IMG/VR virus record: IMGVR_UViG_3300037466_002758
DNA length: 64,000 nt
Direction: 5' to 3' (one strand)
From: an uncultured virus (IMG/VR IMGVR_UViG_3300037466_002758)
Taxonomy: Duplodnaviria; Heunggongvirae; Uroviricota; Caudoviricetes
Positions 1-64,000 of the stretch are shown here, one piece after another. The notes beneath the pieces were generated by a model. That model saw only the letters and a list, made by a program, of their open reading frames with translations. It searched no databases and was not told the origin of the DNA. The position numbers and the translations under genes are program-made. Position 1 is the first letter of the stretch. The number at the start of each line of letters is the position of its first letter.

Positions 1-1218
1 CGCGTACTCGTGGTGTGCCCGCTATCCACAATGGAACGCACCTGGGCCGACGAGATATTCCGCTCCTTTCCGCACCTGGATGCGACCGTGTTGTACGGCA
101 CAGCGGCGAAGCGGAAGAAGCTCCTCGCCCAGAAGGTCGACATCTACATCATCAACACCGACGGCATCAAGACGGTCAAGCAGGAGCTTGCCGATCGCGA
201 CGACATCGATCTCATTATCGTGGACGAGCTGGCGCTCTTCCGGAACGCGGGCACTGACCGCTGGAAAGTGCTGAACGAGATCGTGAACAAGCAGACCCCG
301 CGTCGGGTCTGGGGCATGACCGGGTCCCCCACGCCGAACGAGCCCACCGATGCCTGGGCGCAGTGCCGCATGCTCACCCCTACGCGGCAGGAGATTCCCA
401 AGTATTTCAACCGGGCGCGCGACATCCTGATGCGTCAGGTAACGCAGTTCAAGTGGGTCTCGCGGGAGACCGCGCTCGACACCGTGCGTGAGTGGATGCA
501 GCCGGCGATCCGCTATGCCCTGGATGACATGCTGGACCTGCCCGAGCAGGTCTTCATCGACCGCGACGCCGAGCTCACGAAAGACCAGCAGGCAGCCTAC
601 AAGGACATGCTGACCAAGCTCGCCGCCGAGTATGCGGGCGGCCAGATCCTCGCGGTGAACGAGGCCGTGAAGGTCGGCAAGCTTGTCCAGATCGCCTGCG
701 GCGTGGCCTACGGCCAGAACGACCAGGAGGTCGTGATCCCCGCTGCGAACCGGCTGGAGGTGGTCCAGGAGGTCGTGGAGGAGTCCGAGGGCAAGGTCAT
801 TGTCTTCGTCCCCTACACGGCGGTCCTGGAGTCTGTGGCCAAGCACCTCGAGCAATCCTACCCCGTGGCCGTCGTGCACGGCCAGACCAAGAAAACCGAA
901 CGCGACGAGATTTTCGCCGCGTTTCAAAATCACCCCGAACCACGAGTTCTTGTGGCCAACCCCGCCACCATGTCCCATGGGTTGACGCTCACTGCAGCCA
1001 CGACAATCGTCTGGTACGCTCCCATTCATTCGAATGAAACGTACGAGCAAGCCTGCGCACGTGTGCGCAGACCGGGGCAGAAACGTACCACCGTCATCGT
1101 GCACGTGGCGAGCACGGACACCGAGCGCAAGATCTATCAGCGCTTGAAGACGAAGCAGCACGTGCAGGGAATCCTGCTCGACATGTTCAAGGATCAAAAT
1201 GCGTTGACAACTACCTAA
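1..1218 (+). CDS. SNF2-family (SF2) helicase, 5'-truncated by the window edge
   Basis: Walker B IIVDE, motif III MTGSP, motif V HGLTL and motif VI QACARVRRPGQ are present. Motif I is missing, so it probably lies upstream of base 1. Confidence 0.9.
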   Translation, partial: RVLVVCPLSTMERTWADEIFRSFPHLDATVLYGTAAKRKKLLAQKVDIYIINTDGIKTVKQELADRDDIDLIIVDELALFRNAGTDRWKVLNEIVNKQTPRRVWGMTGSPTPNEPTDAWAQCRMLTPTRQEIPKYFNRARDILMRQVTQFKWVSRETALDTVREWMQPAIRYALDDMLDLPEQVFIDRDAELTKDQQAAYKDMLTKLAAEYAGGQILAVNEAVKVGKLVQIACGVAYGQNDQEVVIPAANRLEVVQEVVEESEGKVIVFVPYTAVLESVAKHLEQSYPVAVVHGQTKKTERDEIFAAFQNHPEPRVLVANPATMSHGLTLTAATTIVWYAPIHSNETYEQACARVRRPGQKRTTVIVHVASTDTERKIYQRLKTKQHVQGILLDMFKDQNALTTT

Positions 1219-1233
1219 ACCCCACCGTAGTAT
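1204..1233 (+). promoter_or_regulatory. sigma70-like promoter followed by a GTTAGC box
   Basis: TTGACA (1204-1209), 18-bp spacer, TAGTAT (1228-1233). GTTAGC lies at 1235-1240. Confidence 0.65.
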
Positions 1234-1279
1234 CGTTAGCAACAAGTAAAAGTAACAAACTCTCTTATGGAGGCAACCC

Positions 1280-1666
1280 GTGAAACTTTCCGAGGTTGTC
1301 GCGAAGTACATTGAGCTCCGCGACAGAAAGGCCGCGATCAAGGGCGAGTACGACGCCAAGGTCGCAACGTTGGACCAGCAGCTAACACATATCGAAGGCA
1401 AGCTCCTGCAGGTCTTTGACCAGCTGGGGATGGACTCAGTCCGCACGGAGTTCGGCACGGCGTACAAGTCGGAACGCGTCACTGTGAGCGTCGCCGACAA
1501 GGACGCGTTCAAGCAATTCTGCATCGACACGGGCGAGTTCAGCCTGATGGAAGTGCGGGCAGCAAAGACAGCAGTCGAGCAGTACAAAGCGGCGAACGAT
1601 GGCCAGCTTCCGCCCGGTCTCAACTGGCGAGCTGAACACGTGGTGAACTTCCGCCGCGCGTCGTAA
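1280..1666 (+). CDS. conserved phage replication-module protein (coiled-coil N-terminus, Gam/gp157-like)
   Basis: GGAGG RBS with GTG start; 128 aa; lies between helicase and SSB-like gene. Confidence 0.7.
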   Translation: MKLSEVVAKYIELRDRKAAIKGEYDAKVATLDQQLTHIEGKLLQVFDQLGMDSVRTEFGTAYKSERVTVSVADKDAFKQFCIDTGEFSLMEVRAAKTAVEQYKAANDGQLPPGLNWRAEHVVNFRRAS

Positions 1667-1697
1667 ACTTCCTCACCCACACTGGAGCATTTTCCCG

Positions 1698-2618
1698 ATG
1701 GCCAATATCGTGCCGTTCGAGGGAGCCCAACTCCCCGACTATATCCGCAAAGCGGATCCCAGCCTCAACGACGACCTGACTGCCCACGCAGGCCTCGGCT
1801 TCCCCGTGATGTCGATCAAGGGCAAGGTGTTCGCGATTGTCCGCGACGGCGAGCGCAAGATCGTTCCGAATCCGAAGGACCCCGACAGCCCCGCGACCTT
1901 CATCGATGTAGTGCTCGTGAAGGCGAACAAGAACGCGTCCAAGACCTTCTACATGAAGGGCTACGACGACAAGACCGGCGAAGCGGCGAAGCCGGACTGC
2001 TTCTCTCGCGACGGCGTGGCTCCGGACTCTCAGAGCTCGTCCCCGCAGTCGAAGACCTGCGTCACCTGCAAGCACAACGTGTGGGGCAGCAAGGTAGGCG
2101 ACAACGGCAACAAGGGCAAGGCCTGCCAGGACAACGTGCGGCTCGCGATCGCGCAGCCCACCGCGCTCACCGAGCCCCTGATGCTTCGTGTCCCGCCGGC
2201 CTCGATCCGCAACCTCGGCGAGTACGGCAAGCTCCTGAAAGGGCGCGGCGTGCAGTACCAGATGGTCCTCACCCGCATCGGCTTTGTGCCGGAAGAAGCT
2301 ACTCCGAAGCTCACGTTCAAGCCGATCGGCTTCCTGCCCGAGAACGTTTACAACAAGGTGCAGGAGATCGCCAAGGGTGACGTGGTGCAAGCGATCCTGG
2401 GTGCGGTCGACATGCCGAGCGAGCCTGCCGAGCCGCTCGAAAAGGTGCAGCAGGAGGCAGCAGCGGATGAGCCCAAGCGGACGAGCTCCAGCACCAGTAA
2501 GGTCGTGACCGAAGCCGAGGTGAAGGCCGCAGTTGCGAAGGCGGAAGCCAAGGCACCGGCCCCCGCAGCCGCATCGGACATCGAGATCGACCTCGACAGC
2601 CTGAGCTTCGACGACTGA
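1698..2618 (+). CDS. putative single-stranded DNA-binding/annealing protein
   Basis: GGAG RBS; Cys cluster (DCFS...CVTC...AC); acidic aromatic tail DLDSLSFDD typical of phage SSBs. Confidence 0.6.
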   Translation: MANIVPFEGAQLPDYIRKADPSLNDDLTAHAGLGFPVMSIKGKVFAIVRDGERKIVPNPKDPDSPATFIDVVLVKANKNASKTFYMKGYDDKTGEAAKPDCFSRDGVAPDSQSSSPQSKTCVTCKHNVWGSKVGDNGNKGKACQDNVRLAIAQPTALTEPLMLRVPPASIRNLGEYGKLLKGRGVQYQMVLTRIGFVPEEATPKLTFKPIGFLPENVYNKVQEIAKGDVVQAILGAVDMPSEPAEPLEKVQQEAAADEPKRTSSSTSKVVTEAEVKAAVAKAEAKAPAPAAASDIEIDLDSLSFDD

Positions 2619-2635
2619 CAAAGCGTGCGCCTTTG

Positions 2636-2662
2636 GGGGCGGGGGAACCCGCCCCTCTTTTT
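2636..2662 (+). terminator. intrinsic terminator
   Basis: GGGGCGGG-GGAA-CCCGCCCC followed by TCTTTTT. Confidence 0.8.
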
Positions 2663-2678
2663 GCAGGGGGTAGTTAGC

Positions 2679-2927
2679 ATGTACAACATCGAACAGAACA
2701 AAGTGAAGGGCGTCGTCGCCGAGTGCAACAAGGCCATTATCGCGCTGCGCGCCAATCACGGCGAAGTGCTGGTGGGGCTCGCGGAGCTTCTCGGCCGTGT
2801 CATCGTCGACCAGGCGAGCAACCACATCCACGCGAACGAGATGTACATGGTCGTCCAGGAGCAACTCCTCAAGACGATCGAGACCGGTAGCGAGGCCAAG
2901 GCGAAGTCGCTGATCCACCGGGCGTGA
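2679..2927 (+). CDS. hypothetical protein
   Basis: ATG at 2679 within the tracked ORF; GC3-rich codons; abuts the primase gene. Confidence 0.7.
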   Translation: MYNIEQNKVKGVVAECNKAIIALRANHGEVLVGLAELLGRVIVDQASNHIHANEMYMVVQEQLLKTIETGSEAKAKSLIHRA

Positions 2928-2930
2928 GGC

Positions 2931-5807
2931 ATGACCACGCTCGAGTTCCTTGAGGCAGTGCTGCCCTCGCGGGGACCGTACTGCCTCGTGCTTTTCAGGG
3001 GCCAGTCGAAACCGGCCCACATCACGATCCCAACCCTCGAGCAGCTCGCGAAGAAGGCGCTCGAAGCCGACAGCAAGGGCCTCGAGGTGTACTACGCATG
3101 CGCAGCCGGCACACCGAGCTCGACCAAGCGCGCGAACAAGGACTCCGTCGACTGGCGAGCGAAATCGCTGTGGATGGATCTGGATTGCGGAGAGGGCAAG
3201 GAGTACGCGACCAAGCAGGAAGCAGCCGTAGGACTTAAGGAGTTCGTGCAGAAAGTGGGGCTGCCGTTCCCCATGTTGATCGACTCCGGCAACGGGCTGC
3301 ACGCATACTGGCCGCTTGAGCGTGAAGTCAGCTATCACGAATGGTCGCCGCTCGCCCAGGAACTCAAGAACAAGGCGATCGAGCTCGGTCTCGGTTTCGA
3401 TCGTGGCATCACTGCCGACGAAGCGCGGATTCTACGGCCTGTCGGCTGCACGAACCGGAAGAAGGTCTTGAGGCAGGTCAAGTTGATCAAGGCCTCAAAT
3501 CCGGTGAACGTGGAGCGTTTGCACGCGAACCTGGAGGTCAGGGCTGTCGCTAATACTGACCTCAGCATAAACGACGACCTCATCGCGCACTTGCCGGTGT
3601 ACCCGGATCTTCCGAAATCCGGAGCAGAAATCGCCAAGCACTGCAAGCAAATCGCTCTCATGCGAGACACGCAAGGTGACGTTGGCTACGAGCACTGGTT
3701 CGGTGTGATCGGCGTGTTGAAACATTGTATCGACGGGCAGGAGCTCGCCCACGCCTGGAGCGCTCGCCGCGCGGAAACCGGCCACAGCCGAGTCGACGTG
3801 AACGACAAGTGGCAGAGCTGGAACGCCGGACCCACGACGTGCGAGTCGTTCGCCCACAGGAACCCTGGTGGATGCACGGACTGCCCGCACAAGAAAATCA
3901 CTTCCCCCATCCAGCTCGGCATCATCGTGCCGGAGAGCAAGGAATCGGTGGAAGAAGTCGAGCTCGAGGGGAAGCAGGAAATTGTGCAGATCCCGCCGCT
4001 TCCAACCGGCTACACCTGGGATAACGGCCAGCTCTGGCGCATCATCGTCGACAAAGACGGAAAGAACGTGCCACATCCGTTCAGCCGCTCGCTTTTCTAT
4101 CCCATCTACCGCGTGAAGCGTGAGGACACGTTCGCGGTGGCACTGCGCATGCACCTGCCCGACAAGCGGGCGCGCGAATTCGAGATCGAGACAGGGCTTC
4201 TCGCGGCACCCGCCAAGCTCGTCGAAGAGCTCGGGCACAAGGGGGAGCTCGTGACCACGAACAACAAGGATGCATCCATGCACTTGACCGCCTACCTGCG
4301 CGACTCGCTCGAGGAGCTCAAGCGCCAGGCCGAAGAGATGAACACGATGGTGAGGTACGGCTGGAGCGAGAACTTCGAATCCTTCCTCGTAGGAAACCGA
4401 CTCTATCGCTCCGACGGCGAAGTGCGACGCGTGCTGATCGGCGGTGCAGCGCAGGACTACCTGCCGGCGTTCCCGGAGCCCAAGGGCACGGTACAACGCT
4501 ACGCGGATGCGTTGAACTTCGTCTACAACCACGCGGGCTACGAGCACCTGCAGTACATCGTCTGCAGCGGGTTCGGCTCGATCCTGACGCCGTTCGGCGA
4601 GAACCTCTTCCACGGGCTCCTCCTCGCCGTCTCCTCGCTCGATAGCGGCAAGGGCAAGACGACCGCGTGCCACGCGGCGATGTATGCGTTCGGCGACGCA
4701 GCCAAGATGCAGATCTCCGGCAAGACCGGGGCGACGACCAACGCGCTCATGCAGCGGATGGGTGTTTTCGGAAGTCTCCCGGTGCTCTTCGACGAGTTCA
4801 CCAACATGGAGCCCAAGGAGATCTCCGAGCTCGCCTACAAGATCGCGAACGGCATGGACAAGGACCGGCTCGAGGCGAGTGGGAAGGGGGTGCGCAAGGC
4901 TAAGCAGTTCATGTGGGACCTCTCGCCCTACATCACCGGCAACGTGAACTTCCACTCGATGCTTTCCGGGCACATGGCCAACTCGCAGGCCGAGGGCGTG
5001 CGCATCGTGGAGATTCGCGCCGACGAGCAGCCGCAAATCGAGTTCGCTGCGGGTGAGGTCGATACCGCCATATCCGCCATGCGCGACAACCGTGGATGCG
5101 CCGGCGACGTGTTCCTTCGCTACGTAGTGACACACCAGGAAGAGATCCGTGAACAGTTCCGCACTGTGCTGAAGGACGTGATGAGTTACATCCCCAACGC
5201 GGAGTATCGCTTTTTCAGAAACCAGGCCGCGAGTGTGCTCGTGAGCGCGCGCATCCTGCAGGAGCTGAAGATCGCGAGCTTCGATTTCGATGCCCTCTTC
5301 AAGTACGCGATGCGCCTTATGGGCACACTTTCCAAGACGATCGAGGAAGAGCACGTGGTCACCCACGAGGATGCGTTCAGCATGATGGTGAACGACTTGA
5401 CCCCAAGGATCCTCCAGACCGCCGAGTACCGCGATGGGCGAGATGCTAGAGGGCCGGAGCCAGTGGCGCGCCGCAACCACCTCACGATCGCAGGACGCTT
5501 CATCACCGGGGTCGCCTCGAAAGAGCCGAAGGCCGGAATGCTCTACCTCTCGAAGAAAGACATCAAGGACTGGTGCGTCAAGCAGCGAATCGACATGGGC
5601 TCGCTCATGTCGTACGCGAAGGGGCACGGCTTCCTGGTGAGCGACGGTGAGCGGTTCAACGTGACACGCGGCACGGAGCTCCCGGCCGTGCAGGTGGTGT
5701 GCGCCTCGTTCGACATGAACCGCGCACAGGGGTTAGTTTCTACCCCAAGACTTACGGTGCATAACAGCGGATCAATCGTTGCAAGCAGTCAACAACAAGC
5801 GGTATAG
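2931..5807 (+). CDS. primase-helicase (AEP/RepB-type primase N-terminus, DUF927 and P-loop domain)
   Basis: WMDLD and SGNGLHAYW primase motifs; CxxCxH zinc site; Walker A DSGKGKT; Walker B VLFDE. Confidence 0.85.
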   Translation: MTTLEFLEAVLPSRGPYCLVLFRGQSKPAHITIPTLEQLAKKALEADSKGLEVYYACAAGTPSSTKRANKDSVDWRAKSLWMDLDCGEGKEYATKQEAAVGLKEFVQKVGLPFPMLIDSGNGLHAYWPLEREVSYHEWSPLAQELKNKAIELGLGFDRGITADEARILRPVGCTNRKKVLRQVKLIKASNPVNVERLHANLEVRAVANTDLSINDDLIAHLPVYPDLPKSGAEIAKHCKQIALMRDTQGDVGYEHWFGVIGVLKHCIDGQELAHAWSARRAETGHSRVDVNDKWQSWNAGPTTCESFAHRNPGGCTDCPHKKITSPIQLGIIVPESKESVEEVELEGKQEIVQIPPLPTGYTWDNGQLWRIIVDKDGKNVPHPFSRSLFYPIYRVKREDTFAVALRMHLPDKRAREFEIETGLLAAPAKLVEELGHKGELVTTNNKDASMHLTAYLRDSLEELKRQAEEMNTMVRYGWSENFESFLVGNRLYRSDGEVRRVLIGGAAQDYLPAFPEPKGTVQRYADALNFVYNHAGYEHLQYIVCSGFGSILTPFGENLFHGLLLAVSSLDSGKGKTTACHAAMYAFGDAAKMQISGKTGATTNALMQRMGVFGSLPVLFDEFTNMEPKEISELAYKIANGMDKDRLEASGKGVRKAKQFMWDLSPYITGNVNFHSMLSGHMANSQAEGVRIVEIRADEQPQIEFAAGEVDTAISAMRDNRGCAGDVFLRYVVTHQEEIREQFRTVLKDVMSYIPNAEYRFFRNQAASVLVSARILQELKIASFDFDALFKYAMRLMGTLSKTIEEEHVVTHEDAFSMMVNDLTPRILQTAEYRDGRDARGPEPVARRNHLTIAGRFITGVASKEPKAGMLYLSKKDIKDWCVKQRIDMGSLMSYAKGHGFLVSDGERFNVTRGTELPAVQVVCASFDMNRAQGLVSTPRLTVHNSGSIVASSQQQAV

Positions 5808-5814
5808 TGCTAAC
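5779..5814 (+). promoter_or_regulatory. sigma70-like promoter for the xis transcript, with adjacent GCTAAC box
   Basis: TTGCAA (5779-5784), 18-bp spacer, TATAGT (5803-5808), GCTAAC (5809-5814). Confidence 0.6.
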
Positions 5815-5851
5815 GTGGGCATGTGAAGATGACCGCGCCTTCTAGAGAGTT

Positions 5852-5886
5852 GCCCCCGGCCCCGATCCCTGCCGGGGGTCTTTTTT
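5852..5886 (+). terminator. intrinsic terminator/attenuator upstream of xis
   Basis: GCCCCCGGC, 10-nt loop, GCCGGGGGT, then CTTTTTT. Confidence 0.75.
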
Positions 5887-5896
5887 CCGAGGCCTC

Positions 5897-6100
5897 ATGG
5901 AACAACCGAACGTAACTCCGAACCTGACCCTGAACATCGCCGAGCTCGCGAAGATCCTGCACATGTCGACCAACACCGCCAGGCAGCTCGCGAGCAAGCA
6001 CCCCGATCGACTTCCTCCCCGCATCGACCATGGCGGGCGCCGCGTTCTCTTCCTGCGAAGCACGGTGGAGAAGTGGCTGGAGGAGCGATCGGCACACTGA
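5897..6100 (+). CDS. xis: excisionase / HTH_17 (AlpA/MerR-like) DNA-binding protein
   Basis: 67 aa; LNIAELAKIL HTH and GRRVLF...VEKWL wing; convergent with the integrase. Confidence 0.8.
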   Translation: MEQPNVTPNLTLNIAELAKILHMSTNTARQLASKHPDRLPPRIDHGGRRVLFLRSTVEKWLEERSAH

Positions 6101-6102
6101 AT

Positions 6103-6270
6103 GCCTGCGGCCACCTGCGTGAGTTCGCCGGCTGGTACGATCTGGCCCCGCAGGCCTGAAAACGGCGCACTGTCAGCGGTGTTCCCTTCCACCGCGCGCC
6201 GCGAGTAGGGATTCCTCGACTCTCGAGGTGGGCGAGAGAATCTACCGATCCCACCACCCTTTCAGGAGGG
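6103..6270 (+). ncRNA. candidate structured cis-regulatory RNA
   Basis: Several nested stems and a possible pseudoknot (GGTGGG 6227-6232 with CCCACC 6250-6255). The closing stem overlaps an RBS. Confidence 0.5.
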
Positions 6271-6277
6271 CGACGAT

Positions 6278-6343
6278 GTGTTCGGATATATCGTTCTCAT
6301 CATCGCCCTGGTCTGCGTGTGGCTGTCGATGGACGTCACTTGA
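6278..6343 (+). CDS. 21-aa hydrophobic peptide (MFGYIVLIIALVCVWLSMDVT)
   Basis: GGAGG at 6265-6269, GTG start 8 nt later; single transmembrane-like stretch. Confidence 0.5.
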   Translation: MFGYIVLIIALVCVWLSMDVT

Positions 6344-7334
6344 GCATGTCCACCAGCTCCTCCGGCGTTGGATTGAAGTAGACCTTTAGGCTCTTCAGGT
6401 CCTTGTGGCCGGTGACGCTCGCGAGCGTGAGAGGGTCGCGAAGCTTCTTGGCCAACCGGGTAGTCCCCTCGTGTCGAGTGTCGTGGATGCGCAGGTCGAC
6501 GATCTTCAAGGCTTTCGCGATCTTCCGGTACGTCGCCCCGAGTGATTCGGAGGCGACCGGGAACACAAGTTCCGCATGGCGAGGTAGCTTATCCAGTAAC
6601 TCGCGAGCCCTTGGCGTGAAGGGGACGTATCTACTATCCCCATTCTTCGAGTCACGCACAAACGCATAACCCTTTTCCAGGTTGACGTCTTCCCAGCGCA
6701 GCGCGCACATTTCCCCCAGCCGCATCGCTGTCTCGATCCCGAATTCGTACACCCACGGGACGTAATCTCTGACAGCGCCGTAGCCCTTTCGCGGCACTTT
6801 TCCGTTCGTACTACCCCAGAGCTTCTCGAGTTCCGACGCCGCGACCCGGCGATTGCGAGCCTTGCCCTTGGGCGGACGCTTCACCAGCTTCACCGGGTTC
6901 ATCTCGAGCGGCAGGTCCCACTCCTTCATCGCGTACGTGAAGATGGCGGATATGAGGTTGAGCTCCCGATTGACTGAGCTCCCCTGGACCTCGGTTAGCC
7001 GTTTATCCCGCCATGCTTTTAGATCTTGACTGGTAACTCGGGTGGCTAGTTTGTTTACCCAAATCACAGTCCGCAGGAAACGGTCGATCCGGACTTGCTC
7101 CCAGCGCCGGCCTTTCTTCCCCAGGCTCACCTCGTCCCGGTAGCGCTCGAAGACCCGCTTGACGGTGTCCTTGTTGGTAGCGAGCGCGGTCACCCGGCCC
7201 AGCATGCGGCCCTCGAGGCCGCGCGCCCACTCCTCCGCGTCAGACAGGCGGGGAAAGGATTTCGCTAGTGGAGTGTGCCCCTTGCGGCGGATTATCGCGC
7301 GCCAGGAATTGCCTCGTTTCTGGAAAGTCGCCAT
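6336..7334 (-). CDS. int: tyrosine integrase with N-terminal arm-binding domain
   Basis: Catalytic residues R (TAMRLGE), K (SKNG), HxxR (HDTRH), H (TGH) and Y (KVY). Probable ATG at 7334. Confidence 0.93.
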   Translation of the reverse strand: MATFQKRGNSWRAIIRRKGHTPLAKSFPRLSDAEEWARGLEGRMLGRVTALATNKDTVKRVFERYRDEVSLGKKGRRWEQVRIDRFLRTVIWVNKLATRVTSQDLKAWRDKRLTEVQGSSVNRELNLISAIFTYAMKEWDLPLEMNPVKLVKRPPKGKARNRRVAASELEKLWGSTNGKVPRKGYGAVRDYVPWVYEFGIETAMRLGEMCALRWEDVNLEKGYAFVRDSKNGDSRYVPFTPRARELLDKLPRHAELVFPVASESLGATYRKIAKALKIVDLRIHDTRHEGTTRLAKKLRDPLTLASVTGHKDLKSLKVYFNPTPEELVDMLK

Positions 7335-7340
7335 GGTCGG

Positions 7341-7523
7341 TGTAGCCAAAAATGTACCACGGCGATTGTATCCTATTGTTTATGAAAAGACACTCGTTGC
7401 TTCTTCTGGGCACTCTTTACGTTAACTTTCGGTACTTCCCAGCATAATAATCAGCGACTTACTGACAACGACGTACATCTGCATACGTTAGTTTTCAGTT
7501 GTCAGTGTACCATCGGTGTACCA
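7341..7523. other. probable attP region
   Basis: AT-rich, next to int. TGTACCA arm-type repeats at about 7354, 7506 and 7517. IHF-consensus AATCAGCGACTTA at 7449-7461. Confidence 0.6.
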
Positions 7524-7627
7524 GTCAGGGCCCCCAGCACGATCCTCCAGAAGTAGAGCCTGGAGAGGAGCACACAGTAGCCCATTCCGAGGACGAACCC
7601 CAGGCAGAAGACCAGCGTCCATTTCAC
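7502..7627 (-). CDS. 41-aa membrane peptide (MKWTLVFCLGFVLGMGYCVLLSRLYFW...)
   Basis: GTG start overlaps the stop of the upstream gene (GTGA); strongly hydrophobic. Confidence 0.45.
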   Translation of the reverse strand: MKWTLVFCLGFVLGMGYCVLLSRLYFWRIVLGALTGTPMVH

Positions 7628-10600
7628 TCGCTGATCCCCGCCAGGTTCATTCCCAGGCCCCTCTGGGCCCGCCCGTACTCGACCCCACCTTGGAGGCTGC
7701 GTTCCCGCTGCCGTTGCAGCTGGGGCGCTTTGAGGAGCGCGGAGAGGGGTTGGCGGGGCATCCCGTTCTTCACCCGGGCATCCTGCATGTCGTTCCAGGC
7801 CTGGCGGGCGGCTTCGGCCGCGTCGGCGTCTCCGTCCTTGCGGGCCTTGAGGTAGCGGTCCTTGATCTCACCCGCGCGATCCGAGAAGTCCTGGTTGATC
7901 TTGTAGGCCTCGCTCGAGCGGAAAGAGCGCTCCGTGAGCGCCGTGGGCGGAAGGCCCAGCGCCTGCATCATCGCGGTGCCGAAGCCGATGTCGTCCGGAT
8001 CCATGAGCGTGTCGCCATGCTTGTTCACGACGCCCTTGGTCTCGAGCTGGGCTGCCTTCATCGAGTCCCCGACCACCTTGGGCACCATGTCCGCCGCGCC
8101 CTGATAGAAGTTGCCGGTGTTCATCTGGTGCAGGCCATCCAGGAACTTGAGGCCGAGCGACCCCCACGGGCCGAGGAGCGAGACCAGCGTCTGGGCCTGG
8201 GCGCCGCGATCGCGCAGGCTGATGTCCGACTGAATGCCGAACGGATTCAGGATCTGGCCCATGCCCACGCGGCCGGAGACGTTGAGCCCCATCGCGGCCG
8301 GTACACCCGAGAGCAGCAGGCGGGCCGTGTCGGGGTCACCGATCGCGCGGCGCAGCTTCACTTCGGAGTCGGCCGGGTCCTCGGAATCCCCGAAGGCCCA
8401 GTTCACGGCGCCCGCGATCACCGGCGCCATCGGGAGGCCCATGAGGCCGCCCACCGCAGCCGTGTGGCCGATCAAGTAGGTCAACCCCGCGCGCCCGATC
8501 GAGCGCTCTTCCGGAGTGGCGCCAGCGAAGGCGTCCTTCGCCATGCGGGCGAGAAGTGTGGCCTGGATCAGCTGGTACTTCTTGAACTGGAGGAGTAGCT
8601 TCGCGCCCGGCTTGTTGAATACCCCCGGAGCGTTCATGGCCGAGTAGTCACCGTGCGTCTGGTAGACCACGCGGTCGGCGTAGTCGACGCCGTTCTTGGC
8701 CCCCTCGAGGCGATACGCCGCCATGGCGGTCGAGAGCCGGTTCAGCTGCTCCACGCGCTGCATCATGCCGCGCATCTTGCGCATGGCGTTGTTGCCTGCG
8801 TTGGAGAGGTAGCCGTCCTTCGCCGCGATGATCGAGCCCAGCTCCTGCTCCATGCCGACGGTGATCCGGCCACGGTTCACGAGTTCCTGCATGGCACCCT
8901 GGACGTCGGCCGGGAGCTTCGACATGTCGAGCGGGCCGTTGATGCCCTTGCCCTTGAAGGCGGGAGCCATGTCCTTGTACGCCTGCACGAGCGCCCGCCA
9001 CGAGCGGAAGTAGCCGTGCTTGCCAGCCATCATCGGGAGCGACATCAGGAACGGCTGGGTCGCGTTCGTGAGGTAGTACGAGGGCGACGCACCGAGGAAA
9101 TAGACCGACGTCGCCTGATGGATGAAGTCCGCCATCGGGGTCGCGCGGTATTGCAGGCTCTGCGCGTAGCGGCGCTGAAGCTCGTTATAGTAGGGGCGAG
9201 CCTTCTCCGGGTTGTCGTTCGTCTCGCGCAGCATGTCGGCGATGTGGCCCACGATGTCGGCGTTGTGCTTGACCGAGGAGATGAAGTGCGCGTCGGCGCG
9301 ACCCTGCTTCACGAAGGCCCGCATCATCTCTTTCGAGACACCCTCCACACCGAGGCGGGTAAGCTCGGACTTGCGAGCGGAGTTCTCCGCGAGTGAGCGC
9401 AGGTACATGTCGCGCAAGAGCGCGCCGGCCTCCTTCGCCACGTCGCCACCCTGGTCATTCATCATCTCCCGCAGGCGGTTGATCGCGTCGAGCGTCGACT
9501 TGCCACCGAAAACCGCGTACTTGGCCTCGTCGTCTTTCTCGAAGTGGGCGGTCTGGGCGAACTTGCCCGTCCCCCGGAGTTTCGCTTCAAGCGCAGCCGC
9601 TTGGCCCTTGGTCTCCGCGAAGTGCACGTGGTAGTTGTCGGCGGAGGCCTTGAGCTTCTCGATCTCGTCCGCGTCCCCCGCGCGCTCCGCGTCGATGAGC
9701 TTCTGGCTGCGCCCTACCACGACGAAGTTGCCGAACTGGGTGAGCGGCGCATAGGGCTTGTCGGGGTCGAGCTTCAGGATCTTGTCGAACCGGTTGGCCA
9801 TCTGGCGTTTGCCGACCTCGAGCTTCGCGAGCTTTTCCTTGTCCCCGGCTTCCTTCGCCTTCGCGATGAGCGGGTCGTACTCGGAAGCGACCTGGTCCAG
9901 CACCTGGCGCTTCTTGAGCTGCAGCGTGTCATAGCCGTGCTTGAAGACGGACTTCACGACCTCTTGGGCTGCGGGGGTGAGCGCCTCGAACTCCCGCTTC
10001 ATGGCGGGATCCGTCCGGTCGGTGCCGTCCTGCTTCAGGTTGTAGCCCCACTTCCCTTGGCGCGTGGAGTTGTAGAGGTGCGCATCGACTGCGCGGCGCT
10101 CGGCGATCGGGAGCTTCCCGTAGGCAGCGTAGATGTCGTCCACCGGCTGCTCGAGCTTGAGGCGGTCGGCCGCGCGCGCATTGAGCGTCGCCATGTACTT
10201 CTTGACCGAGGGGATCAGCTTCGAGGCCCGGTCGGCAAGATCCTGCGTGAAGGTGGCAGCGAGTACTCCCTTGTGCAGCTTGTAGAGCGCGGAGTTCGCC
10301 GCCTCTTCGGCCTTGCCGACGGGTGTATCGCGCGGCGCGGCGATCGAGCGCTGGATGCGCTGGTACTCGCCTTCTCCTGCCGTCCGCACGAGCTGATGCT
10401 CCTTCTGGAGCGTGGCAAGCTTCGGGGGCTCGTTGGTTCCTTTGCGCAGTCGGCTCTCGACGTTGTACGCCTCGAGCTCTCCGCTGTGCGCGTAGTACGC
10501 AGCCTTCAGGAGTGAGTTGTGCACCTCCTGGTCACCCTTCATGAGCGCGGCGATTCCATCGACGTGCTTCTGCCATTCCTTCTTGAGCTCGCGCAGCTTC

Positions 10601-13600
10601 GCCGGGGCTTCGGGGTCGCGCGCCGCCTTACGCACCTCCCACTTCTGCATCTCCTCGTGAATCGGCTGTATGTCGTGGAGCTTCTTGAGTAGCGCCGGAA
10701 GATAGCGCTTCGCGCCGACAACCGCGACGACGGGATTCAGGTGCGCATCGCTCTTGGGCATGTACTTGCGAAGTTGCTCCGCGCCCTCCGGCGTCTTCAC
10801 CATCTCGGCGAGTTTGCTGACGACCTCGGGTTTGAACAGGTGGTCTTCACTCGTGCTCGCACCGCCCGCGAAACCCTCTTTCTGCTGCGTCGCGTGCTGG
10901 ACCTCGTGCAGCAGCGTGGACAGGACGTCGTCAGGGTGGCTTTCCACCAGACCTCGGCTGAGTGAGATCCGCGCATTCTTGCCCTGCACAAAATGCGCCC
11001 CCGTCTCCGTCGGGTTGGTTCGTACGTCGACCGGCAGATCCGCGAACTCCGGGTAGTACTTGTAGAGCAGCTCGTGGTCCATTAGATCACCGAGCTTGTA
11101 CCGCTTGCCTGCCTCGGGCTGCTTGATCATCGACGCGAGCTGGTCGGGGACTTCCATGCGCCACACACCGTCGGGGCCCTTGAACCAGTGCGTCTCGCGC
11201 CAGGTTTCTTCGGGGGTGGCGCCGTTGGATTCCATTACGCGGGCATGCACCTGTCGCGCCAAAGCGTACTCATCGTTGGGGAGCCCAGATGCCCTCGGCC
11301 CGATGAACGATCGCTGCGTGCCTGTCTCCCGCTCGCCATTGCGTGCGAGTTCCATGCGGGCGGCACCGTGGGCCAGGTCCACCAGGTCCTGGGCCTTGAA
11401 CTCCTTCGCCGTGAAGCCGAGTTTCGTGAGCGCGTTCTTGAACATGAGCCAGACGCGGGACATCCACTTCCCGAGCTCTCCGCCCTTGAGCGACGGCTCG
11501 ATGCCAGCGCGAACGGCCTCCTCCACCGTATAAGCCACGAGCTCGCGCGGGTCCTCGGTCTTGGCATTTTTCATGCGCTCGAGCGCCGCCTTGGCCACCT
11601 TCGATTCGACGGAACCGTCGTCGCGAGCAGCCCACTCGCGAACCTTGTCGTGGAGAACCTGGTACTCGCGCTCGTGCAACGATCCTTCCAACCCAAGGTG
11701 CGAACCCACTTCGTGCAGAAAGACTGCGCGATGCTCGCCCTCGGGGATGTGGTCGGCGATGAGCCACGCCTTGCCGTTGTGCACGAAGCCTTGAGTTTTT
11801 GAGACATCGCCAACCTGGTCGCGGATGTGGCGCGGGATGTCCTGGGCGCTCTGGACCACTTGAACCTTGCGGTCGTTGCGCACGCCGCCTGTGAAGTCCT
11901 GCAGGTCCTTGCGGATGGACTCCACACGGCCGACCTTGTCGGGAGCTTCGGCAGCGCTGCGCTGGGACTTCTGGACGACGTCCTTGCCCTTCTTCTCGAG
12001 CAGGCCCACCGCGTCCTTCATCGTCCAGTTGTCGCTGCCGTAGTCGGCGAACTCGCGCTTGAGCTTGAGGGGGAGATCCTCCCACTTCGGCATGTGCGGC
12101 ACCGCCTCGGTGAGCTTACCCCAGGCCTTCTCGGCGTCGACGATCGACGTACTTGCGGGGGCTTCTTTCTGCGCGGGCTCGCGCTTCGCCTTAAGCTCCT
12201 TGGGGGGTTTCGCTTCCGGCTTCTGGGGGGTCGAGTCGATCGCCACCCCGGCTTCTTCGCCGTGCTCCTTAGTGCGACGCTCGCGATCCTCCGCAAGCCG
12301 GCGGTCTAGCTCCTCTTGGCTCCCCGGAGCAGCCTTCGCAGCTCCTTGCTTCGGCTCTTCGGTGCGACCCTCTTCGGCAGCGGGCCCTTCGGCGTCTCGG
12401 CTTCCCACCGCTTCGCCATCTCCGGGTCGTTCGCGTACATCCACGCCCTCTGCGCTTGGCTCTTGAACGGCATGATCTTCCTCCAGGTTCAGTTCCGGCT
12501 CGGGTTTCTCCTCCCCGACTTCATCGGCTTCCACCTTGCGCTTGCCCGCGAGTTCCCGCGCTCGGCGCTCTAGCTCTGCCATCTTCGCAGCAATCTTGGT
12601 CCGGGCCTCCGGCGTCTTGGCGGCGTTCAAGTGCTCGAGGAGCTGCACGACGTGGTTGTTCACGGCCGCCTCGTCCTCGTGGTTCTTGGCCGAGATCTTC
12701 ATCAGCCGCGTGAGCGGCGTCTCGTTCTCGTACTTGGCCGTCGTGTCGGCGATCTTGGTATCGCCCTTCTCCGGCTCGAACTGCGAGAAGCCCTGCTTGT
12801 CGTTCTCGCCACCGAAGAACTCGTCGTCGGACATGCGTGGCGTGCGGTCGGCTTCCGACTCCGTGCCCGCGAGCTCGTCTTCACTGACTTCAGTCGGGTG
12901 AAACTCCTCTTCGTGTTCGTGCTCGAGCGCCACATTCTCGCGCGGCTTGAGCTCGCCGGGTTCCACTGTGGCCGCGACACCCTTGCCACCCTCCACGACC
13001 TTGAGCTTTCGCGCACGGCGCTGGACCACCGGCTCGGGAGCCGCAGTCGTGGAGGCGGTTTCGGGGGTAGCCGGGGCACTCCTTTGCAAGGGGGAGGGTT
13101 GCTCCACGGGTGCTTCCGTGGGGCGAATGGGTGGCTCCATCACGGGAGCCGGGGCGGCCTCTGCCTGCTGCTTCACCAGGGTTCTTTGGGTGGGCTGGGC
13201 AGCAGGAGAAGGGGGTTGCACAGCCGCAGGCGCCTGGGCCTCGGCCACGTGCTGTTGGGTGAGCGCATACTCATCCAGCGACAGGCGTTGGGGTTCCGGC
13301 GTGCCCTGGAGGTGGTAGACGACCTGTAGGAGCGATTCGCCGCGAGCGCGGTCGTTCTGCTTGCCACTCGCCGCGAGCTGCATGATGGCAGGGTTCAGCT
13401 TGTCCACCACGTCGTCGATCGACTTAGCACCGGCGACCGCGCTGGTGACAGCACGCGTGACGCTTCCGGCGATGCCCTGGCGCTTCTTGGCGAGCGTGGG
13501 GTCGGTCGAGTTCAGGAGCTGCAGCTGCTCCGGGGTGACGGCACCGGAGTTGAGGTACGCCTCGCGTACCTGCTGGAAGAGGCCGGGGGCGGAGTCCGTC

Positions 13601-14781
13601 GCGGCCGCGATCTTCTCGGGAGGAGCTTCCTGTACCGCGCGCGTGGCTGCTGTGTACTCGACCGGAGGCGCGGAGAATTCCTCCTGACTGAAGAGGTCCG
13701 GTGGGATGTAATTCGGCGGCTGCGGCCGGCGGGGGAAGCTGTTCGGGTCCGGAAGCTCCTGGTCGCGGAAGAGCCCCAGCTGTTCGCCTTGCGTCGGGCG
13801 GTTCAGGAGGTCGGTCTCGTGCCCCCGGTTGTCGACGTCGATGAGTGGCGCGGGCTGCGCGGCGCTCCTGCGCGTGAAAGGTCCGGTGATGCCACCCATG
13901 ACGGCGCCCTGGACCGCGCCTGAGGCACCGGCCTCGAGGTAGGAGTGCATCGCGTCGCTGTCGGTAAGGGGCTGACCCATAGCCGAACGCGTGAGCGCGG
14001 TATTCGCCACTCCCACAGGAGCCTGGATTGCGGCCTGCGTCGCCGCTTCCTTGCCGATCGAGCCGAGGAGGCTTCGCTCCGTGCCTTCGCCCAAGAGAGC
14101 TGTCGCAGCGTGGTGGTACGGCAGTACACCGAGCGCAGCTTCCGGGAGTGCGTAGCCAGCGGCCTTGCTCGCGGCGTCGGGGTCACCCGCCTGGTCGAGC
14201 TTCGTGTAGAGATCGCCGGCAGACTGCGCGTACATCTGAGCCGCGTTGGCAGCTGTGGCACCACGCACGCCCGCCTTCGAGACTTGCTTCACCGCGCCTT
14301 CGACACCTTCGCGTGCCGCTTGACGGACACCGGCACCCAGAACAGCCTCACCGGCTTTAGCGCCTATTCCTCCCGGAATGGCCATTTGGGCCAATTCGCC
14401 CACTGCGTAGCCCGCGCCGTGCTTGAGGTAATCCACCCCGCTCGAGATATCGTGGATGCCGGAGAGCGAGTCGGTATCGGTGCCCAGCGCGTCCGAGCGG
14501 CCGAAGTTCTCGCGCGCACCCTCGAGCATGTAGTTCTTCGCGCGGTCGAGGCCGAGTACCCCGGCGCCGAGTCCGATCGCACCTTTGGTCGTGCCCTTGA
14601 GGTCTTCATACGACTGGCGAAGGCCGCGTGTAAACGGGCCCTGCATCTCGTAGCCCAGCTTGTCGGCCATCTCGTGCACCGGTGTCCCGGTTGCGTCGGC
14701 AGCGTGACGGACGACGTCGAGGTCGTCCATGTCCTTCATCCACGGGACGGCGTCGCGCAGCTGGTCGATGTAGCCGGCCAT
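7624..14781 (-). CDS. giant internal virion/ejection polyvalent protein (two HExxH-type domains, LPD23-like region)
   Basis: 2385 aa; FLHEVGSH; WFKGPDGVWRMEVPD...LLHEVQHATQ; last gene of the ejection cluster. Confidence 0.8.
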   Translation of the reverse strand: MAGYIDQLRDAVPWMKDMDDLDVVRHAADATGTPVHEMADKLGYEMQGPFTRGLRQSYEDLKGTTKGAIGLGAGVLGLDRAKNYMLEGARENFGRSDALGTDTDSLSGIHDISSGVDYLKHGAGYAVGELAQMAIPGGIGAKAGEAVLGAGVRQAAREGVEGAVKQVSKAGVRGATAANAAQMYAQSAGDLYTKLDQAGDPDAASKAAGYALPEAALGVLPYHHAATALLGEGTERSLLGSIGKEAATQAAIQAPVGVANTALTRSAMGQPLTDSDAMHSYLEAGASGAVQGAVMGGITGPFTRRSAAQPAPLIDVDNRGHETDLLNRPTQGEQLGLFRDQELPDPNSFPRRPQPPNYIPPDLFSQEEFSAPPVEYTAATRAVQEAPPEKIAAATDSAPGLFQQVREAYLNSGAVTPEQLQLLNSTDPTLAKKRQGIAGSVTRAVTSAVAGAKSIDDVVDKLNPAIMQLAASGKQNDRARGESLLQVVYHLQGTPEPQRLSLDEYALTQQHVAEAQAPAAVQPPSPAAQPTQRTLVKQQAEAAPAPVMEPPIRPTEAPVEQPSPLQRSAPATPETASTTAAPEPVVQRRARKLKVVEGGKGVAATVEPGELKPRENVALEHEHEEEFHPTEVSEDELAGTESEADRTPRMSDDEFFGGENDKQGFSQFEPEKGDTKIADTTAKYENETPLTRLMKISAKNHEDEAAVNNHVVQLLEHLNAAKTPEARTKIAAKMAELERRARELAGKRKVEADEVGEEKPEPELNLEEDHAVQEPSAEGVDVRERPGDGEAVGSRDAEGPAAEEGRTEEPKQGAAKAAPGSQEELDRRLAEDRERRTKEHGEEAGVAIDSTPQKPEAKPPKELKAKREPAQKEAPASTSIVDAEKAWGKLTEAVPHMPKWEDLPLKLKREFADYGSDNWTMKDAVGLLEKKGKDVVQKSQRSAAEAPDKVGRVESIRKDLQDFTGGVRNDRKVQVVQSAQDIPRHIRDQVGDVSKTQGFVHNGKAWLIADHIPEGEHRAVFLHEVGSHLGLEGSLHEREYQVLHDKVREWAARDDGSVESKVAKAALERMKNAKTEDPRELVAYTVEEAVRAGIEPSLKGGELGKWMSRVWLMFKNALTKLGFTAKEFKAQDLVDLAHGAARMELARNGERETGTQRSFIGPRASGLPNDEYALARQVHARVMESNGATPEETWRETHWFKGPDGVWRMEVPDQLASMIKQPEAGKRYKLGDLMDHELLYKYYPEFADLPVDVRTNPTETGAHFVQGKNARISLSRGLVESHPDDVLSTLLHEVQHATQQKEGFAGGASTSEDHLFKPEVVSKLAEMVKTPEGAEQLRKYMPKSDAHLNPVVAVVGAKRYLPALLKKLHDIQPIHEEMQKWEVRKAARDPEAPAKLRELKKEWQKHVDGIAALMKGDQEVHNSLLKAAYYAHSGELEAYNVESRLRKGTNEPPKLATLQKEHQLVRTAGEGEYQRIQRSIAAPRDTPVGKAEEAANSALYKLHKGVLAATFTQDLADRASKLIPSVKKYMATLNARAADRLKLEQPVDDIYAAYGKLPIAERRAVDAHLYNSTRQGKWGYNLKQDGTDRTDPAMKREFEALTPAAQEVVKSVFKHGYDTLQLKKRQVLDQVASEYDPLIAKAKEAGDKEKLAKLEVGKRQMANRFDKILKLDPDKPYAPLTQFGNFVVVGRSQKLIDAERAGDADEIEKLKASADNYHVHFAETKGQAAALEAKLRGTGKFAQTAHFEKDDEAKYAVFGGKSTLDAINRLREMMNDQGGDVAKEAGALLRDMYLRSLAENSARKSELTRLGVEGVSKEMMRAFVKQGRADAHFISSVKHNADIVGHIADMLRETNDNPEKARPYYNELQRRYAQSLQYRATPMADFIHQATSVYFLGASPSYYLTNATQPFLMSLPMMAGKHGYFRSWRALVQAYKDMAPAFKGKGINGPLDMSKLPADVQGAMQELVNRGRITVGMEQELGSIIAAKDGYLSNAGNNAMRKMRGMMQRVEQLNRLSTAMAAYRLEGAKNGVDYADRVVYQTHGDYSAMNAPGVFNKPGAKLLLQFKKYQLIQATLLARMAKDAFAGATPEERSIGRAGLTYLIGHTAAVGGLMGLPMAPVIAGAVNWAFGDSEDPADSEVKLRRAIGDPDTARLLLSGVPAAMGLNVSGRVGMGQILNPFGIQSDISLRDRGAQAQTLVSLLGPWGSLGLKFLDGLHQMNTGNFYQGAADMVPKVVGDSMKAAQLETKGVVNKHGDTLMDPDDIGFGTAMMQALGLPPTALTERSFRSSEAYKINQDFSDRAGEIKDRYLKARKDGDADAAEAARQAWNDMQDARVKNGMPRQPLSALLKAPQLQRQRERSLQGGVEYGRAQRGLGMNLAGISE

Positions 14782-16253
14782 CAGTTACCCGCGTCGATGA
14801 AGTTGCGCCCTCCACGGCGGAGCCCGAGATCTTCCGAGGCCAGGAGGCCGCGTCGGCGAAGCTCCTCGGTGGCGAATTGCTTCTGCAGCGGATCAGTGCT
14901 CTGCACCGCATCCCAGAGCTGGGCGTCGGTCGCACCCCGAATCGGGTCGTCGCTGCCGTCGTCTTTCGGAGCGGTTTTCGCAGTCGGCGCGCCCGCGCCT
15001 TTGCCGGCAGCAGCGGCGGGTTTCGCTCCCGGACCGCCCTTCTTGTTGAGCGCGGCAGCGATATCGGCGATGGGGCTGGTACCCGTGTCGAGCTTGAGCG
15101 CCTTGCGAACGCCGGGGTACTTTGCATCGAGATCCGCAAGAGCTTGCGTGCGTTTGGCACCCGACGTCGGCAGCGCCGAGTATTCCTGCATGAAGGTGCT
15201 CTTCACCTGGGAGTCGATATCCGGAGTGCCGACCTTGCGCGTCGATTTCACACCGGGGGGCAGGTTCACCTGCTGTACGGAAGGCCCGTTCTTGCCGTTC
15301 AGGAGATAGCCGAACACGGGATGATCGTCAGCGTCCACGCCCAACTGGGTCAGCGGGCCCATCTTCTCCTGGGCAGCGCGATCGCGCGCGACGCCGAGCA
15401 TGCCGAGACGCGCGGCGCCTTCATCCTTGAAATACTGCGCTCGAGCCGGAACGCCTACCGTCGCTTCCGCGTCGTGATACCGTGCCGTGGCATCCGCAGC
15501 CTTGGCTTGGGCGCCCATGAGACCTTCACGCGCGCCAGTGAGCTCGAGATTCGCCCCGGTCGTTGCGTACTTGTCGTAGTTGCGCGGGTCGTCAGCCATC
15601 TGGAGTTCGTGCAAGTGCTGGAGCTCGAGCGTGCGGAGTGCCTGCTTCTGGATGTCCTGCGGGGCGAGTTGGTGCATGCCCACGACGTTGCCATTCGCGT
15701 CGGTCACCGTGATACCGACTGCGCCACCGGGGAGCGACTGCGGCGTGTACGTGTGGCCGTTCACGTTGTTCGAGTTGAGGTAGTCGAGGCCGTGCGTCAT
15801 ACCCCACTCCTGCGCAAACGCGGGATCGGCGATGATCCGCTGTGCGGTCGCCTGGTTCTTCGCGTGGATCTGGTCGATCGCGTCCTGGTAGTCGTTCTGC
15901 CGCGCAGCTTCGTAGAGCTTGGCCGACTCCACCGGGTTGGTCTGGCCGATCGCGGCCGCCTGGTCGCGCAAAACATCGCCCTGGGAACGCGTCACCGTCT
16001 GGGCCGGGATGTTGCTGCCGTCGGGCATGGGGCCCGCCTGCTCGACCGTCGAGGTGCCCGGGGGCTTGATCGCGGAGAGCTTCTGGCGCATGGCATCTTC
16101 GCGCTGGGCCTGTTGCACCACGAGCTGGGCTTGCTGCTGTTGCGTGCGCATAAGGCCAATACGCGCCTGGGCGAGCTGCTGCTCGCGCTGGTCCTGCATG
16201 CCGGCTGCGACTCCACTACCAAGTCCACCAGCGATGTCGATGAAGTTCGCCAT
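14781..16253 (-). CDS. internal virion (ejection) protein
   Basis: 490 aa, Q/A/G-rich and helical; translationally coupled to its neighbours. Confidence 0.7.
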   Translation of the reverse strand: MANFIDIAGGLGSGVAAGMQDQREQQLAQARIGLMRTQQQQAQLVVQQAQREDAMRQKLSAIKPPGTSTVEQAGPMPDGSNIPAQTVTRSQGDVLRDQAAAIGQTNPVESAKLYEAARQNDYQDAIDQIHAKNQATAQRIIADPAFAQEWGMTHGLDYLNSNNVNGHTYTPQSLPGGAVGITVTDANGNVVGMHQLAPQDIQKQALRTLELQHLHELQMADDPRNYDKYATTGANLELTGAREGLMGAQAKAADATARYHDAEATVGVPARAQYFKDEGAARLGMLGVARDRAAQEKMGPLTQLGVDADDHPVFGYLLNGKNGPSVQQVNLPPGVKSTRKVGTPDIDSQVKSTFMQEYSALPTSGAKRTQALADLDAKYPGVRKALKLDTGTSPIADIAAALNKKGGPGAKPAAAAGKGAGAPTAKTAPKDDGSDDPIRGATDAQLWDAVQSTDPLQKQFATEELRRRGLLASEDLGLRRGGRNFIDAGN

Positions 16254-18185
16254 TTATCGGACTCCGGGGGATTTCGGGAAGTGCAGCCCGAGGCCGCGCG
16301 GCGGGCGCGGCTGGAGAGTCACACCACCCACGGGGGTGCGCGGGGGCTTGCGCATCGGCATGCCGTTGGGCGGAATCGGGTCGTGGATCGGACGTGGGGC
16401 GCCAGGCAGGTGCCGCCCGCTCGTGGGGATGGAGATCCGGGGCGCGGCGCCGCCGAGCTGGGTACGGGCTCCGCCCAGAGGGACAGGACCGCCTTGCGCG
16501 CGATGCAGGGGGCGTTGGACACCGTGCGAAGGCGCATGCTGTGCTGCCGCAGCCGGGGGCTGCCCGGGCTTGTGGATACCAAGCTGGGCTTCGTGCTGCA
16601 AGCCTTCCTGGCGCATCTTCTCGAGCTTGTCGACGCCGTACTTGAGCACCGTGCCCACGGGCATGACGAATTCGCCGTGCGAGAGCATCGCCGGGATCAG
16701 ATCGTCTTTCGGTCCGCCGGGGCCTTCGACTGTGCCGCCCATCGTGCCGTTGGAGCCGGGTGTCACCGGAGGCTGAATCGAGCCGCCATTGGCGGCGAGG
16801 ACCGCGAGGTACGGAAGAGCCTCGGCCGCAACCGCACCTGCACCTTCAGCCGCGCCAGCCGTCACAGCAGCATCAGCGGCAGCAGCACCCGCAGCCGTGG
16901 CGCCAGCAGCTTCACCAGCACCAACGGCGCCTGCGGTTCCGAGCGTCGTGCCCGCACCCGCAGCAGCATCGGCTCCCGCAGCAGCACCAGCAGCACCCGC
17001 ACCCGCTCCGCCAGTCGTGGCGCCGGCAGCACCTGCATCGGCCCCGACAGCGGCATCGGTTCCAGCCGTGCTGGCAGCCGTATCGCCCAAGCCACCGATG
17101 TTGCCCATCGCGCCATCGACTTGGTCGGAGGCCGCGTTGTAGAGCTGGGCGTAGCCGTTGCCCGGTGTAGAAGCGCCGTAGGCTTGCGTGATGCCCTGCG
17201 ACGTGCCCTGTGCTTCGGCGGCGTCCGTGCCGGCGACGCCCTGGGGCGTCGCAAGGTAGGAGCCCGGGTCCATCTGGCCAGCAACGCTTTTCGCGATCGG
17301 AGCACCAGCCTTCGCGACGCTCGCGCCCGTGCTCGCCATACGACCGTACTGCCCGACCTGCTGCGCGGTCGAGGGCTTGCCTGGACCCATGGCCGGCGGG
17401 GGCGTGATCTGCATGTTGGGCCTCATGCTGACAATGCCGCCGATGGCATACTTGTTCACGAACCCGGAGGCGCGTTTCAGTCCTTGAGGAGCCACCTCAC
17501 CCCCGTCGGCGAAGCCGCCGCTTCCACCATTCCACGCGCTGTAGATGTCGAAGGCGCCGCGCGCGGCGCCAGCGATGCCCTGGGCATCCTGGGCGCGCTG
17601 GTTCGCGTAGAGGTTGGCGCCAGAAGCGGCCGCATAGGTCGCACCTTGCGCCGCAGCCGAGGCCTGGGTCGGGGTACCCATGCCGAGGGAGACCGCGTCC
17701 TGCATGCGGGAAAGGCCCTGCTGGCGTACATTCTCGCGCGCGCCGGTCATGGCGGCCGCTTCGCTAGCAGCTCCTTGCGTACCCATGGCGGCAAACTGCT
17801 TCTGGTAGCGCTCGTCGTTGGGGTTGATCCCCATCGAGGCCATGTCGGACTGCATCTGCTGACGAGCGCCAGTGTTGGCACTCGAGGCGGCGGCACCAGC
17901 ATCGGAGGCAGCCTTCTCCTGGTTCGCTTGGGAGCCGTAGTCGCGCGACTCCTGCATGAAGTCCTTGTACCCCGGGATGACGGTGTCCTTCGCCACCCCC
18001 ATGAGGTACTGCGCCTGGTCGGCCTGGATGCCGTAGAGGTTGTTGAGCTGGTCGTAGTAGGCCTGCCCCCCGCCGCCCGATCCGCCGCATTGCGCGACTG
18101 GACCTTTATAGTCGATCGAGGTCTCCTCGATGACGTTGAGCTCGGGGTCGTCCAAGCGGACGGTGAAGCTCGTGATGATCTTCAT
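16254..18185 (-). CDS. internal virion (ejection/pilot) protein
   Basis: 643 aa, A/G-rich; N-terminal YKGPVAQCGGSGGG; GPGGPKDDLIPAMLSHGEFV motif; repeated xxxGGx[VI]. Confidence 0.7.
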   Translation of the reverse strand: MKIITSFTVRLDDPELNVIEETSIDYKGPVAQCGGSGGGGQAYYDQLNNLYGIQADQAQYLMGVAKDTVIPGYKDFMQESRDYGSQANQEKAASDAGAAASSANTGARQQMQSDMASMGINPNDERYQKQFAAMGTQGAASEAAAMTGARENVRQQGLSRMQDAVSLGMGTPTQASAAAQGATYAAASGANLYANQRAQDAQGIAGAARGAFDIYSAWNGGSGGFADGGEVAPQGLKRASGFVNKYAIGGIVSMRPNMQITPPPAMGPGKPSTAQQVGQYGRMASTGASVAKAGAPIAKSVAGQMDPGSYLATPQGVAGTDAAEAQGTSQGITQAYGASTPGNGYAQLYNAASDQVDGAMGNIGGLGDTAASTAGTDAAVGADAGAAGATTGGAGAGAAGAAAGADAAAGAGTTLGTAGAVGAGEAAGATAAGAAAADAAVTAGAAEGAGAVAAEALPYLAVLAANGGSIQPPVTPGSNGTMGGTVEGPGGPKDDLIPAMLSHGEFVMPVGTVLKYGVDKLEKMRQEGLQHEAQLGIHKPGQPPAAAAQHAPSHGVQRPLHRAQGGPVPLGGARTQLGGAAPRISIPTSGRHLPGAPRPIHDPIPPNGMPMRKPPRTPVGGVTLQPRPPRGLGLHFPKSPGVR

Positions 18186-18601
18186 AGGTCAACCTCGCGG
18201 CGAAGCACTGTATACACAGGCTTGAGCCCGAAGACGCGAGCGAAAAGGCGCGCGGCGGCTGGCCTACAAAACCCCTGAATCGTATCGCACTTCAGGGCCT
18301 TCGCAAGGTCTTCGAGATGAGAAAAAAGAGAGCCGGACAGGAAGGCGTTCTGACCTCCCACGTGAGTCACCTGCAAGATGCGCATGCGTGGGCATGTGAG
18401 GATTTCGAGCGCGACCGCTGCACACAAGCAATCCCTGTCGTCGAACACCGCCGAGATGAACATCTTGCGTTCGTCCACGAGCTTGGGGATGTCCTCAACC
18501 TCGAGCTCCCACTCGCTACGGTTCACCGAGCGCGCGAGAAGCGCCGAGAGGCGCGGCCAATAGTCGTGTACCTGGTCGGGACGCAGCACCTGCGCGCGCA
18601 T
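18182..18601 (-). CDS. GNAT-like virion assembly protein
   Basis: ATG at 18601; VTHVGG...LAKALKCDTIQGFCR; sits directly before the ejection genes, as in many podoviruses. Confidence 0.6.
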   Translation of the reverse strand: MRAQVLRPDQVHDYWPRLSALLARSVNRSEWELEVEDIPKLVDERKMFISAVFDDRDCLCAAVALEILTCPRMRILQVTHVGGQNAFLSGSLFSHLEDLAKALKCDTIQGFCRPAAARLFARVFGLKPVYTVLRREVDL

Positions 18602-20076
18602 CAGAACCAGCCGACCGTTACAGGGATAAAGCCGGAGAAAGTGAAGCTCTTGATGCCGATGATGTCCACGGTGCACCCGGTAGACGAGATGCTCGTGATG
18701 ACGGCACCCCCTCCGCCGTAGCCACCGGCGGCCGTGACGATCGGGATATACCCAAGGTCACTTCCGAAGCTCACGGCAGCAGGCGTTGTCGTAGTGCCGC
18801 TCGCATCTACAGCCACCTGGGCAGTCGTGCTCTTCCAGCTGTGCTTGCGGATCATCACCGAGTCGAACTCGGCGCTCCCGTCCTGGCGAATGATCCAGCC
18901 CTGCGAGCCGGTCGCGAAGTTGGAAGACCGGATGTCGACCCCGATCACGCTCGTACCGCGCACGACCACGTTGTTGAAGTACGCGAGGCCGTTACGTGAA
19001 ATGGCCCAGCCCGTGGTGCCACCATCCGTGATGTTGCCGGATGCGACGTCACCTACCCCGTTCCACGAGTCGGAGTAGATCAACTTCATGATCTGGGTGA
19101 TGTCGATCGAGGCGAGCGGCGCGATCAGGTTGTTGATGTACGTGCCCGGCTGGTAGACACGACCGTTGATCGTCGTAGGAGACGTAAGCACCGTGAAAGG
19201 GAAGCCCGTCCCGCTGTCGCCAAGAAAGCTGCTGCCGTCGGAAGGCGGCGCGATGAAGAAGGTGTTTGCGCGAACACCGAAGTTGATTGTGGGGCCGAGA
19301 GAGCCCTGCGCCGAGCCTTCGATACCGAAACCGCCAACCAAGCCATTCACATCGACGCGGAGCGTGTACATCGCGTCGAGCTTGGAGTCGAGCGCGCTCG
19401 TGTAGGTCGAGAAGTCCTGCCGGATGCTCGCCACGAGGTTGTTGCCGTTGGCGTCGAAGACAGCGGACTGGAGCTGCGTCCACTTGACCGCTTGCGCGGC
19501 GACGGCTGAGACGTCGATGCTCTGCCCATCCTGCGCGATGGCGAGCGCTGTAGAGCCGGGGCCCGCGACAAGCCCCCAGATCGTATTCACCGCGCTTGCC
19601 ACTGCCGAGATCTCGGTTGTGCGCACGTGCTGCTCGGTCACGATCGCGCTCTGGTTCTTGCCGACCTGCGTGCCGAGGGTCGTGATGTTGTCGGCCTGCG
19701 CCGAGACTTGGCCCTGGATGAACTTGACGAGATCAGCCGGCACGGTGATCTTCGCGATACTCTGGCCGAGACGTCGAAAGAGTTCTGTCTGCGAGATGAA
19801 CCGGCTGATGTCGCTGATGGCATCCGCGCCGCTGCCGGCGTTGGAACCGGTGATCGTGGGGCCTCCGAGGCCGGAAACGCCCGGCACGGTCGCGAGCACC
19901 GAGGACATGACCTTCAGCGATACGTTCGCGACGTCCTTCGCGGTCAGAAACTTCGACGACCCGTCTCCGACGTCACCATTGCGCACAGCCCATGCATTCG
20001 AGAGCTCGTCCAGGAATGTACGAACCTGTTGGTCTGCGATTGCATGCGTCGCTGGTAGCTGCGGGACATCACGCAT
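18601..20076 (-). CDS. tail protein with host-specificity-J C-terminal (DUF1983-like) domain
   Basis: YTLRVDVNGLVGGFG...FGVRANTF; SSNFATGSQGWIIRQDGSAEF. Confidence 0.7.
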   Translation of the reverse strand: MRDVPQLPATHAIADQQVRTFLDELSNAWAVRNGDVGDGSSKFLTAKDVANVSLKVMSSVLATVPGVSGLGGPTITGSNAGSGADAISDISRFISQTELFRRLGQSIAKITVPADLVKFIQGQVSAQADNITTLGTQVGKNQSAIVTEQHVRTTEISAVASAVNTIWGLVAGPGSTALAIAQDGQSIDVSAVAAQAVKWTQLQSAVFDANGNNLVASIRQDFSTYTSALDSKLDAMYTLRVDVNGLVGGFGIEGSAQGSLGPTINFGVRANTFFIAPPSDGSSFLGDSGTGFPFTVLTSPTTINGRVYQPGTYINNLIAPLASIDITQIMKLIYSDSWNGVGDVASGNITDGGTTGWAISRNGLAYFNNVVVRGTSVIGVDIRSSNFATGSQGWIIRQDGSAEFDSVMIRKHSWKSTTAQVAVDASGTTTTPAAVSFGSDLGYIPIVTAAGGYGGGGAVITSISSTGCTVDIIGIKSFTFSGFIPVTVGWF

Positions 20077-22051
20077 TCTTGAGCTCGCCCACCGTGGTCG
20101 CAGCGAAGAGCTCATACACCTTGCCGCCGGTTACCTCCGCACGGATCGACCAGCGAAGAGCCCGGCCCGGAGGAAGCCGGAAGTAGCCGGTCTGCGTCAT
20201 GGTGGTCGTACTCGAGAGCACGCCGTTCGCATACAGCTTGATCGTGGCCGTGGTGCCCGCATCCATGCGGATGTATCCGATGCCCATGCCCGCGTCGTTG
20301 GGGAAGACGAAATCCTTGGATTGCCACGCGAGCGACGAGCCCGCGCCCAGACCGAATGCGTAGACCGTGGCGCCGTTGGCGAAGTAGAGCTGGTCCAGCT
20401 GCGGAATGTAGTTGAAGGCCGTGCCCTGGAGTGAGAACTTGGTGAATGTGCTTCCCTGTCCTTCGTCCGTCGAGAGCCAGAAACCGGTCGCCGAAGCGCT
20501 GTCGAAGGCCATGAGGCCCCCGTCGTAGTAGGCGAACGACATCGTCTGCAGCATCGAGCCGTATCGCGTCTTCCAGGTATCGCGGTCGAAATACTGGTTC
20601 GCCGGCGCCAGGCTTGCCTGGCTACCCGCCACGAGCACGATGCCGTCGGGGGATGCAAATGCCACAGCGCCGTTCACGTTGGCCATGGACCGCATCGAGA
20701 TTCCCGTCTGGGGAATCGGCAGCTTCAACTGTGTGGTATTCGCCGGATGCACGCCGTTCACGAGATAGCAGCCGTCGATGGTCGTGACGACAAGCCCCGC
20801 AGCACCCGAGCAAAGCCCCACGATGTTGCGCGTGAAGGTCATCGAGTATGGCCATGCGTGCGGCCGGTACGGCTCGCTCATGTAGAGGATGTTGTCCTTG
20901 AAGGCCGCGATCCATCCGTTCGGCATCATGACGGCGCCTACGAGCCCCTTGGGTGGCGGACTCCAGAGCTGCGAGATCAGTCCGGTCACGGGGACCGTCT
21001 TCGAATTGCTCGGCTGGTCCAGGTACTTGCCGACCGCCGAGTCGGAGAGGAGCAGCGTCTTCGTGATGAGCAGATACGCCGGGTTCGAACCGAAGGTCCG
21101 ATATATATTGATGTCCTGGAACGGCCGGTAGCTCGAGAACGCCTGCTTGGGGCAGGTCACGCTCACCTGCTGGTAGTACTTGACCGTGGCGAGAGACGCT
21201 GGACTCGGTGCCGACTCCTCATTCCAGGTGTTCGTGTACGTGTACACGTACGCACGCGTCTCGACGTCGCCCCAGGAGAGCTCCACGAAAACGGCGGCTG
21301 CGTCGGTATCCACGCGCACCGACATCTCGACTCCGCCGGGGAATGCGAGCGAAGTTGCCGGATTGCTGTCGGAGACCGAGTTCGAAAGGCGCATGACCGC
21401 CTTCTCGTCCGACATGAACCGGATCTCGACGTTGAGCACCGCATCGACGGGAGTCCCGGTGTTCTGGTCCACGTTGAATGGGGTCTTCGGGAATGACGAT
21501 AGCGGGATCTGCCACTGCACCCACTGCTGAGTCATATTGGCATAGTTGGTGACGGTGACCTCGTCGTACTTGGCCGCGTTCGACTCCCACCATCCACTGA
21601 ACTCCCACGTCCCGTTCGGATAGTCGGGGAGCGCATCCACGTTCATCACCGCGAGTGCTGGGGCGGTCACGGGCGTCGGGACGCCGGCTTCGAACCCGCT
21701 GGGGCGCTGCACGGTCGTGGCCTGCTGCTCCGCCTGCGCCGAAACACGCAGGATCGGGGGGGTTTGCCCCTTGTCCAGCCAGTAGACGCGCGTGAACTGC
21801 TCGCCGATCACGGGGCTTTTCATGGGCCACGCTTCGAACGGCCAGACGTAGAAGTTCACGCCGTCTTCGGTATAGATCGCGCTCACGGGCGAGAGCGGCG
21901 CCGCGAACGCGAGGAGAGGCTGCTTGATCGGCTCGAGTACACCTCGAATGAGGCGGCACGCCTGTGTGTCCTGGGCTCCTGCCTCAGGAACCAGGTGCGG
22001 GGGGAGCTTGGGAGACTCCCCCTCGAAGTGACGAAAGCCGATGACCGCCAT
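20069..22051 (-). CDS. tail nozzle/stabilisation protein (beta-propeller)
   Basis: FEGESPKL N-terminus; YVYTYTNTWNEESAPSP; YMSEPYRPHAWP. Confidence 0.7.
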   Translation of the reverse strand: MAVIGFRHFEGESPKLPPHLVPEAGAQDTQACRLIRGVLEPIKQPLLAFAAPLSPVSAIYTEDGVNFYVWPFEAWPMKSPVIGEQFTRVYWLDKGQTPPILRVSAQAEQQATTVQRPSGFEAGVPTPVTAPALAVMNVDALPDYPNGTWEFSGWWESNAAKYDEVTVTNYANMTQQWVQWQIPLSSFPKTPFNVDQNTGTPVDAVLNVEIRFMSDEKAVMRLSNSVSDSNPATSLAFPGGVEMSVRVDTDAAAVFVELSWGDVETRAYVYTYTNTWNEESAPSPASLATVKYYQQVSVTCPKQAFSSYRPFQDINIYRTFGSNPAYLLITKTLLLSDSAVGKYLDQPSNSKTVPVTGLISQLWSPPPKGLVGAVMMPNGWIAAFKDNILYMSEPYRPHAWPYSMTFTRNIVGLCSGAAGLVVTTIDGCYLVNGVHPANTTQLKLPIPQTGISMRSMANVNGAVAFASPDGIVLVAGSQASLAPANQYFDRDTWKTRYGSMLQTMSFAYYDGGLMAFDSASATGFWLSTDEGQGSTFTKFSLQGTAFNYIPQLDQLYFANGATVYAFGLGAGSSLAWQSKDFVFPNDAGMGIGYIRMDAGTTATIKLYANGVLSSTTTMTQTGYFRLPPGRALRWSIRAEVTGGKVYELFAATTVGELKNA

Positions 22052-22058
22052 CAGGATG

Positions 22059-22358
22059 CTACGCGATAACAGCTGGCGTAGCCGCCGTAGGCGCAGTCGA
22101 GTGCTTGAACGCACCGATCGCGTTGTAGAACGACACTGCGCCGTTCACCAGCGGCTCCGCATTCGACGCAACCGCACCGAACACCGCCACGAGCTGCGTG
22201 ATCACCGCGTTCAGCTTGTCCTTCCCCGGGGAGCCCGGGAAGGCGGCTTCGACGCCCTGGATCGTGCTGTAGAGCGTGGTCCAGAACTCCTTCGCTACCG
22301 GCTCGACTGCGACCAGAAGCTCGCCGATCTGGATCACTTGCTGCACGTTGATACTCAC
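22059..22358 (-). CDS. hypothetical protein (lysis cassette)
   Basis: AGGAG RBS; 99 aa, amphipathic. Confidence 0.6.
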   Translation of the reverse strand: MSINVQQVIQIGELLVAVEPVAKEFWTTLYSTIQGVEAAFPGSPGKDKLNAVITQLVAVFGAVASNAEPLVNGAVSFYNAIGAFKHSTAPTAATPAVIA

Positions 22359-22405
22359 TGATTTTCTCCTTGCAAGTTAGGCCTATGAAGAGACCATCGA
22401 AGGGG

Positions 22406-22681
22406 CTAGGCCCCGCCCATGTCGACGGGTTGAGCCCCGCTCCCGGCTTCAGGAGCGGGCGGATCTCCGGACTGCACTTGTACGTTCCGACGCTGAAGCT
22501 CGGAATGAACGTGGCCGAATGCGTTGAGGATGGTGAGAAGAGACACAATCCCACCAGCCAGCTGAGCAATGTCATCCGGACTGACGGCACCGGCCTTGAT
22601 GTAGCCAGCGGTGACGAGCATCGAGAGAATGAAGCCGATGACATTGGCCAGGATCTTCGGGTTACGCAGGAGGTTGAGCAT
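22406..22681 (-). CDS. putative holin
   Basis: Two transmembrane-like segments; downstream of the endolysin. Confidence 0.6.
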   Translation of the reverse strand: MLNLLRNPKILANVIGFILSMLVTAGYIKAGAVSPDDIAQLAGGIVSLLTILNAFGHVHSELQRRNVQVQSGDPPAPEAGSGAQPVDMGGA

Positions 22682-22811
22682 TGGGAATCTCCTTGGGTTG
22701 CATGGCCGACGCGACCTTCGCGATCGTGGCGGCGACCTTGTAGTAGGGTTCCTTCGAGAGCGCCTCGAGGATGACCCGCATGTCCTGGGCGTCCAGGTTC
22801 AATTCGTTCAC
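22662..22811 (-). CDS. 49-aa hypothetical protein
   Basis: GGAGGT RBS; GTG start overlaps the endolysin stop. Confidence 0.5.
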   Translation of the reverse strand: MNELNLDAQDMRVILEALSKEPYYKVAATIAKVASAMQPKEIPNAQPPA

Positions 22812-23341
22812 ACCCACCTCCCGAAAACATCGAGCGCGCGCTTGTAGTAAGCGAGCCGGCGATCGAGGCCGTTGTAGCCGCCGTTGATCACGCGCGTGAT
22901 GCCGCGCATGTCCTGCTGGTCGGCGAGCTGGTTCAGCTTGTGCACGTTCCAGAACCACCCGGCGGCCCAGAACGCGAACTCCGGTTCCTCGAGCAGCGTC
23001 GGTTGGTCGAGAAGGCGCTCGTCGCCGAAAATCGCGATCGAGCACTTCTGGTAGTTGTCCGCTCCGGTCACCTGGAAGGCACCGCGCCCCTTGTAGCGCA
23101 CGCCATCACCGGGCTCGACGTTGCCGAGATCCTTCCGGCCCTCATAGGCGACACCAGAGGCAATCTCACGCAGCCACTGCAGCTCCTCCGTCTCCTCGGC
23201 GATCTGGGCGAGATAAGCCGCGATCCGAAGCGGTGTCGAGATGTCGAATCGCAGCATCGAGTCGTTCAAGGGACCGAGGTCATCCGCCGCGTGTGGTTTC
23301 GCATTCGGCATGATGAGCAGGAGTTCTTCGAGTGTGATCAC
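22808..23341 (-). CDS. glycoside hydrolase family 19 endolysin
   Basis: AYLAQIAEET, YEGRKDLGN, DGVRYKGRGAFQVTG, ITRVINGGYNGL. Confidence 0.92.
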   Translation of the reverse strand: MITLEELLLIMPNAKPHAADDLGPLNDSMLRFDISTPLRIAAYLAQIAEETEELQWLREIASGVAYEGRKDLGNVEPGDGVRYKGRGAFQVTGADNYQKCSIAIFGDERLLDQPTLLEEPEFAFWAAGWFWNVHKLNQLADQQDMRGITRVINGGYNGLDRRLAYYKRALDVFGRWV

Positions 23342-23589
23342 TTCTCACCTCGCGCAGGCAGCCGATCGCGCAGCTCGTCCAGCTTGTCGCTGATGTGCTG
23401 GAGTTTCTGATCGACCCGGTTGTAGTTCTCGTCCACGCGCTTCTCGATGACGTCTTGGCGCTTCTCGTTGTTCGAGACTCGCTCGTCGAACTTCCCCCAG
23501 GCGATGAGCGCAGGAATTCCCAAGCCCGTGATCGTGACCGCGACCGAGAGCCAAAAGCCCGCGTCGAAAAGGCGCTTGGGGGTGTTCAT
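23338..23589 (-). CDS. single-TM plus coiled-coil protein (holin/antiholin-like)
   Basis: One transmembrane stretch followed by a coiled coil; coupled to the endolysin. Confidence 0.55.
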   Translation of the reverse strand: MNTPKRLFDAGFWLSVAVTITGLGIPALIAWGKFDERVSNNEKRQDVIEKRVDENYNRVDQKLQHISDKLDELRDRLPARGEK

Positions 23590-24521
23590 ATCGCGTAGAC
23601 GCACTCCAGGACGTAGCGGTAGTTCGTGCCCGCCGGAGCTGCGTTGGTGTAATCGTTAATCCCGGCTGTGCTCTGTCCACTCGAAAGCGGCGCCTGGATC
23701 ACATGTCCGGTGACGTTGCATTCACGGCCCAGGAAGATCGCGAACGGGTCCGTGGTTTGGAATGGCACTGAGAAGCTGACTACTCCGGTGGCGGTTGCCA
23801 CGAAATCGACGTGGACCTTCACCATGTCGGTACCGATTTTCTTGTACCAGCACGAGTTGATCGTGGACGAGGTGAGCGTGCCCGAGGCCGAGATAGTCGG
23901 CGTATACGTCGTCTTGTCACCCGTGAGCACGGTCTTGCCGTTCAGCGTCATGGTGGACGCTGCCCACGCAGCGGCGCTCGAGGTGAAACTCAGGCTCTGA
24001 ATGCCGCCTTTGGTAAGGAACGTGTGCGTGTCGTTGCGATAATTGGTGGCGCCGCTCAAATCTGAAATCTGAACGCCAGCTCCGCTGGAGCCGTTCTCAC
24101 TACGCAGATATGAGTAGTTGACCTGCACCTCGAGGATGTTTACTCCGTTGAACTGATACGCCCCAGCGTTCCCACCAGGAATCGAGATATACCCAGGGAA
24201 AACCGGCGCGTTCATGAAGCCTGCGGTGAGCCTCAGTTCGATCGGGTCGCCTGCGTTGAACGCGCGGCCGCTCGTGCCTTCCTGGGCGCGCACGATCGTG
24301 AAGGTGTCGGTGGCGCGCGCGGTAACCTTCACGATCTCGTGGTTCACCTCGGTGCCGCCGGAGTACTGGAAAAGCGTGGCCATAAAATACTGGCCCAGAC
24401 CTGCGAAGTCGGGGTTCGGGAACTTGGTGCCAGTGCCGGCAGCGACAGTGAGGCTGGTCGCCACATTGGTGATGCCGGAGGCGAGGGTCGAGGCCGCGTT
24501 GTTCGAGAAGAGCTGGCTCAT
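23586..24521 (-). CDS. tail fibre protein
   Basis: FSNNAASTL...EIVKVTAR...RAQEGT...IELRLTAG N-terminal adaptor; variable C-terminus. Confidence 0.75.
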   Translation of the reverse strand: MSQLFSNNAASTLASGITNVATSLTVAAGTGTKFPNPDFAGLGQYFMATLFQYSGGTEVNHEIVKVTARATDTFTIVRAQEGTSGRAFNAGDPIELRLTAGFMNAPVFPGYISIPGGNAGAYQFNGVNILEVQVNYSYLRSENGSSGAGVQISDLSGATNYRNDTHTFLTKGGIQSLSFTSSAAAWAASTMTLNGKTVLTGDKTTYTPTISASGTLTSSTINSCWYKKIGTDMVKVHVDFVATATGVVSFSVPFQTTDPFAIFLGRECNVTGHVIQAPLSSGQSTAGINDYTNAAPAGTNYRYVLECVYAI

Positions 24522-24808
24522 ACTTCTTTCACCTTCACCTTGAATTCATCCTCTAGGGTGCGTCCGCCCGTGGTCTGGGCCGTGACCGTCACCTTGTAGG
24601 TCGTGCCGTCGGTGCCACCGGAGATGAAGAGCCGTACACGTGGGTCGAAGACGAACGTGCTATCGATCAAGAGCCCGGCAGGCTCCACTACCGCCGTCGC
24701 CGTCGACAGGTGGTCCTGCTCGTCGGCCAGATCGTCGGTGTAGTTAATGGTGTACGACTCGACTTCGGCCGGCTGCTTGAAGAACGTCCCTAGGATGGTT
24801 TGGCTCAT
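24518..24808 (-). CDS. small tail-associated (fibre adaptor) protein
   Basis: KQPAEVESYTINY...SGGTDGTTYKVTV. Confidence 0.65.
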   Translation of the reverse strand: MSQTILGTFFKQPAEVESYTINYTDDLADEQDHLSTATAVVEPAGLLIDSTFVFDPRVRLFISGGTDGTTYKVTVTAQTTGGRTLEDEFKVKVKEV

Positions 24809-25977
24809 GCGGCTTCTCGCATCAGTTCGCGGTCCACATACGGGCGCTGCAGCTCCCGGTCGACATAGGCGCGGTACATGGTTCGCTCTTCCGGATCAAA
24901 AGCTTCCCCGTTCAAGCGGCCGTCGACCGTGAAGTCGACCGTGCCGCCCATGTTAGCAAGTCCTTCGGCGGTCGCGAGCGCAGTCGCAACGAAATCTACG
25001 GTACCAGCTGCAAACTGGGCGTATGCCGGGACGATGTCCTGCGGGGAAGCCGTGAAGTCCGCGATAGGGTCGAAAATAATGCTCCCCGCGAAGCGCTGGA
25101 GTGGCCCTTGGATGGTGAAGTCGGCGGCCCCCTGATCGAAGTTGGCAGTAGGCAGGAGATTCCGCAGGCCATTTGCCTGAAAAGTCGCCGTCGGGTCGAA
25201 CGTAGCGCTTGGAAATTTAATCACCACCGGGTTCGCGACCAAATCGCACGTCGGTATGGCGTTTACGGTGCCCAGGTGGTGCTGATGCGCGTCGGCCGCG
25301 AAGTCGCACGTACCCTCACAGAGAATCCCGCCCTGTTTCACCACCACGCCGGCCGTATTGATCACGAAATCGGCTGTGGGGTTGATCGTGAGGTACGGAT
25401 ACTGCGTGTAGTGTGTGCCGCCGGCGACGTTCTTGAGCGCGAACTCCGCGTAGAGGCTCCCCGTAGCGTCGAAGAGCGCCGTGGGCATCCGGATCGCGAG
25501 CCCCGTTGCGGTGAAGGCCGCAGTTCCGAGGGACGCCACCATGCCGCCGTTGTGGATATAAGTTGCCTGGGCAGTGAAATCCGTGGTGCCCGACGTGAAG
25601 TTCGCCGCGCCGAAGAAGCCGTCCGCGACCGCGAAGAACTGCGCCTGCGCGTCGACAAAGACCTGCGCCTCGAGGATGCGTTCGATGAAGGCGGTGAAGT
25701 CCGCCGTGGCGTTGAAAGTTGATGCTGCCGCCTGCAGGAGCCCCGGGCCCAGACCGAAATTGGCCGTGGGATTGATCGTGGCCTGGGCGAACTGGACCCG
25801 CGTAGCGTTGGCGGTGACCGCCGCCGTGGGGTCGACGGTGGCGTGTGCCTCCCAGACATAAGTCGCGGTCGCGACGAGGCCTGCGGCACCCGCATTGAAG
25901 TTGGCGCTCCCCTGCGTGATCGCAACGGGAGCGCCGTTGAGTGGCGCGCCGTTAAGGAACGCGCCGTTCAGCCGCAT
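24805..25977 (-). CDS. repetitive beta-rich tail protein
   Basis: Recurrent [PG]TA[DN]FTA-like repeats; lies in the structural operon. Confidence 0.65.
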   Translation of the reverse strand: MRLNGAFLNGAPLNGAPVAITQGSANFNAGAAGLVATATYVWEAHATVDPTAAVTANATRVQFAQATINPTANFGLGPGLLQAAASTFNATADFTAFIERILEAQVFVDAQAQFFAVADGFFGAANFTSGTTDFTAQATYIHNGGMVASLGTAAFTATGLAIRMPTALFDATGSLYAEFALKNVAGGTHYTQYPYLTINPTADFVINTAGVVVKQGGILCEGTCDFAADAHQHHLGTVNAIPTCDLVANPVVIKFPSATFDPTATFQANGLRNLLPTANFDQGAADFTIQGPLQRFAGSIIFDPIADFTASPQDIVPAYAQFAAGTVDFVATALATAEGLANMGGTVDFTVDGRLNGEAFDPEERTMYRAYVDRELQRPYVDRELMREAA

Positions 25978-25990
25978 AGGTCAGTCTCGG

Positions 25991-26416
25991 TTAGGAGACG
26001 GTCACCACCAGCGAGCCGATCGCGAACGAAAGCACGTCGCCCACCTGCAGAGTCTTCGTCGCCACGAGCGGGGCGTGGTAGAGCAGGTTGCCGCCGGAGG
26101 CAGCGTCGACCAGGCCCACGTGCGTGATCGTGACCGCGCCCGCGCCGTTGTTGGCCGGGAACGTAATCGTCTTCGCGTTCGAGGACGAGCCACCCGAAGG
26201 CGCCGTCCAGCCGGTGGAGATCGCACCGCCCTGTGCAGCGTCTTCGCGCACGTATGCGGGCCACGAGGCCACCTGCACCTCGTTGGCGGTCACGAAGGCG
26301 TCGCCGGGGTCGGCCGTGAAGAGGGCCACGTAGACGTTCGACGGCACCGGGAAGGCAGCGCCGCGCAGCGTCGTGGAGATGATGTTGCTTTCGGTGTAGC
26401 TCGAGAATTTGGACAT
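25991..26416 (-). CDS. virion structural protein
   Basis: YVALFTADPG...ITFP...DAASGGNLL. Confidence 0.7.
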   Translation of the reverse strand: MSKFSSYTESNIISTTLRGAAFPVPSNVYVALFTADPGDAFVTANEVQVASWPAYVREDAAQGGAISTGWTAPSGGSSSNAKTITFPANNGAGAVTITHVGLVDAASGGNLLYHAPLVATKTLQVGDVLSFAIGSLVVTVS

Positions 26417-26428
26417 GGGGAGTCTCCG

Positions 26429-27082
26429 TTACCAGAACTTCGGGGGAACCACGCGGGCGGGGGCGTTGCTGTAGCCGCTGCGCACGCGCGCGGCTGCCTT
26501 GCCCTTCGCCGAGTTGAAGAGCCGGCCGAAGAGAAGCGCCTTGTCCTCGTGCGTGTAGGGCTGGTCGGGGATGCTGTAGATCTTCGCGAGCGCACCGTGC
26601 GCGAGGCCTACGCGATGAATACGAAGCAGGTCCGAGTCGGCGCGGGTCGACGTGAGCGACGGTGCAACTGCCACACGCCCGGTGATGATTTCAGGCGCAT
26701 CGATCGTGGGCGTCGGCACGAGCGTGAAAGTGCTCGGGCTTCGCATAACGTAGGTCTCGGGGAACTGCGAGCCCAGGACGCGCCAGTTGACGCCGTAGAG
26801 CTGATCCAGCTCGTCCTCGTTGCGTCGCATGAGCTTGCGGGTGCCCCACCAGAGTGGGCCCGTCACCTCGACCACTTCGTAGCCCGCGCGCGGCGTCGGG
26901 ATTTCGTAGTCGCTCTCGTTCGCTTCGACGTCGATTGGATCGATCTCGGCGGTGAGCCACATCGTCTCCGTGCAGAACTCGTACACGGCATCGCGAATCG
27001 ACGTAATGACCGTCGGCTCCGGACAATTGGGCGCGTGAATCAACACCTCCGGAAAGAGGGTGTCGTAGAGGGCCTCGCTCAC
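26429..27082 (-). CDS. head-tail adaptor / tail tube-like protein
   Basis: PNCPEPTV...EFCTET; position after the capsid genes. Confidence 0.6.
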   Translation of the reverse strand: MSEALYDTLFPEVLIHAPNCPEPTVITSIRDAVYEFCTETMWLTAEIDPIDVEANESDYEIPTPRAGYEVVEVTGPLWWGTRKLMRRNEDELDQLYGVNWRVLGSQFPETYVMRSPSTFTLVPTPTIDAPEIITGRVAVAPSLTSTRADSDLLRIHRVGLAHGALAKIYSIPDQPYTHEDKALLFGRLFNSAKGKAAARVRSGYSNAPARVVPPKFW

Positions 27083-27762
27083 TTAGCCCCCGGCACGTTC
27101 GGGTTGAATGGCGCCATCGCGACGTTCGGGTTGGTGAGCCCTTCAGCGGCGCTCTTGCTCGACATGAGTCCGGTGAAGAGCGCGTAGTAGCCCTTGGCCG
27201 CTTCGAAATTCTCGGCATACTCCGCGTCCTTGCTGTAGGCACGGAAGCAGACGTAGTTCACGAGCGCTGGGACGTAGATGTCATCCACCGCGATCGAGGT
27301 CACGATGTCGGTGATGGCGCCCGGCACGATGCCGTAAGTCGCCTCCACGAAGGTCCCGCCGATCTGGTACGGGTACGTGTAGAAGATCTTCGGGTTGAGC
27401 GGCGTGTACGTGTAGTGCTTAACCAGTGACGACGCGTACTTCGGGTCGTGCCAGTCTGGGATCTGCGCGTCCAGGATCTCGCGCGCAACAACACGGATCG
27501 CATTGCTCGGCTGGTTGCCGGTGCCCATGTTGCGCACGACATCGACCAGCATCAGTCCGCCGGTGGGTAGCGTCTGCTTGGTGCCCGCCACGATCTGTAC
27601 GTTGCTCGTGACGACCGCTGCGTTGGGCTTGTAGGTCGAGATCTCGCGCTGCGCGTCGCTGAGATAGACGAGCAGTTCCGACTGCGGCCAGCGAATGTTC
27701 GTCTGGTCCTGCAGGATGGTCGACGCGGTCGCGATGACCGTGCCAGCGCTGATGGTCCCCAT
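27079..27762 (-). CDS. head-tail adaptor (DUF6682/N4-like)
   Basis: LQDQTNIRWPQSELL...YVCFRAYSKDAEY. Confidence 0.65.
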   Translation of the reverse strand: MGTISAGTVIATASTILQDQTNIRWPQSELLVYLSDAQREISTYKPNAAVVTSNVQIVAGTKQTLPTGGLMLVDVVRNMGTGNQPSNAIRVVAREILDAQIPDWHDPKYASSLVKHYTYTPLNPKIFYTYPYQIGGTFVEATYGIVPGAITDIVTSIAVDDIYVPALVNYVCFRAYSKDAEYAENFEAAKGYYALFTGLMSSKSAAEGLTNPNVAMAPFNPNVPGAK

Positions 27763-27773
27763 TCAGTTCTCCG

Positions 27774-27800
27774 AAAACGCGGGGAGCCGAAGCCCCCCGC
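27774..27800 (-). terminator. intrinsic terminator after the capsid genes
   Basis: Minus strand GCGGGGGGC-TTCG-GCTCCCCGC-GTTTT, with a cUUCGg tetraloop. Confidence 0.8.
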
Positions 27801-27804
27801 TGGT

Positions 27805-28170
27805 TTACGCGGTGAGGAACGAAACCCAGTCCGTCGCGTTCACGGAGACGAAGAGCACCGACTTACCGGCCGCGAGCGACAACGACGCGTTGGCCGCGAG
27901 GGCGTTGATTTTTCCGCCGACCGCCGGGTAAATCAGCGCGGTATCCGCCGAGTCGATGTTCAGCACGATGCAGGACGCACCTACTCCGTCCGGCTTGGGG
28001 AGAACCGCGCCCGTGGCACCAGCGGCGACCACCGCCAGGACGTTCACGTCATCGTTCAGCTGGACCGCAGTCGCCTGGGTCGTACCAGCGGTCGTGATGT
28101 TGTTTTTGACGGTCGGTTGAGTGCCGACCCACACGCCCCGGTTCGCGAGGCTTTTCAGAAGTCCGATCAT
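27805..28170 (-). CDS. putative capsid decoration protein
   Basis: GGAG RBS, ATG at 28170; follows the major capsid gene. Confidence 0.6.
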   Translation of the reverse strand: MIGLLKSLANRGVWVGTQPTVKNNITTAGTTQATAVQLNDDVNVLAVVAAGATGAVLPKPDGVGASCIVLNIDSADTALIYPAVGGKINALAANASLSLAAGKSVLFVSVNATDWVSFLTA

Positions 28171-28223
28171 GTTTGTCTCCGAATAGGTGAGCAGGTAGGG
28201 CCCCCGGAGGGGCCCGTTAGCTA

Positions 28224-29240
28224 TTAGCCGGCGACTTGCATGATCGCGAAGCCTTCGGGCTTCACCGCCTTGCGCCCGTAGACCATGAGGCCACGCACCA
28301 GGTCGCCGAAGTCGTTCGGGTTGCGCAGGTGCTCGACCTTGTTGATCTGCGAGGCGAAGGTCAGCGCGCACTTGTGGCCGGCGACGATCGCATGGCGCTT
28401 GGCGGTGACGCCGCCGTTCTCGCTCGAGGCCGTTCCGTCGTAGGCGGTGTTGGCCGCGCACTTCGGAAGCAGGTTCGAGACGTAGACCGTGAAGCGGTCG
28501 ATCTGGCCGATCTTGCCGTTGCGGATCATGGAGCTCGAGTCGCCCATGAACTGCGCCTGCGCGAGGTTCGACTGCATGAGCAGGTTGCGCTCATACGGCG
28601 TAAGCACGAGCCAGCGGTCGGTCTCGGGAATGTTCTGCTCGTCGAGCACCGCGCTCATCGCCGTGATCTTGGCGAGGATGTTGGCGCCCGTGAGGGTCAC
28701 CGGCGAGGTGTCGGTTCCGAGATCGAAGGCGCCCGAGATGGCACCCGCGCTGGAACCGGTGTTCGCGGCCGCGCAGTTCACCGGCGTGTCGGTCGTGCCG
28801 ACCTGGAAGAGCGTGGTCACGAAGCAGTCGCGGTCGACAGCGATCTTCAGCTGGTTCGCCGCGTCGCCCGTGAACATGTTCATGAGATCGGGCTTCGACT
28901 GGTACTCGACCACGTCGGAGACGTTCACGCCGAAGTAGAACGCCTTGTCGATCTGCAGCTCGAGCGTGTTCGGGGTCGGCACCTCGTAGGTGAGAGTCGC
29001 GCCGATCTGGTAGGTGTTGATCGTGATCGACGGGATGTTGTTGATCACGACTTTGTCGCCGAGCGACTTGATCTCGCCTTCCCAGTTCGTGTTCGAGACG
29101 TCGCCGAAGGTGGTGGCGGCGTAGAACTTCACGTTCAACTTGCTCGACCAGATGGTCGGGATGAACGTGCCGGAAAAGTTCTTGCCGGCGAACGAACCGG
29201 TCTGGCCGATTAGTGCCGGAGAGGTGGTAAGGGTCGTCAT
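28224..29240 (-). CDS. major capsid protein
   Basis: FIPTIWSSKL, WEGEI, GDLVRGLMVYGRK; AAGGAG RBS; highly biased codons. Confidence 0.88.
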   Translation of the reverse strand: MTTLTTSPALIGQTGSFAGKNFSGTFIPTIWSSKLNVKFYAATTFGDVSNTNWEGEIKSLGDKVVINNIPSITINTYQIGATLTYEVPTPNTLELQIDKAFYFGVNVSDVVEYQSKPDLMNMFTGDAANQLKIAVDRDCFVTTLFQVGTTDTPVNCAAANTGSSAGAISGAFDLGTDTSPVTLTGANILAKITAMSAVLDEQNIPETDRWLVLTPYERNLLMQSNLAQAQFMGDSSSMIRNGKIGQIDRFTVYVSNLLPKCAANTAYDGTASSENGGVTAKRHAIVAGHKCALTFASQINKVEHLRNPNDFGDLVRGLMVYGRKAVKPEGFAIMQVAG

Positions 29241-29301
29241 GTTTCAGCTCCTTGTGGAATTCGGGCGGTTGTGGAGCTGCGCCCATGACGACCGTTAGCT
29301 G

Positions 29302-30282
29302 TTAAGCGATAACGCGTCCTTCCTTGAGCGCAGCATCGAGTTCTGCTTCGAGCGCTAGCGCCGCCTTCTCCTGGCCGCTCTGGACCAGGCGAACCACCTT
29401 CATCGACTCGTCGGCGTACTCCTTCTGGGAGTACGTCCGCTTGGCCTGTGTCGGGGGCGAAGCACCGGCGCTGCCGGTCTTCGGAGGCGCTACTTGACGT
29501 TCGAGCTCGGCGCGCGCGGCGTTGGACTTGGCTGGGGGTTGGGCCGGGGGACTCGTGGGGTTGAGGGTCGGGTGCTGTGCGAACAGCGCCTCGAAGATCT
29601 CCACCACACCGTTCAAGTCGCGGTTATTCGCCGCGCCTGTGAGCAGGTCGTTCCAGGTATTCCTGGTGCCGGGGACACGAGACGCCAGGAACGTCTGAGC
29701 CTCTTGCGAAGCCTGGATCTGCTCCCAGCCGGGGATGCGGCCGTCGAGCTTCGTGAAGAAGCTCTCCTGCGCGGTCTCTTCCGTGGCTTGCACGACGTGC
29801 CCGACGTTGTCCGTGGCCGCCTTCAGCTCGGCAGTCAACTTCGCGATCTGGGGTTCGTAGTGGGCTTGCAGCTTCGCGGTTTGTTCGCGCACTGCACGGC
29901 GCACCATGTCGACCAGGTCACCACCGAATGCTTGGACGTCACTGTCGGTGACCAGCGCGCCTTCCTGCGGAGCGGCCGTCGTCGCCCTTCCAAGCGACTC
30001 GATCGTCTCCTTCGCCTTGGCGAGATCCGCAGTGAGATCCTTCACCTGCTTCTGCAGAGCGGGCACCTGGGTGTTGAACATTCCCTGTAGCGACAGGAAA
30101 CGCTGCTTCCAGAGTGATCCCTCGTCTTGGGCGGGGGGCGGTGCTGGTGCCGGTGCCGGTGCAGGCTGCGGTTCCGGCGTGGGGGCCGGTGGTTCGGGTT
30201 GGGGTTCGGCGGGCGTGGAAAGCGCCTTGTCGTACTCGTCCGAAAACTCTTGTTGCCGCTGAATCTGCTCGGGCAGAGGCAT
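29302..30282 (-). CDS. scaffolding protein
   Basis: Pro-rich N-terminus, coiled coil and KEGRV C-terminus; lies between portal and capsid. Confidence 0.75.
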   Translation of the reverse strand: MPLPEQIQRQQEFSDEYDKALSTPAEPQPEPPAPTPEPQPAPAPAPAPPPAQDEGSLWKQRFLSLQGMFNTQVPALQKQVKDLTADLAKAKETIESLGRATTAAPQEGALVTDSDVQAFGGDLVDMVRRAVREQTAKLQAHYEPQIAKLTAELKAATDNVGHVVQATEETAQESFFTKLDGRIPGWEQIQASQEAQTFLASRVPGTRNTWNDLLTGAANNRDLNGVVEIFEALFAQHPTLNPTSPPAQPPAKSNAARAELERQVAPPKTGSAGASPPTQAKRTYSQKEYADESMKVVRLVQSGQEKAALALEAELDAALKEGRVIA

Positions 30283-30349
30283 TAATTAACTCCATGTCAC
30301 CCAGCGCTAACGCTTTGGGTCTCGTTGTACAACCGCTCGGCCGAAAGGC

Positions 30350-30592
30350 TTAGAGCGGAGCGTCGGACTCGCGCACCTTTTTGAGGAGCTCGAGTAGTCC
30401 TTTGATGGCCTGGGCCTGCCCCTGAAGGCAGCGCCACTGGGCCTCGTCGTTCGCGTCGATCAGTAGCCCCGTGAGGACCTGGAGTTCGGCATCTAGCACG
30501 CGTGTAAGCGTCTGGCCATCCAGCATCCGCGCGAGGCGCGCGAGCGACAAAATTTCCTGGGAGTCGGGGCGGTACCTCAATTCCCCCTCCAC
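30350..30592 (-). CDS. small head-assembly protein
   Basis: RCLQGQAQAI motif; follows the portal. Confidence 0.55.
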   Translation of the reverse strand: MEGELRYRPDSQEILSLARLARMLDGQTLTRVLDAELQVLTGLLIDANDEAQWRCLQGQAQAIKGLLELLKKVRESDAPL

Positions 30593-30594
30593 TT

Positions 30595-30631
30595 GCTAAC
30601 GCGATTATGCATTCGAGTTTGCCGGTGTCAA
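30595..30631 (-). promoter_or_regulatory. sigma70-like promoter for the head genes, with GTTAGC box
   Basis: Minus strand TTGACA (30631-30626), 16 bp, CATAAT (30609-30604), then GTTAGC. Confidence 0.6.
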
Positions 30632-32856
30632 CTTGTTGGTGGCGAAAAATGATCGGTGACCGGGGCTCCGTTATGAAGTTGCTGGCCGTTGATGGTCGGG
30701 TTCGGCTGCGAGCCGCCGGGGGGCGGAGGAGCTCCGGGGGCAGTCCCGGGGTTCTGGGCGCCGGGGGCGCCAGGTGCGCCTGGAGGGGCCAACATCGCCA
30801 TGCGCTGCTGGACCTTCTGCATGAGCGTCACCTTGAAGCGCGGCGGCACGATCTTGTCCGGGTCGAGGTCGAGACCCTTCGCCTGCTCGCGCAGGAGCGC
30901 GGCACGCCCGTCCACACCCAGCACCTGCATGTCGAACGGGTTCGCGGTCGCGGCCAGGAACTCGTTGCGGCGCACCTGGGCCTGCTCCTTGGCGATGACG
31001 CCATCGGCACCGCGCGCCACGATTCGGATATCGGTACGCTTCAGCGCCGGGTCGTCGCCGTACTTCATGTTGTAGAAGTAGAGACGCTCGAGGAGGCGCG
31101 CCAGCATGCTGTCGACGTTCGCTGCCACCTGCTGCATCGACTTGTTGGCGTTGTTCATGAGCATGCTCATGCCCGAGGCCGTGCGCCCGGCGCCGCCCGC
31201 AGGCGAGTCGCCGGTCATATAGCGCGGAATGGCACTGTACTCGTCGGCCAGGACACTGAATTTCTCGAACACCTGCATGAGAAGCTGGGCGTTGTTGTCC
31301 GGCATGAAGAACTCGATCGGCTTCTGTTGGCTCTGCGCCAGCGGATCGGAGTTGAACTGCCAGATCTTCCACGGGTACATCTGCGAGATGTCTTCTCCCA
31401 CCGGCAGACGATCCGATAGGACTGCCACCTGCGGACCCGACGAGATCCCCATGTTGTTCACGAGCGCGCGAGCTGCCGAGTTGCAGACGTCCTGGCAATC
31501 ACGGATCAGGTCGGGCGGCGCGTTCCCCCAGAAGAGCCCGGGGAGTTCCTCGTAGCTCGCCTTGAAGTACGGCTTCTCGCCCAGCGGGTGGTAGTTGAGA
31601 GACGCCTTGATCACGTAGCGACCAATCAGCCACACCTCCGAGGGGTACTGCTTCGCCTGGTCGGGGATGTCTTGTTCCGTGAGACCCCACTCGACCAGGA
31701 GCTTGCCGGGGATGTCGCCCCAGAACTGCAGCGCATCGATGAGCCCTTCGGGGTTGGTGAGCACCGTGGCCGAGGTCTTCCCTTCGGCCTGAGCTTTCGC
31801 CGAGTCGACGGAGAGCCATTCGTGCAAACCCCCGCTCGCGTACTCGCCCAGAACGGAATTGATTGCCGCGTCATCGTAGCCATCCACGCCACGAAGGGCC
31901 TCGAGGTCGGCCTGGCGCATGCGGTGACGCTCGATGAAGTAGCCGTCGTTGATGCCGGTCGACTGAGGGCTTGGATACGCCATGAAAGGGTCGATCCGGT
32001 CGTACTCCGGACGCAGTGTGTCCTGCACCACGAGCTGGGCCTGGTTCTGGGCATCCATCGTCCACTGGAGGGTCGAGCGCCGGCGCACCACCGGGCCCTT
32101 CAGGATCGCAGCCGGGTAAGTGACGAGATCGTCGATGAAGGCGTCGAAGGCCTCGATGAAGCCGCCCTCGCGCAGCTGCGTCTCCATCTTTAGCTCCATC
32201 ATCTCGACGCCGTAACGGGCCTCCTCGTACACCTGGTTCATGTACGACTCGCGCAGGTCCATGAGGAAGTCGCGCATGTCCATGTCGTCAGGAGGAGCGC
32301 CCGTCGCCTGCGTGTACTGCATCACCTGCTTGATGGCCTCCTGGCGAAGCGAGGCGATGATGTCGGGGGGCAGGCTCGGCACCGGCATCGGCTTGATGGT
32401 CCAGGGCTTCTGGTCGCCCTGCGAGAGCATCACGTCACGCAGCCACGCAGCCGCACCCCGGCACTTGGCCGAGGTGAGCATCATGTAGATCTCGCTGCCG
32501 CCCTGCTGGCGGATCAAGGCCAGCTTCTCCGGGTCGTACTCGCCACGGCGCTGCCGCATCGACTTGAACATGCGGGGCTCCGTGTCCTGCTCCTTCGCCA
32601 TGCGAGCGGCCTGCCAGCAGTGGCGCACGTGCGCCGCCAGGTTCTGGATGATGGGCTGGGCCTGCTGCTGGTCGACCTTCGCCTGCTCGATCGCGCGCAT
32701 CTCGTCCGCGCTCTTGATCGAGAGGATCCCGCCGATCGACACGTTGGTCGGGCGCGACACGCCGAGCTGCGGCATGGAAGGGTCGCCCGAAGCCGACATC
32801 TGTGTGGTGGGCATGGTGGGACCGTTCAGGTCCGGCGTGGGGCTCATCATGCTCAT
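30628..32856 (-). CDS. portal protein
   Basis: 742 aa; RQRRGEYD, PGLFWGN...RALVNN, GAGRTASGMSMLM. Confidence 0.85.
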   Translation of the reverse strand: MSMMSPTPDLNGPTMPTTQMSASGDPSMPQLGVSRPTNVSIGGILSIKSADEMRAIEQAKVDQQQAQPIIQNLAAHVRHCWQAARMAKEQDTEPRMFKSMRQRRGEYDPEKLALIRQQGGSEIYMMLTSAKCRGAAAWLRDVMLSQGDQKPWTIKPMPVPSLPPDIIASLRQEAIKQVMQYTQATGAPPDDMDMRDFLMDLRESYMNQVYEEARYGVEMMELKMETQLREGGFIEAFDAFIDDLVTYPAAILKGPVVRRRSTLQWTMDAQNQAQLVVQDTLRPEYDRIDPFMAYPSPQSTGINDGYFIERHRMRQADLEALRGVDGYDDAAINSVLGEYASGGLHEWLSVDSAKAQAEGKTSATVLTNPEGLIDALQFWGDIPGKLLVEWGLTEQDIPDQAKQYPSEVWLIGRYVIKASLNYHPLGEKPYFKASYEELPGLFWGNAPPDLIRDCQDVCNSAARALVNNMGISSGPQVAVLSDRLPVGEDISQMYPWKIWQFNSDPLAQSQQKPIEFFMPDNNAQLLMQVFEKFSVLADEYSAIPRYMTGDSPAGGAGRTASGMSMLMNNANKSMQQVAANVDSMLARLLERLYFYNMKYGDDPALKRTDIRIVARGADGVIAKEQAQVRRNEFLAATANPFDMQVLGVDGRAALLREQAKGLDLDPDKIVPPRFKVTLMQKVQQRMAMLAPPGAPGAPGAQNPGTAPGAPPPPGGSQPNPTINGQQLHNGAPVTDHFSPPTS

Positions 32857-32859
32857 GGG

Positions 32860-33216
32860 TCAGTTCCTTGCGTGTTGAGCGCCGAGGCAATGCAGGAGCT
32901 CGTGTCCGAGGATCGCGAGTCGCGGCTCGTCGTCGAAATTACGCGGCATCGAGGCCCAGACCGTGCAGCGGTTCTCGTTCGCGAGGTACTGCACGGTCTC
33001 CGAGCAGCCGGTAACGATCCTGTTAGGCGGGGATCCACAGTGCTTCGAAATGTCGTCCACGTCGTCGGTCCACACGATCGTGACGATCGCCTTCGGCACT
33101 TGCGGGCCGAACAGCGTCTTAGGCTGCGGCGGATAGTCCGTAATCTGGTACGCGCATGCAGCAATGGCGATCACGAAGGTCATGCAGCCCCAGGTGATGG
33201 TCTTGAGCGTCTTCAC
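32860..33216 (-). CDS. lipoprotein with metzincin motif HExxHxxGxxH
   Basis: GTG start at 33216; signal peptide with lipobox IAAC; C-terminal HELLHCLGAQH. Confidence 0.6.
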   Translation of the reverse strand: MKTLKTITWGCMTFVIAIAACAYQITDYPPQPKTLFGPQVPKAIVTIVWTDDVDDISKHCGSPPNRIVTGCSETVQYLANENRCTVWASMPRNFDDEPRLAILGHELLHCLGAQHARN

Positions 33217-35090
33217 GACGTGATCGCCTGCATCTGCGCGTCCGTGAGGGCGCGGGTCCAGATCTTCACGTTGCGGATGGTGCCGTTGATCCATGAGCTC
33301 TGCCGCACACCGATCGGAAACGCGCCAGAGAAACCCACTCCGCCGTCGAATGCGCCGGATGCGACCGCGCTCCCGTTCGCGACTGCGCGCTTGATCGAGG
33401 TGCTCGAGTCCCAGGCCGTGACGGCCTTGTTCACCGTGGTCGTGGAAGTTGAGCCGTTCGCGGTGCCGGTGACCGTTGTACCGTCGTAGATGCCAACGCC
33501 GCTGCCAGGCGTGCCGTTCAACATCAGGGGCGTCTGCACACCGGCACTTCCGAAACCCCCGATGATCCCCGCCTGCGGCGAGCCGTTTGTCGCTTGCGTC
33601 AGGAACTCGGCGTAGCAGGCGCCGACCGTGTCGACGACGTTGCCCGTGACCGTGTACTCGAGATCGTCGGCGTTGCGCGCGACCGCAACAGTCGTGGTCG
33701 GGATATACGAAGTGCCGAAGGCTCCGCCCTGCTCGAGCTGAGCGCCCCATGCGTAGATCCCGGAGCCGGCAGTACCGAGATAGACGTTTGCGACTCCGTC
33801 GGACGACGCGCCAACAAGTACCCGCAGTGTCGTACCGGTTGTCGAGGTGGCGGTAACCTTGACCCGCCAAAAACCGTTCGCGGTTTGCACCGTGGAAGCG
33901 AGTACCGACACGAAACCCGCGCCGACGTTAATCGGGTTGCCAACCGCGCCCGTGGCTAGATTGAAGAACTTCCCGCTCCCGTTAGTGCCGTCGTCTAGCT
34001 GGATCCAGGCAAACCCGCGCTCGGCTTGTTTGAGGTGGATGGAGAACGTGTATGTGAGCGCGCTTGCAGCCTTCGTGAAAGTCTGCTGGATGTAATGACC
34101 CGTATTGGTCGCAGTCTCCTGGATCTTGTCGGCGACCAAGGAACCGTCCGGGGCGGTTGTGCTGTTCGCACTAACCGTTGCGTTGTTTAGCGTCCAGGTG
34201 GTCGTGAAGTCCGTGCTCTGCAAGCACAGGTTCGTCCTCGCTTCCTCGGCGAGATAGCCCAACAGCGTGGAGTTCGCGATCGCAGCTCCTGCAGCCGCCG
34301 TCACAACGTTGCCTGAGACCGTGTTGCCGTTCTGCGTCGTGAAGTACTTGACGCCGTCCACATTGGCGCCGTGATAAGGCGCGGACAGCACGCCAACCGA
34401 CACGTACTCGCTGGGATTCTGGTTGGATTGACCGGTGACGTCCTCCATCTGCGGATGCCACACAAGCACGTCGATCACCTGATCGCTGCCGGTGCTACCT
34501 CCGCGAGTGCCGATGTTGAACAGGTTGGTCCCCGTCCCGCTACCCGCATTGACGGACATCCGCTGCCACGTCGGGGTCGCGGTGACAACCATCGAAGCGT
34601 TCGCTCCTGAAACGCGAAGGAGGACGTTCTGGTTCCCCGCTGTGTTGCTCTTGATCCACAGCGAGTTCACGACGGCCGACATGGTGGCGGCCACGTTGAT
34701 ATTGGCGCCCCAGCTACTTTGGTCGGCAGAGCTGTTACTTGCCCCCCGGTTTGCCTGCACCCGGAACGCTGTGCTGGTTCCGTCGGGCGCGGTGAAGCCC
34801 GCAGTGCAAGTCGCAGGCGTGCCGGTGCCGGCCGTCGGGCCCGCGGCCCAGCCGGAGCCCGTCATGTTCTCGGTATTCAGGAGGAGGTTCTGCACCCGCC
34901 GCGCGCCTTGGAACCGTGCCTCGCCGGAGAGCACCGTGCGGACGACACCCTCCCAGTCCGTCACCGTCGCGGTCGTCGCGCGCGTGAACGTAGGCGCACC
35001 CACGCTCCTCTCGGGGACGATCGAGCTCAGCAGCGCGCAGCTGAACGCGAGCTGCTTCTTCTTCCAGTTGCGCGAATAGAGGCTGAGCAC
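33213..35090 (-). CDS. head/tail spike fibre with repeated carbohydrate-binding-like modules and a LamG-like C-terminus
   Basis: FTRATTAT; duplicated NLLLNTE/NLCLQSTD...TAPDG modules; WGAQLE...TSYIPT. Start codon uncertain. Confidence 0.7.
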   Translation of the reverse strand: MLSLYSRNWKKKQLAFSCALLSSIVPERSVGAPTFTRATTATVTDWEGVVRTVLSGEARFQGARRVQNLLLNTENMTGSGWAAGPTAGTGTPATCTAGFTAPDGTSTAFRVQANRGASNSSADQSSWGANINVAATMSAVVNSLWIKSNTAGNQNVLLRVSGANASMVVTATPTWQRMSVNAGSGTGTNLFNIGTRGGSTGSDQVIDVLVWHPQMEDVTGQSNQNPSEYVSVGVLSAPYHGANVDGVKYFTTQNGNTVSGNVVTAAAGAAIANSTLLGYLAEEARTNLCLQSTDFTTTWTLNNATVSANSTTAPDGSLVADKIQETATNTGHYIQQTFTKAASALTYTFSIHLKQAERGFAWIQLDDGTNGSGKFFNLATGAVGNPINVGAGFVSVLASTVQTANGFWRVKVTATSTTGTTLRVLVGASSDGVANVYLGTAGSGIYAWGAQLEQGGAFGTSYIPTTTVAVARNADDLEYTVTGNVVDTVGACYAEFLTQATNGSPQAGIIGGFGSAGVQTPLMLNGTPGSGVGIYDGTTVTGTANGSTSTTTVNKAVTAWDSSTSIKRAVANGSAVASGAFDGGVGFSGAFPIGVRQSSWINGTIRNVKIWTRALTDAQMQAITS

Positions 35091-35095
35091 CGGTG

Positions 35096-35377
35096 CTACT
35101 GGACGGGGTTGAAGAAGAGCGTGATCTCGCCCGAGCCGCCGAACGTGATGTAGCAACCGTTGGTGAGCACCGCCGGCACGGGGACGAAGTCGCCCGCCGA
35201 GACCGACATGGTGTTCACGACGTACGCACCGGCTGGGCTGGTCGCGTCCCAAATCTTCACGGTGAGCGCCGAGCTCGAGACACAGAGGAACCCGACGAGT
35301 TGAACGGCATGCGAGGCCACCAGGCCCGTGCCCGTGATGGGTTTGTAACCCGACGATTCGACGACGTTGGTGGACAT
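35096..35377 (-). CDS. small virion protein
   Basis: AAGGAG RBS; 93 aa, beta-rich. Confidence 0.6.
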   Translation of the reverse strand: MSTNVVESSGYKPITGTGLVASHAVQLVGFLCVSSSALTVKIWDATSPAGAYVVNTMSVSAGDFVPVPAVLTNGCYITFGGSGEITLFFNPVQ

Positions 35378-35389
35378 CTCGTTAACTCC

Positions 35390-36832
35390 TTAGTAGTAAA
35401 ACGTCGACTTCCTCACTTCCCTGCGTCCCTGCTGCATGAAGAGCCCGCCCCCGAAACCAGCTGGGTCTGCGTGCAGGCACGCGTACTCGTGTGCATCCAT
35501 CACGTGGCTGTGCCGGTTCTTCTCCGGCTTGTCCTCGACTTCACCACTCGTCTTCACCTTGTAGCGGTAACCCCCGCGATACGCGTTGATCAGCGCCTTG
35601 CAGCCAGGGTCCACGAGGTGCGCCGCACCTCCGTCGATCGACCGTGTTAGCCAGTTGTCGACGGCCGCGATACGAGCCGTGATGGTGTTCGTCTTCGCCG
35701 GGACGATCTTGAAGCCCTCGGCCTTGAAGATGTCGAAGACACTTCGTTCATCGGTTTGGGCGCGTTGCACGCCTGCCGGGTCCCCGACCACCATGCACGA
35801 GTGGCCGGCGAACTTCGTTGCCAGGAGAGGTTTAAGCTTCTCCCGGATGAACCGCAGTGCCCCCATTCCGTCGCTCGTGAGATCCGAGAGCGTTAGCAAC
35901 CGGCCCTTGGGATCCAGCTGGTTTATGGTGGCCGCAGGTGTCAACCCGAAGTCCGCTCCGATGATAAGGGGGTAGTTGTCCATGCGGATGGGGCGCAGGG
36001 GATTTTTTGCGACGTGGAAGTCCATCTTGAAGCTGCGGAACACCGGCGAGCCGGCGAGCGACTTGCCGAACTTTGCATGGATGTACACATCCACCCAGTC
36101 CTCGCTCTTCCCCTCGGCCAGGTTCTCGTAGTAGTCGCTGGGCAGAAACTTGACCCAGTCGGCCTCGGCGGAGAGCCCGCTCGGCTGGAAGAAGACCTCC
36201 GCGTTCTCCGGTGGGTCGCTCAGGAACTGCTCCCAGTACGTGTCCATGTCGGGCGGGTTCGTCATGCCCCACACGTGCGCATTGCTCTTGCCCTCATCCG
36301 TCACACACCCCTGGACCGGGTTCCCCTTCTTGTCGACTCCCCACTCGAGCCGGTGCGGCACCAGCATCCCGTCGGGATATCGACCGAGACGCCCCTGGAG
36401 GGTCTCGAAGATGTCGGGGTGAATCTCGCGGAACTCGTCCAGGACCGCGAAGCTCGCCTGCAGCGAGAGGAGCCGGCGCACGTCGTTCGCGTCATCTAGG
36501 CCCCGGAAGAGCACCTCGCACACCACGTCGTCGAACCGGAGCTCGAACTTCATCCCCGTCTTCATGAAGGTCCCTGCCTGGCCGTCCGGGAACCACTTGA
36601 GGAAGTCGGGGATGCTGGTGTCGTTCAACTGCTCGCGCGTGTTGCGGATCCAGATGCAGCGGGACCTGCGGATCCCATCCATGCAGGGCGCCATCTTCTT
36701 GGCGAGGTAGGCGATGCGCATGATTCCCGCCGTGGTCTTGGTGGAACCCACGGGTCCCACGATCAACGAGATGAACTTCTCGCTGGTGAGAAACCCCTGG
36801 ACGGAGACCGGTGGCGTGTAGACGAGACTCAC
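35390..36832 (-). CDS. terL: terminase large subunit
   Basis: Walker A GPVGSTKTT, Walker B AVLDE, coupling motif MTNPP, nuclease GADFG...HVMDA. GTG start at 36832. Confidence 0.92.
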   Translation of the reverse strand: MSLVYTPPVSVQGFLTSEKFISLIVGPVGSTKTTAGIMRIAYLAKKMAPCMDGIRRSRCIWIRNTREQLNDTSIPDFLKWFPDGQAGTFMKTGMKFELRFDDVVCEVLFRGLDDANDVRRLLSLQASFAVLDEFREIHPDIFETLQGRLGRYPDGMLVPHRLEWGVDKKGNPVQGCVTDEGKSNAHVWGMTNPPDMDTYWEQFLSDPPENAEVFFQPSGLSAEADWVKFLPSDYYENLAEGKSEDWVDVYIHAKFGKSLAGSPVFRSFKMDFHVAKNPLRPIRMDNYPLIIGADFGLTPAATINQLDPKGRLLTLSDLTSDGMGALRFIREKLKPLLATKFAGHSCMVVGDPAGVQRAQTDERSVFDIFKAEGFKIVPAKTNTITARIAAVDNWLTRSIDGGAAHLVDPGCKALINAYRGGYRYKVKTSGEVEDKPEKNRHSHVMDAHEYACLHADPAGFGGGLFMQQGRREVRKSTFYY

Positions 36833-37008
36833 TTGTTCCCCGGGCTCGTGAGAGGGATCGTCTTCAGCTCTGGGTGCTCGGCCTCCATGACGCGGATGTC
36901 GTTCGCCGCGTCGGATACCCCGTGCCAATCCTTCTCCTGCACCTTCACCAGGAGGTAGTTGATCAACACCTCATAGCGCACCCACTCGGACTTCATGCTG
37001 TCGGTCAT
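36829..37008 (-). CDS. 59-aa hypothetical protein
   Basis: Overlapping start/stop codons with both neighbours; ...EKDWHGVSDAANDIR... Confidence 0.6.
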   Translation of the reverse strand: MTDSMKSEWVRYEVLINYLLVKVQEKDWHGVSDAANDIRVMEAEHPELKTIPLTSPGNK

Positions 37009-37268
37009 CGGCCGCTCGCGGCATCCGCCGCCTCCCAGGCGACGTTCCAGGCGATCGTTCGCCAGATATCCTTCGGGAGCTCGTAGGTGGCCGGGTGGGC
37101 GTTGAACACGTGCTGGTTATCCCGCACGCGCTGGTAGACCTGGTTGAAGGCCCGACGCCCGGCCTGGCTCCACTGGGCCCAGTTCTCCGGCTGCACGTGG
37201 TACTTGTTGGGGATTTTCTTGAACGGGGCCAGGTGCGGAGGCACCTTGCTCAATGACGACTGGTTCAC
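37005..37268 (-). CDS. hypothetical protein
   Basis: GGAG RBS with GTG start; W-rich 87 aa; overlaps the 3' end of the upstream gene. Confidence 0.55.
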   Translation of the reverse strand: MNQSSLSKVPPHLAPFKKIPNKYHVQPENWAQWSQAGRRAFNQVYQRVRDNQHVFNAHPATYELPKDIWRTIAWNVAWEAADAASGR

Positions 37269-37719
37269 GGTGCGTCTCCTTTTGAGGGGGCGCCAGGTTG
37301 ATCGTGATACTGAAGCCGGGGCCTGCCTGCACGGCCGCGCTGGGCTTGGGCTCGAGGTCCGCGAATTTCGTTGTGGTCTTGTAGGCCTCGAGGAGCTGCG
37401 GGATGGTGGTGTCGGAACCCATCGCCGCGAGAAAAAGCTTTTTGCCGATCTCCTCCGCGTACATCGCGTTCTGGAGACGGAAGGTGAACCCTTGCTGCTT
37501 GAGCTCGGCCTTCTTGGCGTTCACCTGGACCATGAACGGATCCCAGGCGCACAGTGCTGCGAACTGCTCGGGTGTGATGCCGTGCTGCTTGGCGACCTCG
37601 ACCGGCTCCTCCATCCCGATCGCAAGCTTGAGCACCAGCTCTGCCGGGATGTCGATAACGGGGGGTGTGACTTGCGGTGGTCCCTCCCTGTAGTCGGCGA
37701 AGTGGTCCAGGTCCTCCAT
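37117..37719 (-). CDS. putative terminase small subunit
   Basis: Upstream of terL; helical N-terminus and GFSITINL beta-strand typical of TerS. Confidence 0.55.
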   Translation of the reverse strand: MEDLDHFADYREGPPQVTPPVIDIPAELVLKLAIGMEEPVEVAKQHGITPEQFAALCAWDPFMVQVNAKKAELKQQGFTFRLQNAMYAEEIGKKLFLAAMGSDTTIPQLLEAYKTTTKFADLEPKPSAAVQAGPGFSITINLAPPQKETHREPVVIEQGASAPGPVQENPQQVPRAAGELGPVEPGRASGLQPGLPARAG

Positions 37720-37934
37720 CAGTGGTCGGTGAAGGGCAGCGTGAGCTGGGTGGTCTCGAGCTCCGCATTGGCGGCCTGGACTCGCTCGATGGCCTCGTGG
37801 ATGGGCTTCGCGACTCGCAGGTAGTCGTACACGGCACGCCGGATCTGCTCCGAGACCGAGATGCCGGTCTGCCGCTGGATCAGCTTCATCGCCGCGATCT
37901 GCTGGTCGTCCATGAAGAAGTTGTGGCGTTTCAT
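37719..37934 (-). CDS. ribbon-helix-helix (CopG-like) regulator
   Basis: MKRHNFFM beta-strand followed by TGISVSEQIRRAV. Confidence 0.8.
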   Translation of the reverse strand: MKRHNFFMDDQQIAAMKLIQRQTGISVSEQIRRAVYDYLRVAKPIHEAIERVQAANAELETTQLTLPFTDH

Positions 37935-38200
37935 GCGCTCACCATCGATTCGATGACCCGCATTCCCTTGCCGAGCCCGAAGTAGGCGCGCAGGAGCGGG
38001 ATGTCCGCCTGGCCGATGAGGCCCACATGGATGTGGTTGTCGTCCGCCTCGAGAGACCAGGCGACGGAATGGACCTCACCGAAGTCACCATTCTCGATGT
38101 TCTGGATCAGCCGTCGTAGTTGCTCGCAGATGTCCGACTTGTGCAGGGCCGGAAGCTCGACCGCTTTGAGCTGTGCGCTCACGCCTTCCTCCGTTTCCAC
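37931..38200 (-). CDS. hypothetical protein
   Basis: AGGAGG RBS upstream; 89 aa. Confidence 0.6.
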   Translation of the reverse strand: METEEGVSAQLKAVELPALHKSDICEQLRRLIQNIENGDFGEVHSVAWSLEADDNHIHVGLIGQADIPLLRAYFGLGKGMRVIESMVSA

Positions 38201-38259
38201 TGAAACCTCCTATATGTAACGACCCGCCCACCCGTTTGAGCAGAGCGGGCCGTGCATGC

Positions 38260-38424
38260 TCACTTCACCTTGCCGCCGCGCTTGTAGCCGGCCACCGGGG
38301 GAGCGTCGAAGTCGCCGTCGGCGTCGGGCTTGCGGCCCTTGGGCGGAGCCTTCTTCACGGCCATCGGGGCCTTCTTGGCGAAGGGGTTCGGCTTCTTGCC
38401 GGCGGATTTCGGGGGGAATGCCAC
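38260..38424 (-). CDS. 54-aa Lys/Pro-rich protein ending YKRGGKVK
   Basis: Strong RBS GAGGAGGTGA; GTG start at 38424; not in the supplied ORF track. Confidence 0.7.
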   Translation of the reverse strand: MAFPPKSAGKKPNPFAKKAPMAVKKAPPKGRKPDADGDFDAPPVAGYKRGGKVK

Positions 38425-38465
38425 GGATCACCTCCTCTCGTTGTGTAGACGGAGGGACGTTAGCA

Positions 38466-38481
38466 GGTTCCACGTGGAACG
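38466..38481. promoter_or_regulatory. chromosomal-type parS palindrome
   Basis: GGTTCCACGTGGAACG; perfect 14-bp palindrome GTTCCACGTGGAAC. Confidence 0.7.
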
Positions 38482-38637
38482 TGATTGTGGATCAGGGAAA
38501 AATGTGTTAGCGCTTCGGTGCCGGTCGTAGGGTAATGATGCGTGTGTATAGTGAAAAGTGCTTGGTGCTGTGAGCGTCCTGGGTGACAGTGGCGCCGCCC
38601 CCTCGACCCCTTGGTCCCATCGCCCCTCCCCCCTAGT

Positions 38638-39012
38638 GGACGGTGCGGCAGAGCATCCCGGCCGTCCCCCAAGCCCCGGTGGACGTCGCGGGCCCGATAT
38701 CGCTCGGGTAGCGGCAGCGAAGCTGGCGGAAGGCGGCGGGTGAGTGCGTCCCGCGCGGGTAGCGATCCAAAGGAGCCCGACGTAACCGGCTAGGCCGCGC
38801 AGAGCGCGCGGTGACCGCGCCGGTGAGATCCCCCGGAGGGTAAGGCATGCGCCGCGTCGCGGGCGGCCTGAGAGCGCCGGGGGACGCGTGGGAAAGAATC
38901 CCGCGCGAAGCGAAACCTCCTTTTGGAATCGACCGGCAAAGCCGCGCGATCGCATCAAGTGGCCCATAGCCGCGAGATTCCGTTTTCTTAGGCGGCCCGG
39001 GCACGGAAAGGA
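38638..39012 (+). ncRNA. candidate large structured RNA or 5' leader
   Basis: At least six identifiable stems in an ORF-poor, GC-rich interval. Confidence 0.5.
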
Positions 39013-39018
39013 TTTTCC

Positions 39019-39624
39019 ATGTTCAAGCTCGAAACCGCCGACAGCATCAAGAAGCAAATCGTGGGGATCGGACGTGCCGGCGTCCGGCTGGTGGCCGCCA
39101 TCCAGGTTGCCGCCGTGCAGGTCATCGGTCACGCCGTGAAGCACGGAGACATCACGCTCGCCCAGTCGCTCTGCGAGAACGTGCCCAAGCACCACAAAGC
39201 CGTCCTCGTCGCGTTCCTGGAGAAGTTCGGCCCGTTCAAGTTCGACGCCGACAAGAAGGCTCTGGTCTTCTACCGCGACAACTCGGAGCTCAAGCTGGCC
39301 AGCATCAACGTGCCCGGCGGCGAGCTCACGCAGGAGTACGTGGACAAGCTCCCGAAGTGGGAGAGCGCGAAGAAGCCGCAAGAGGTGAAGTCGATGTACG
39401 ACGTGGAGGCCGAAGCCAGCCGCTTCCTCGAGCGCATGCGCAAGCAAACGTCCTCGGGCGTCGAGGTGAAGCACCGCAAGCTTCTCGACGTGCTCATGGT
39501 GGCGTACAACCGCTACGTTGCCGCGCTCAGCATCGACGAGACGAACATCTCCCCCGAGATGGACGCGGGCACGCCGGAGGGTCAAGCCGAGCTTACCAAG
39601 CTGGCCGATCTCAAAGCCGCCTAA
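39019..39624 (+). CDS. early hypothetical protein
   Basis: 201 aa; strongly host-like codons; AAGGA RBS. Confidence 0.8.
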   Translation: MFKLETADSIKKQIVGIGRAGVRLVAAIQVAAVQVIGHAVKHGDITLAQSLCENVPKHHKAVLVAFLEKFGPFKFDADKKALVFYRDNSELKLASINVPGGELTQEYVDKLPKWESAKKPQEVKSMYDVEAEASRFLERMRKQTSSGVEVKHRKLLDVLMVAYNRYVAALSIDETNISPEMDAGTPEGQAELTKLADLKAA

Positions 39625-39704
39625 TACCGCAACAAGCCACACACACTCAACTCACTTACCACTGAGTGCCTCGGCCGCCTAAGAAAAATAACCAAGGAGG
39701 TGCG

Positions 39705-39878
39705 ATGGGCAAGCGCAACAGAAAGAACCCGACACCGGGTTCGATGGATGAGCTCGCCGAGCGTGTGATCTTCAAGGGCAAATCCCGGGACAAGCTCCAG
39801 GGGTTTTACAGAACCCCCGGCAAGCGCCGCGTGTTTGTGCCGCTAGGCACCAGGACGCGTTTCTTCAGGCCGGCGTAA
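39705..39878 (+). CDS. small basic protein
   Basis: AAGGAGG RBS; ATG at 39705. Confidence 0.6.
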   Translation: MGKRNRKNPTPGSMDELAERVIFKGKSRDKLQGFYRTPGKRRVFVPLGTRTRFFRPA

Positions 39879-39879
39879 T

Positions 39880-40405
39880 TAAATGTGCGAGACACTTGCT
39901 TATATCTGTCGAAAAAAACTAGATATATAGATACTGATAAGTAGCCGCTAGATACCGGCGGGGCGGAAAAACCCTTTGGAACCAACCTCTTACTACTACT
40001 ACTACTACTTATATTTATATATATTTGTATATCTTGCAATTAGCGGTCATTTTGGATGCCAGAATATTTGCGTTTATTAGATATTTAGATATTTAGTAAC
40101 TATATATCTAGATATTTGATATCTAAATATCTAATAACCCATAGAATCACGCTCGTCCTCCGGGATTTTTTCGCTAAATCGCTAATTACTGCTAAATCAA
40201 AGAGTTACCTAATTAGATATTTAGTGACTATATACAAGTAGCTCCAAACACCGACAGATACAAATCCAGAAAAATTAGATATAAGATATCTTGTGGGTAT
40301 GTGTTGACAACAATTCTGCACCTGCTAACATGTATCTAGTTACTAAATATCTAAATATCTAGTAACTAAATATCTAAATATCTAGTAACTAAATATCTAA
40401 TATCT
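39880..40405. repeat. AT-rich iteron region, probable replication origin or operator
   Basis: Many TAAATATCTA/TAGATATTTA units; 19-bp perfect inverted repeat (40074-40092 and 40119-40137); 23-bp tandem repeats (40342-40387); (TAC)6 at 39991-40008; IHF consensus at 40195-40207. Confidence 0.75.
40304..40331 (+). promoter_or_regulatory. sigma70-like promoter
   Basis: TTGACA (40304-40309) and extended -10 TGcTAACAT, which overlaps a GCTAAC box. Confidence 0.6.
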
Positions 40406-40406
40406 C

Positions 40407-40769
40407 ATGGCCAAGAATTTCCGCATGCTCATCACCATGCACCCGGACCTCCAGCACGCACTCCGCGCGCGGGGATTGCAGGTTGGGCAGACGCCCAGCC
40501 TCATTATTACGCTCCTCGTGCTCGATTTTCTCAAGGCGGATTTGCCGCAGCCGGTTGCGACGCGCATCAGGCGATGGGCGGAACTCACCAGGCCCGGCAG
40601 GCCCACGGCGCCATACAACCTGCCGCAACCGCTCAATACCGAGATCGACATGAGCGATATCGCTTGGGACATGGCCAGGGACCAGACCGGCCAGCTCCAG
40701 CCCGCCGAGGCAACGGTCATCCGGGCAGCAGACGAAGTGAATATAGACGACCTGAAGCTAGAAGACTAA
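40407..40769 (+). CDS. putative RHH-like DNA-binding protein
   Basis: FRMLITMHPDLQHAL...TPSLII pattern (beta-strand then two helices); starts right after the iterons. Confidence 0.5.
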   Translation: MAKNFRMLITMHPDLQHALRARGLQVGQTPSLIITLLVLDFLKADLPQPVATRIRRWAELTRPGRPTAPYNLPQPLNTEIDMSDIAWDMARDQTGQLQPAEATVIRAADEVNIDDLKLED

Positions 40770-40938
40770 CCACTCACTCAACTTACTCACTAAAGGAGCC
40801 ATTCATGCCCAGCTTGAATCCGAGCACCTACAGCGTGAACGAGATGGCGCTCTCTATGTATATATCCGTATGGATCGGTCTGGCTCTGTGCGGCAAGCTG
40901 GTCGTGGGTGAAGCGCTCTTCGGCTACGAGTTTCCGGA

Positions 40939-41827
40939 ATGACAGCGCAACTGCGGGGCATCTCCCACGTCCAGTTCGAATTCGAGACCCACGTCCATGC
41001 GCGCATGGACGAGCCCGCTGAGAAGGTCTGCGCCGTCATCGAGAGGTACGCCGTGAGTTTGTTGAGCGATAACCCTGCATCGCGAGCCCATGCACGGGAC
41101 TGGCTACCTGTCTGGACCGAGGTCCAGAAGCGGCAACGGGGGCTTGAATGAACGATCATGCTGATTATTACGCACGGATCTATTCACGCGAGAAGCTCGA
41201 GACAACGATCGCCTCGGTCACGACATGGGTGTTTCACGATCCGCGCCACAGACATACGCTGGAGTTCTGGGTCCGCGTGCTGGAGCTGCATAAATCCAAA
41301 CTGGATAAGCAAGGATGAACAAACTAGATCTCATTATCGTGTCGATCGTCATCGTGGCCATCGTCGTGGCGGTTACCTGCGCATACGCGGCGATTTCCCT
41401 GGCGGCCCAGCTGTGAACGTCGTGAATCTAGTGTCGCTCGGATCTTTCAAGGATACGGATCCCGACCGATTCGAGCAGCATGTGCTGAGCTACATGACGT
41501 GGTACCCCGGCGATGCGCTAGAAGCCTGTATCGCTGAGCGCACGGCCCACATATTGCTCGGTGGTACTGGAAGTGACTGGGTGCTCGAGGTCGCGACTGA
41601 AGCACTGCGGAGGAAACGTGAGCACCACCGTCGATAGCAGGTTCAAGCCTAACTTCGAGCAGTGGGTGCAAGAGCGCATGCACCACAGCATGGCCCAGCT
41701 CGAAGAGAGGCTCACCTTATATATGGAAGACCGGCTCACAGGCACTACGTTTGGGCTCGAGCACATCGGTTTCCTCTGCACGGTGTACGCGGAGTGCCTC
41801 AGGAGAAAGGGCGAGACAGATGATTGA
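40939..41827 (+). CDS. cluster of small paralogues, family 1 (40939-41151, 41148-41318, 41413-41637, 41618-41827), plus a TM peptide at 41315-41416
   Basis: Shared FE-x-[HW]-V...M and V-x-x-E-x-x-[RK]-R motifs in three members; overlapping start/stop codons. Confidence 0.6.
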
Positions 41828-42066
41828 TACAGACAAGATGCTGGATGCACTCGAGGACTGGGGGTTTTCCGTCGGCGACATTGAGGCCGGGCAGTATCTG
41901 CGTATGCTAGCGGCTCGTGAAGTTCGTCGCAGGAAACAGCGCCGGCTGAATCAGTTGTTGCTGGTGCTGGTGTTTGTCCTCGGTTTCGCGATCACGTTAG
42001 TAGTTCTGAACCTCAAGTAGTTTCGCAGGCAGTTCCCCGCCAACTCATTTACTCATGGAGCGCTCA

Positions 42067-42429
42067 ATGGGCAAACAAGCCAGCAAGCAGCAGGGCAAGG
42101 GCAAGAAGCAGACGCAGAACCCCACGCCGGTCTTCAAGATCGACAAGCGCGCTCGCACGCTGGCGAACAAGCAGCGGCGCATCCTCAAGGACGCGCACAT
42201 CAAGAGCGCGGCCACGCACAAGAAGTTGGTCGCGCACAGCTATCACGACGCCAACACGTACACGCTGGACAGCTTGGCAACGATGGCGTTCACCACGATC
42301 GCCGCGCGCAAGAAATCCAACAAGCAGCGCCGCGAGCAGAAGTTCGTCGAGCACGTGAAGTTCATGAAGGACCTGGCTGCGAGCATGTTCTCGATCGAGG
42401 CTCGTGCGCATCTCAAGGAGGCTGCGTGA
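42067..42429 (+). CDS. basic hypothetical protein
   Basis: GGAG RBS; host-like codons. Confidence 0.7.
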   Translation: MGKQASKQQGKGKKQTQNPTPVFKIDKRARTLANKQRRILKDAHIKSAATHKKLVAHSYHDANTYTLDSLATMAFTTIAARKKSNKQRREQKFVEHVKFMKDLAASMFSIEARAHLKEAA

Positions 42430-42656
42430 CTCTTGTTCTGGCGCTGCTCGCCATCTACCTGAGCGTCGCGGTGATCTGCCTGCTCGGGCTGAACCGGCGC
42501 GTCAACTGGTTCGTGTACTTCGCCGGGCAGGTGATGTGGGTCTACGAGACCGCGCACTTCGGCTGGAACTGGTCGGCCAAGAGCGACGCGGAATTCCTCG
42601 CGGACCTGATCTGCATGGCGGTAATCGCGATGTCGTTCATGAAGGAGGCGGCGTGA
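42426..42656 (+). CDS. small membrane protein
   Basis: Two to three hydrophobic segments; translationally coupled. Confidence 0.6.
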   Translation: MTLVLALLAIYLSVAVICLLGLNRRVNWFVYFAGQVMWVYETAHFGWNWSAKSDAEFLADLICMAVIAMSFMKEAA

Positions 42657-42914
42657 TGAAGCGAAGCACCACAATCCGCATCGACTACCGGAAAGCGCTC
42701 GAGGCGCTGGCCGCAGCGCAGAGGGAGAAAGACCTCGCACTTGAGGAGCGTGATCTGGCACGGCGCACGACGGCAGCCATAACAGTTATGGCCACTCGCG
42801 AGCTCGACAGGATCTGGGCGACAGTGCGTGCGCTCGTCGCTGCGAACCCGCAGCTCAAGACCACGAAAGAGTTCACCGAGTTCGCAATAGCTATTGGTAA
42901 GTACCCGACAAGCA

Positions 42915-43298
42915 ATGAAGAGCGCCGATGAAATGAAGCTGGACGAACCTACGCTCACGGGCTCACAAATCACAGATCTTCTCGAGTTGTTCCTGCACGG
43001 TGGTAACGCGGGATGGTTCAGGCCGTATGTATACCCAGGGATGGGTTGGCGGGAACCCTGGGCCGATACAGGTGAGGGGTCAAACTCGTTCGAGGAGCCT
43101 GTGAGCCTGGGAAACCCTGCTGTGCGAGATCACTTGCTAACTTGTTATGCGTTGGGACTGGCAGTTGCGGGGGTCGAGTGCACCGAAGATGACCTCACGG
43201 CACACAAAGTTGCAATGCGGCTTTCGCCTGATGACAACACGAACCAACAAATGGTAACTTCGCCACGCCCAATAATCCTACCCAGGAGGATTCCATGA
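42915..43298 (+). CDS. hypothetical protein with VAMRL helix near its C-terminus
   Basis: In operon orientation; start uncertain (42915 or 42933). Confidence 0.55.
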   Translation: MKSADEMKLDEPTLTGSQITDLLELFLHGGNAGWFRPYVYPGMGWREPWADTGEGSNSFEEPVSLGNPAVRDHLLTCYALGLAVAGVECTEDDLTAHKVAMRLSPDDNTNQQMVTSPRPIILPRRIP

Positions 43299-43699
43299 AC
43301 AAACTGGTCATCGCCGTTGTACTTGCAGCTATCACGACGGCTGCACGCGCCGACTGCCATGCCGACGTCAAGATCGAAGACAAGCAGTTTTTCGACAAGG
43401 TCGTGGTGCAGTCCGTGGCGCAATCGACGTGGACCGGACCAGCTGCGAGCGAGCTTGCGTTCCTGGTGGTGACCAACCGGCGCGTCGCGTTCAACGGTAT
43501 CGGCTCCGTGATCCAGCCTGTGCCCATGAGCCCCGATGAGCTCGAGCTCTACGACGAGGTGATGCTCTCCGCGCTTGCGAAATCTTCGTACAACACGAGC
43601 GGGTTGGGGCAGCACTGGGCGAGCACGAGCGAAGAAGCACAATGGGCCGTGGGGATTGCATGGGACGCGATGTGGGCCCGCATGACGACCCGTTGCTGA
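43295..43699 (+). CDS. secreted/periplasmic protein
   Basis: AGGAGG RBS; signal peptide MNKLVIAVVLAAITTAARA; terminal Cys pair. Confidence 0.65.
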   Translation: MNKLVIAVVLAAITTAARADCHADVKIEDKQFFDKVVVQSVAQSTWTGPAASELAFLVVTNRRVAFNGIGSVIQPVPMSPDELELYDEVMLSALAKSSYNTSGLGQHWASTSEEAQWAVGIAWDAMWARMTTRC

Positions 43700-43932
43700 A
43701 AGAGTTTGGCTGCATGTGCAGGCGCTGCGGCTACTCCATAGTCGGAGATCATCGCGACTTCAAGTACGCGCACCTCGGTCCCGAGGTTCAAGGTCATAGA
43801 GCGCCTCGCCCGATACATTTTCCGGAGGGCACATGCGAGTACTTGGGCCACGAGCTCGGGGACAACTCGTACACCTTCTACACGTACGAGGAGGCTTTGG
43901 CATTGCTGGTCGCCGAGAGGATGCTGGAGTGA
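43693..43932 (+). CDS. small Cys/His protein ending FYTYEEALALLVAERMLE
   Basis: TTG start; CxCxxC; coupled to the next gene. Confidence 0.5.
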   Translation: MLKEFGCMCRRCGYSIVGDHRDFKYAHLGPEVQGHRAPRPIHFPEGTCEYLGHELGDNSYTFYTYEEALALLVAERMLE

Positions 43933-45195
43933 CAAAAGAGTTTCCCACCGTCTCGCTGCACCGAATAAGTGTAGAGGACTGCAATGTAATCTGTACAGAC
44001 TGCAGCGAGCTGCACGAGTTGCGCGCTAAGTATTACCTTCATCGCGAAGACGAACTGCGAGTGCATGTTGTGTTTTGCGCCATCGCCGATCACGAACAAA
44101 CATGTCCAACGTGTTGTACCAATCTCTGGTGGCTGCGCGTTGGCGGCAAGTTTCTATACCCATGATCCCACTTCGGCAGTATCTGACAGTCGAGCTCTTT
44201 CACGTGCTGATCGAGTGCCCAGGGATGCACAAGATATGGGTCCGGTGGAACGCCAACAACGAGCTTAGAGATGCCGGCGAGTTCTGGAGGTGCGCGGATG
44301 CTCATTTCGAGCAGTGTGACGCCTGCAAAGTGGCTGCAGTTGCCCATAAGCTGTCAACATGACTCGGGAGCGACCGGGGTGGTACGTAAGCCTCATGGTG
44401 AAGGACAACAACATCGATACGACTCATCCGTGCGGGAAGATGAAGCGGATGATCAAGAAGTGGAGAACTTCCTGGGACGCGGATGAAATGCGGCTCGAGG
44501 AAAAGATGATCGACCACGAGAGCACATGCGAGACGTGCAAAGTGCACCTGGTTACGTGGAAGCTAACGCGATGAGCAAACCTCTATCCTTCTTTCTGGAT
44601 TCGGATGCGGAGAAGGAACTCTTTAAGTGTTGCCAACGCAGGGCAGAGCTCGAGAAACTCTGGTGGAACACCCCCGTGTACTCTCGGAAAGAGCAACAGA
44701 CGATAAATAGTATCATCGAGCACGAGCGCGCTTGCGAGATATGTGCAACGTATCTCATGGCGTGGAAGCTAACGCGATGACACGCGAACGCCCCAAGTGG
44801 TGTGGGCTTGACCCTCACGAAGGGGGCGCTATCGAGGGACAGTGCCCAAAGTTGTTCGAGTACGTCGAGATGTGGTGGGACACCGACGGCAACTCCCCCG
44901 AAGAGCACGATATCGAGGAGAGAATGTTGAGGCACGAAGCCCAATGCGAAATCTGCACTGTCTTCTACGTTACAAGGCGGCTTAAATGAGGCAACGCCCT
45001 ACATGGTGCACCTTGATCGGTGACGAAGAGTGGGAGCTTAACGACATGTGTGAACGAATCCACGAGCTAGGCAAGCAGTGGATGGAGACTGACGACGGTT
45101 CGGACCTGGAAAAGAAACTGGAGCTCGAGATGCACGAGCACGCGAGAAGCTGCGAGGCGTGTATTACTTTCGACGTCCTGCTGCGACTAAGATGA
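43929..45195 (+). CDS. six tandem zinc-binding paralogues, family 2 (43929-44165, 44162-44362, 44359-44574, 44571-44780, 44777-44989, 44986-45195)
   Basis: Each has C-x9-[WY]-x17-19-H-x3-C-x2-C; all are joined by ATGA overlaps. Confidence 0.8.
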
Positions 45196-45428
45196 TCGAC
45201 TTTCTCATATTCATTTTCACGCGGCAGCGAGCCAGCTATCACGACGGCATCGCGTGCACGAGTGATGACCCACGAACAAGGCGAACACGTGTCCGGCAGA
45301 AGTGGGAAGCCCGGAAGCTGCGCCGGCAAATCTCCGAGCCTAGGGTACCGATCGGCGCCCAAGTTGATTACGACCCACGCCACTACCAGTTCAAACGGAG
45401 GATGGATTGAACTAGGCCGAAAAAGATG

Positions 45429-45457
45429 TTGACATGTAGCGAGCAGTAGACAACAAT
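45429..45457 (+). promoter_or_regulatory. sigma70-like promoter upstream of the AAA+ gene
   Basis: TTGACA (45429-45434), 17 bp, weak -10 AACAAT. Confidence 0.45.
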
Positions 45458-45493
45458 CCCTCACCACTTACTAACACACACGCAAAGGACATC

Positions 45494-46546
45494 ATGCGTT
45501 ACAGCGACATTTCGACTGCCGTCCAGACCCTCTTCGGCGAGACCAACCAGATCGTGCCCTTCACGATCGGCAAGCCTGGCGGCGGCAAGTCGTTCCTCAA
45601 CCGCGAGATCGCGAAGGCCCTTTTCGCGGCGCACGGCGAGGAGATGATCGAGTTCAACGCGGCCGACCCGCGCACCTGGGAAGTCGCCAACTATGTCGAG
45701 TTCAACGCGTCGCTGCGCGACCCGGTGGACATCATGGGTACGCCCAACAACGACGGCGCCGTGACCGACTGGAAGCCGCCGCGCGAGATCTACTGCTTGC
45801 GCAAGGGCACCAAGGGCATCAAGGTGTTCAACCTGGAAGAGGTCTCGGACGCGACTGTGGCGATGCAGAACGCGCTGTGCGGGGTTATCTACGACCGGCG
45901 CGCCGGTCAGATGCAGCTCTCCGAGAAGCTCTACATCCTGGCTTCCGGCAACCGCACCGAGGATAAGTCGGGTGCCAACCGGCTCACCAGCAAGTTCGCC
46001 AACCGCTGCGTCTTCTTCGACTTCCACGAGAACGTCGACGACTGGAGCCAGTGGGCGCTCGAGAGTGGTGTCGACCACAGGCTCGTGCAGTTCATCCGCT
46101 TCCGGCCTAACCTTCTCTCGGACTTCGACCCGAATCGGCGAGCGAATCCGACGCCGAGGACCTGGGCCTGGGTGAGCAAGATCCCGCCCAAGCTGCCCAC
46201 GGAGATTTACTTCGGCACGATCGCGGGGCTCGTGGGTGACGGTGCTGCCGCCGAGTACACCGGCTACCTCAAGGTGTACATGGACCTCCCGGATATCGAG
46301 GAGATCATCATGAAGCCGGCGACTACGAAGGTCCCGAAAGATCCGGCCACGCTCTACGCGCTGACGGGTGCCGTGGCGCACAAGCTGAGCAAGGACAACA
46401 TCGACCGCGTGATGGAGTACGTCGAGCGCATGCCCGCCGAGTTCCAGGTGATGTGCATGAAGGACGCGCTGCAGCTGAAGCCCGAGATCAAGGGCACGAA
46501 GGGCTTCGTCAAGTTCGCGGTGAAGAACAGCAACCTGATGATCTGA
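45494..46546 (+). CDS. MoxR/AAA_5-type AAA+ ATPase
   Basis: Walker A GKPGGGKS; Walker B variant VFNLEE; sensor ASGNR; arginine finger FANR; PTPRTW. Confidence 0.88.
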   Translation: MRYSDISTAVQTLFGETNQIVPFTIGKPGGGKSFLNREIAKALFAAHGEEMIEFNAADPRTWEVANYVEFNASLRDPVDIMGTPNNDGAVTDWKPPREIYCLRKGTKGIKVFNLEEVSDATVAMQNALCGVIYDRRAGQMQLSEKLYILASGNRTEDKSGANRLTSKFANRCVFFDFHENVDDWSQWALESGVDHRLVQFIRFRPNLLSDFDPNRRANPTPRTWAWVSKIPPKLPTEIYFGTIAGLVGDGAAAEYTGYLKVYMDLPDIEEIIMKPATTKVPKDPATLYALTGAVAHKLSKDNIDRVMEYVERMPAEFQVMCMKDALQLKPEIKGTKGFVKFAVKNSNLMI

Positions 46547-46560
46547 GGAGCCAGGCGGCT

Positions 46561-47252
46561 GTGGCGGCTGGGTTGGTTTGGCGGAAAGAGGACGTTCACC
46601 ACGCTGTGCACGGGGCTTTCTCTCAACGCGCCGGCGGTTTGGTGGGCGTAGCCAGGTTTAACCGTCAGTGGTTGGTCCTTGACCCCGGCATGCTCAGCTG
46701 GTGGTACGCGGTGCAGAACCCCGAGAAGCTCGCTCGACTAAAAGGTCATCGCCGTTATCCAACCAAGGAAGCTGCCATGGCTGCCTGCACGCTGATCTAT
46801 GCGTGATGAATGGCTGGTTGCCACGAGCGGATCCGCGTGGTGGCACAAAAAAGATCAAACTCTTAAACGTGGATGGAAGCAAGTCCCCGGCGTGTGGCCG
46901 GTTGGCAGCGCGTGGGCCGTCGTGGCTCCGAGCAAGGATAACTCCAGCGAAAATGAGTCATTCCCCGAGCTGGGCGAGGAGAGATACCCCACTCGAGAGG
47001 CTGCGATGTTTGCATGCGAGTTGATTTATGGCTAAGCGTTGGGAAGACGTACCACAGCTAAATGGGGTGGATAGGTGTTACCTGCACGGAGAAGATCGGT
47101 TCTACATAAATGGATATACCGGTGGTGTCGTGCGGTCCGGCGACGTGTGGAAGATTATCCCTCCGGGCGTACCCGCTCATAGAGCTAAAGAGACTGGTGA
47201 GTTTCCCTCGAAGGAAGCAGCGATGTTTGCATACGAGCTGATCTATGGCTAA
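46561..47252 (+). CDS. three tandem paralogues, family 3 (46561-46806, 46799-47035, 47028-47252)
   Basis: C-termini YPTKEAAMAACTLIYA, YPTREAAMFACELIYG and FPSKEAAMFAYELIYG. Confidence 0.8.
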
Positions 47253-47284
47253 CGGATGCTGGACCCAACCTAAAGGAGATGACG

Positions 47285-47632
47285 ATGGCGGCAGTTCTGC
47301 AACAACATGGTGACAAACGCAGTGTCGCGACCGACGCGACGGATTCCCTCGGGACAATCCACACCAAGCCCGAGCATCGCGATGCGATCCATCTCGCGGT
47401 CGAGCCAGTCGAGGCCGGCGAGACGCTGCAACCGGGTGAGGAGATCAACATTGATAACGGCATCGCTGTGCGCGCGGAGCGCGGCTTCGGTCTCGGCATC
47501 GTGGATCCGTTCTTGCAGGTCCCATTCGTGGTGAAGGGTCAACGCTTCTGGTTCATCATGAAGCCTCGCCAGGTACACAGTCTGCGCCACGTCTGGACCC
47601 ACCCCGCGTTCCCGGAGGTCGACGTCGCGTGA
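47285..47632 (+). CDS. hypothetical protein
   Basis: RDAIHLAV...GIVDPFL...SLRHVWTHPAF; AAGGAG RBS. Confidence 0.7.
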   Translation: MAAVLQQHGDKRSVATDATDSLGTIHTKPEHRDAIHLAVEPVEAGETLQPGEEINIDNGIAVRAERGFGLGIVDPFLQVPFVVKGQRFWFIMKPRQVHSLRHVWTHPAFPEVDVA

Positions 47633-48045
47633 CGAGGCAACCCAAGTCGAGCGCGCTCGTGCGGTTCATCGACCACAAGACGAACTACAAGTGCGACACG
47701 TACGACATGACCTACGACGAGATACGCGCCAAGGCGCGGGAGCTCGGCTGGAAAGACCCCGAACCCCAGCCCCAGACTGAGGAAGAGATCGCCGAGGATG
47801 TCGCTGATCGCCTGCGTGGCGGACCGAAGCGCAAGATCCGCGAGTGGGCGGAGAGCATCGGCCTCTCGTACGAGGAAGTCATCCAGGGTGCGCACGGCTT
47901 CCTGGATCATGACGATTACATCAGCGAGGGTGGCCGGTTCGAGGGGGTAAGCCTACCGACGGACTTCTGGGATTGGTTCGAGCTCGCCACGGGGCGTCCG
48001 GTGCTGGCCAACGAGCGCGGTCACTTCTTCAGCTGTTCGTGCTGA
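47629..48045 (+). CDS. hypothetical protein ending FFSCSC
   Basis: Coupled to the upstream gene; host-like codons. Confidence 0.7.
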   Translation: MTRQPKSSALVRFIDHKTNYKCDTYDMTYDEIRAKARELGWKDPEPQPQTEEEIAEDVADRLRGGPKRKIREWAESIGLSYEEVIQGAHGFLDHDDYISEGGRFEGVSLPTDFWDWFELATGRPVLANERGHFFSCSC

Positions 48046-48046
48046 C

Positions 48047-48319
48047 ATGAAATATAGACAACCGCCCAAGTGTGTACCGAGTGGCTGGGCCGTCGAATAT
48101 GGCTACGAAGATCACCCCGATCTGGTCGAGCTGTGGTGGGAGGGTGCGCCGGATTCCTACCAGGAAGTTCCCGGTGTGATCAGCCCGGAGCCGCGTAAGT
48201 GGTATGTCGTACCCCCGCAAGATCGCTATGTTAGCGGTCACGGAATGGTGGATTCTGAGTGGGCGGAGTTCCCTACGTGGAAGGCCGCAGTGATGGCGAT
48301 TAAACTCATTTACTCCTGA
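48047..48319 (+). CDS. family 3 paralogue
   Basis: PGV...WYVVPP...FPTWKAAVMAIKLIYS. Confidence 0.75.
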   Translation: MKYRQPPKCVPSGWAVEYGYEDHPDLVELWWEGAPDSYQEVPGVISPEPRKWYVVPPQDRYVSGHGMVDSEWAEFPTWKAAVMAIKLIYS

Positions 48320-48325
48320 GGATTC

Positions 48326-49216
48326 ATGAATCTCCCACAACTGAACGAGAAGGCCATGAAGGTGAAGCTCACCATGAGAAGGGCGAATCTCACCCGCCGT
48401 GACGAGCAGGCCGAGATATACGTGCAGCAACAGCTCGACGATCAGTCGCTCGTCGTGAATTCGAAACTCTTCCGCGACAAGACGAATCCGATCAACCAGA
48501 TCATGACGGCGGTCTCGGAGGTGTACAGCTATCATAAAGCGCACACGATCCCGTTCGTGGACAAGGGTCCGAGGCTTCTGCCCAACGAGATGTACTTCGA
48601 GTACACCGCCGCGATGCGTGAGCGGATCCAGCGCGTGGATGATCTCCTGGCCACGCACATGCCGATGTATGACCTCTACGTGAACCAGGACATCGCGTGG
48701 AGGTGCGAACAGGCGCGTCTCGGCAACAAGCAGGCCCGCGCGTCCGTTAGCGACTACCCAACGGCGGAAGAGTTCAGGAGCCGTATGGGGTTCGAGCTCA
48801 GGTTCGAACCTCTCCCGGACAAGTCACACTTCCTCTTCGACATCAACGAGGAAGATATGGCGGCGTTCGAGCATTCCATCCAGGAGCAGGCTGCGATTGC
48901 TCACAACCACCGCATCGTGCAGATGCTCGAGCCGCTCAAGCACCTGGCCGAGAAACTTGAGAAGCCCATCGGTACCGAGGGAAGCATCTTCCGCGATAGT
49001 GCGATCAAGAACATCAAGGAAGGCATCGCGAAGGCGAAGAAGCTCACCGTTGTGCCCACGCCCGAGCTGGAAGAGCTGATCCTCGAGCTCGAGCGTACGA
49101 TCGAGACGTGGAGCGCCACCAAGGAGTGGCTGCGCGAAAGCCCCATCAATCGCGAAGCGGCAGCCAAGCAGCTCGGCCAGCTCGCCCAGAAGATGGGCTC
49201 GTTCATGGTGCAGTGA
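48326..49216 (+). CDS. DUF3150-like protein
   Basis: 296 aa; HTIPFVDKGPRLLP, DYPTAEEF, IFRDS; typical neighbour of AAA/VWA pairs. Confidence 0.6.
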   Translation: MNLPQLNEKAMKVKLTMRRANLTRRDEQAEIYVQQQLDDQSLVVNSKLFRDKTNPINQIMTAVSEVYSYHKAHTIPFVDKGPRLLPNEMYFEYTAAMRERIQRVDDLLATHMPMYDLYVNQDIAWRCEQARLGNKQARASVSDYPTAEEFRSRMGFELRFEPLPDKSHFLFDINEEDMAAFEHSIQEQAAIAHNHRIVQMLEPLKHLAEKLEKPIGTEGSIFRDSAIKNIKEGIAKAKKLTVVPTPELEELILELERTIETWSATKEWLRESPINREAAAKQLGQLAQKMGSFMVQ

Positions 49217-49503
49217 TGAGCACAACGTACGACAGCGACGGATTTCCGGTCATCGAGTGCCTGGACGATTGTAGACGTAACGGCATGCTGTATCGCCGGT
49301 GGAGCGACGGCACTAGGCAGTGGTTCGACGATTACTGCGAGCCCGGCGATCTATTTCAATGCATAGAGTCGTACGAGCACAAGCGCGGCTGGTATGTCGT
49401 GGAATACGACAGTAGTATCCAAACCAACGAGCCTTTTCGCAGGGATGGGCCGTTTCCGACACTTGCGGCCGCGAAGTTCGCACACAAGTTGTTGCTTAGT
49501 TAG
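49216..49503 (+). CDS. family 3 paralogue
   Basis: GWYVVE...GPFPTLAAAKFAHKLLLS; ATG at 49216. Confidence 0.7.
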   Translation: MSTTYDSDGFPVIECLDDCRRNGMLYRRWSDGTRQWFDDYCEPGDLFQCIESYEHKRGWYVVEYDSSIQTNEPFRRDGPFPTLAAAKFAHKLLLS

Positions 49504-49529
49504 TAACTTACTTACAACAAGGAGAGCAA

Positions 49530-50672
49530 TTGAACAAGTTTACCAAGCTCGAGAGGGCCAAGACGCAGTTGATCCTCGACCACCCGTTCGTCGCCTCGAT
49601 CCTGGCCAGGCGCACGATGATCGCCCGCAAGGACATCCCCACGATGGGCATCGATAAACGTGGTCAGATCTACTACAACGAGGACTGGGTGGAGAACCTG
49701 TCCGTCCCGCAGCTGGTGTTCGCCCTGGCCCACGAGACGCTTCACGTCGCAATGCAGCACTTCAGCCGCGTGGGCGAGCGCAACAAGCAGAAGTGGAACA
49801 TCGCCGGCGACGCGGTCATCAACGACACGCTCATCAACGCCAGCATCGGCGAGTTCATCACCGAGGGCGTGAACATGCCGGGCTCGAAGGACAAGTCCAC
49901 CGAGGACGTCTACGCGTCGCTCCCCGACCCGCCCAATGGCGGCAAGGGGGCGAGCAAGGGCATCGGCGGGACTGGCGATGACCTGCTGGATGAGGGCAGT
50001 CCCATGAGCGACGCCGAGCAGAAGGAGATCGAGGCACGCGTGCGCGTGGAAGTGGCCGAGGCCATGCAGGCAGCCAAGGCCAGGGGGAAGCTCCCCGGTG
50101 TCCTCGAGAAATTCGCGACCGACATCATCAACGTGAAGACGCCCTGGTACGACATCCTCGAGCGTTTCATGGTGAGCTTCACCGCCGGCGAGACTAGCTG
50201 GAAGCGGCCGAACCGCCGCTACAACCACTGCTACCTGCCGGCCGTGGGCAAGGTGGCGCGCATGGGCAAGATCGGGATGCTGACCGACATCTCAGGTTCG
50301 ATCTCGCAGCCGGAAATCATGCACTACAACGGGCACATGAAGCGGATTATCGAAATGTGCATGCCCGAGGGTGTGTACCTGGCCTACTGTGACACGAGTG
50401 TCCAGCACGAGGATGAGTACGGCAGTGAGGAGCTCGATGACGTCCAGGTCAAGTTCTACTCGGGTGGTGGTACGGACATGGTCGCGGGTCTCGACCACAT
50501 GGCCGAGACGGGTCACGAGCTGGATGTCGTCGTGGTGCTGACCGACGGCTACACGCCCTTCCCCACGGGTAAGCACTATCCGTGGCCGGTGATCTGGTGC
50601 ATCTCGAGCGACGTGACGGCGCCGGAGGAGTGCGGCGAGACGGTCCACTTCGAGATGGAACGGGTGCACTGA
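49530..50672 (+). CDS. DUF2201-type HExxH metallopeptidase plus VWA domain protein
   Basis: LAHETLH; WNIAGDAVIN; SWKRPNRR; MIDAS residues DISGS, GGGTD and LTDG. Confidence 0.88.
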   Translation: MNKFTKLERAKTQLILDHPFVASILARRTMIARKDIPTMGIDKRGQIYYNEDWVENLSVPQLVFALAHETLHVAMQHFSRVGERNKQKWNIAGDAVINDTLINASIGEFITEGVNMPGSKDKSTEDVYASLPDPPNGGKGASKGIGGTGDDLLDEGSPMSDAEQKEIEARVRVEVAEAMQAAKARGKLPGVLEKFATDIINVKTPWYDILERFMVSFTAGETSWKRPNRRYNHCYLPAVGKVARMGKIGMLTDISGSISQPEIMHYNGHMKRIIEMCMPEGVYLAYCDTSVQHEDEYGSEELDDVQVKFYSGGGTDMVAGLDHMAETGHELDVVVVLTDGYTPFPTGKHYPWPVIWCISSDVTAPEECGETVHFEMERVH

Positions 50673-50802
50673 GATGAAGAACAAAACGAAAGGACGCGAG
50701 CCATGAAAGGCGGCGGACAAGACCATGCGCGTGAGCGCGAAGACGGGCGCCTGCTGGCCGAAGCCGAAGCACGCCTACTAGCGCCACCGAGGGAGACGCC
50801 AC

Positions 50803-53800
50803 ATGAGCGAGATTCTTACCGCCCCGGACAGGGGGCCGCCGCAGACGAATTGGCGCGATCAAGCCGCAAGACTAGAGCGCGAGTGCATCGAGTTGGCGAC
50901 CGCTCTGCGGGACGTGCTGGCGGGGAAGCCGGTGCGCAATGCTGACGAACTGATCGCGCGGTTCCTCAAGTGATTCTCAACGGGGGAAAGCGTTGATGCC
51001 GACCGGATGTTGTCCGCGAGGAGTGCCGTGGCTGGCCAAGCCCTCGGCGCGAGTACCCCACCTCATCTGCCTCACGAAAGGGCCGAAGTGAAAGCTGAAA
51101 TCAGGCGAAACGGGACATTCGACGGCAAGCCCGCTTACGTGCTCAACCTGACTGGCGAAAACGATCTTGAGGCCATCGCTATCCAGGCGTGGATGGAGCA
51201 GCAGCGCGAGGACCTGAGCGCAGGTAATTCGATGCCACTCCGCAACATCCACGCGCGCCCTCTCATCATCGATAAGTAGCGCCACATCACATGAAAGCAA
51301 CCGCCATGCACGACACGCACGCGCTGACGCCGGATGAAGTGGCAGCGATGCCGCTTTGGCAGCGCATTTGCTTCGCCATCCACCCGTTCAATGCCTTCGG
51401 GCGAGCCAGCTTCAAGACCGTTGACGAATGGGCTGAGTGGGCGGCCAGTCTCGGCGAGGTTGGCGCCGGACTGGTGGCGGATAGGGTGCTGGCCGAAGTG
51501 GATCGCGCCCTCTCCGATGAACGCAAGGCGCGCGAACTCGCCGCCGAGAAGCAACGCAAGGATGCCGCTCTGGCGCGCGCCAATGCCGCCGAACAGGCGC
51601 GGCTCAAGGCCGAGCGGAAGACCAAGCGGATCGAGAAGCGCATCCACGCGGGCGTCTGTCCCTGCTGCAACCGGACATTCCAGAACCTCGCGCGCCACAT
51701 GAATACGAAGCACCCCGACGAGGCCAGCAACGTCCTGCGCATCGGCGCGCTGCCTCTTCCGAAGTAGCGCCTCACGAAAAGGGGCAAGTCATGACCAACG
51801 AACAAGCGGACCTCATCAACGATTTGCGAGACCGCCTGGCGCGACAGCATGCCTACTACCGCGCGCTCGACCTCGATGCGGACCCCGAGGACTACCGCGA
51901 CATCCTCGCGGCGATCAAGCACACCGAGAGCGAACTGGCCGAAGCCGAGCGCCGTTCGCGGACCTAAATGAGCAAAGAGACCATGACCAACGAACGCCTC
52001 GACCTGCTGTTGTGCGAGTACCGGGATGCAGTGCGCGACTACGCCCGCAACCACGACAGCTATCGCCGAGAGGCCGTTGATGAGGCGCGCGCCGCCCTGG
52101 TTTCGTTCTTCTCCGATTCTCAACGTGAGGTCGAGCACTGGAAGAAGAATGCCGCCTCGACGGCCATCGAGTTTCAGGCCCACCGCGAGTTAGCGGACTA
52201 CGCAGTGAAACTCGGTGAAGCCTACATCCGGCTGCGCGGCCGGGTGGATGACTTCATCTGCACCATCAGCGCCGACGATCAGGAATACATGCGCAAGTAT
52301 CCGTCTTCCTGGTACGACCTGAACGCGGAGTACGACGACAGCATCGAGTTCGCGGAGGAAGTGGAAACCGCGCTCGCCAAGAATCCATCAACGGGAGGCG
52401 GTCTTACCGAGCGGAATCCTGCCCCGGATCTCGGTAGTGTCGAGGGGCCCTCCCACCCTTCATGCGTTCCTGAAACAAGGGACAAGCTGGCATGGGATGA
52501 CGGCACCCCGCGCGCCGAGGTTATCCGCGTGCTGGACCGCTACTTCGGCGAGGACGAGGGCGCCTCGATTGCGTTGGGCTTCGTTGCCGACGACATCCTC
52601 AAGGCATTGCGCCTCCAATCAGGAACGTATTCCGAGCCGTTCGACTCGTCGGGCGCCCCCATCGGTGCGGACGTGGCCGCACGTCGTGCGGCGGCGCAGG
52701 AGGGAACGCAGTTCTTCGAGGAGTGGCTCGCCGCGCTGCCCGACTACTTCCACGGCTTCACCGTGGAGGACATGCGCGACCTGTTTCGCTTCATGCCTTG
52801 CGTTCATCAAGTAAGGCGCTCGCCGAAGTGTCCGGCGTGCGGCTACGTCGAAAGCCACGACCCGAATTGCCCCGCGCCCGAGACGCGCGAGGACCTTTGA
52901 TTTTTCACCCCACGAAGGAGACCACCATGGCAGTGCGTTGCAAGTTCGTAGTCCAGTCCGTCACCCGTCGCAAGAACTGGGACAAGAGCAAGTCGGACCT
53001 TTTCGACGTGAAGCTCACGCCGGTCACGAGCGGCAGCCCGGAGCGCGCCTGATGGCCCACGCCCAAGAGTGCGATTCGTGCGGCACGCTGTTCAAGCCGG
53101 TCGCGGGCACGGTGTCGCTGGAGTATTCCCTGTGCAACGGTGGCAACAGCTACACGGGCTACACCCCGGACGACCACGACAGCCGTTTCGCGCTGTGCCC
53201 GAAATGCAGCGCGGCATTCCTCGCGTTCATCAAGCACGACGGCGAGCGCGGCGACGGCCAGCAGGGCACGCCGCTCCCCGAATGTCCCGCGATAGGAACG
53301 AAGTCGTGAAGCGCCCCGCCCCGAGGGTCATGTGGGCCGTGGTCCTCATCCAGCGGCGCTCGAGCTGGATTCACCACGAGACGATTCGCCGCACTCGCTA
53401 CGAGGCCGTCACCGCCTACCTCGCGATGTGGGAGCCCGCCTATCACGGCGAGATCCTTCGCGGCCGAAACAAGCGCTGGCGCACCGAGCGCGTGCGCGTC
53501 GAGTGCCTTTCGGAGAGAACGTAGATGGACGTTTACACGATCCTATCGATGCCGTGCGCGAACTGCGGCGCGCGGAACGTGCTGCACTCGACCACCGGGG
53601 AATGCCCGAGAGTGCTTGCCGCGATGCAAGGCAGCACTTTCCAGCCGAGCGACCGCGAAGCGTTCGACCGAGCGCGCGGGCGTGAGACTTCGCAAGGGCA
53701 AGTAGTCCGCAACATCGACGCCTTCCAGTGGACCGGCGACCTTGACGCTTTCGCCAAGTGGTTCGGCGAGCGCATGCCGATCGACTTCGGCAACCGAATC

Positions 53801-55070
53801 TCGGTGCCGGTCCACAAATCGCAGGAAGGGAAGTGGCTCGGGCCGTGGCTCAGCGTGTGGTGCGGTAACTGGATCATCCGTCACGAAGGCCGGTGCGAGT
53901 GCGTGACCGACATTGTGTTCCGCAACTTCATCGCGCCGCATTACGAGAACGTCGCAGGGCAGAAGCCATGAACGTCACCGCTCAGAAGATTCACGCGCTC
54001 ATGCGCAAGGCGGCGGTCACGAAGTCCACCACGCGCCGGTCAGGACAGGTGCGCGGCTGGTCCATCGTGTCGCCGGGCTATGCCGTGGTGGAGCAGGACG
54101 ACGGGTTTCTCGTCTACTGGAAGAGCGAGACGGGTCCGCGCATCAACGATGCGGCTGCGCGAGAGGGCCAGCTTCAACGCTACGAGGCCGCGCTGGCCGC
54201 GCTCAATCCGGGCCGCTCGACGCATTGGGATAAGCCCTGCGTCTTCATCGCCAAGCGCCTCGCGATATGAACGCACGCATGAAGGCCATCGTTCGCGAGC
54301 ATGCTCACCGCATCGTGGCGCTGATGTCACGCGGGAAGCCCTTCACGTTCATGGGCATTCGCTTCACGCCCTCACGCCCTTCGGAGAGCCGCAAATGAGC
54401 GCGTCCGTCATTCCCATGCCGCCGTGCCGCGACTGCGGGAGGCTCCTCACGATGGAGGAGCACCACTACTACGAATACCGCTGCGAGGGCTGCGAGGCCG
54501 CATGGCACGCACGCTTGCAGGCGTGGAGGCGCGGCGCGCCCGATCCGGTGTTCGACGCCATGTTCGGGACTTCGGAGGTCAACAAGTCGTGAGCACCTAC
54601 AACCATAAGGGCTTCGCAATCAGCTTCACGCCGACATTCTGGTGGTGCATCAAGGCCGCCGCGAAACGGCTCGTCGGGCAGGAGTTCCTTTTCACCGTGA
54701 AGGTGTGGGACGACTGCTGGAAGGTCGAGGGGCTGCAGGCCGAATACTTCGCGATGCCGATCGCTGACGAGCCCACGCGCCATTTCGGGAGACGAGAGAA
54801 ATGAAAATCCGCAGTGGCCCGTTCAAGGGCAAGGAGCTGATAATCGCCGAGCAGGATGTGGTCGATCGGCATCCGGACATCGTGGATGAGATCCTCGAGT
54901 GCATCGGCATCAAGGAGGCGCTCGTGACGGACCTGTCGGAGCTGTCGGACTTCGGGGTGCACCACCTGGAGCGGGTTAACAGGCACTTTGGCCTGGAACT
55001 CGCGACGGCGTACATCTCATTCCCGGTGCTGATCGACCTGATTGAGAAGCGGCGCAAGCCCCCACAGTAA
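50803..55070 (+). other. mosaic string of about 14 small accessory ORFs (including C2H2-like zinc finger 51291-51767, composite 51968-52900 and CxxC proteins 53052-53309 and 53525-53971)
   Basis: Tightly packed ORFs with short repeated junction sequences. Confidence 0.55.
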
Positions 55071-55669
55071 TGCTCAGCCCATTCAAATATGCGCAGTGGA
55101 ACAAAAGCCCCGTGATGACCGCCGACGCCAACCGCCGCATGTTGGAGCAGCTCGTGTTGCGTCGGAATCTCCCGGTGAGACTCACCGTACAGCTCGACCT
55201 GGGCGAGCTCTCGACGCGGGCCAGGAACGCTATTAAGCGCGCACTCAAGGCCGGCTTCATGGACAGCTACAGCGGCGTGGCAGCGCAGGTCTATGAGGTG
55301 CTCTGCAAAGCGCACGGACTTCCATGCGTCATGGCGCGGACGCGGAACGCAAAATCATGGCAGACCGCCGCAGTGGTCCTGTATTTCCGAGGGGGAGCTG
55401 ATCTGGACAACAAGCCGCTCACCGAGCTCTTGCACGCGGACCGCGTGGCTGCCCGGCTCCAGGGGATAAGTATCGTACCCAAGAGCGACTCTGGCATCGA
55501 CATCGCGTGGAACACGAGCGGGTTTGCTGTCCAGCGGCTGTTCGCGATGTGTGAGCACGAGACCATTACAGAGACTATGAAGACTCGCTACACACCTGAG
55601 ATGTTGCAGCAAGTCGAGCGGGTTGTACACCAGCTCGACGCAGGCGAAGTAATCACATTCAATTACTAA
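55070..55669 (+). CDS. hypothetical protein
   Basis: 199-aa ORF in operon orientation. Confidence 0.6.
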   Translation: MLSPFKYAQWNKSPVMTADANRRMLEQLVLRRNLPVRLTVQLDLGELSTRARNAIKRALKAGFMDSYSGVAAQVYEVLCKAHGLPCVMARTRNAKSWQTAAVVLYFRGGADLDNKPLTELLHADRVAARLQGISIVPKSDSGIDIAWNTSGFAVQRLFAMCEHETITETMKTRYTPEMLQQVERVVHQLDAGEVITFNY

Positions 55670-55690
55670 TAGGAGAGTTTGTTTAGCACC

Positions 55691-56407
55691 ATGCTGACTC
55701 ACAAGGAAGTAACTCAGTGGTACCAGCAGTGGCATCCGCAACATGACTTGTTCTATAACTTCGATCGGGACTGCTGGGCTGTTCCCGAAGGCGAGAAGAT
55801 CGCGCTCTATCACCAGATGAAGCGGCTTGCGGAAGTCGGGTCGGACGAGACATGGATCTTTTGCTGGGAGAAGAGAATCTCGACTTCAGATGCGGTCCGT
55901 CTATCGAGTGCTACCGGGATTACCGTAGGCCTCGATGCGTCGCAACACCGCAACAAGAAGCAGACCGTCCGCGTGTATGCCGAGAATGCGACGGACATCC
56001 CCTTCACGCCGGGGATGCGGGTACGCGACAAAAAGGTCCTCGAGCCGCACAAGTATGTCGACGAGGTCCGCAGGACGAACCTGCAGCGCGGTCGAGAGGT
56101 TCGAGCCAAATACCTGGACCCGGTCGTGAAGTTAGCGAAATCGCTCGTGCGCCTGGATGGCGTCGACTGGCAGAAGCTCAAGTACACCCACGAGTTTCCC
56201 GAAGGATTACTCATTGCAACCAACCACGGTCACCAAGAGGCCGAGCTTTTCCTGGGGTGGGCGCTCGCGCGAGTTCAGTGGTGGCTGAAGGACAATGACT
56301 CCACCCGCTTCGACCCGATGCACGATGTGCAGAGGTACGTGAAGGAGCTGCAACGTCGGCTCTACGAACACCACGGCGTGTACTACTACGAGAAAAAAGG
56401 AGACTGA
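55691..56407 (+). CDS. hypothetical protein
   Basis: AGGAG RBS; start at 55679 or 55691. Confidence 0.65.
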   Translation: MLTHKEVTQWYQQWHPQHDLFYNFDRDCWAVPEGEKIALYHQMKRLAEVGSDETWIFCWEKRISTSDAVRLSSATGITVGLDASQHRNKKQTVRVYAENATDIPFTPGMRVRDKKVLEPHKYVDEVRRTNLQRGREVRAKYLDPVVKLAKSLVRLDGVDWQKLKYTHEFPEGLLIATNHGHQEAELFLGWALARVQWWLKDNDSTRFDPMHDVQRYVKELQRRLYEHHGVYYYEKKGD

Positions 56408-57049
56408 ATGTACGTAGCAATTTCAGACCGGTTCGAGTCCGATGTGCGAAGCCAGATCAGGCTCATGGCCGATAAGGAGTACAGGGCGATCGACCAGCAG
56501 AATCCGCTGCCCCGGATCGACGGCACCGAGAAGGTCTTTCTCGAGCAGCTTTGGAAGGAGCACTTGCCGCTCAAGGACCAGATGCCCACGGAGTGGCTGA
56601 TGAAGATCACCAACTTCAACATGTGCGTGGCGTTCGTAGGACTAGACGGCAACACGTGGAATACCAACTACTACGTAACGCCCCTGGCGCCCATCTATGC
56701 ACCGCCGAGCACGGGAACCTACGGGCTCGTGCTGAAGGCAGACGCGAGCGACAAGTTCGAGCCTTATCGGCAGCACGCGCGTGCGAGGAACGAGGCCGAG
56801 AATCGCTGGGGACAGGTCACCGAGCAGGTGTGTGGCTTTCTCTCGAAGTGCAAGTCGCTGAACGAGGCGCTCAAGCTCTGGCCGCAAATCGAGCCGTACA
56901 TCCCGCAGCATTACATGAAGAAAGCGCAGACGAAGAAGGCCGGCGGCAAGCGCGACTCGAGCGAAGCGATCGAGGCTGCGAAGCAGTTGGACACAGAGAC
57001 GCTCACCGCAGCAGCAGTGATTTCTCGCATGTCGGACAACACTCAGTAA
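56408..57049 (+). CDS. Nmad5-like (nucleotide-modification-associated domain 5) protein
   Basis: FLSKCKSLNEALKLWPQIEPYIP motif. Confidence 0.55.
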   Translation: MYVAISDRFESDVRSQIRLMADKEYRAIDQQNPLPRIDGTEKVFLEQLWKEHLPLKDQMPTEWLMKITNFNMCVAFVGLDGNTWNTNYYVTPLAPIYAPPSTGTYGLVLKADASDKFEPYRQHARARNEAENRWGQVTEQVCGFLSKCKSLNEALKLWPQIEPYIPQHYMKKAQTKKAGGKRDSSEAIEAAKQLDTETLTAAAVISRMSDNTQ

Positions 57050-57078
57050 CACTCACTTACACAGGAGATTTTTCAACA

Positions 57079-57960
57079 GTGGCAAAACAGAAACCCGTCG
57101 GCGCCTGGGAGACCATCACCCCGGCCAAGGCCGAGAAGTGGTTGAACGAGCTCAACACCAACAACCGCAAACTCCGCGAAGGTGTCGCGGAGGCTTACGC
57201 CGAGGACATGGCGCACGGCCGCTGGACAGAGAACCCCGAGCCCATGATGTTCTACGATGACGGCTCACTCGCGGATGGCCAGCACCGGCTCTTCGCGATT
57301 GTGCTCTCCGACACCACCCAGCAGATGTACGTGATCCGGGGCGTCGACAAGGCCAACGCGCTCAATATCAACACCGGTTCCACGCGCTCGCTCCAGGACA
57401 ACCTGCGCATCGCGACCGGCGAGAAGGTGTCCAAGACCTCGATCGGCATGGTGAAGGTGCTCGCGTATGGCAGCCAGGCCACCGGCTTCACGCGCAGGAT
57501 GACGAATGCCGAGCGGCAGGAACTCCTCGGGCGCTTCCGCCCCCACGTCGAGTGGGTGAACGCCCACCGGCCCACGAAACTCCGGGTGAGCAACGCTATC
57601 GTCGCGGCCGCGATCGCCAGGGCGCATATGCACGAGAAAGACCTGGACCGGCTGGGCGAGTTCTGCACGGTGCTGGGTACCGGCATGCCGCAAGGCTCCC
57701 AGGACTCGGCGTGCATCGCGATCCGCAACTACCTCTTCGAGCACTCGAGCTACCGGCAGGAGTCACGCGATATGTTCCTGAAGTGCATGAACGCTATCCG
57801 CTATTTCATGCGCAGGAAGCCCCTCACGGTCATCAAGACCGTGAAGGAAGAAGCGTACCCGCTGCCCGAGAAGTTCGAGAAGAACGTGCCGAAGCGCACC
57901 CTCAAGATCACCCGGGCTCTCACGAAGCGGGCGGAGGCGCAGGAAGCGGCGAGGAGCTAA
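57079..57960 (+). CDS. ParB/Srx-like N-terminal domain protein
   Basis: ITPAKAEKWL, NNRKL and DGQHRL; AGGAG RBS; GTG at 57079. Confidence 0.75.
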   Translation: MAKQKPVGAWETITPAKAEKWLNELNTNNRKLREGVAEAYAEDMAHGRWTENPEPMMFYDDGSLADGQHRLFAIVLSDTTQQMYVIRGVDKANALNINTGSTRSLQDNLRIATGEKVSKTSIGMVKVLAYGSQATGFTRRMTNAERQELLGRFRPHVEWVNAHRPTKLRVSNAIVAAAIARAHMHEKDLDRLGEFCTVLGTGMPQGSQDSACIAIRNYLFEHSSYRQESRDMFLKCMNAIRYFMRRKPLTVIKTVKEEAYPLPEKFEKNVPKRTLKITRALTKRAEAQEAARS

Positions 57961-58134
57961 CGTGCCCTTGGATGTGGGCCAACTTATGGCAGAACTCAAG
58001 GCGATTGACATCCGGCTCACGCGCATTGAATCCCGGCTGGTCCAGCTCATGCTGCACGCAGGGCTGGACCCGTACAAAAAGAAGTACGATGATCGCCGGG
58101 GAGCCCCCGACAAACCGAAAAGAAAGGAGTCCGG

Positions 58135-58371
58135 ATGAGCACAGCTATCACGATCGACACGCTCGAAGTCCTGGAGGCAGCGCAAAAGCTCTACCATACC
58201 TGCACCCAGATGAAGTCCTCCGACATGGAGAAAGCCAAGGAGATTGCCCGCGTCGCTGACGCGGGTTTCTCTGCGGTAATCCCATACATCAAGGACCGCC
58301 AGGCACCCGTGATGCGCAAGCACTACGATGCCATGAAGCGGATGATCGACTACGCGAAGGAGCTGAAATGA
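58135..58371 (+). CDS. hypothetical protein
   Basis: AAGGAG RBS; 78 aa. Confidence 0.6.
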   Translation: MSTAITIDTLEVLEAAQKLYHTCTQMKSSDMEKAKEIARVADAGFSAVIPYIKDRQAPVMRKHYDAMKRMIDYAKELK

Positions 58372-58822
58372 GCGGAGTCATCGTGCTTATTGTGCTGGTC
58401 CTGCTGCACGACCCTACACCGGACATCAACCACCTCTGGATGGATTTCTGATGGCGAACGTGAAGCGTGGCAACATGACACCCCCACCCCAGTGGTGGAA
58501 ACACCTGCGGGACTGGAAGCGCGTCTTCTGGAAGAAGGAACGGAAAAACCAGAATCGGGCAATCCAGAAAGAGGATCTCAAATGAATCTGCGGCTGCGCA
58601 TCATCGAGGATGACGAGTGGGCCGAGGCGCGTATCCAGGTGCAGGCGGGGGAAGGCGCCTTCTACGGAGCGGTGCTCGAGTACAAGAGCAACGAGAAGAC
58701 GCTCGCCGGCAAGGACATGTGGCTGGCCGTCCCCGTCGCGTGGAGCAACGACTGAAAAACTACTAGGCAACCTGCTAACACAGCGCTAACATACCTCCTC
58801 CAACACCACCGGAGGAGCGTGC

Positions 58823-59071
58823 ATGGACGGCACAGTACCCCGGTTTCTCGCCGACAATCGTCAGGTAGGCGGGGACCACTACAAGTCGTTGAAAGTGCAG
58901 CCCTGGGAAGCCATGGCTGCGTGGATGAGTGAGGAAGCGTTCGCCGGCTTCCTTCACGGCTGCATCATCAAGTACATGGCCCGGTACCACAACAAGGGCG
59001 GCGTGCAGGATCTCGAGAAAGCGATGCATTACCTGCAGAAGCTGGTGGAAGTCGAGAGGGGGCACGAATGA
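58823..59071 (+). CDS. DUF3310 family protein
   Basis: QVGGDHYK...IIKYMARYHNKGGVQDLEKAMHYL. Confidence 0.85.
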   Translation: MDGTVPRFLADNRQVGGDHYKSLKVQPWEAMAAWMSEEAFAGFLHGCIIKYMARYHNKGGVQDLEKAMHYLQKLVEVERGHE

Positions 59072-59328
59072 GCAATCACGGACCCTTGAGTGGATGCGGC
59101 CCGCTGGGGCAGGCCATGTACCCCTCAACACCCGGACCGCTGTACTTACCCCCGACGCAGGTCGTACAGGCCAGCAGCTACGATCGCACCTTGGCCCACT
59201 TCGCCCTCAAGAAGATCGACAACGGATTCCTCCTCGAATTCATGGGGCGCACCATCTACTGCGAAAGCGCCGAGGCGATCTCGAAGCAAGTCCTTGTGGA
59301 GCTAGTCGCGATGAAACTCGAGGCCTGA
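59068..59328 (+). CDS. hypothetical protein ending VAMKLEA
   Basis: KKIDNGFLL motif; coupled to the DUF3310 gene. Confidence 0.65.
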   Translation: MSNHGPLSGCGPLGQAMYPSTPGPLYLPPTQVVQASSYDRTLAHFALKKIDNGFLLEFMGRTIYCESAEAISKQVLVELVAMKLEA

Positions 59329-59329
59329 C

Positions 59330-59698
59330 GTGGACCTCGACGAGGAGGAAGAGCGGGTACCCGTCCCGCTAACACTCGAAGAACTGTTGTGCGGGAAGGT
59401 GTTAACTCCGGCCAGGCGCGGCCGCATTGTGCTGGGGGCCATGTCGAAGGCCGAGGACGAGCCCTACCTGGCCGAGGAACTCTACCTTCCTCCAGGTGAA
59501 CGCGAGCGTCGTGTGGTTGCCTGCCTGCGGGCGGCCGGTGAGCCCCTCTCCGCGCGGGTGATCTCGAAGCGACTCCTCATGCACCGGCACACCGCGATCG
59601 AGATCTTGAAGCACCTCGTTCACACAAACACAGTTGAGCGCGTGGAAGGATGGGAACCAAAGTGGGCACTCGTGGAACACTCAGCGACGAATACATAG
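59330..59698 (+). CDS. winged-helix DNA-binding protein
   Basis: PLSARVISKRLLMHRHTAIEILKHL...KWAL. Confidence 0.55.
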   Translation: MDLDEEEERVPVPLTLEELLCGKVLTPARRGRIVLGAMSKAEDEPYLAEELYLPPGERERRVVACLRAAGEPLSARVISKRLLMHRHTAIEILKHLVHTNTVERVEGWEPKWALVEHSATNT

Positions 59699-59929
59699 CG
59701 GCACTCGTTGCCGCGCGCATGGGGGTTGCGGAAATTCACGTGCTGGACGTTGACGGCAACGAGCTCGCGGTCCTGGGCCCCACGGAAGGCTTGCACGAAT
59801 ACAGCGGTGCCGTTACTCGCAGCGGCACGGTCTACGACATCACGCTCGACGACTTCTGCCTTCCTGTGAGCCATGTTGGGCAGCACCTCGTCGCGGGTGA
59901 CACCGTCAGCTACATTCTTGGAGATCTGT

Positions 59930-61807
59930 TTGATCACACTTGATTTCGAAACCTACTACGACAAGGACTATACCCTCAAGAAACTCACCACCGAAGAATA
60001 CGTCCGAGACCCGCGCTTCGAAGTGATCGGCGTGGGTGCCAGGGTCGATTCGCAACCGACGCAGTGGTTCAGCGGCACGCACGAAGAGACGGGCGAGTTC
60101 CTGCGTTCGCTCGAGATCCCGAAGCACTACCTCGTCGCACACAACACAATGTTTGATGGGGCCATTCTCGCGTGGCACTTCGGCATCCGACCCAAGTATT
60201 ACGTCGACACACTCTCGATGGCGCGGCCGCTTACGGGCCTCACTGTCGGTGGAAGCCTCAAAGCGCTCGCGGACAAATTCGCGCTCGGAGCCAAGGGTGA
60301 TGAGCTCGTTCACGGGATCGGCAAGCACCGCCTTGACTTTACGCCGGAGGAGCTCGCGCGCTATGCCGCCTACTGTAAGAACGACGTCGAGCTCACACAC
60401 CTCTTGTACTACGTCCTGCGCGAGCACGTGACCCCGCGCGAGATGTTCGTGATCGACTTGATGCTAAGGATGTTTGTAGATCCTGTGCTACAGCTCGATT
60501 CCAAAAGTCTTACAGAACATCTAGTCACTGTCCGACAAAAAAAGGATGAGCTGTTAGGAAGAATAAGGCTGTGTATCGAGGACAAGTCAACATTGATGAG
60601 CAACCCGAAGTTCGCGCAGCTGCTTCGGGAGCTGGGTGTCGAGCCGCCCATGAAGGTCTCGAAGACGACGGGCAAGCCCACGCTCGCGCTCGCCAAGTCG
60701 GACCCCGAGTTCAAGGCGCTTCTCGAGCACGAAAACCCGCTCGTGCAGGCGGCGGTCTCCGCGCGTCTAGGCATGAAGTCGACGCTCGAGGAGACGCGCA
60801 CCGAGTCGTTCCTCCAGATCGCCCAGCGGGGGCTCCTGCCCGTGCCGCTCTCGTACTACGCGGCTCACACGGGGCGCGCGGGTGGGACGGACGGCATCAA
60901 CCTGCAGAACCTGCCGCGCGGCGGGGCGCTCCGGCATGCGATCAAGCCCCCACCCGGACATCTACTCATCGCCGGCGACTCGAGCTCGATCGAGGCCCGC
61001 AAAGTGGCCTGGCTTGCCAACCAGGAAGACCTGGTGTACGACTTTGGCGCGGGCGTGGACATCTACTCCAAGTTCGCGAGCGAGATCTACGGCAGGCCCG
61101 TCGACCGCAAGCGCATCGAGATTGTCGATGGCAAGGAATTGAAGCCCGACTTCCTGCCCGGCTTTGTGGGCAAGACCTGCATCCTGGGCCTGGGGTATGG
61201 CATGGGCAAGGATCGCCTTCACGACACACTCAAGATCGGCCAGGGCGGTGTGTCCATCGTGGTGCCGGTCGAGGAGTGCGGCAAGTACGTGAGCCTTTAC
61301 CGCCGCAAGTACGCGCGGATCCCGGAGCTCTGGGACATGGGGGACCAGGCACTTCGGGCCGTGGCCAACGGCCGGGAGTTCGAGTTCGGTGTGAATCTGA
61401 AGCTGCTGTGCGACTCGGAGGGCATCCACCTGCCCAACGGCATGCTGGTGCGCTACCCCGAGCTCACGCGCACCCCGGACGGTTACGTGTACAAGACCCG
61501 CAAGGGCCCCAAGCATATCTACGGTGGGAAACTCACGGAGAACGTAGTGCAGGCCCTGGCCCGCATCGTGGTCTTCGACCAGATGTGCAAGGTCGAGCAG
61601 AAGTTGAAACCACTGGACCGGCCTGGACGGCGCCACCGGGTGGTGCTCACCGTGCATGACGAGATCGTGATCTGCGTGCCGGCGGACTTCGCAGCAGAGG
61701 CCAAGGACTTGATGGTCAAGGCCATGTCCGCCCCTCCCTCTTGGGCAGAGTCACTCCCCGTGGCCTGTGATGTCGAGGTGGGTGAATCGTATGGGGCTTG
61801 CAAGTAG
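59930..61807 (+). CDS. polA: family A DNA polymerase with 3'-5' exonuclease
   Basis: ExoI LDFET, ExoII HNTMFD, ExoIII YCKND; motif A DSSSIEAR, motif B KTCILGLGYG, motif C VHDE. Start approximate. Confidence 0.92.
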   Translation: MITLDFETYYDKDYTLKKLTTEEYVRDPRFEVIGVGARVDSQPTQWFSGTHEETGEFLRSLEIPKHYLVAHNTMFDGAILAWHFGIRPKYYVDTLSMARPLTGLTVGGSLKALADKFALGAKGDELVHGIGKHRLDFTPEELARYAAYCKNDVELTHLLYYVLREHVTPREMFVIDLMLRMFVDPVLQLDSKSLTEHLVTVRQKKDELLGRIRLCIEDKSTLMSNPKFAQLLRELGVEPPMKVSKTTGKPTLALAKSDPEFKALLEHENPLVQAAVSARLGMKSTLEETRTESFLQIAQRGLLPVPLSYYAAHTGRAGGTDGINLQNLPRGGALRHAIKPPPGHLLIAGDSSSIEARKVAWLANQEDLVYDFGAGVDIYSKFASEIYGRPVDRKRIEIVDGKELKPDFLPGFVGKTCILGLGYGMGKDRLHDTLKIGQGGVSIVVPVEECGKYVSLYRRKYARIPELWDMGDQALRAVANGREFEFGVNLKLLCDSEGIHLPNGMLVRYPELTRTPDGYVYKTRKGPKHIYGGKLTENVVQALARIVVFDQMCKVEQKLKPLDRPGRRHRVVLTVHDEIVICVPADFAAEAKDLMVKAMSAPPSWAESLPVACDVEVGESYGACK

Positions 61808-61930
61808 GCGACCTGCCCAAAAGTATTCACATATATAAATCAGATACATATTCACAACTTAACAACGTTATGTGTATACTCGCCTACAGAAATATAAACG
61901 ACCTCCACATACAAAAGGAGTCTCAACCCA

Positions 61931-62562
61931 TGATCCGATACAACCCGGCCAGGGCGAGAGACGCGGTGCAGTTCATCGTCGACTCTTCGTACGCGGTGCA
62001 CCACATCAAGAAACTGCGTACAGCAGTCGCTCGCCCCCGCTCGCTCCCATTCAAGGGAGAGGCTGAGGTACTCAATGAATTACTTGTCATCGGTCGACAA
62101 AGCCGCGTCGCTATGGAGAACCTCATCGCCATGGCGGAAGAACGGCGCGATACGCGCAACGACTACCAGCGCGACTATATGGCGGCAAAGCGCCAGCGTG
62201 AACGCAAAGTGGTGCAACTCGAGACGCTCCTGCGCGGGCGTCCGCTCTCCATCGATGAGGCAGCGCAGACCATTCGCAAACAGCAAGAAGTCTGGAGGCG
62301 GGAGCGGGAACGCGCACTCGCCGGCGTAACGGACTGGCACGCCAAGAATGCCACCATCGCCGATTTCTGGCGCAAGAAAGACCACGAGCTCGAGGAGTTG
62401 ATCGCCGAGGCCCAGCGATCGGTCGATCGTGTCGTGCACCGCCGCACGGTGGTCGAGCTCAAGCCAAAAAAAGAGACGCTGCTGGGGCAAAAACTGCGGG
62501 CAGCGTTCGAGGGAAAGGCACCAAAAAAAGTTCACGTCGCCGCTAGTTCCAAGCCCCACTGA
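61931..62562 (+). CDS. hypothetical coiled-coil protein
   Basis: AAGGAG RBS; ATG at 61931; YQRDYMAAKRQR. Confidence 0.65.
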
Positions 62563-62627
62563 TCTACTAACATCCGCCTCATACTCACCGCCGAGCCCCT
62601 CGGCGGTGTCTCCCATTGTGAGGCGCG

Positions 62628-63281
62628 ATGGCGATACCGGCGTGGACATATTCACACCTGGACAAGTTCGAAACTTGCCCGAGGCAGTTCTATCACGTCA
62701 AGGTGTTGCGAGATGTAATAGAACCCCCCACCGAACACACGCTGTGGGGTAACGAAGTACACAAAAAGCTGGAAGAGTCTGTAGGTAGTGACTTACAATT
62801 GCCTGAGGGTATGACACAATGGCAGCCACTTGTTGACCGGGTGAAGAAACTGCCCGGAGACAAGTTCACAGAGTGTCGGTTGGCCCTTGATTCGAGCTTC
62901 AAACCCGCGCCCTGGAAGGCTTCCTGGACTCGGGGTGTTATCGACCTGCTGGTGGTGAACGGCAAGGAAGCTGCCGTCATCGACTACAAAACCGGGAAGT
63001 TCAAGCCGAGTGAGCAGCTCCACCTCTACGCCGGGTACGTGTTCTCGCACTACGAGCAGGTGCAGGCCGTCAAGACCGCGTTCGTCTGGCTGAAGGAAAA
63101 GCGGTTCTCGAGGGAAACGATACAGAGAAAGGATCTGCCGAGTGTATGGGTTCCACTGCTGGAAAGAGCGAAGAAGCTGCAATCAGCATACGAGCGGAAT
63201 TCGTGGCCTGCACGCCCGAGCGGGTTGTGCCGAGGCTGGTGTCCGGTGACCAAGTGCGAGTTCTACAAGAAGAGGCTGTGA
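62628..63281 (+). CDS. PD-(D/E)XK (Cas4/RecB-like) exonuclease
   Basis: CPRQF, GVIDL, IDYKTG, QLHLY and CRGWCPVTKC Fe-S-type cysteines. Confidence 0.85.
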   Translation: MAIPAWTYSHLDKFETCPRQFYHVKVLRDVIEPPTEHTLWGNEVHKKLEESVGSDLQLPEGMTQWQPLVDRVKKLPGDKFTECRLALDSSFKPAPWKASWTRGVIDLLVVNGKEAAVIDYKTGKFKPSEQLHLYAGYVFSHYEQVQAVKTAFVWLKEKRFSRETIQRKDLPSVWVPLLERAKKLQSAYERNSWPARPSGLCRGWCPVTKCEFYKKRL

Positions 63282-63437
63282 TGACGCGTGAGGAGTTCGA
63301 GACCGAGTATGCAGCGCTCTCCACCGAAGAATTAGTGGATTTCGTGATGGCGAGTCAGAAACGCAGCGCGCTGGAAAGAGAACTCGCGGGCCGGTTGAGT
63401 GCTGCGGAGGCTGCGATCGCGGCCGCGCTCGCGCTAT

Positions 63438-63755
63438 ATGCAGACCCCTGAGGGGAAAGTTAAGGCAGACATAAAAAAGCTCCTGAAGGAGCGGGGTATC
63501 TGGTTTTTCATGCCCGTACAAAACGGCATGGGTGTCGTCGGCATCCCGGACTTCATCTGCTGCGCCGGCGGGGCGTTCCTGTCGATCGAAGCAAAGGCGC
63601 CGGGTAAGGCGGACAACCTCTCACCCAACCAGCAGCGGGTGCGGGGTGAGATTCTTCAGCACGGTGGTTTTCACCTTGTTGTGGATGATGTACTTGCGCT
63701 CGAGCAATTCCTCGAGGGAAAGGATTTCAGGTGGGAAAGCCGCGCAATTATGTGA
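63438..63755 (+). CDS. VRR-NUC domain nuclease
   Basis: TPEGKVK, GIPDF, IEAKAPG, SPNQ. Confidence 0.88.
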   Translation: MQTPEGKVKADIKKLLKERGIWFFMPVQNGMGVVGIPDFICCAGGAFLSIEAKAPGKADNLSPNQQRVRGEILQHGGFHLVVDDVLALEQFLEGKDFRWESRAIM

Positions 63756-63985
63756 ACGCCACGAAGTACGAGGAGACGCCCACGCAGGTGAAGCACCGCG
63801 AGATGCGCAACCGCGCTCGCTACGACGCCGAGAAGAAAGGCCTCGTGAAGAAGGGCGACGGCAAGGACGTCGACCACAAAACCCCGCTCGCGCGCGGGGG
63901 CACGAACGCACCCAGCAACCGGCGAGTTATCACGGAAGCGGAAAACAGGTCATGGCGCAAAGGCAAAAGCGGGTACAAACCCTAG
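63731..63985 (+). CDS. HNH endonuclease
   Basis: DVDHKTPLARGGTN...NRS. Confidence 0.8.
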   Translation: MGKPRNYVNATKYEETPTQVKHREMRNRARYDAEKKGLVKKGDGKDVDHKTPLARGGTNAPSNRRVITEAENRSWRKGKSGYKP

Positions 63986-64000
63986 CGTGGAACTCGGCGG

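Follow-up and report, generated by a model that had tools for sequence, protein, structure and literature searches.

A non-coding gap between two gene arms

Does the non-coding gap ahead of the early genes of this uncultured phage encode a structured RNA, and if it does, which parts of the RNA are conserved and how might they act? The 64,000 nt of DNA analysed here, referred to as the window, represent nearly the whole of a phage genome of about 65 kb (longest contig 65,130 nt), in which genes for terminase, a major head protein, integrase, family A DNA polymerase, primase and helicase are found. No RNA polymerase domain was detected in the 17 window proteins scanned, including the virion protein of 2385 aa. 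The phage is an integrase-bearing, podovirus-like phage of about 65 kb without a recognisable RNA polymerase of its own. Its DNA was present in soil and rhizosphere sequencing runs; contigs of 4 of the 11 runs were compared with the window, and no substitutions were listed.

The late arm of the genome runs leftward and the early arm rightward. The region 38638-39012 lies in the non-coding gap that separates them, and is best explained as a leader at the 5' end of the first early transcript. A scan with the sigma-70 consensus revealed no promoter upstream of the leader. The motif at the 5' boundary of the leader is common to relatives, and GTGTGTAT/GTATGTAT is found at most 520 nt upstream of motif B (see below) in 18 of 26 loci. 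The contig L001, which is from the same phage in another sample, stops at 38619, and a contig of run X6 runs across 38441-39545, i.e. past 38619; a physical genome end at about 38620 is suggestive only. The features of the locus are as follows.

38542..38633, no strand: conserved DNA motifs between the late and early arms, candidate packaging/promoter region, comprising GTGTGTAT (38542-49), CCCCTTGGTCC (38607-17) and a C-tract (38623-33)
38638..38667, + strand: domain A, a 5' hairpin, probably near the leader start (covariation)
38668..38914, + strand: GC-rich middle of the leader, sequence not conserved (fold of the window only)
38915..38922, + strand: 5' strand of P0 (anti-Shine-Dalgarno), predicted to pair with 39694-39701
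38925..38981, + strand: motif B, with outer stem, internal loop, short stems and terminal loop; almost certainly a new RNA family
38983..39004, + strand: 5' arm of helix C, also the U-rich tract directly 3' of B
39005..39012, + strand: RBS of ORF 39019, GGAAAGGA, the same in the related locus L005
39019..39624, + strand: first early gene, 201 aa, phrog_1448 family, inside the loop of helix C
39625..39665, + strand: C/A-rich linker, core CACTCAACTYACT
39666..39687, + strand: 3' arm of helix C, candidate RNase III site
39694..39701, + strand: Shine-Dalgarno (SD) sequence of the small ORF, also the 3' strand of P0
39705..39878, + strand: small basic ORF, 57 aa, 28% K+R, candidate RNA-binding partner of B

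On the late side of the gap, a perfect 14-bp palindrome, GTTCCACGTGGAAC (38467-38480), is present upstream of the first late gene and is a candidate operator; a ribbon-helix-helix gene was noted at 37719-37934. The small late ORF 38260-38424 contains a 21-bp unit (window 38371-38412), of which one extra copy is found in L001:221-262.

Base pairing in the 375-nt region

The earlier note regarded 38638-39012 as a large, densely base-paired element of about 375 nt and proposed a comparison of its folding energy with dinucleotide-shuffled controls. The results showed that the energy equals that of the shuffles (MFE z -0.31 on the + strand and +0.37 on the - strand). Perfect stems of at least 6 bp numbered 38, against 36.3±6.1 in 40 dinucleotide shuffles, and those of at least 8 bp numbered 3, against 3.05±1.7. 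On energy alone the finding would fail; the comparison with relatives rescues part of it.

All eight pairings that had been named are present in the letters. Their pair probabilities were calculated for two transcripts, 38638-39012 and 38638-39735, and are given below in this order. GGACGG/CCGTCC (38638-43/38662-67) reached 0.91/0.53 and is supported by covariation; GGAATC/GATTCC (38925-30/38976-81), with 0/0.96, forms the base of the conserved motif B. Four stems are seen in the window sequence alone: 38676-88/38778-89 and 38699-704/38761-66, which have probabilities of 0/0, and the pairs TCCCCCGG/CCGGGGGA (38829-36/38877-84) and CGCGTGGGA/TCCCGCGCG (38885-93/38899-907), both with 0.98/0.98. 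The proposed CGGC-AAA-GCCG hairpin (38934-44) has 0.09/0.04 and is contradicted by the homologues, in which GCAAA is one side of an internal loop. The long-range pairing of CCAAAGGAG with CTCCTTTTGG (38767-75/38917-26) holds in the short transcript (0.68-0.96), but it has a probability of 0 in the long one and is rare in relatives. For TTCCGT and the RBS of ORF 39019, no pairing is predicted (0/0).

A search with Rfam 15 gave no match in the window, none in 38400-39100 at E<=10 and none in 12 homologous loci at E<=1, while 11 other loci gave only two tRNAs; this agrees with an RNA not described before. ARAGORN found no tRNA or tmRNA gene in the window and hence no tRNA-like domain. Alignment by blastn of the region, or of the junction of a relative, against 50,697 phage records gave chance matches only. 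Collection of homologues showed that domain A and motif B covary, and that the middle 250 nt align with no relative. Thus the idea of an undescribed structured phage RNA stands for hairpin A and motif B and is unsupported for the rest: only the two ends of the 375-nt region are supported. On the other side, the predicted element extends past the 375 nt, with B as one arm of a three-way junction; a 22-bp duplex (38983-39004/39666-39687) and the pairing of 38915-22 with the SD 39694-701 had been overlooked.

Domain A and the middle of the leader

Domain A is carried by the window and four relatives only, i.e. by 5 of 26 loci. All 5 carriers covary, with 50 of 50 cells paired and 4 of 10 pairs changed on both sides, and the score was reached by 2 of 500 shuffles. 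A search of IMG/VR with the pattern of domain A gave 26 matches, of which three are carriers already in the set; the match in L259 adjoins a C tract.

The middle of the leader contains two locally stable hairpins in the window, 38829-38884 and 38885-38907, and an SD-like decoy (38767-38775) which, in this phage only, holds the anti-SD strand in the predicted nascent fold. The sole further locus collected for the window's own clade, L005, begins inside B. In the leaders of L099, L165, L171, L318, L321, L338, L379 and L381, a common small hairpin, GCG(T)GAAAUAACG, which we take to be boxB-like, replaces domain A; it lies 190-315 nt upstream of B, and in L165 and L171 it occurs without B.

Motif B is conserved in 26 loci

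By terminase alignment, 80 viral and 11 genome loci were collected, in 10 of which a relative of ORF 39019 is divergent from terminase, as in the window. The leaders of 10 relatives have two motifs in common with the window. Motif B was first seen in six syntenic loci; a model built from 10 sequences then found a seventh, L143, which scored 33 bits although it was outside the model. The set was enlarged by two RNA-only pattern scans of IMG/VR. The first pattern gave 59 matches, 8 of them with long stems, and the second gave 111; the model was run on 72 of the 80 matches listed. Scores were 42-71 bits for the matches with long stems, apart from one at 28, and at most 26 bits for the others, and 12 further B loci were obtained at 42-58 bits. 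Repeats of the same contig were left out, as were L292, L317, L355, L359, L362, L373 and L374, which are identical or nearly so, and L005, which is cut inside B; 26 distinct loci were kept.

In the window, B is 57 nt long and consists of an outer stem, the internal loop GCAAA (38936-40)/CCAUAG (38964-69), short stems and the terminal loop UCGCA (38950-54). The consensus is a hairpin of 57-65 nt with the internal loop GCAAA/CCAUAR and the loop UCRNA. Across the 26 loci, 95.3% of 386 cells are paired and 14 of 15 pairs are changed on both sides. The score of 0.87 compares with 0.22±0.03 for shuffled alignments, none of 500 shuffles reached it, and slid controls gave at most 0.19. G-U or U-G pairs number 28 and A-C or C-A pairs 4, which favours an RNA read on the + strand. 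Because the alignment had been fitted to the model and the loop letters were prescribed by the search patterns, the invariance of the loops is overstated; stem pairing was not prescribed. These data establish B as a hairpin with a fixed internal loop and pentaloop, formed by RNA of the + strand, and leave us nearly certain that its structure defines a new RNA family, one that is well supported and belongs to a widespread group of uncultured podovirus-like phages.

A gene of the phrog_1448 family starts 48-394 nt downstream of B in 25 of the 26 loci; L200 has B without a recognisable phrog_1448 gene. B is also present in a complete record of 64.5 kb without this terminase family. Conversely, the gene is present and B was not detected in L094, L165 and L171, and B was not found in any of the five loci of cultured T7-like podoviruses carrying the gene. 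Among 41 terminase-related genomes or records there was one weak match to B (16.6 bits) and two matches to the gene, never together; in 9 near-complete virus records the gene was not found, and neither was B, apart from this match of 16.6 bits.

Our literature searches brought up no description of motif B. Six supplement files of PMC10690425, other than files 1, 2 and 4, held no match, and the motif could stand among the more than 10,000 unnamed candidates of that paper. Two further identifications were rejected: that of GCAAA as the loop of a boxB-like hairpin, as its flanks are unpaired in L141 and L142, and a likeness of B to the c-di-GMP-I aptamer or the pistol ribozyme, on topology and by Rfam.

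Helix C follows B and may be an RNase III substrate

Helix C of the window is a duplex of 22 bp with one mismatch and one G-U pair, which flanks ORF 39019-39624. Perfect inverted pairs of 15-mers are not rare in the window, in which several others occur. In L005, where the protein is 56% identical, the duplex is found at the same places with compensatory changes. The order of B and then C is the same in relatives, in most of which C is a local hairpin. It encloses the phrog_1448 gene in L318, L338, L379 and L381 (21 bp, loop of 602-614 nt) and the small basic ORF in L099 (25 bp) and L383 (29 bp); together with the window and L005, there are 8 loci in which C is a long-range duplex round an ORF. 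These pairings show that B is followed by a predicted helix, which is either a local hairpin or a duplex of 21-29 bp flanking a whole gene. The junction described below would tolerate a whole gene inside one arm in at least three lineages, and this points to long-range processing of phage mRNA in the manner of rRNA.

The rules for E. coli RNase III comprise a helix of 11 bp with a proximal box (GC, AU/UA, AU) and a distal box (UA/UG) (PMC1540722). Against this minimum of at least 11 bp, helix C has 22 bp in the window and 13-29 bp in most relatives, and is shorter in L142 and L143. When these E. coli rules were applied with the box register given in the text of PMC1540722, adjusted to the hairpin that precedes gene 1.1 of T7, both boxes were complete in 10 of the 26 C helices and in 0 of 26 when helices of B or upstream were taken. 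The full fit was obtained in one of five T7 early hairpins, the one before gene 1.1. The window's own C duplex shows just the proximal box, and conservation of the distal box is uncertain. Eight of the 10 full matches belong to one protein cluster, and 8 of 10 have C-G at position 4 of the proximal box, a catalytic antideterminant in E. coli that allows binding and slows cleavage (PMC1540722). We consider it fairly probable that RNase III acts on helix C.

P0 and the three-way junction

Folding of 38876-39735 predicted a three-way junction of B, helix C and P0 with pair probabilities mostly above 0.9, those of P0 being 0.75-1.0. P0 of the window had p 0.02 against 200 shuffles. Compared with its shuffles, the strand 5' of B paired better (p<=0.05) with the SD/AUG that follows C in 12 of the 26 loci and not in 14; the 12 positive loci represent only 4 of 10 protein clusters. 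Removing the upstream strand raised the unpaired probability of the SD/AUG by more than 0.1 in 15 of 26 loci, and in the 3' fragment alone that a cut in C would leave in this phage, the accessibility of the SD was still low (0.25). The predicted role of P0, supported in about half of the loci, is thus to close the junction, the segment 5' of B being base-paired with the SD/AUG that follows C. The translational switch suggested in the earlier note is plausible, but its partner would be the SD of the small ORF 39705, 780 nt downstream, and not the RBS of ORF 39019.

In folds of the growing transcript, B of the nascent window leader is unstable (P 0.01): as long as the transcript ends short of about 39700, CCAAAGGAG (38767-75) captures the pyrimidine strand at the expense of B, and once the second SD is transcribed, P0 and B are predicted to form. 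As the junction is predicted only after 39705 has been transcribed, ORF 39019 would be translatable first and the small ORF would be born closed. Only 2 of 26 loci showed the anti-P0 decoy pairing at p<=0.05, and most relatives have a B that folds on its own; a conserved decoy (anti-anti-SD) switch was accordingly rejected. The timing device may be private to this phage, or the instability may mean decay, the decoy being a sign of a weakened B.

The genes next to the element

The phrog_1448 proteins encoded at B loci are 17-39% identical to the window protein and fall into 10 clusters at 50%; B is thus tied to first early genes across lineages in which the proteins have diverged this far. Twelve close protein relatives (P0002-P0013) have identities of 49-70%. 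The 201-aa protein was modelled with a pLDDT of 92. It has no Pfam match and no PDB match with E<=0.001 (the best, Z 5.5, is to generic helices), and its structural and sequence relatives are only uncharacterised phage proteins. Relatives of phrog_1448 are located near the left end of T7-like phages and are common there.

In many relatives, small K/R-rich ORFs are found before or after the phrog_1448 gene. The 57-aa ORF of the window belongs to no Pfam, PHROG or Atlas family, and an RNA-binding fold was found for neither the 201-aa nor the 57-aa protein. From its linkage to B and by analogy with lambda N, the small basic protein may bind B. The RNA site is linked to two uncharacterised early proteins. 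The linker core CACTCAACTYACT recurs at 40775 before another RBS; these two exact matches, with 1.7 expected when up to two mismatches are allowed, are not significant alone.

A different conserved leader precedes the phrog_1448 gene in two Higashivirus phages, Ralstonia phage RSB1 (L264:930-1130) and BMB50 (L006:2120-2320). It is apparently non-coding, is annotated as a 45-aa ORF1 in RSB1, and is a possible second RNA motif.

A proposed role as a processed, translation-gating early leader

The reading that we prefer, though only tentatively, is that the region is an early leader processed by RNase III and gating translation, in which B is a protein site, like the leader of lambda N. Its conserved core would be the three-way junction of B, C and P0. 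Host RNase III would bind and cut C, so that the leader is detached; in this phage the cut would also excise the 201-aa gene as its own mRNA, in the manner of T7 early mRNAs and rRNA stems, and in uncut transcripts the gene after C would stay translationally closed. The cut pieces of C could stay paired through P0, and release of the leader is therefore not assured. More speculatively, the invariant loops of B might bind a protein, most likely the product of an adjacent gene (the small basic or the phrog_1448 gene), which might stabilise the junction and exert feedback in the way that N acts on its own leader in lambda. A processed, translation-gating phage early leader is a known kind of control; the RNA family itself is new.

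Lambda boxB is a hairpin of 15 nt, and in lambda the translational repression of N is tied to RNase III, which is one likeness to the reading preferred here. Another is the layout, an early leader of about 200-300 nt with an RNA site, a long helix and the RBS of a small basic gene. In lambda, nutL is located about 200 bp upstream of N, the translation of which is repressed by N/Nus (PMC5725501). The differences are that boxA (GYTCTTTAANA) is absent from 25 of 26 leaders, that of the window among them, and present in one; that B is a hairpin of 57-65 nt with an internal loop, and not a boxB; and that helix C can enclose a whole gene and is joined here by an explicit predicted anti-SD/AUG helix. 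The small basic ORF downstream (57 aa, 28% K+R) matches no Pfam, PHROG or Atlas family.

The T7 early hairpins used for comparison are presumably the RNase III sites R0.3-R1.3. They start with CAAG, have G-U pairs and often a GCAA loop, and lie just before early RBSs, and the box fit of 10 of the 26 C helices is the same. T7 early RNA is cut at five sites (PMC4858673). In contrast to these sites, the helix here is predicted to belong to a three-way junction, of which a separate conserved motif forms another arm, and in 8 loci its strands lie far apart and make a long-range duplex round an ORF. In rRNA processing stems and in intervening sequences that bear ORFs, a long-range duplex round a segment of several hundred nt is cut by RNase III. 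The present locus is similar in having such a duplex round such a segment, and differs in that the enclosed segment is phage mRNA without rRNA context.

Other readings of the element

The main rival, which is somewhat unlikely and is compatible with the preferred reading, is antitermination or attenuation, in which B binds host RNA polymerase as put does, or an N-like small basic protein, the early transcript is thereby carried through terminators, and C and P0 are secondary. The put RNAs of HK022 bind the zinc-binding domain of beta' and suppress termination without protein factors. The putR site lies about 270 nt from the transcript start, and put consists of two stem-loops in about 70 nt (PMC9378689). 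B resembles put in being a cis RNA of an early leader, in its length of about 60-70 nt and in its bulged stems, and it lies about 290 nt from domain A. A comparison with put by topology, and not by sequence, shows B to be a single long hairpin of about 60 nt, while B and C together are two helices spanning at least 100 nt. The 8 nt just 3' of B include at least 5 U in 12 of 26 loci, compared with 14 of 494 windows taken from the leaders, and a GC hairpin with a U run, resembling a terminator, follows B in L142, L273, L278 and L283; however, the U tract is missing in 14 of 26 loci, and where present it is usually the 5' arm of helix C. The absence of B from the five cultured T7-like podovirus loci and the nearby small basic ORFs also fit this rival, although the small ORF is similar to no family. 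Two boxA-like sequences, GCTCTTTAACA and ATCTTTAACA, are present in the leader of L200 (consensus from PMC5725501), but this is the case in only 1 of 26 leaders.

A further reading, which is unlikely, takes the leader as a discrete non-coding RNA of 300-450 nt that acts in trans; termination after B or RNase III cleavage at C would set it free, and A and B would be its protective ends or active sites. This would suit the bounds of the leader, a 5' hairpin on one side and B with a U tract or a processing helix on the other, and the long non-coding gap kept in all relatives, in which B is about 250-520 nt from the C/G tract; some helices of the middle also covary within the clade of L097, L104, L233 and L109 (four sequences, poor alignment). 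The middle, however, cannot be aligned between clades, and its folding in the window does not surpass that of shuffles; domain A is confined to 5 of 26 loci, and B is always present as a single copy, fixed at one gene position, as would suit a cis element.

A more elaborate combination seems improbable. In it, B would represent a second class of phage RNA that binds RNA polymerase, different in structure from put and without relation to it. It would stay with the host polymerase, suppress termination and carry the 5' arm of C along until, up to 660 nt further on, the 3' arm is transcribed; RNase III would then excise the first gene in the manner of rRNA, leaving the next gene closed at its SD.

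A riboswitch, with B as a small-molecule aptamer controlling the formation of P0, is very unlikely: the invariant internal and terminal loops, the predicted SD-sequestering helix and the alternative fold predicted in the window would suit it, but there is no Rfam match, the anti-P0 pairing is limited to 2 of 26 loci, B is a single hairpin and the downstream genes give no metabolic clue. Least likely is that the inverted repeats act as DNA (in packaging, as an origin or as single-stranded hairpins near a genome end), for, although the element is placed next to the C/G tract where the two arms meet, L001 stops at 38619, several terminase contigs start near G runs and an A+T-rich repeat array lies 900 nt downstream, the 28 G-U against 4 A-C pairs on one strand, the asymmetry of the conserved loops, the targeting of the SD/AUG by P0 and the match of C to RNase III boxes argue against it.

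Other features of the early arm

Just 3' of the small basic ORF, the window contains an A+T-rich array of TAGATATTTAG units in both orientations (39900-40405), with six exact copies and long inverted repeats, which looks like an iteron replication origin; several relatives have A+T-rich stretches after their first genes. In two T7-like phages (L265:1500-1560 and L266:1410-1465), promoters of the TTGACA type precede the first gene and are followed within a few bases by a boxA-like sequence, GCTCTTTA, which also occurs twice in the leader of L200. Genes for an AAA ATPase and a DUF2201 metallopeptidase/vWA protein are located in the early arm (window 45494-46546 and 49530-50672), and a perfect 17-bp inverted repeat, 48361-48377 with 50167-50183, has its halves 1.8 kb apart inside two coding regions. 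The early arm of two relatives, and not that of the window, carries tRNA genes (L099:741-822 and L109:1-82).
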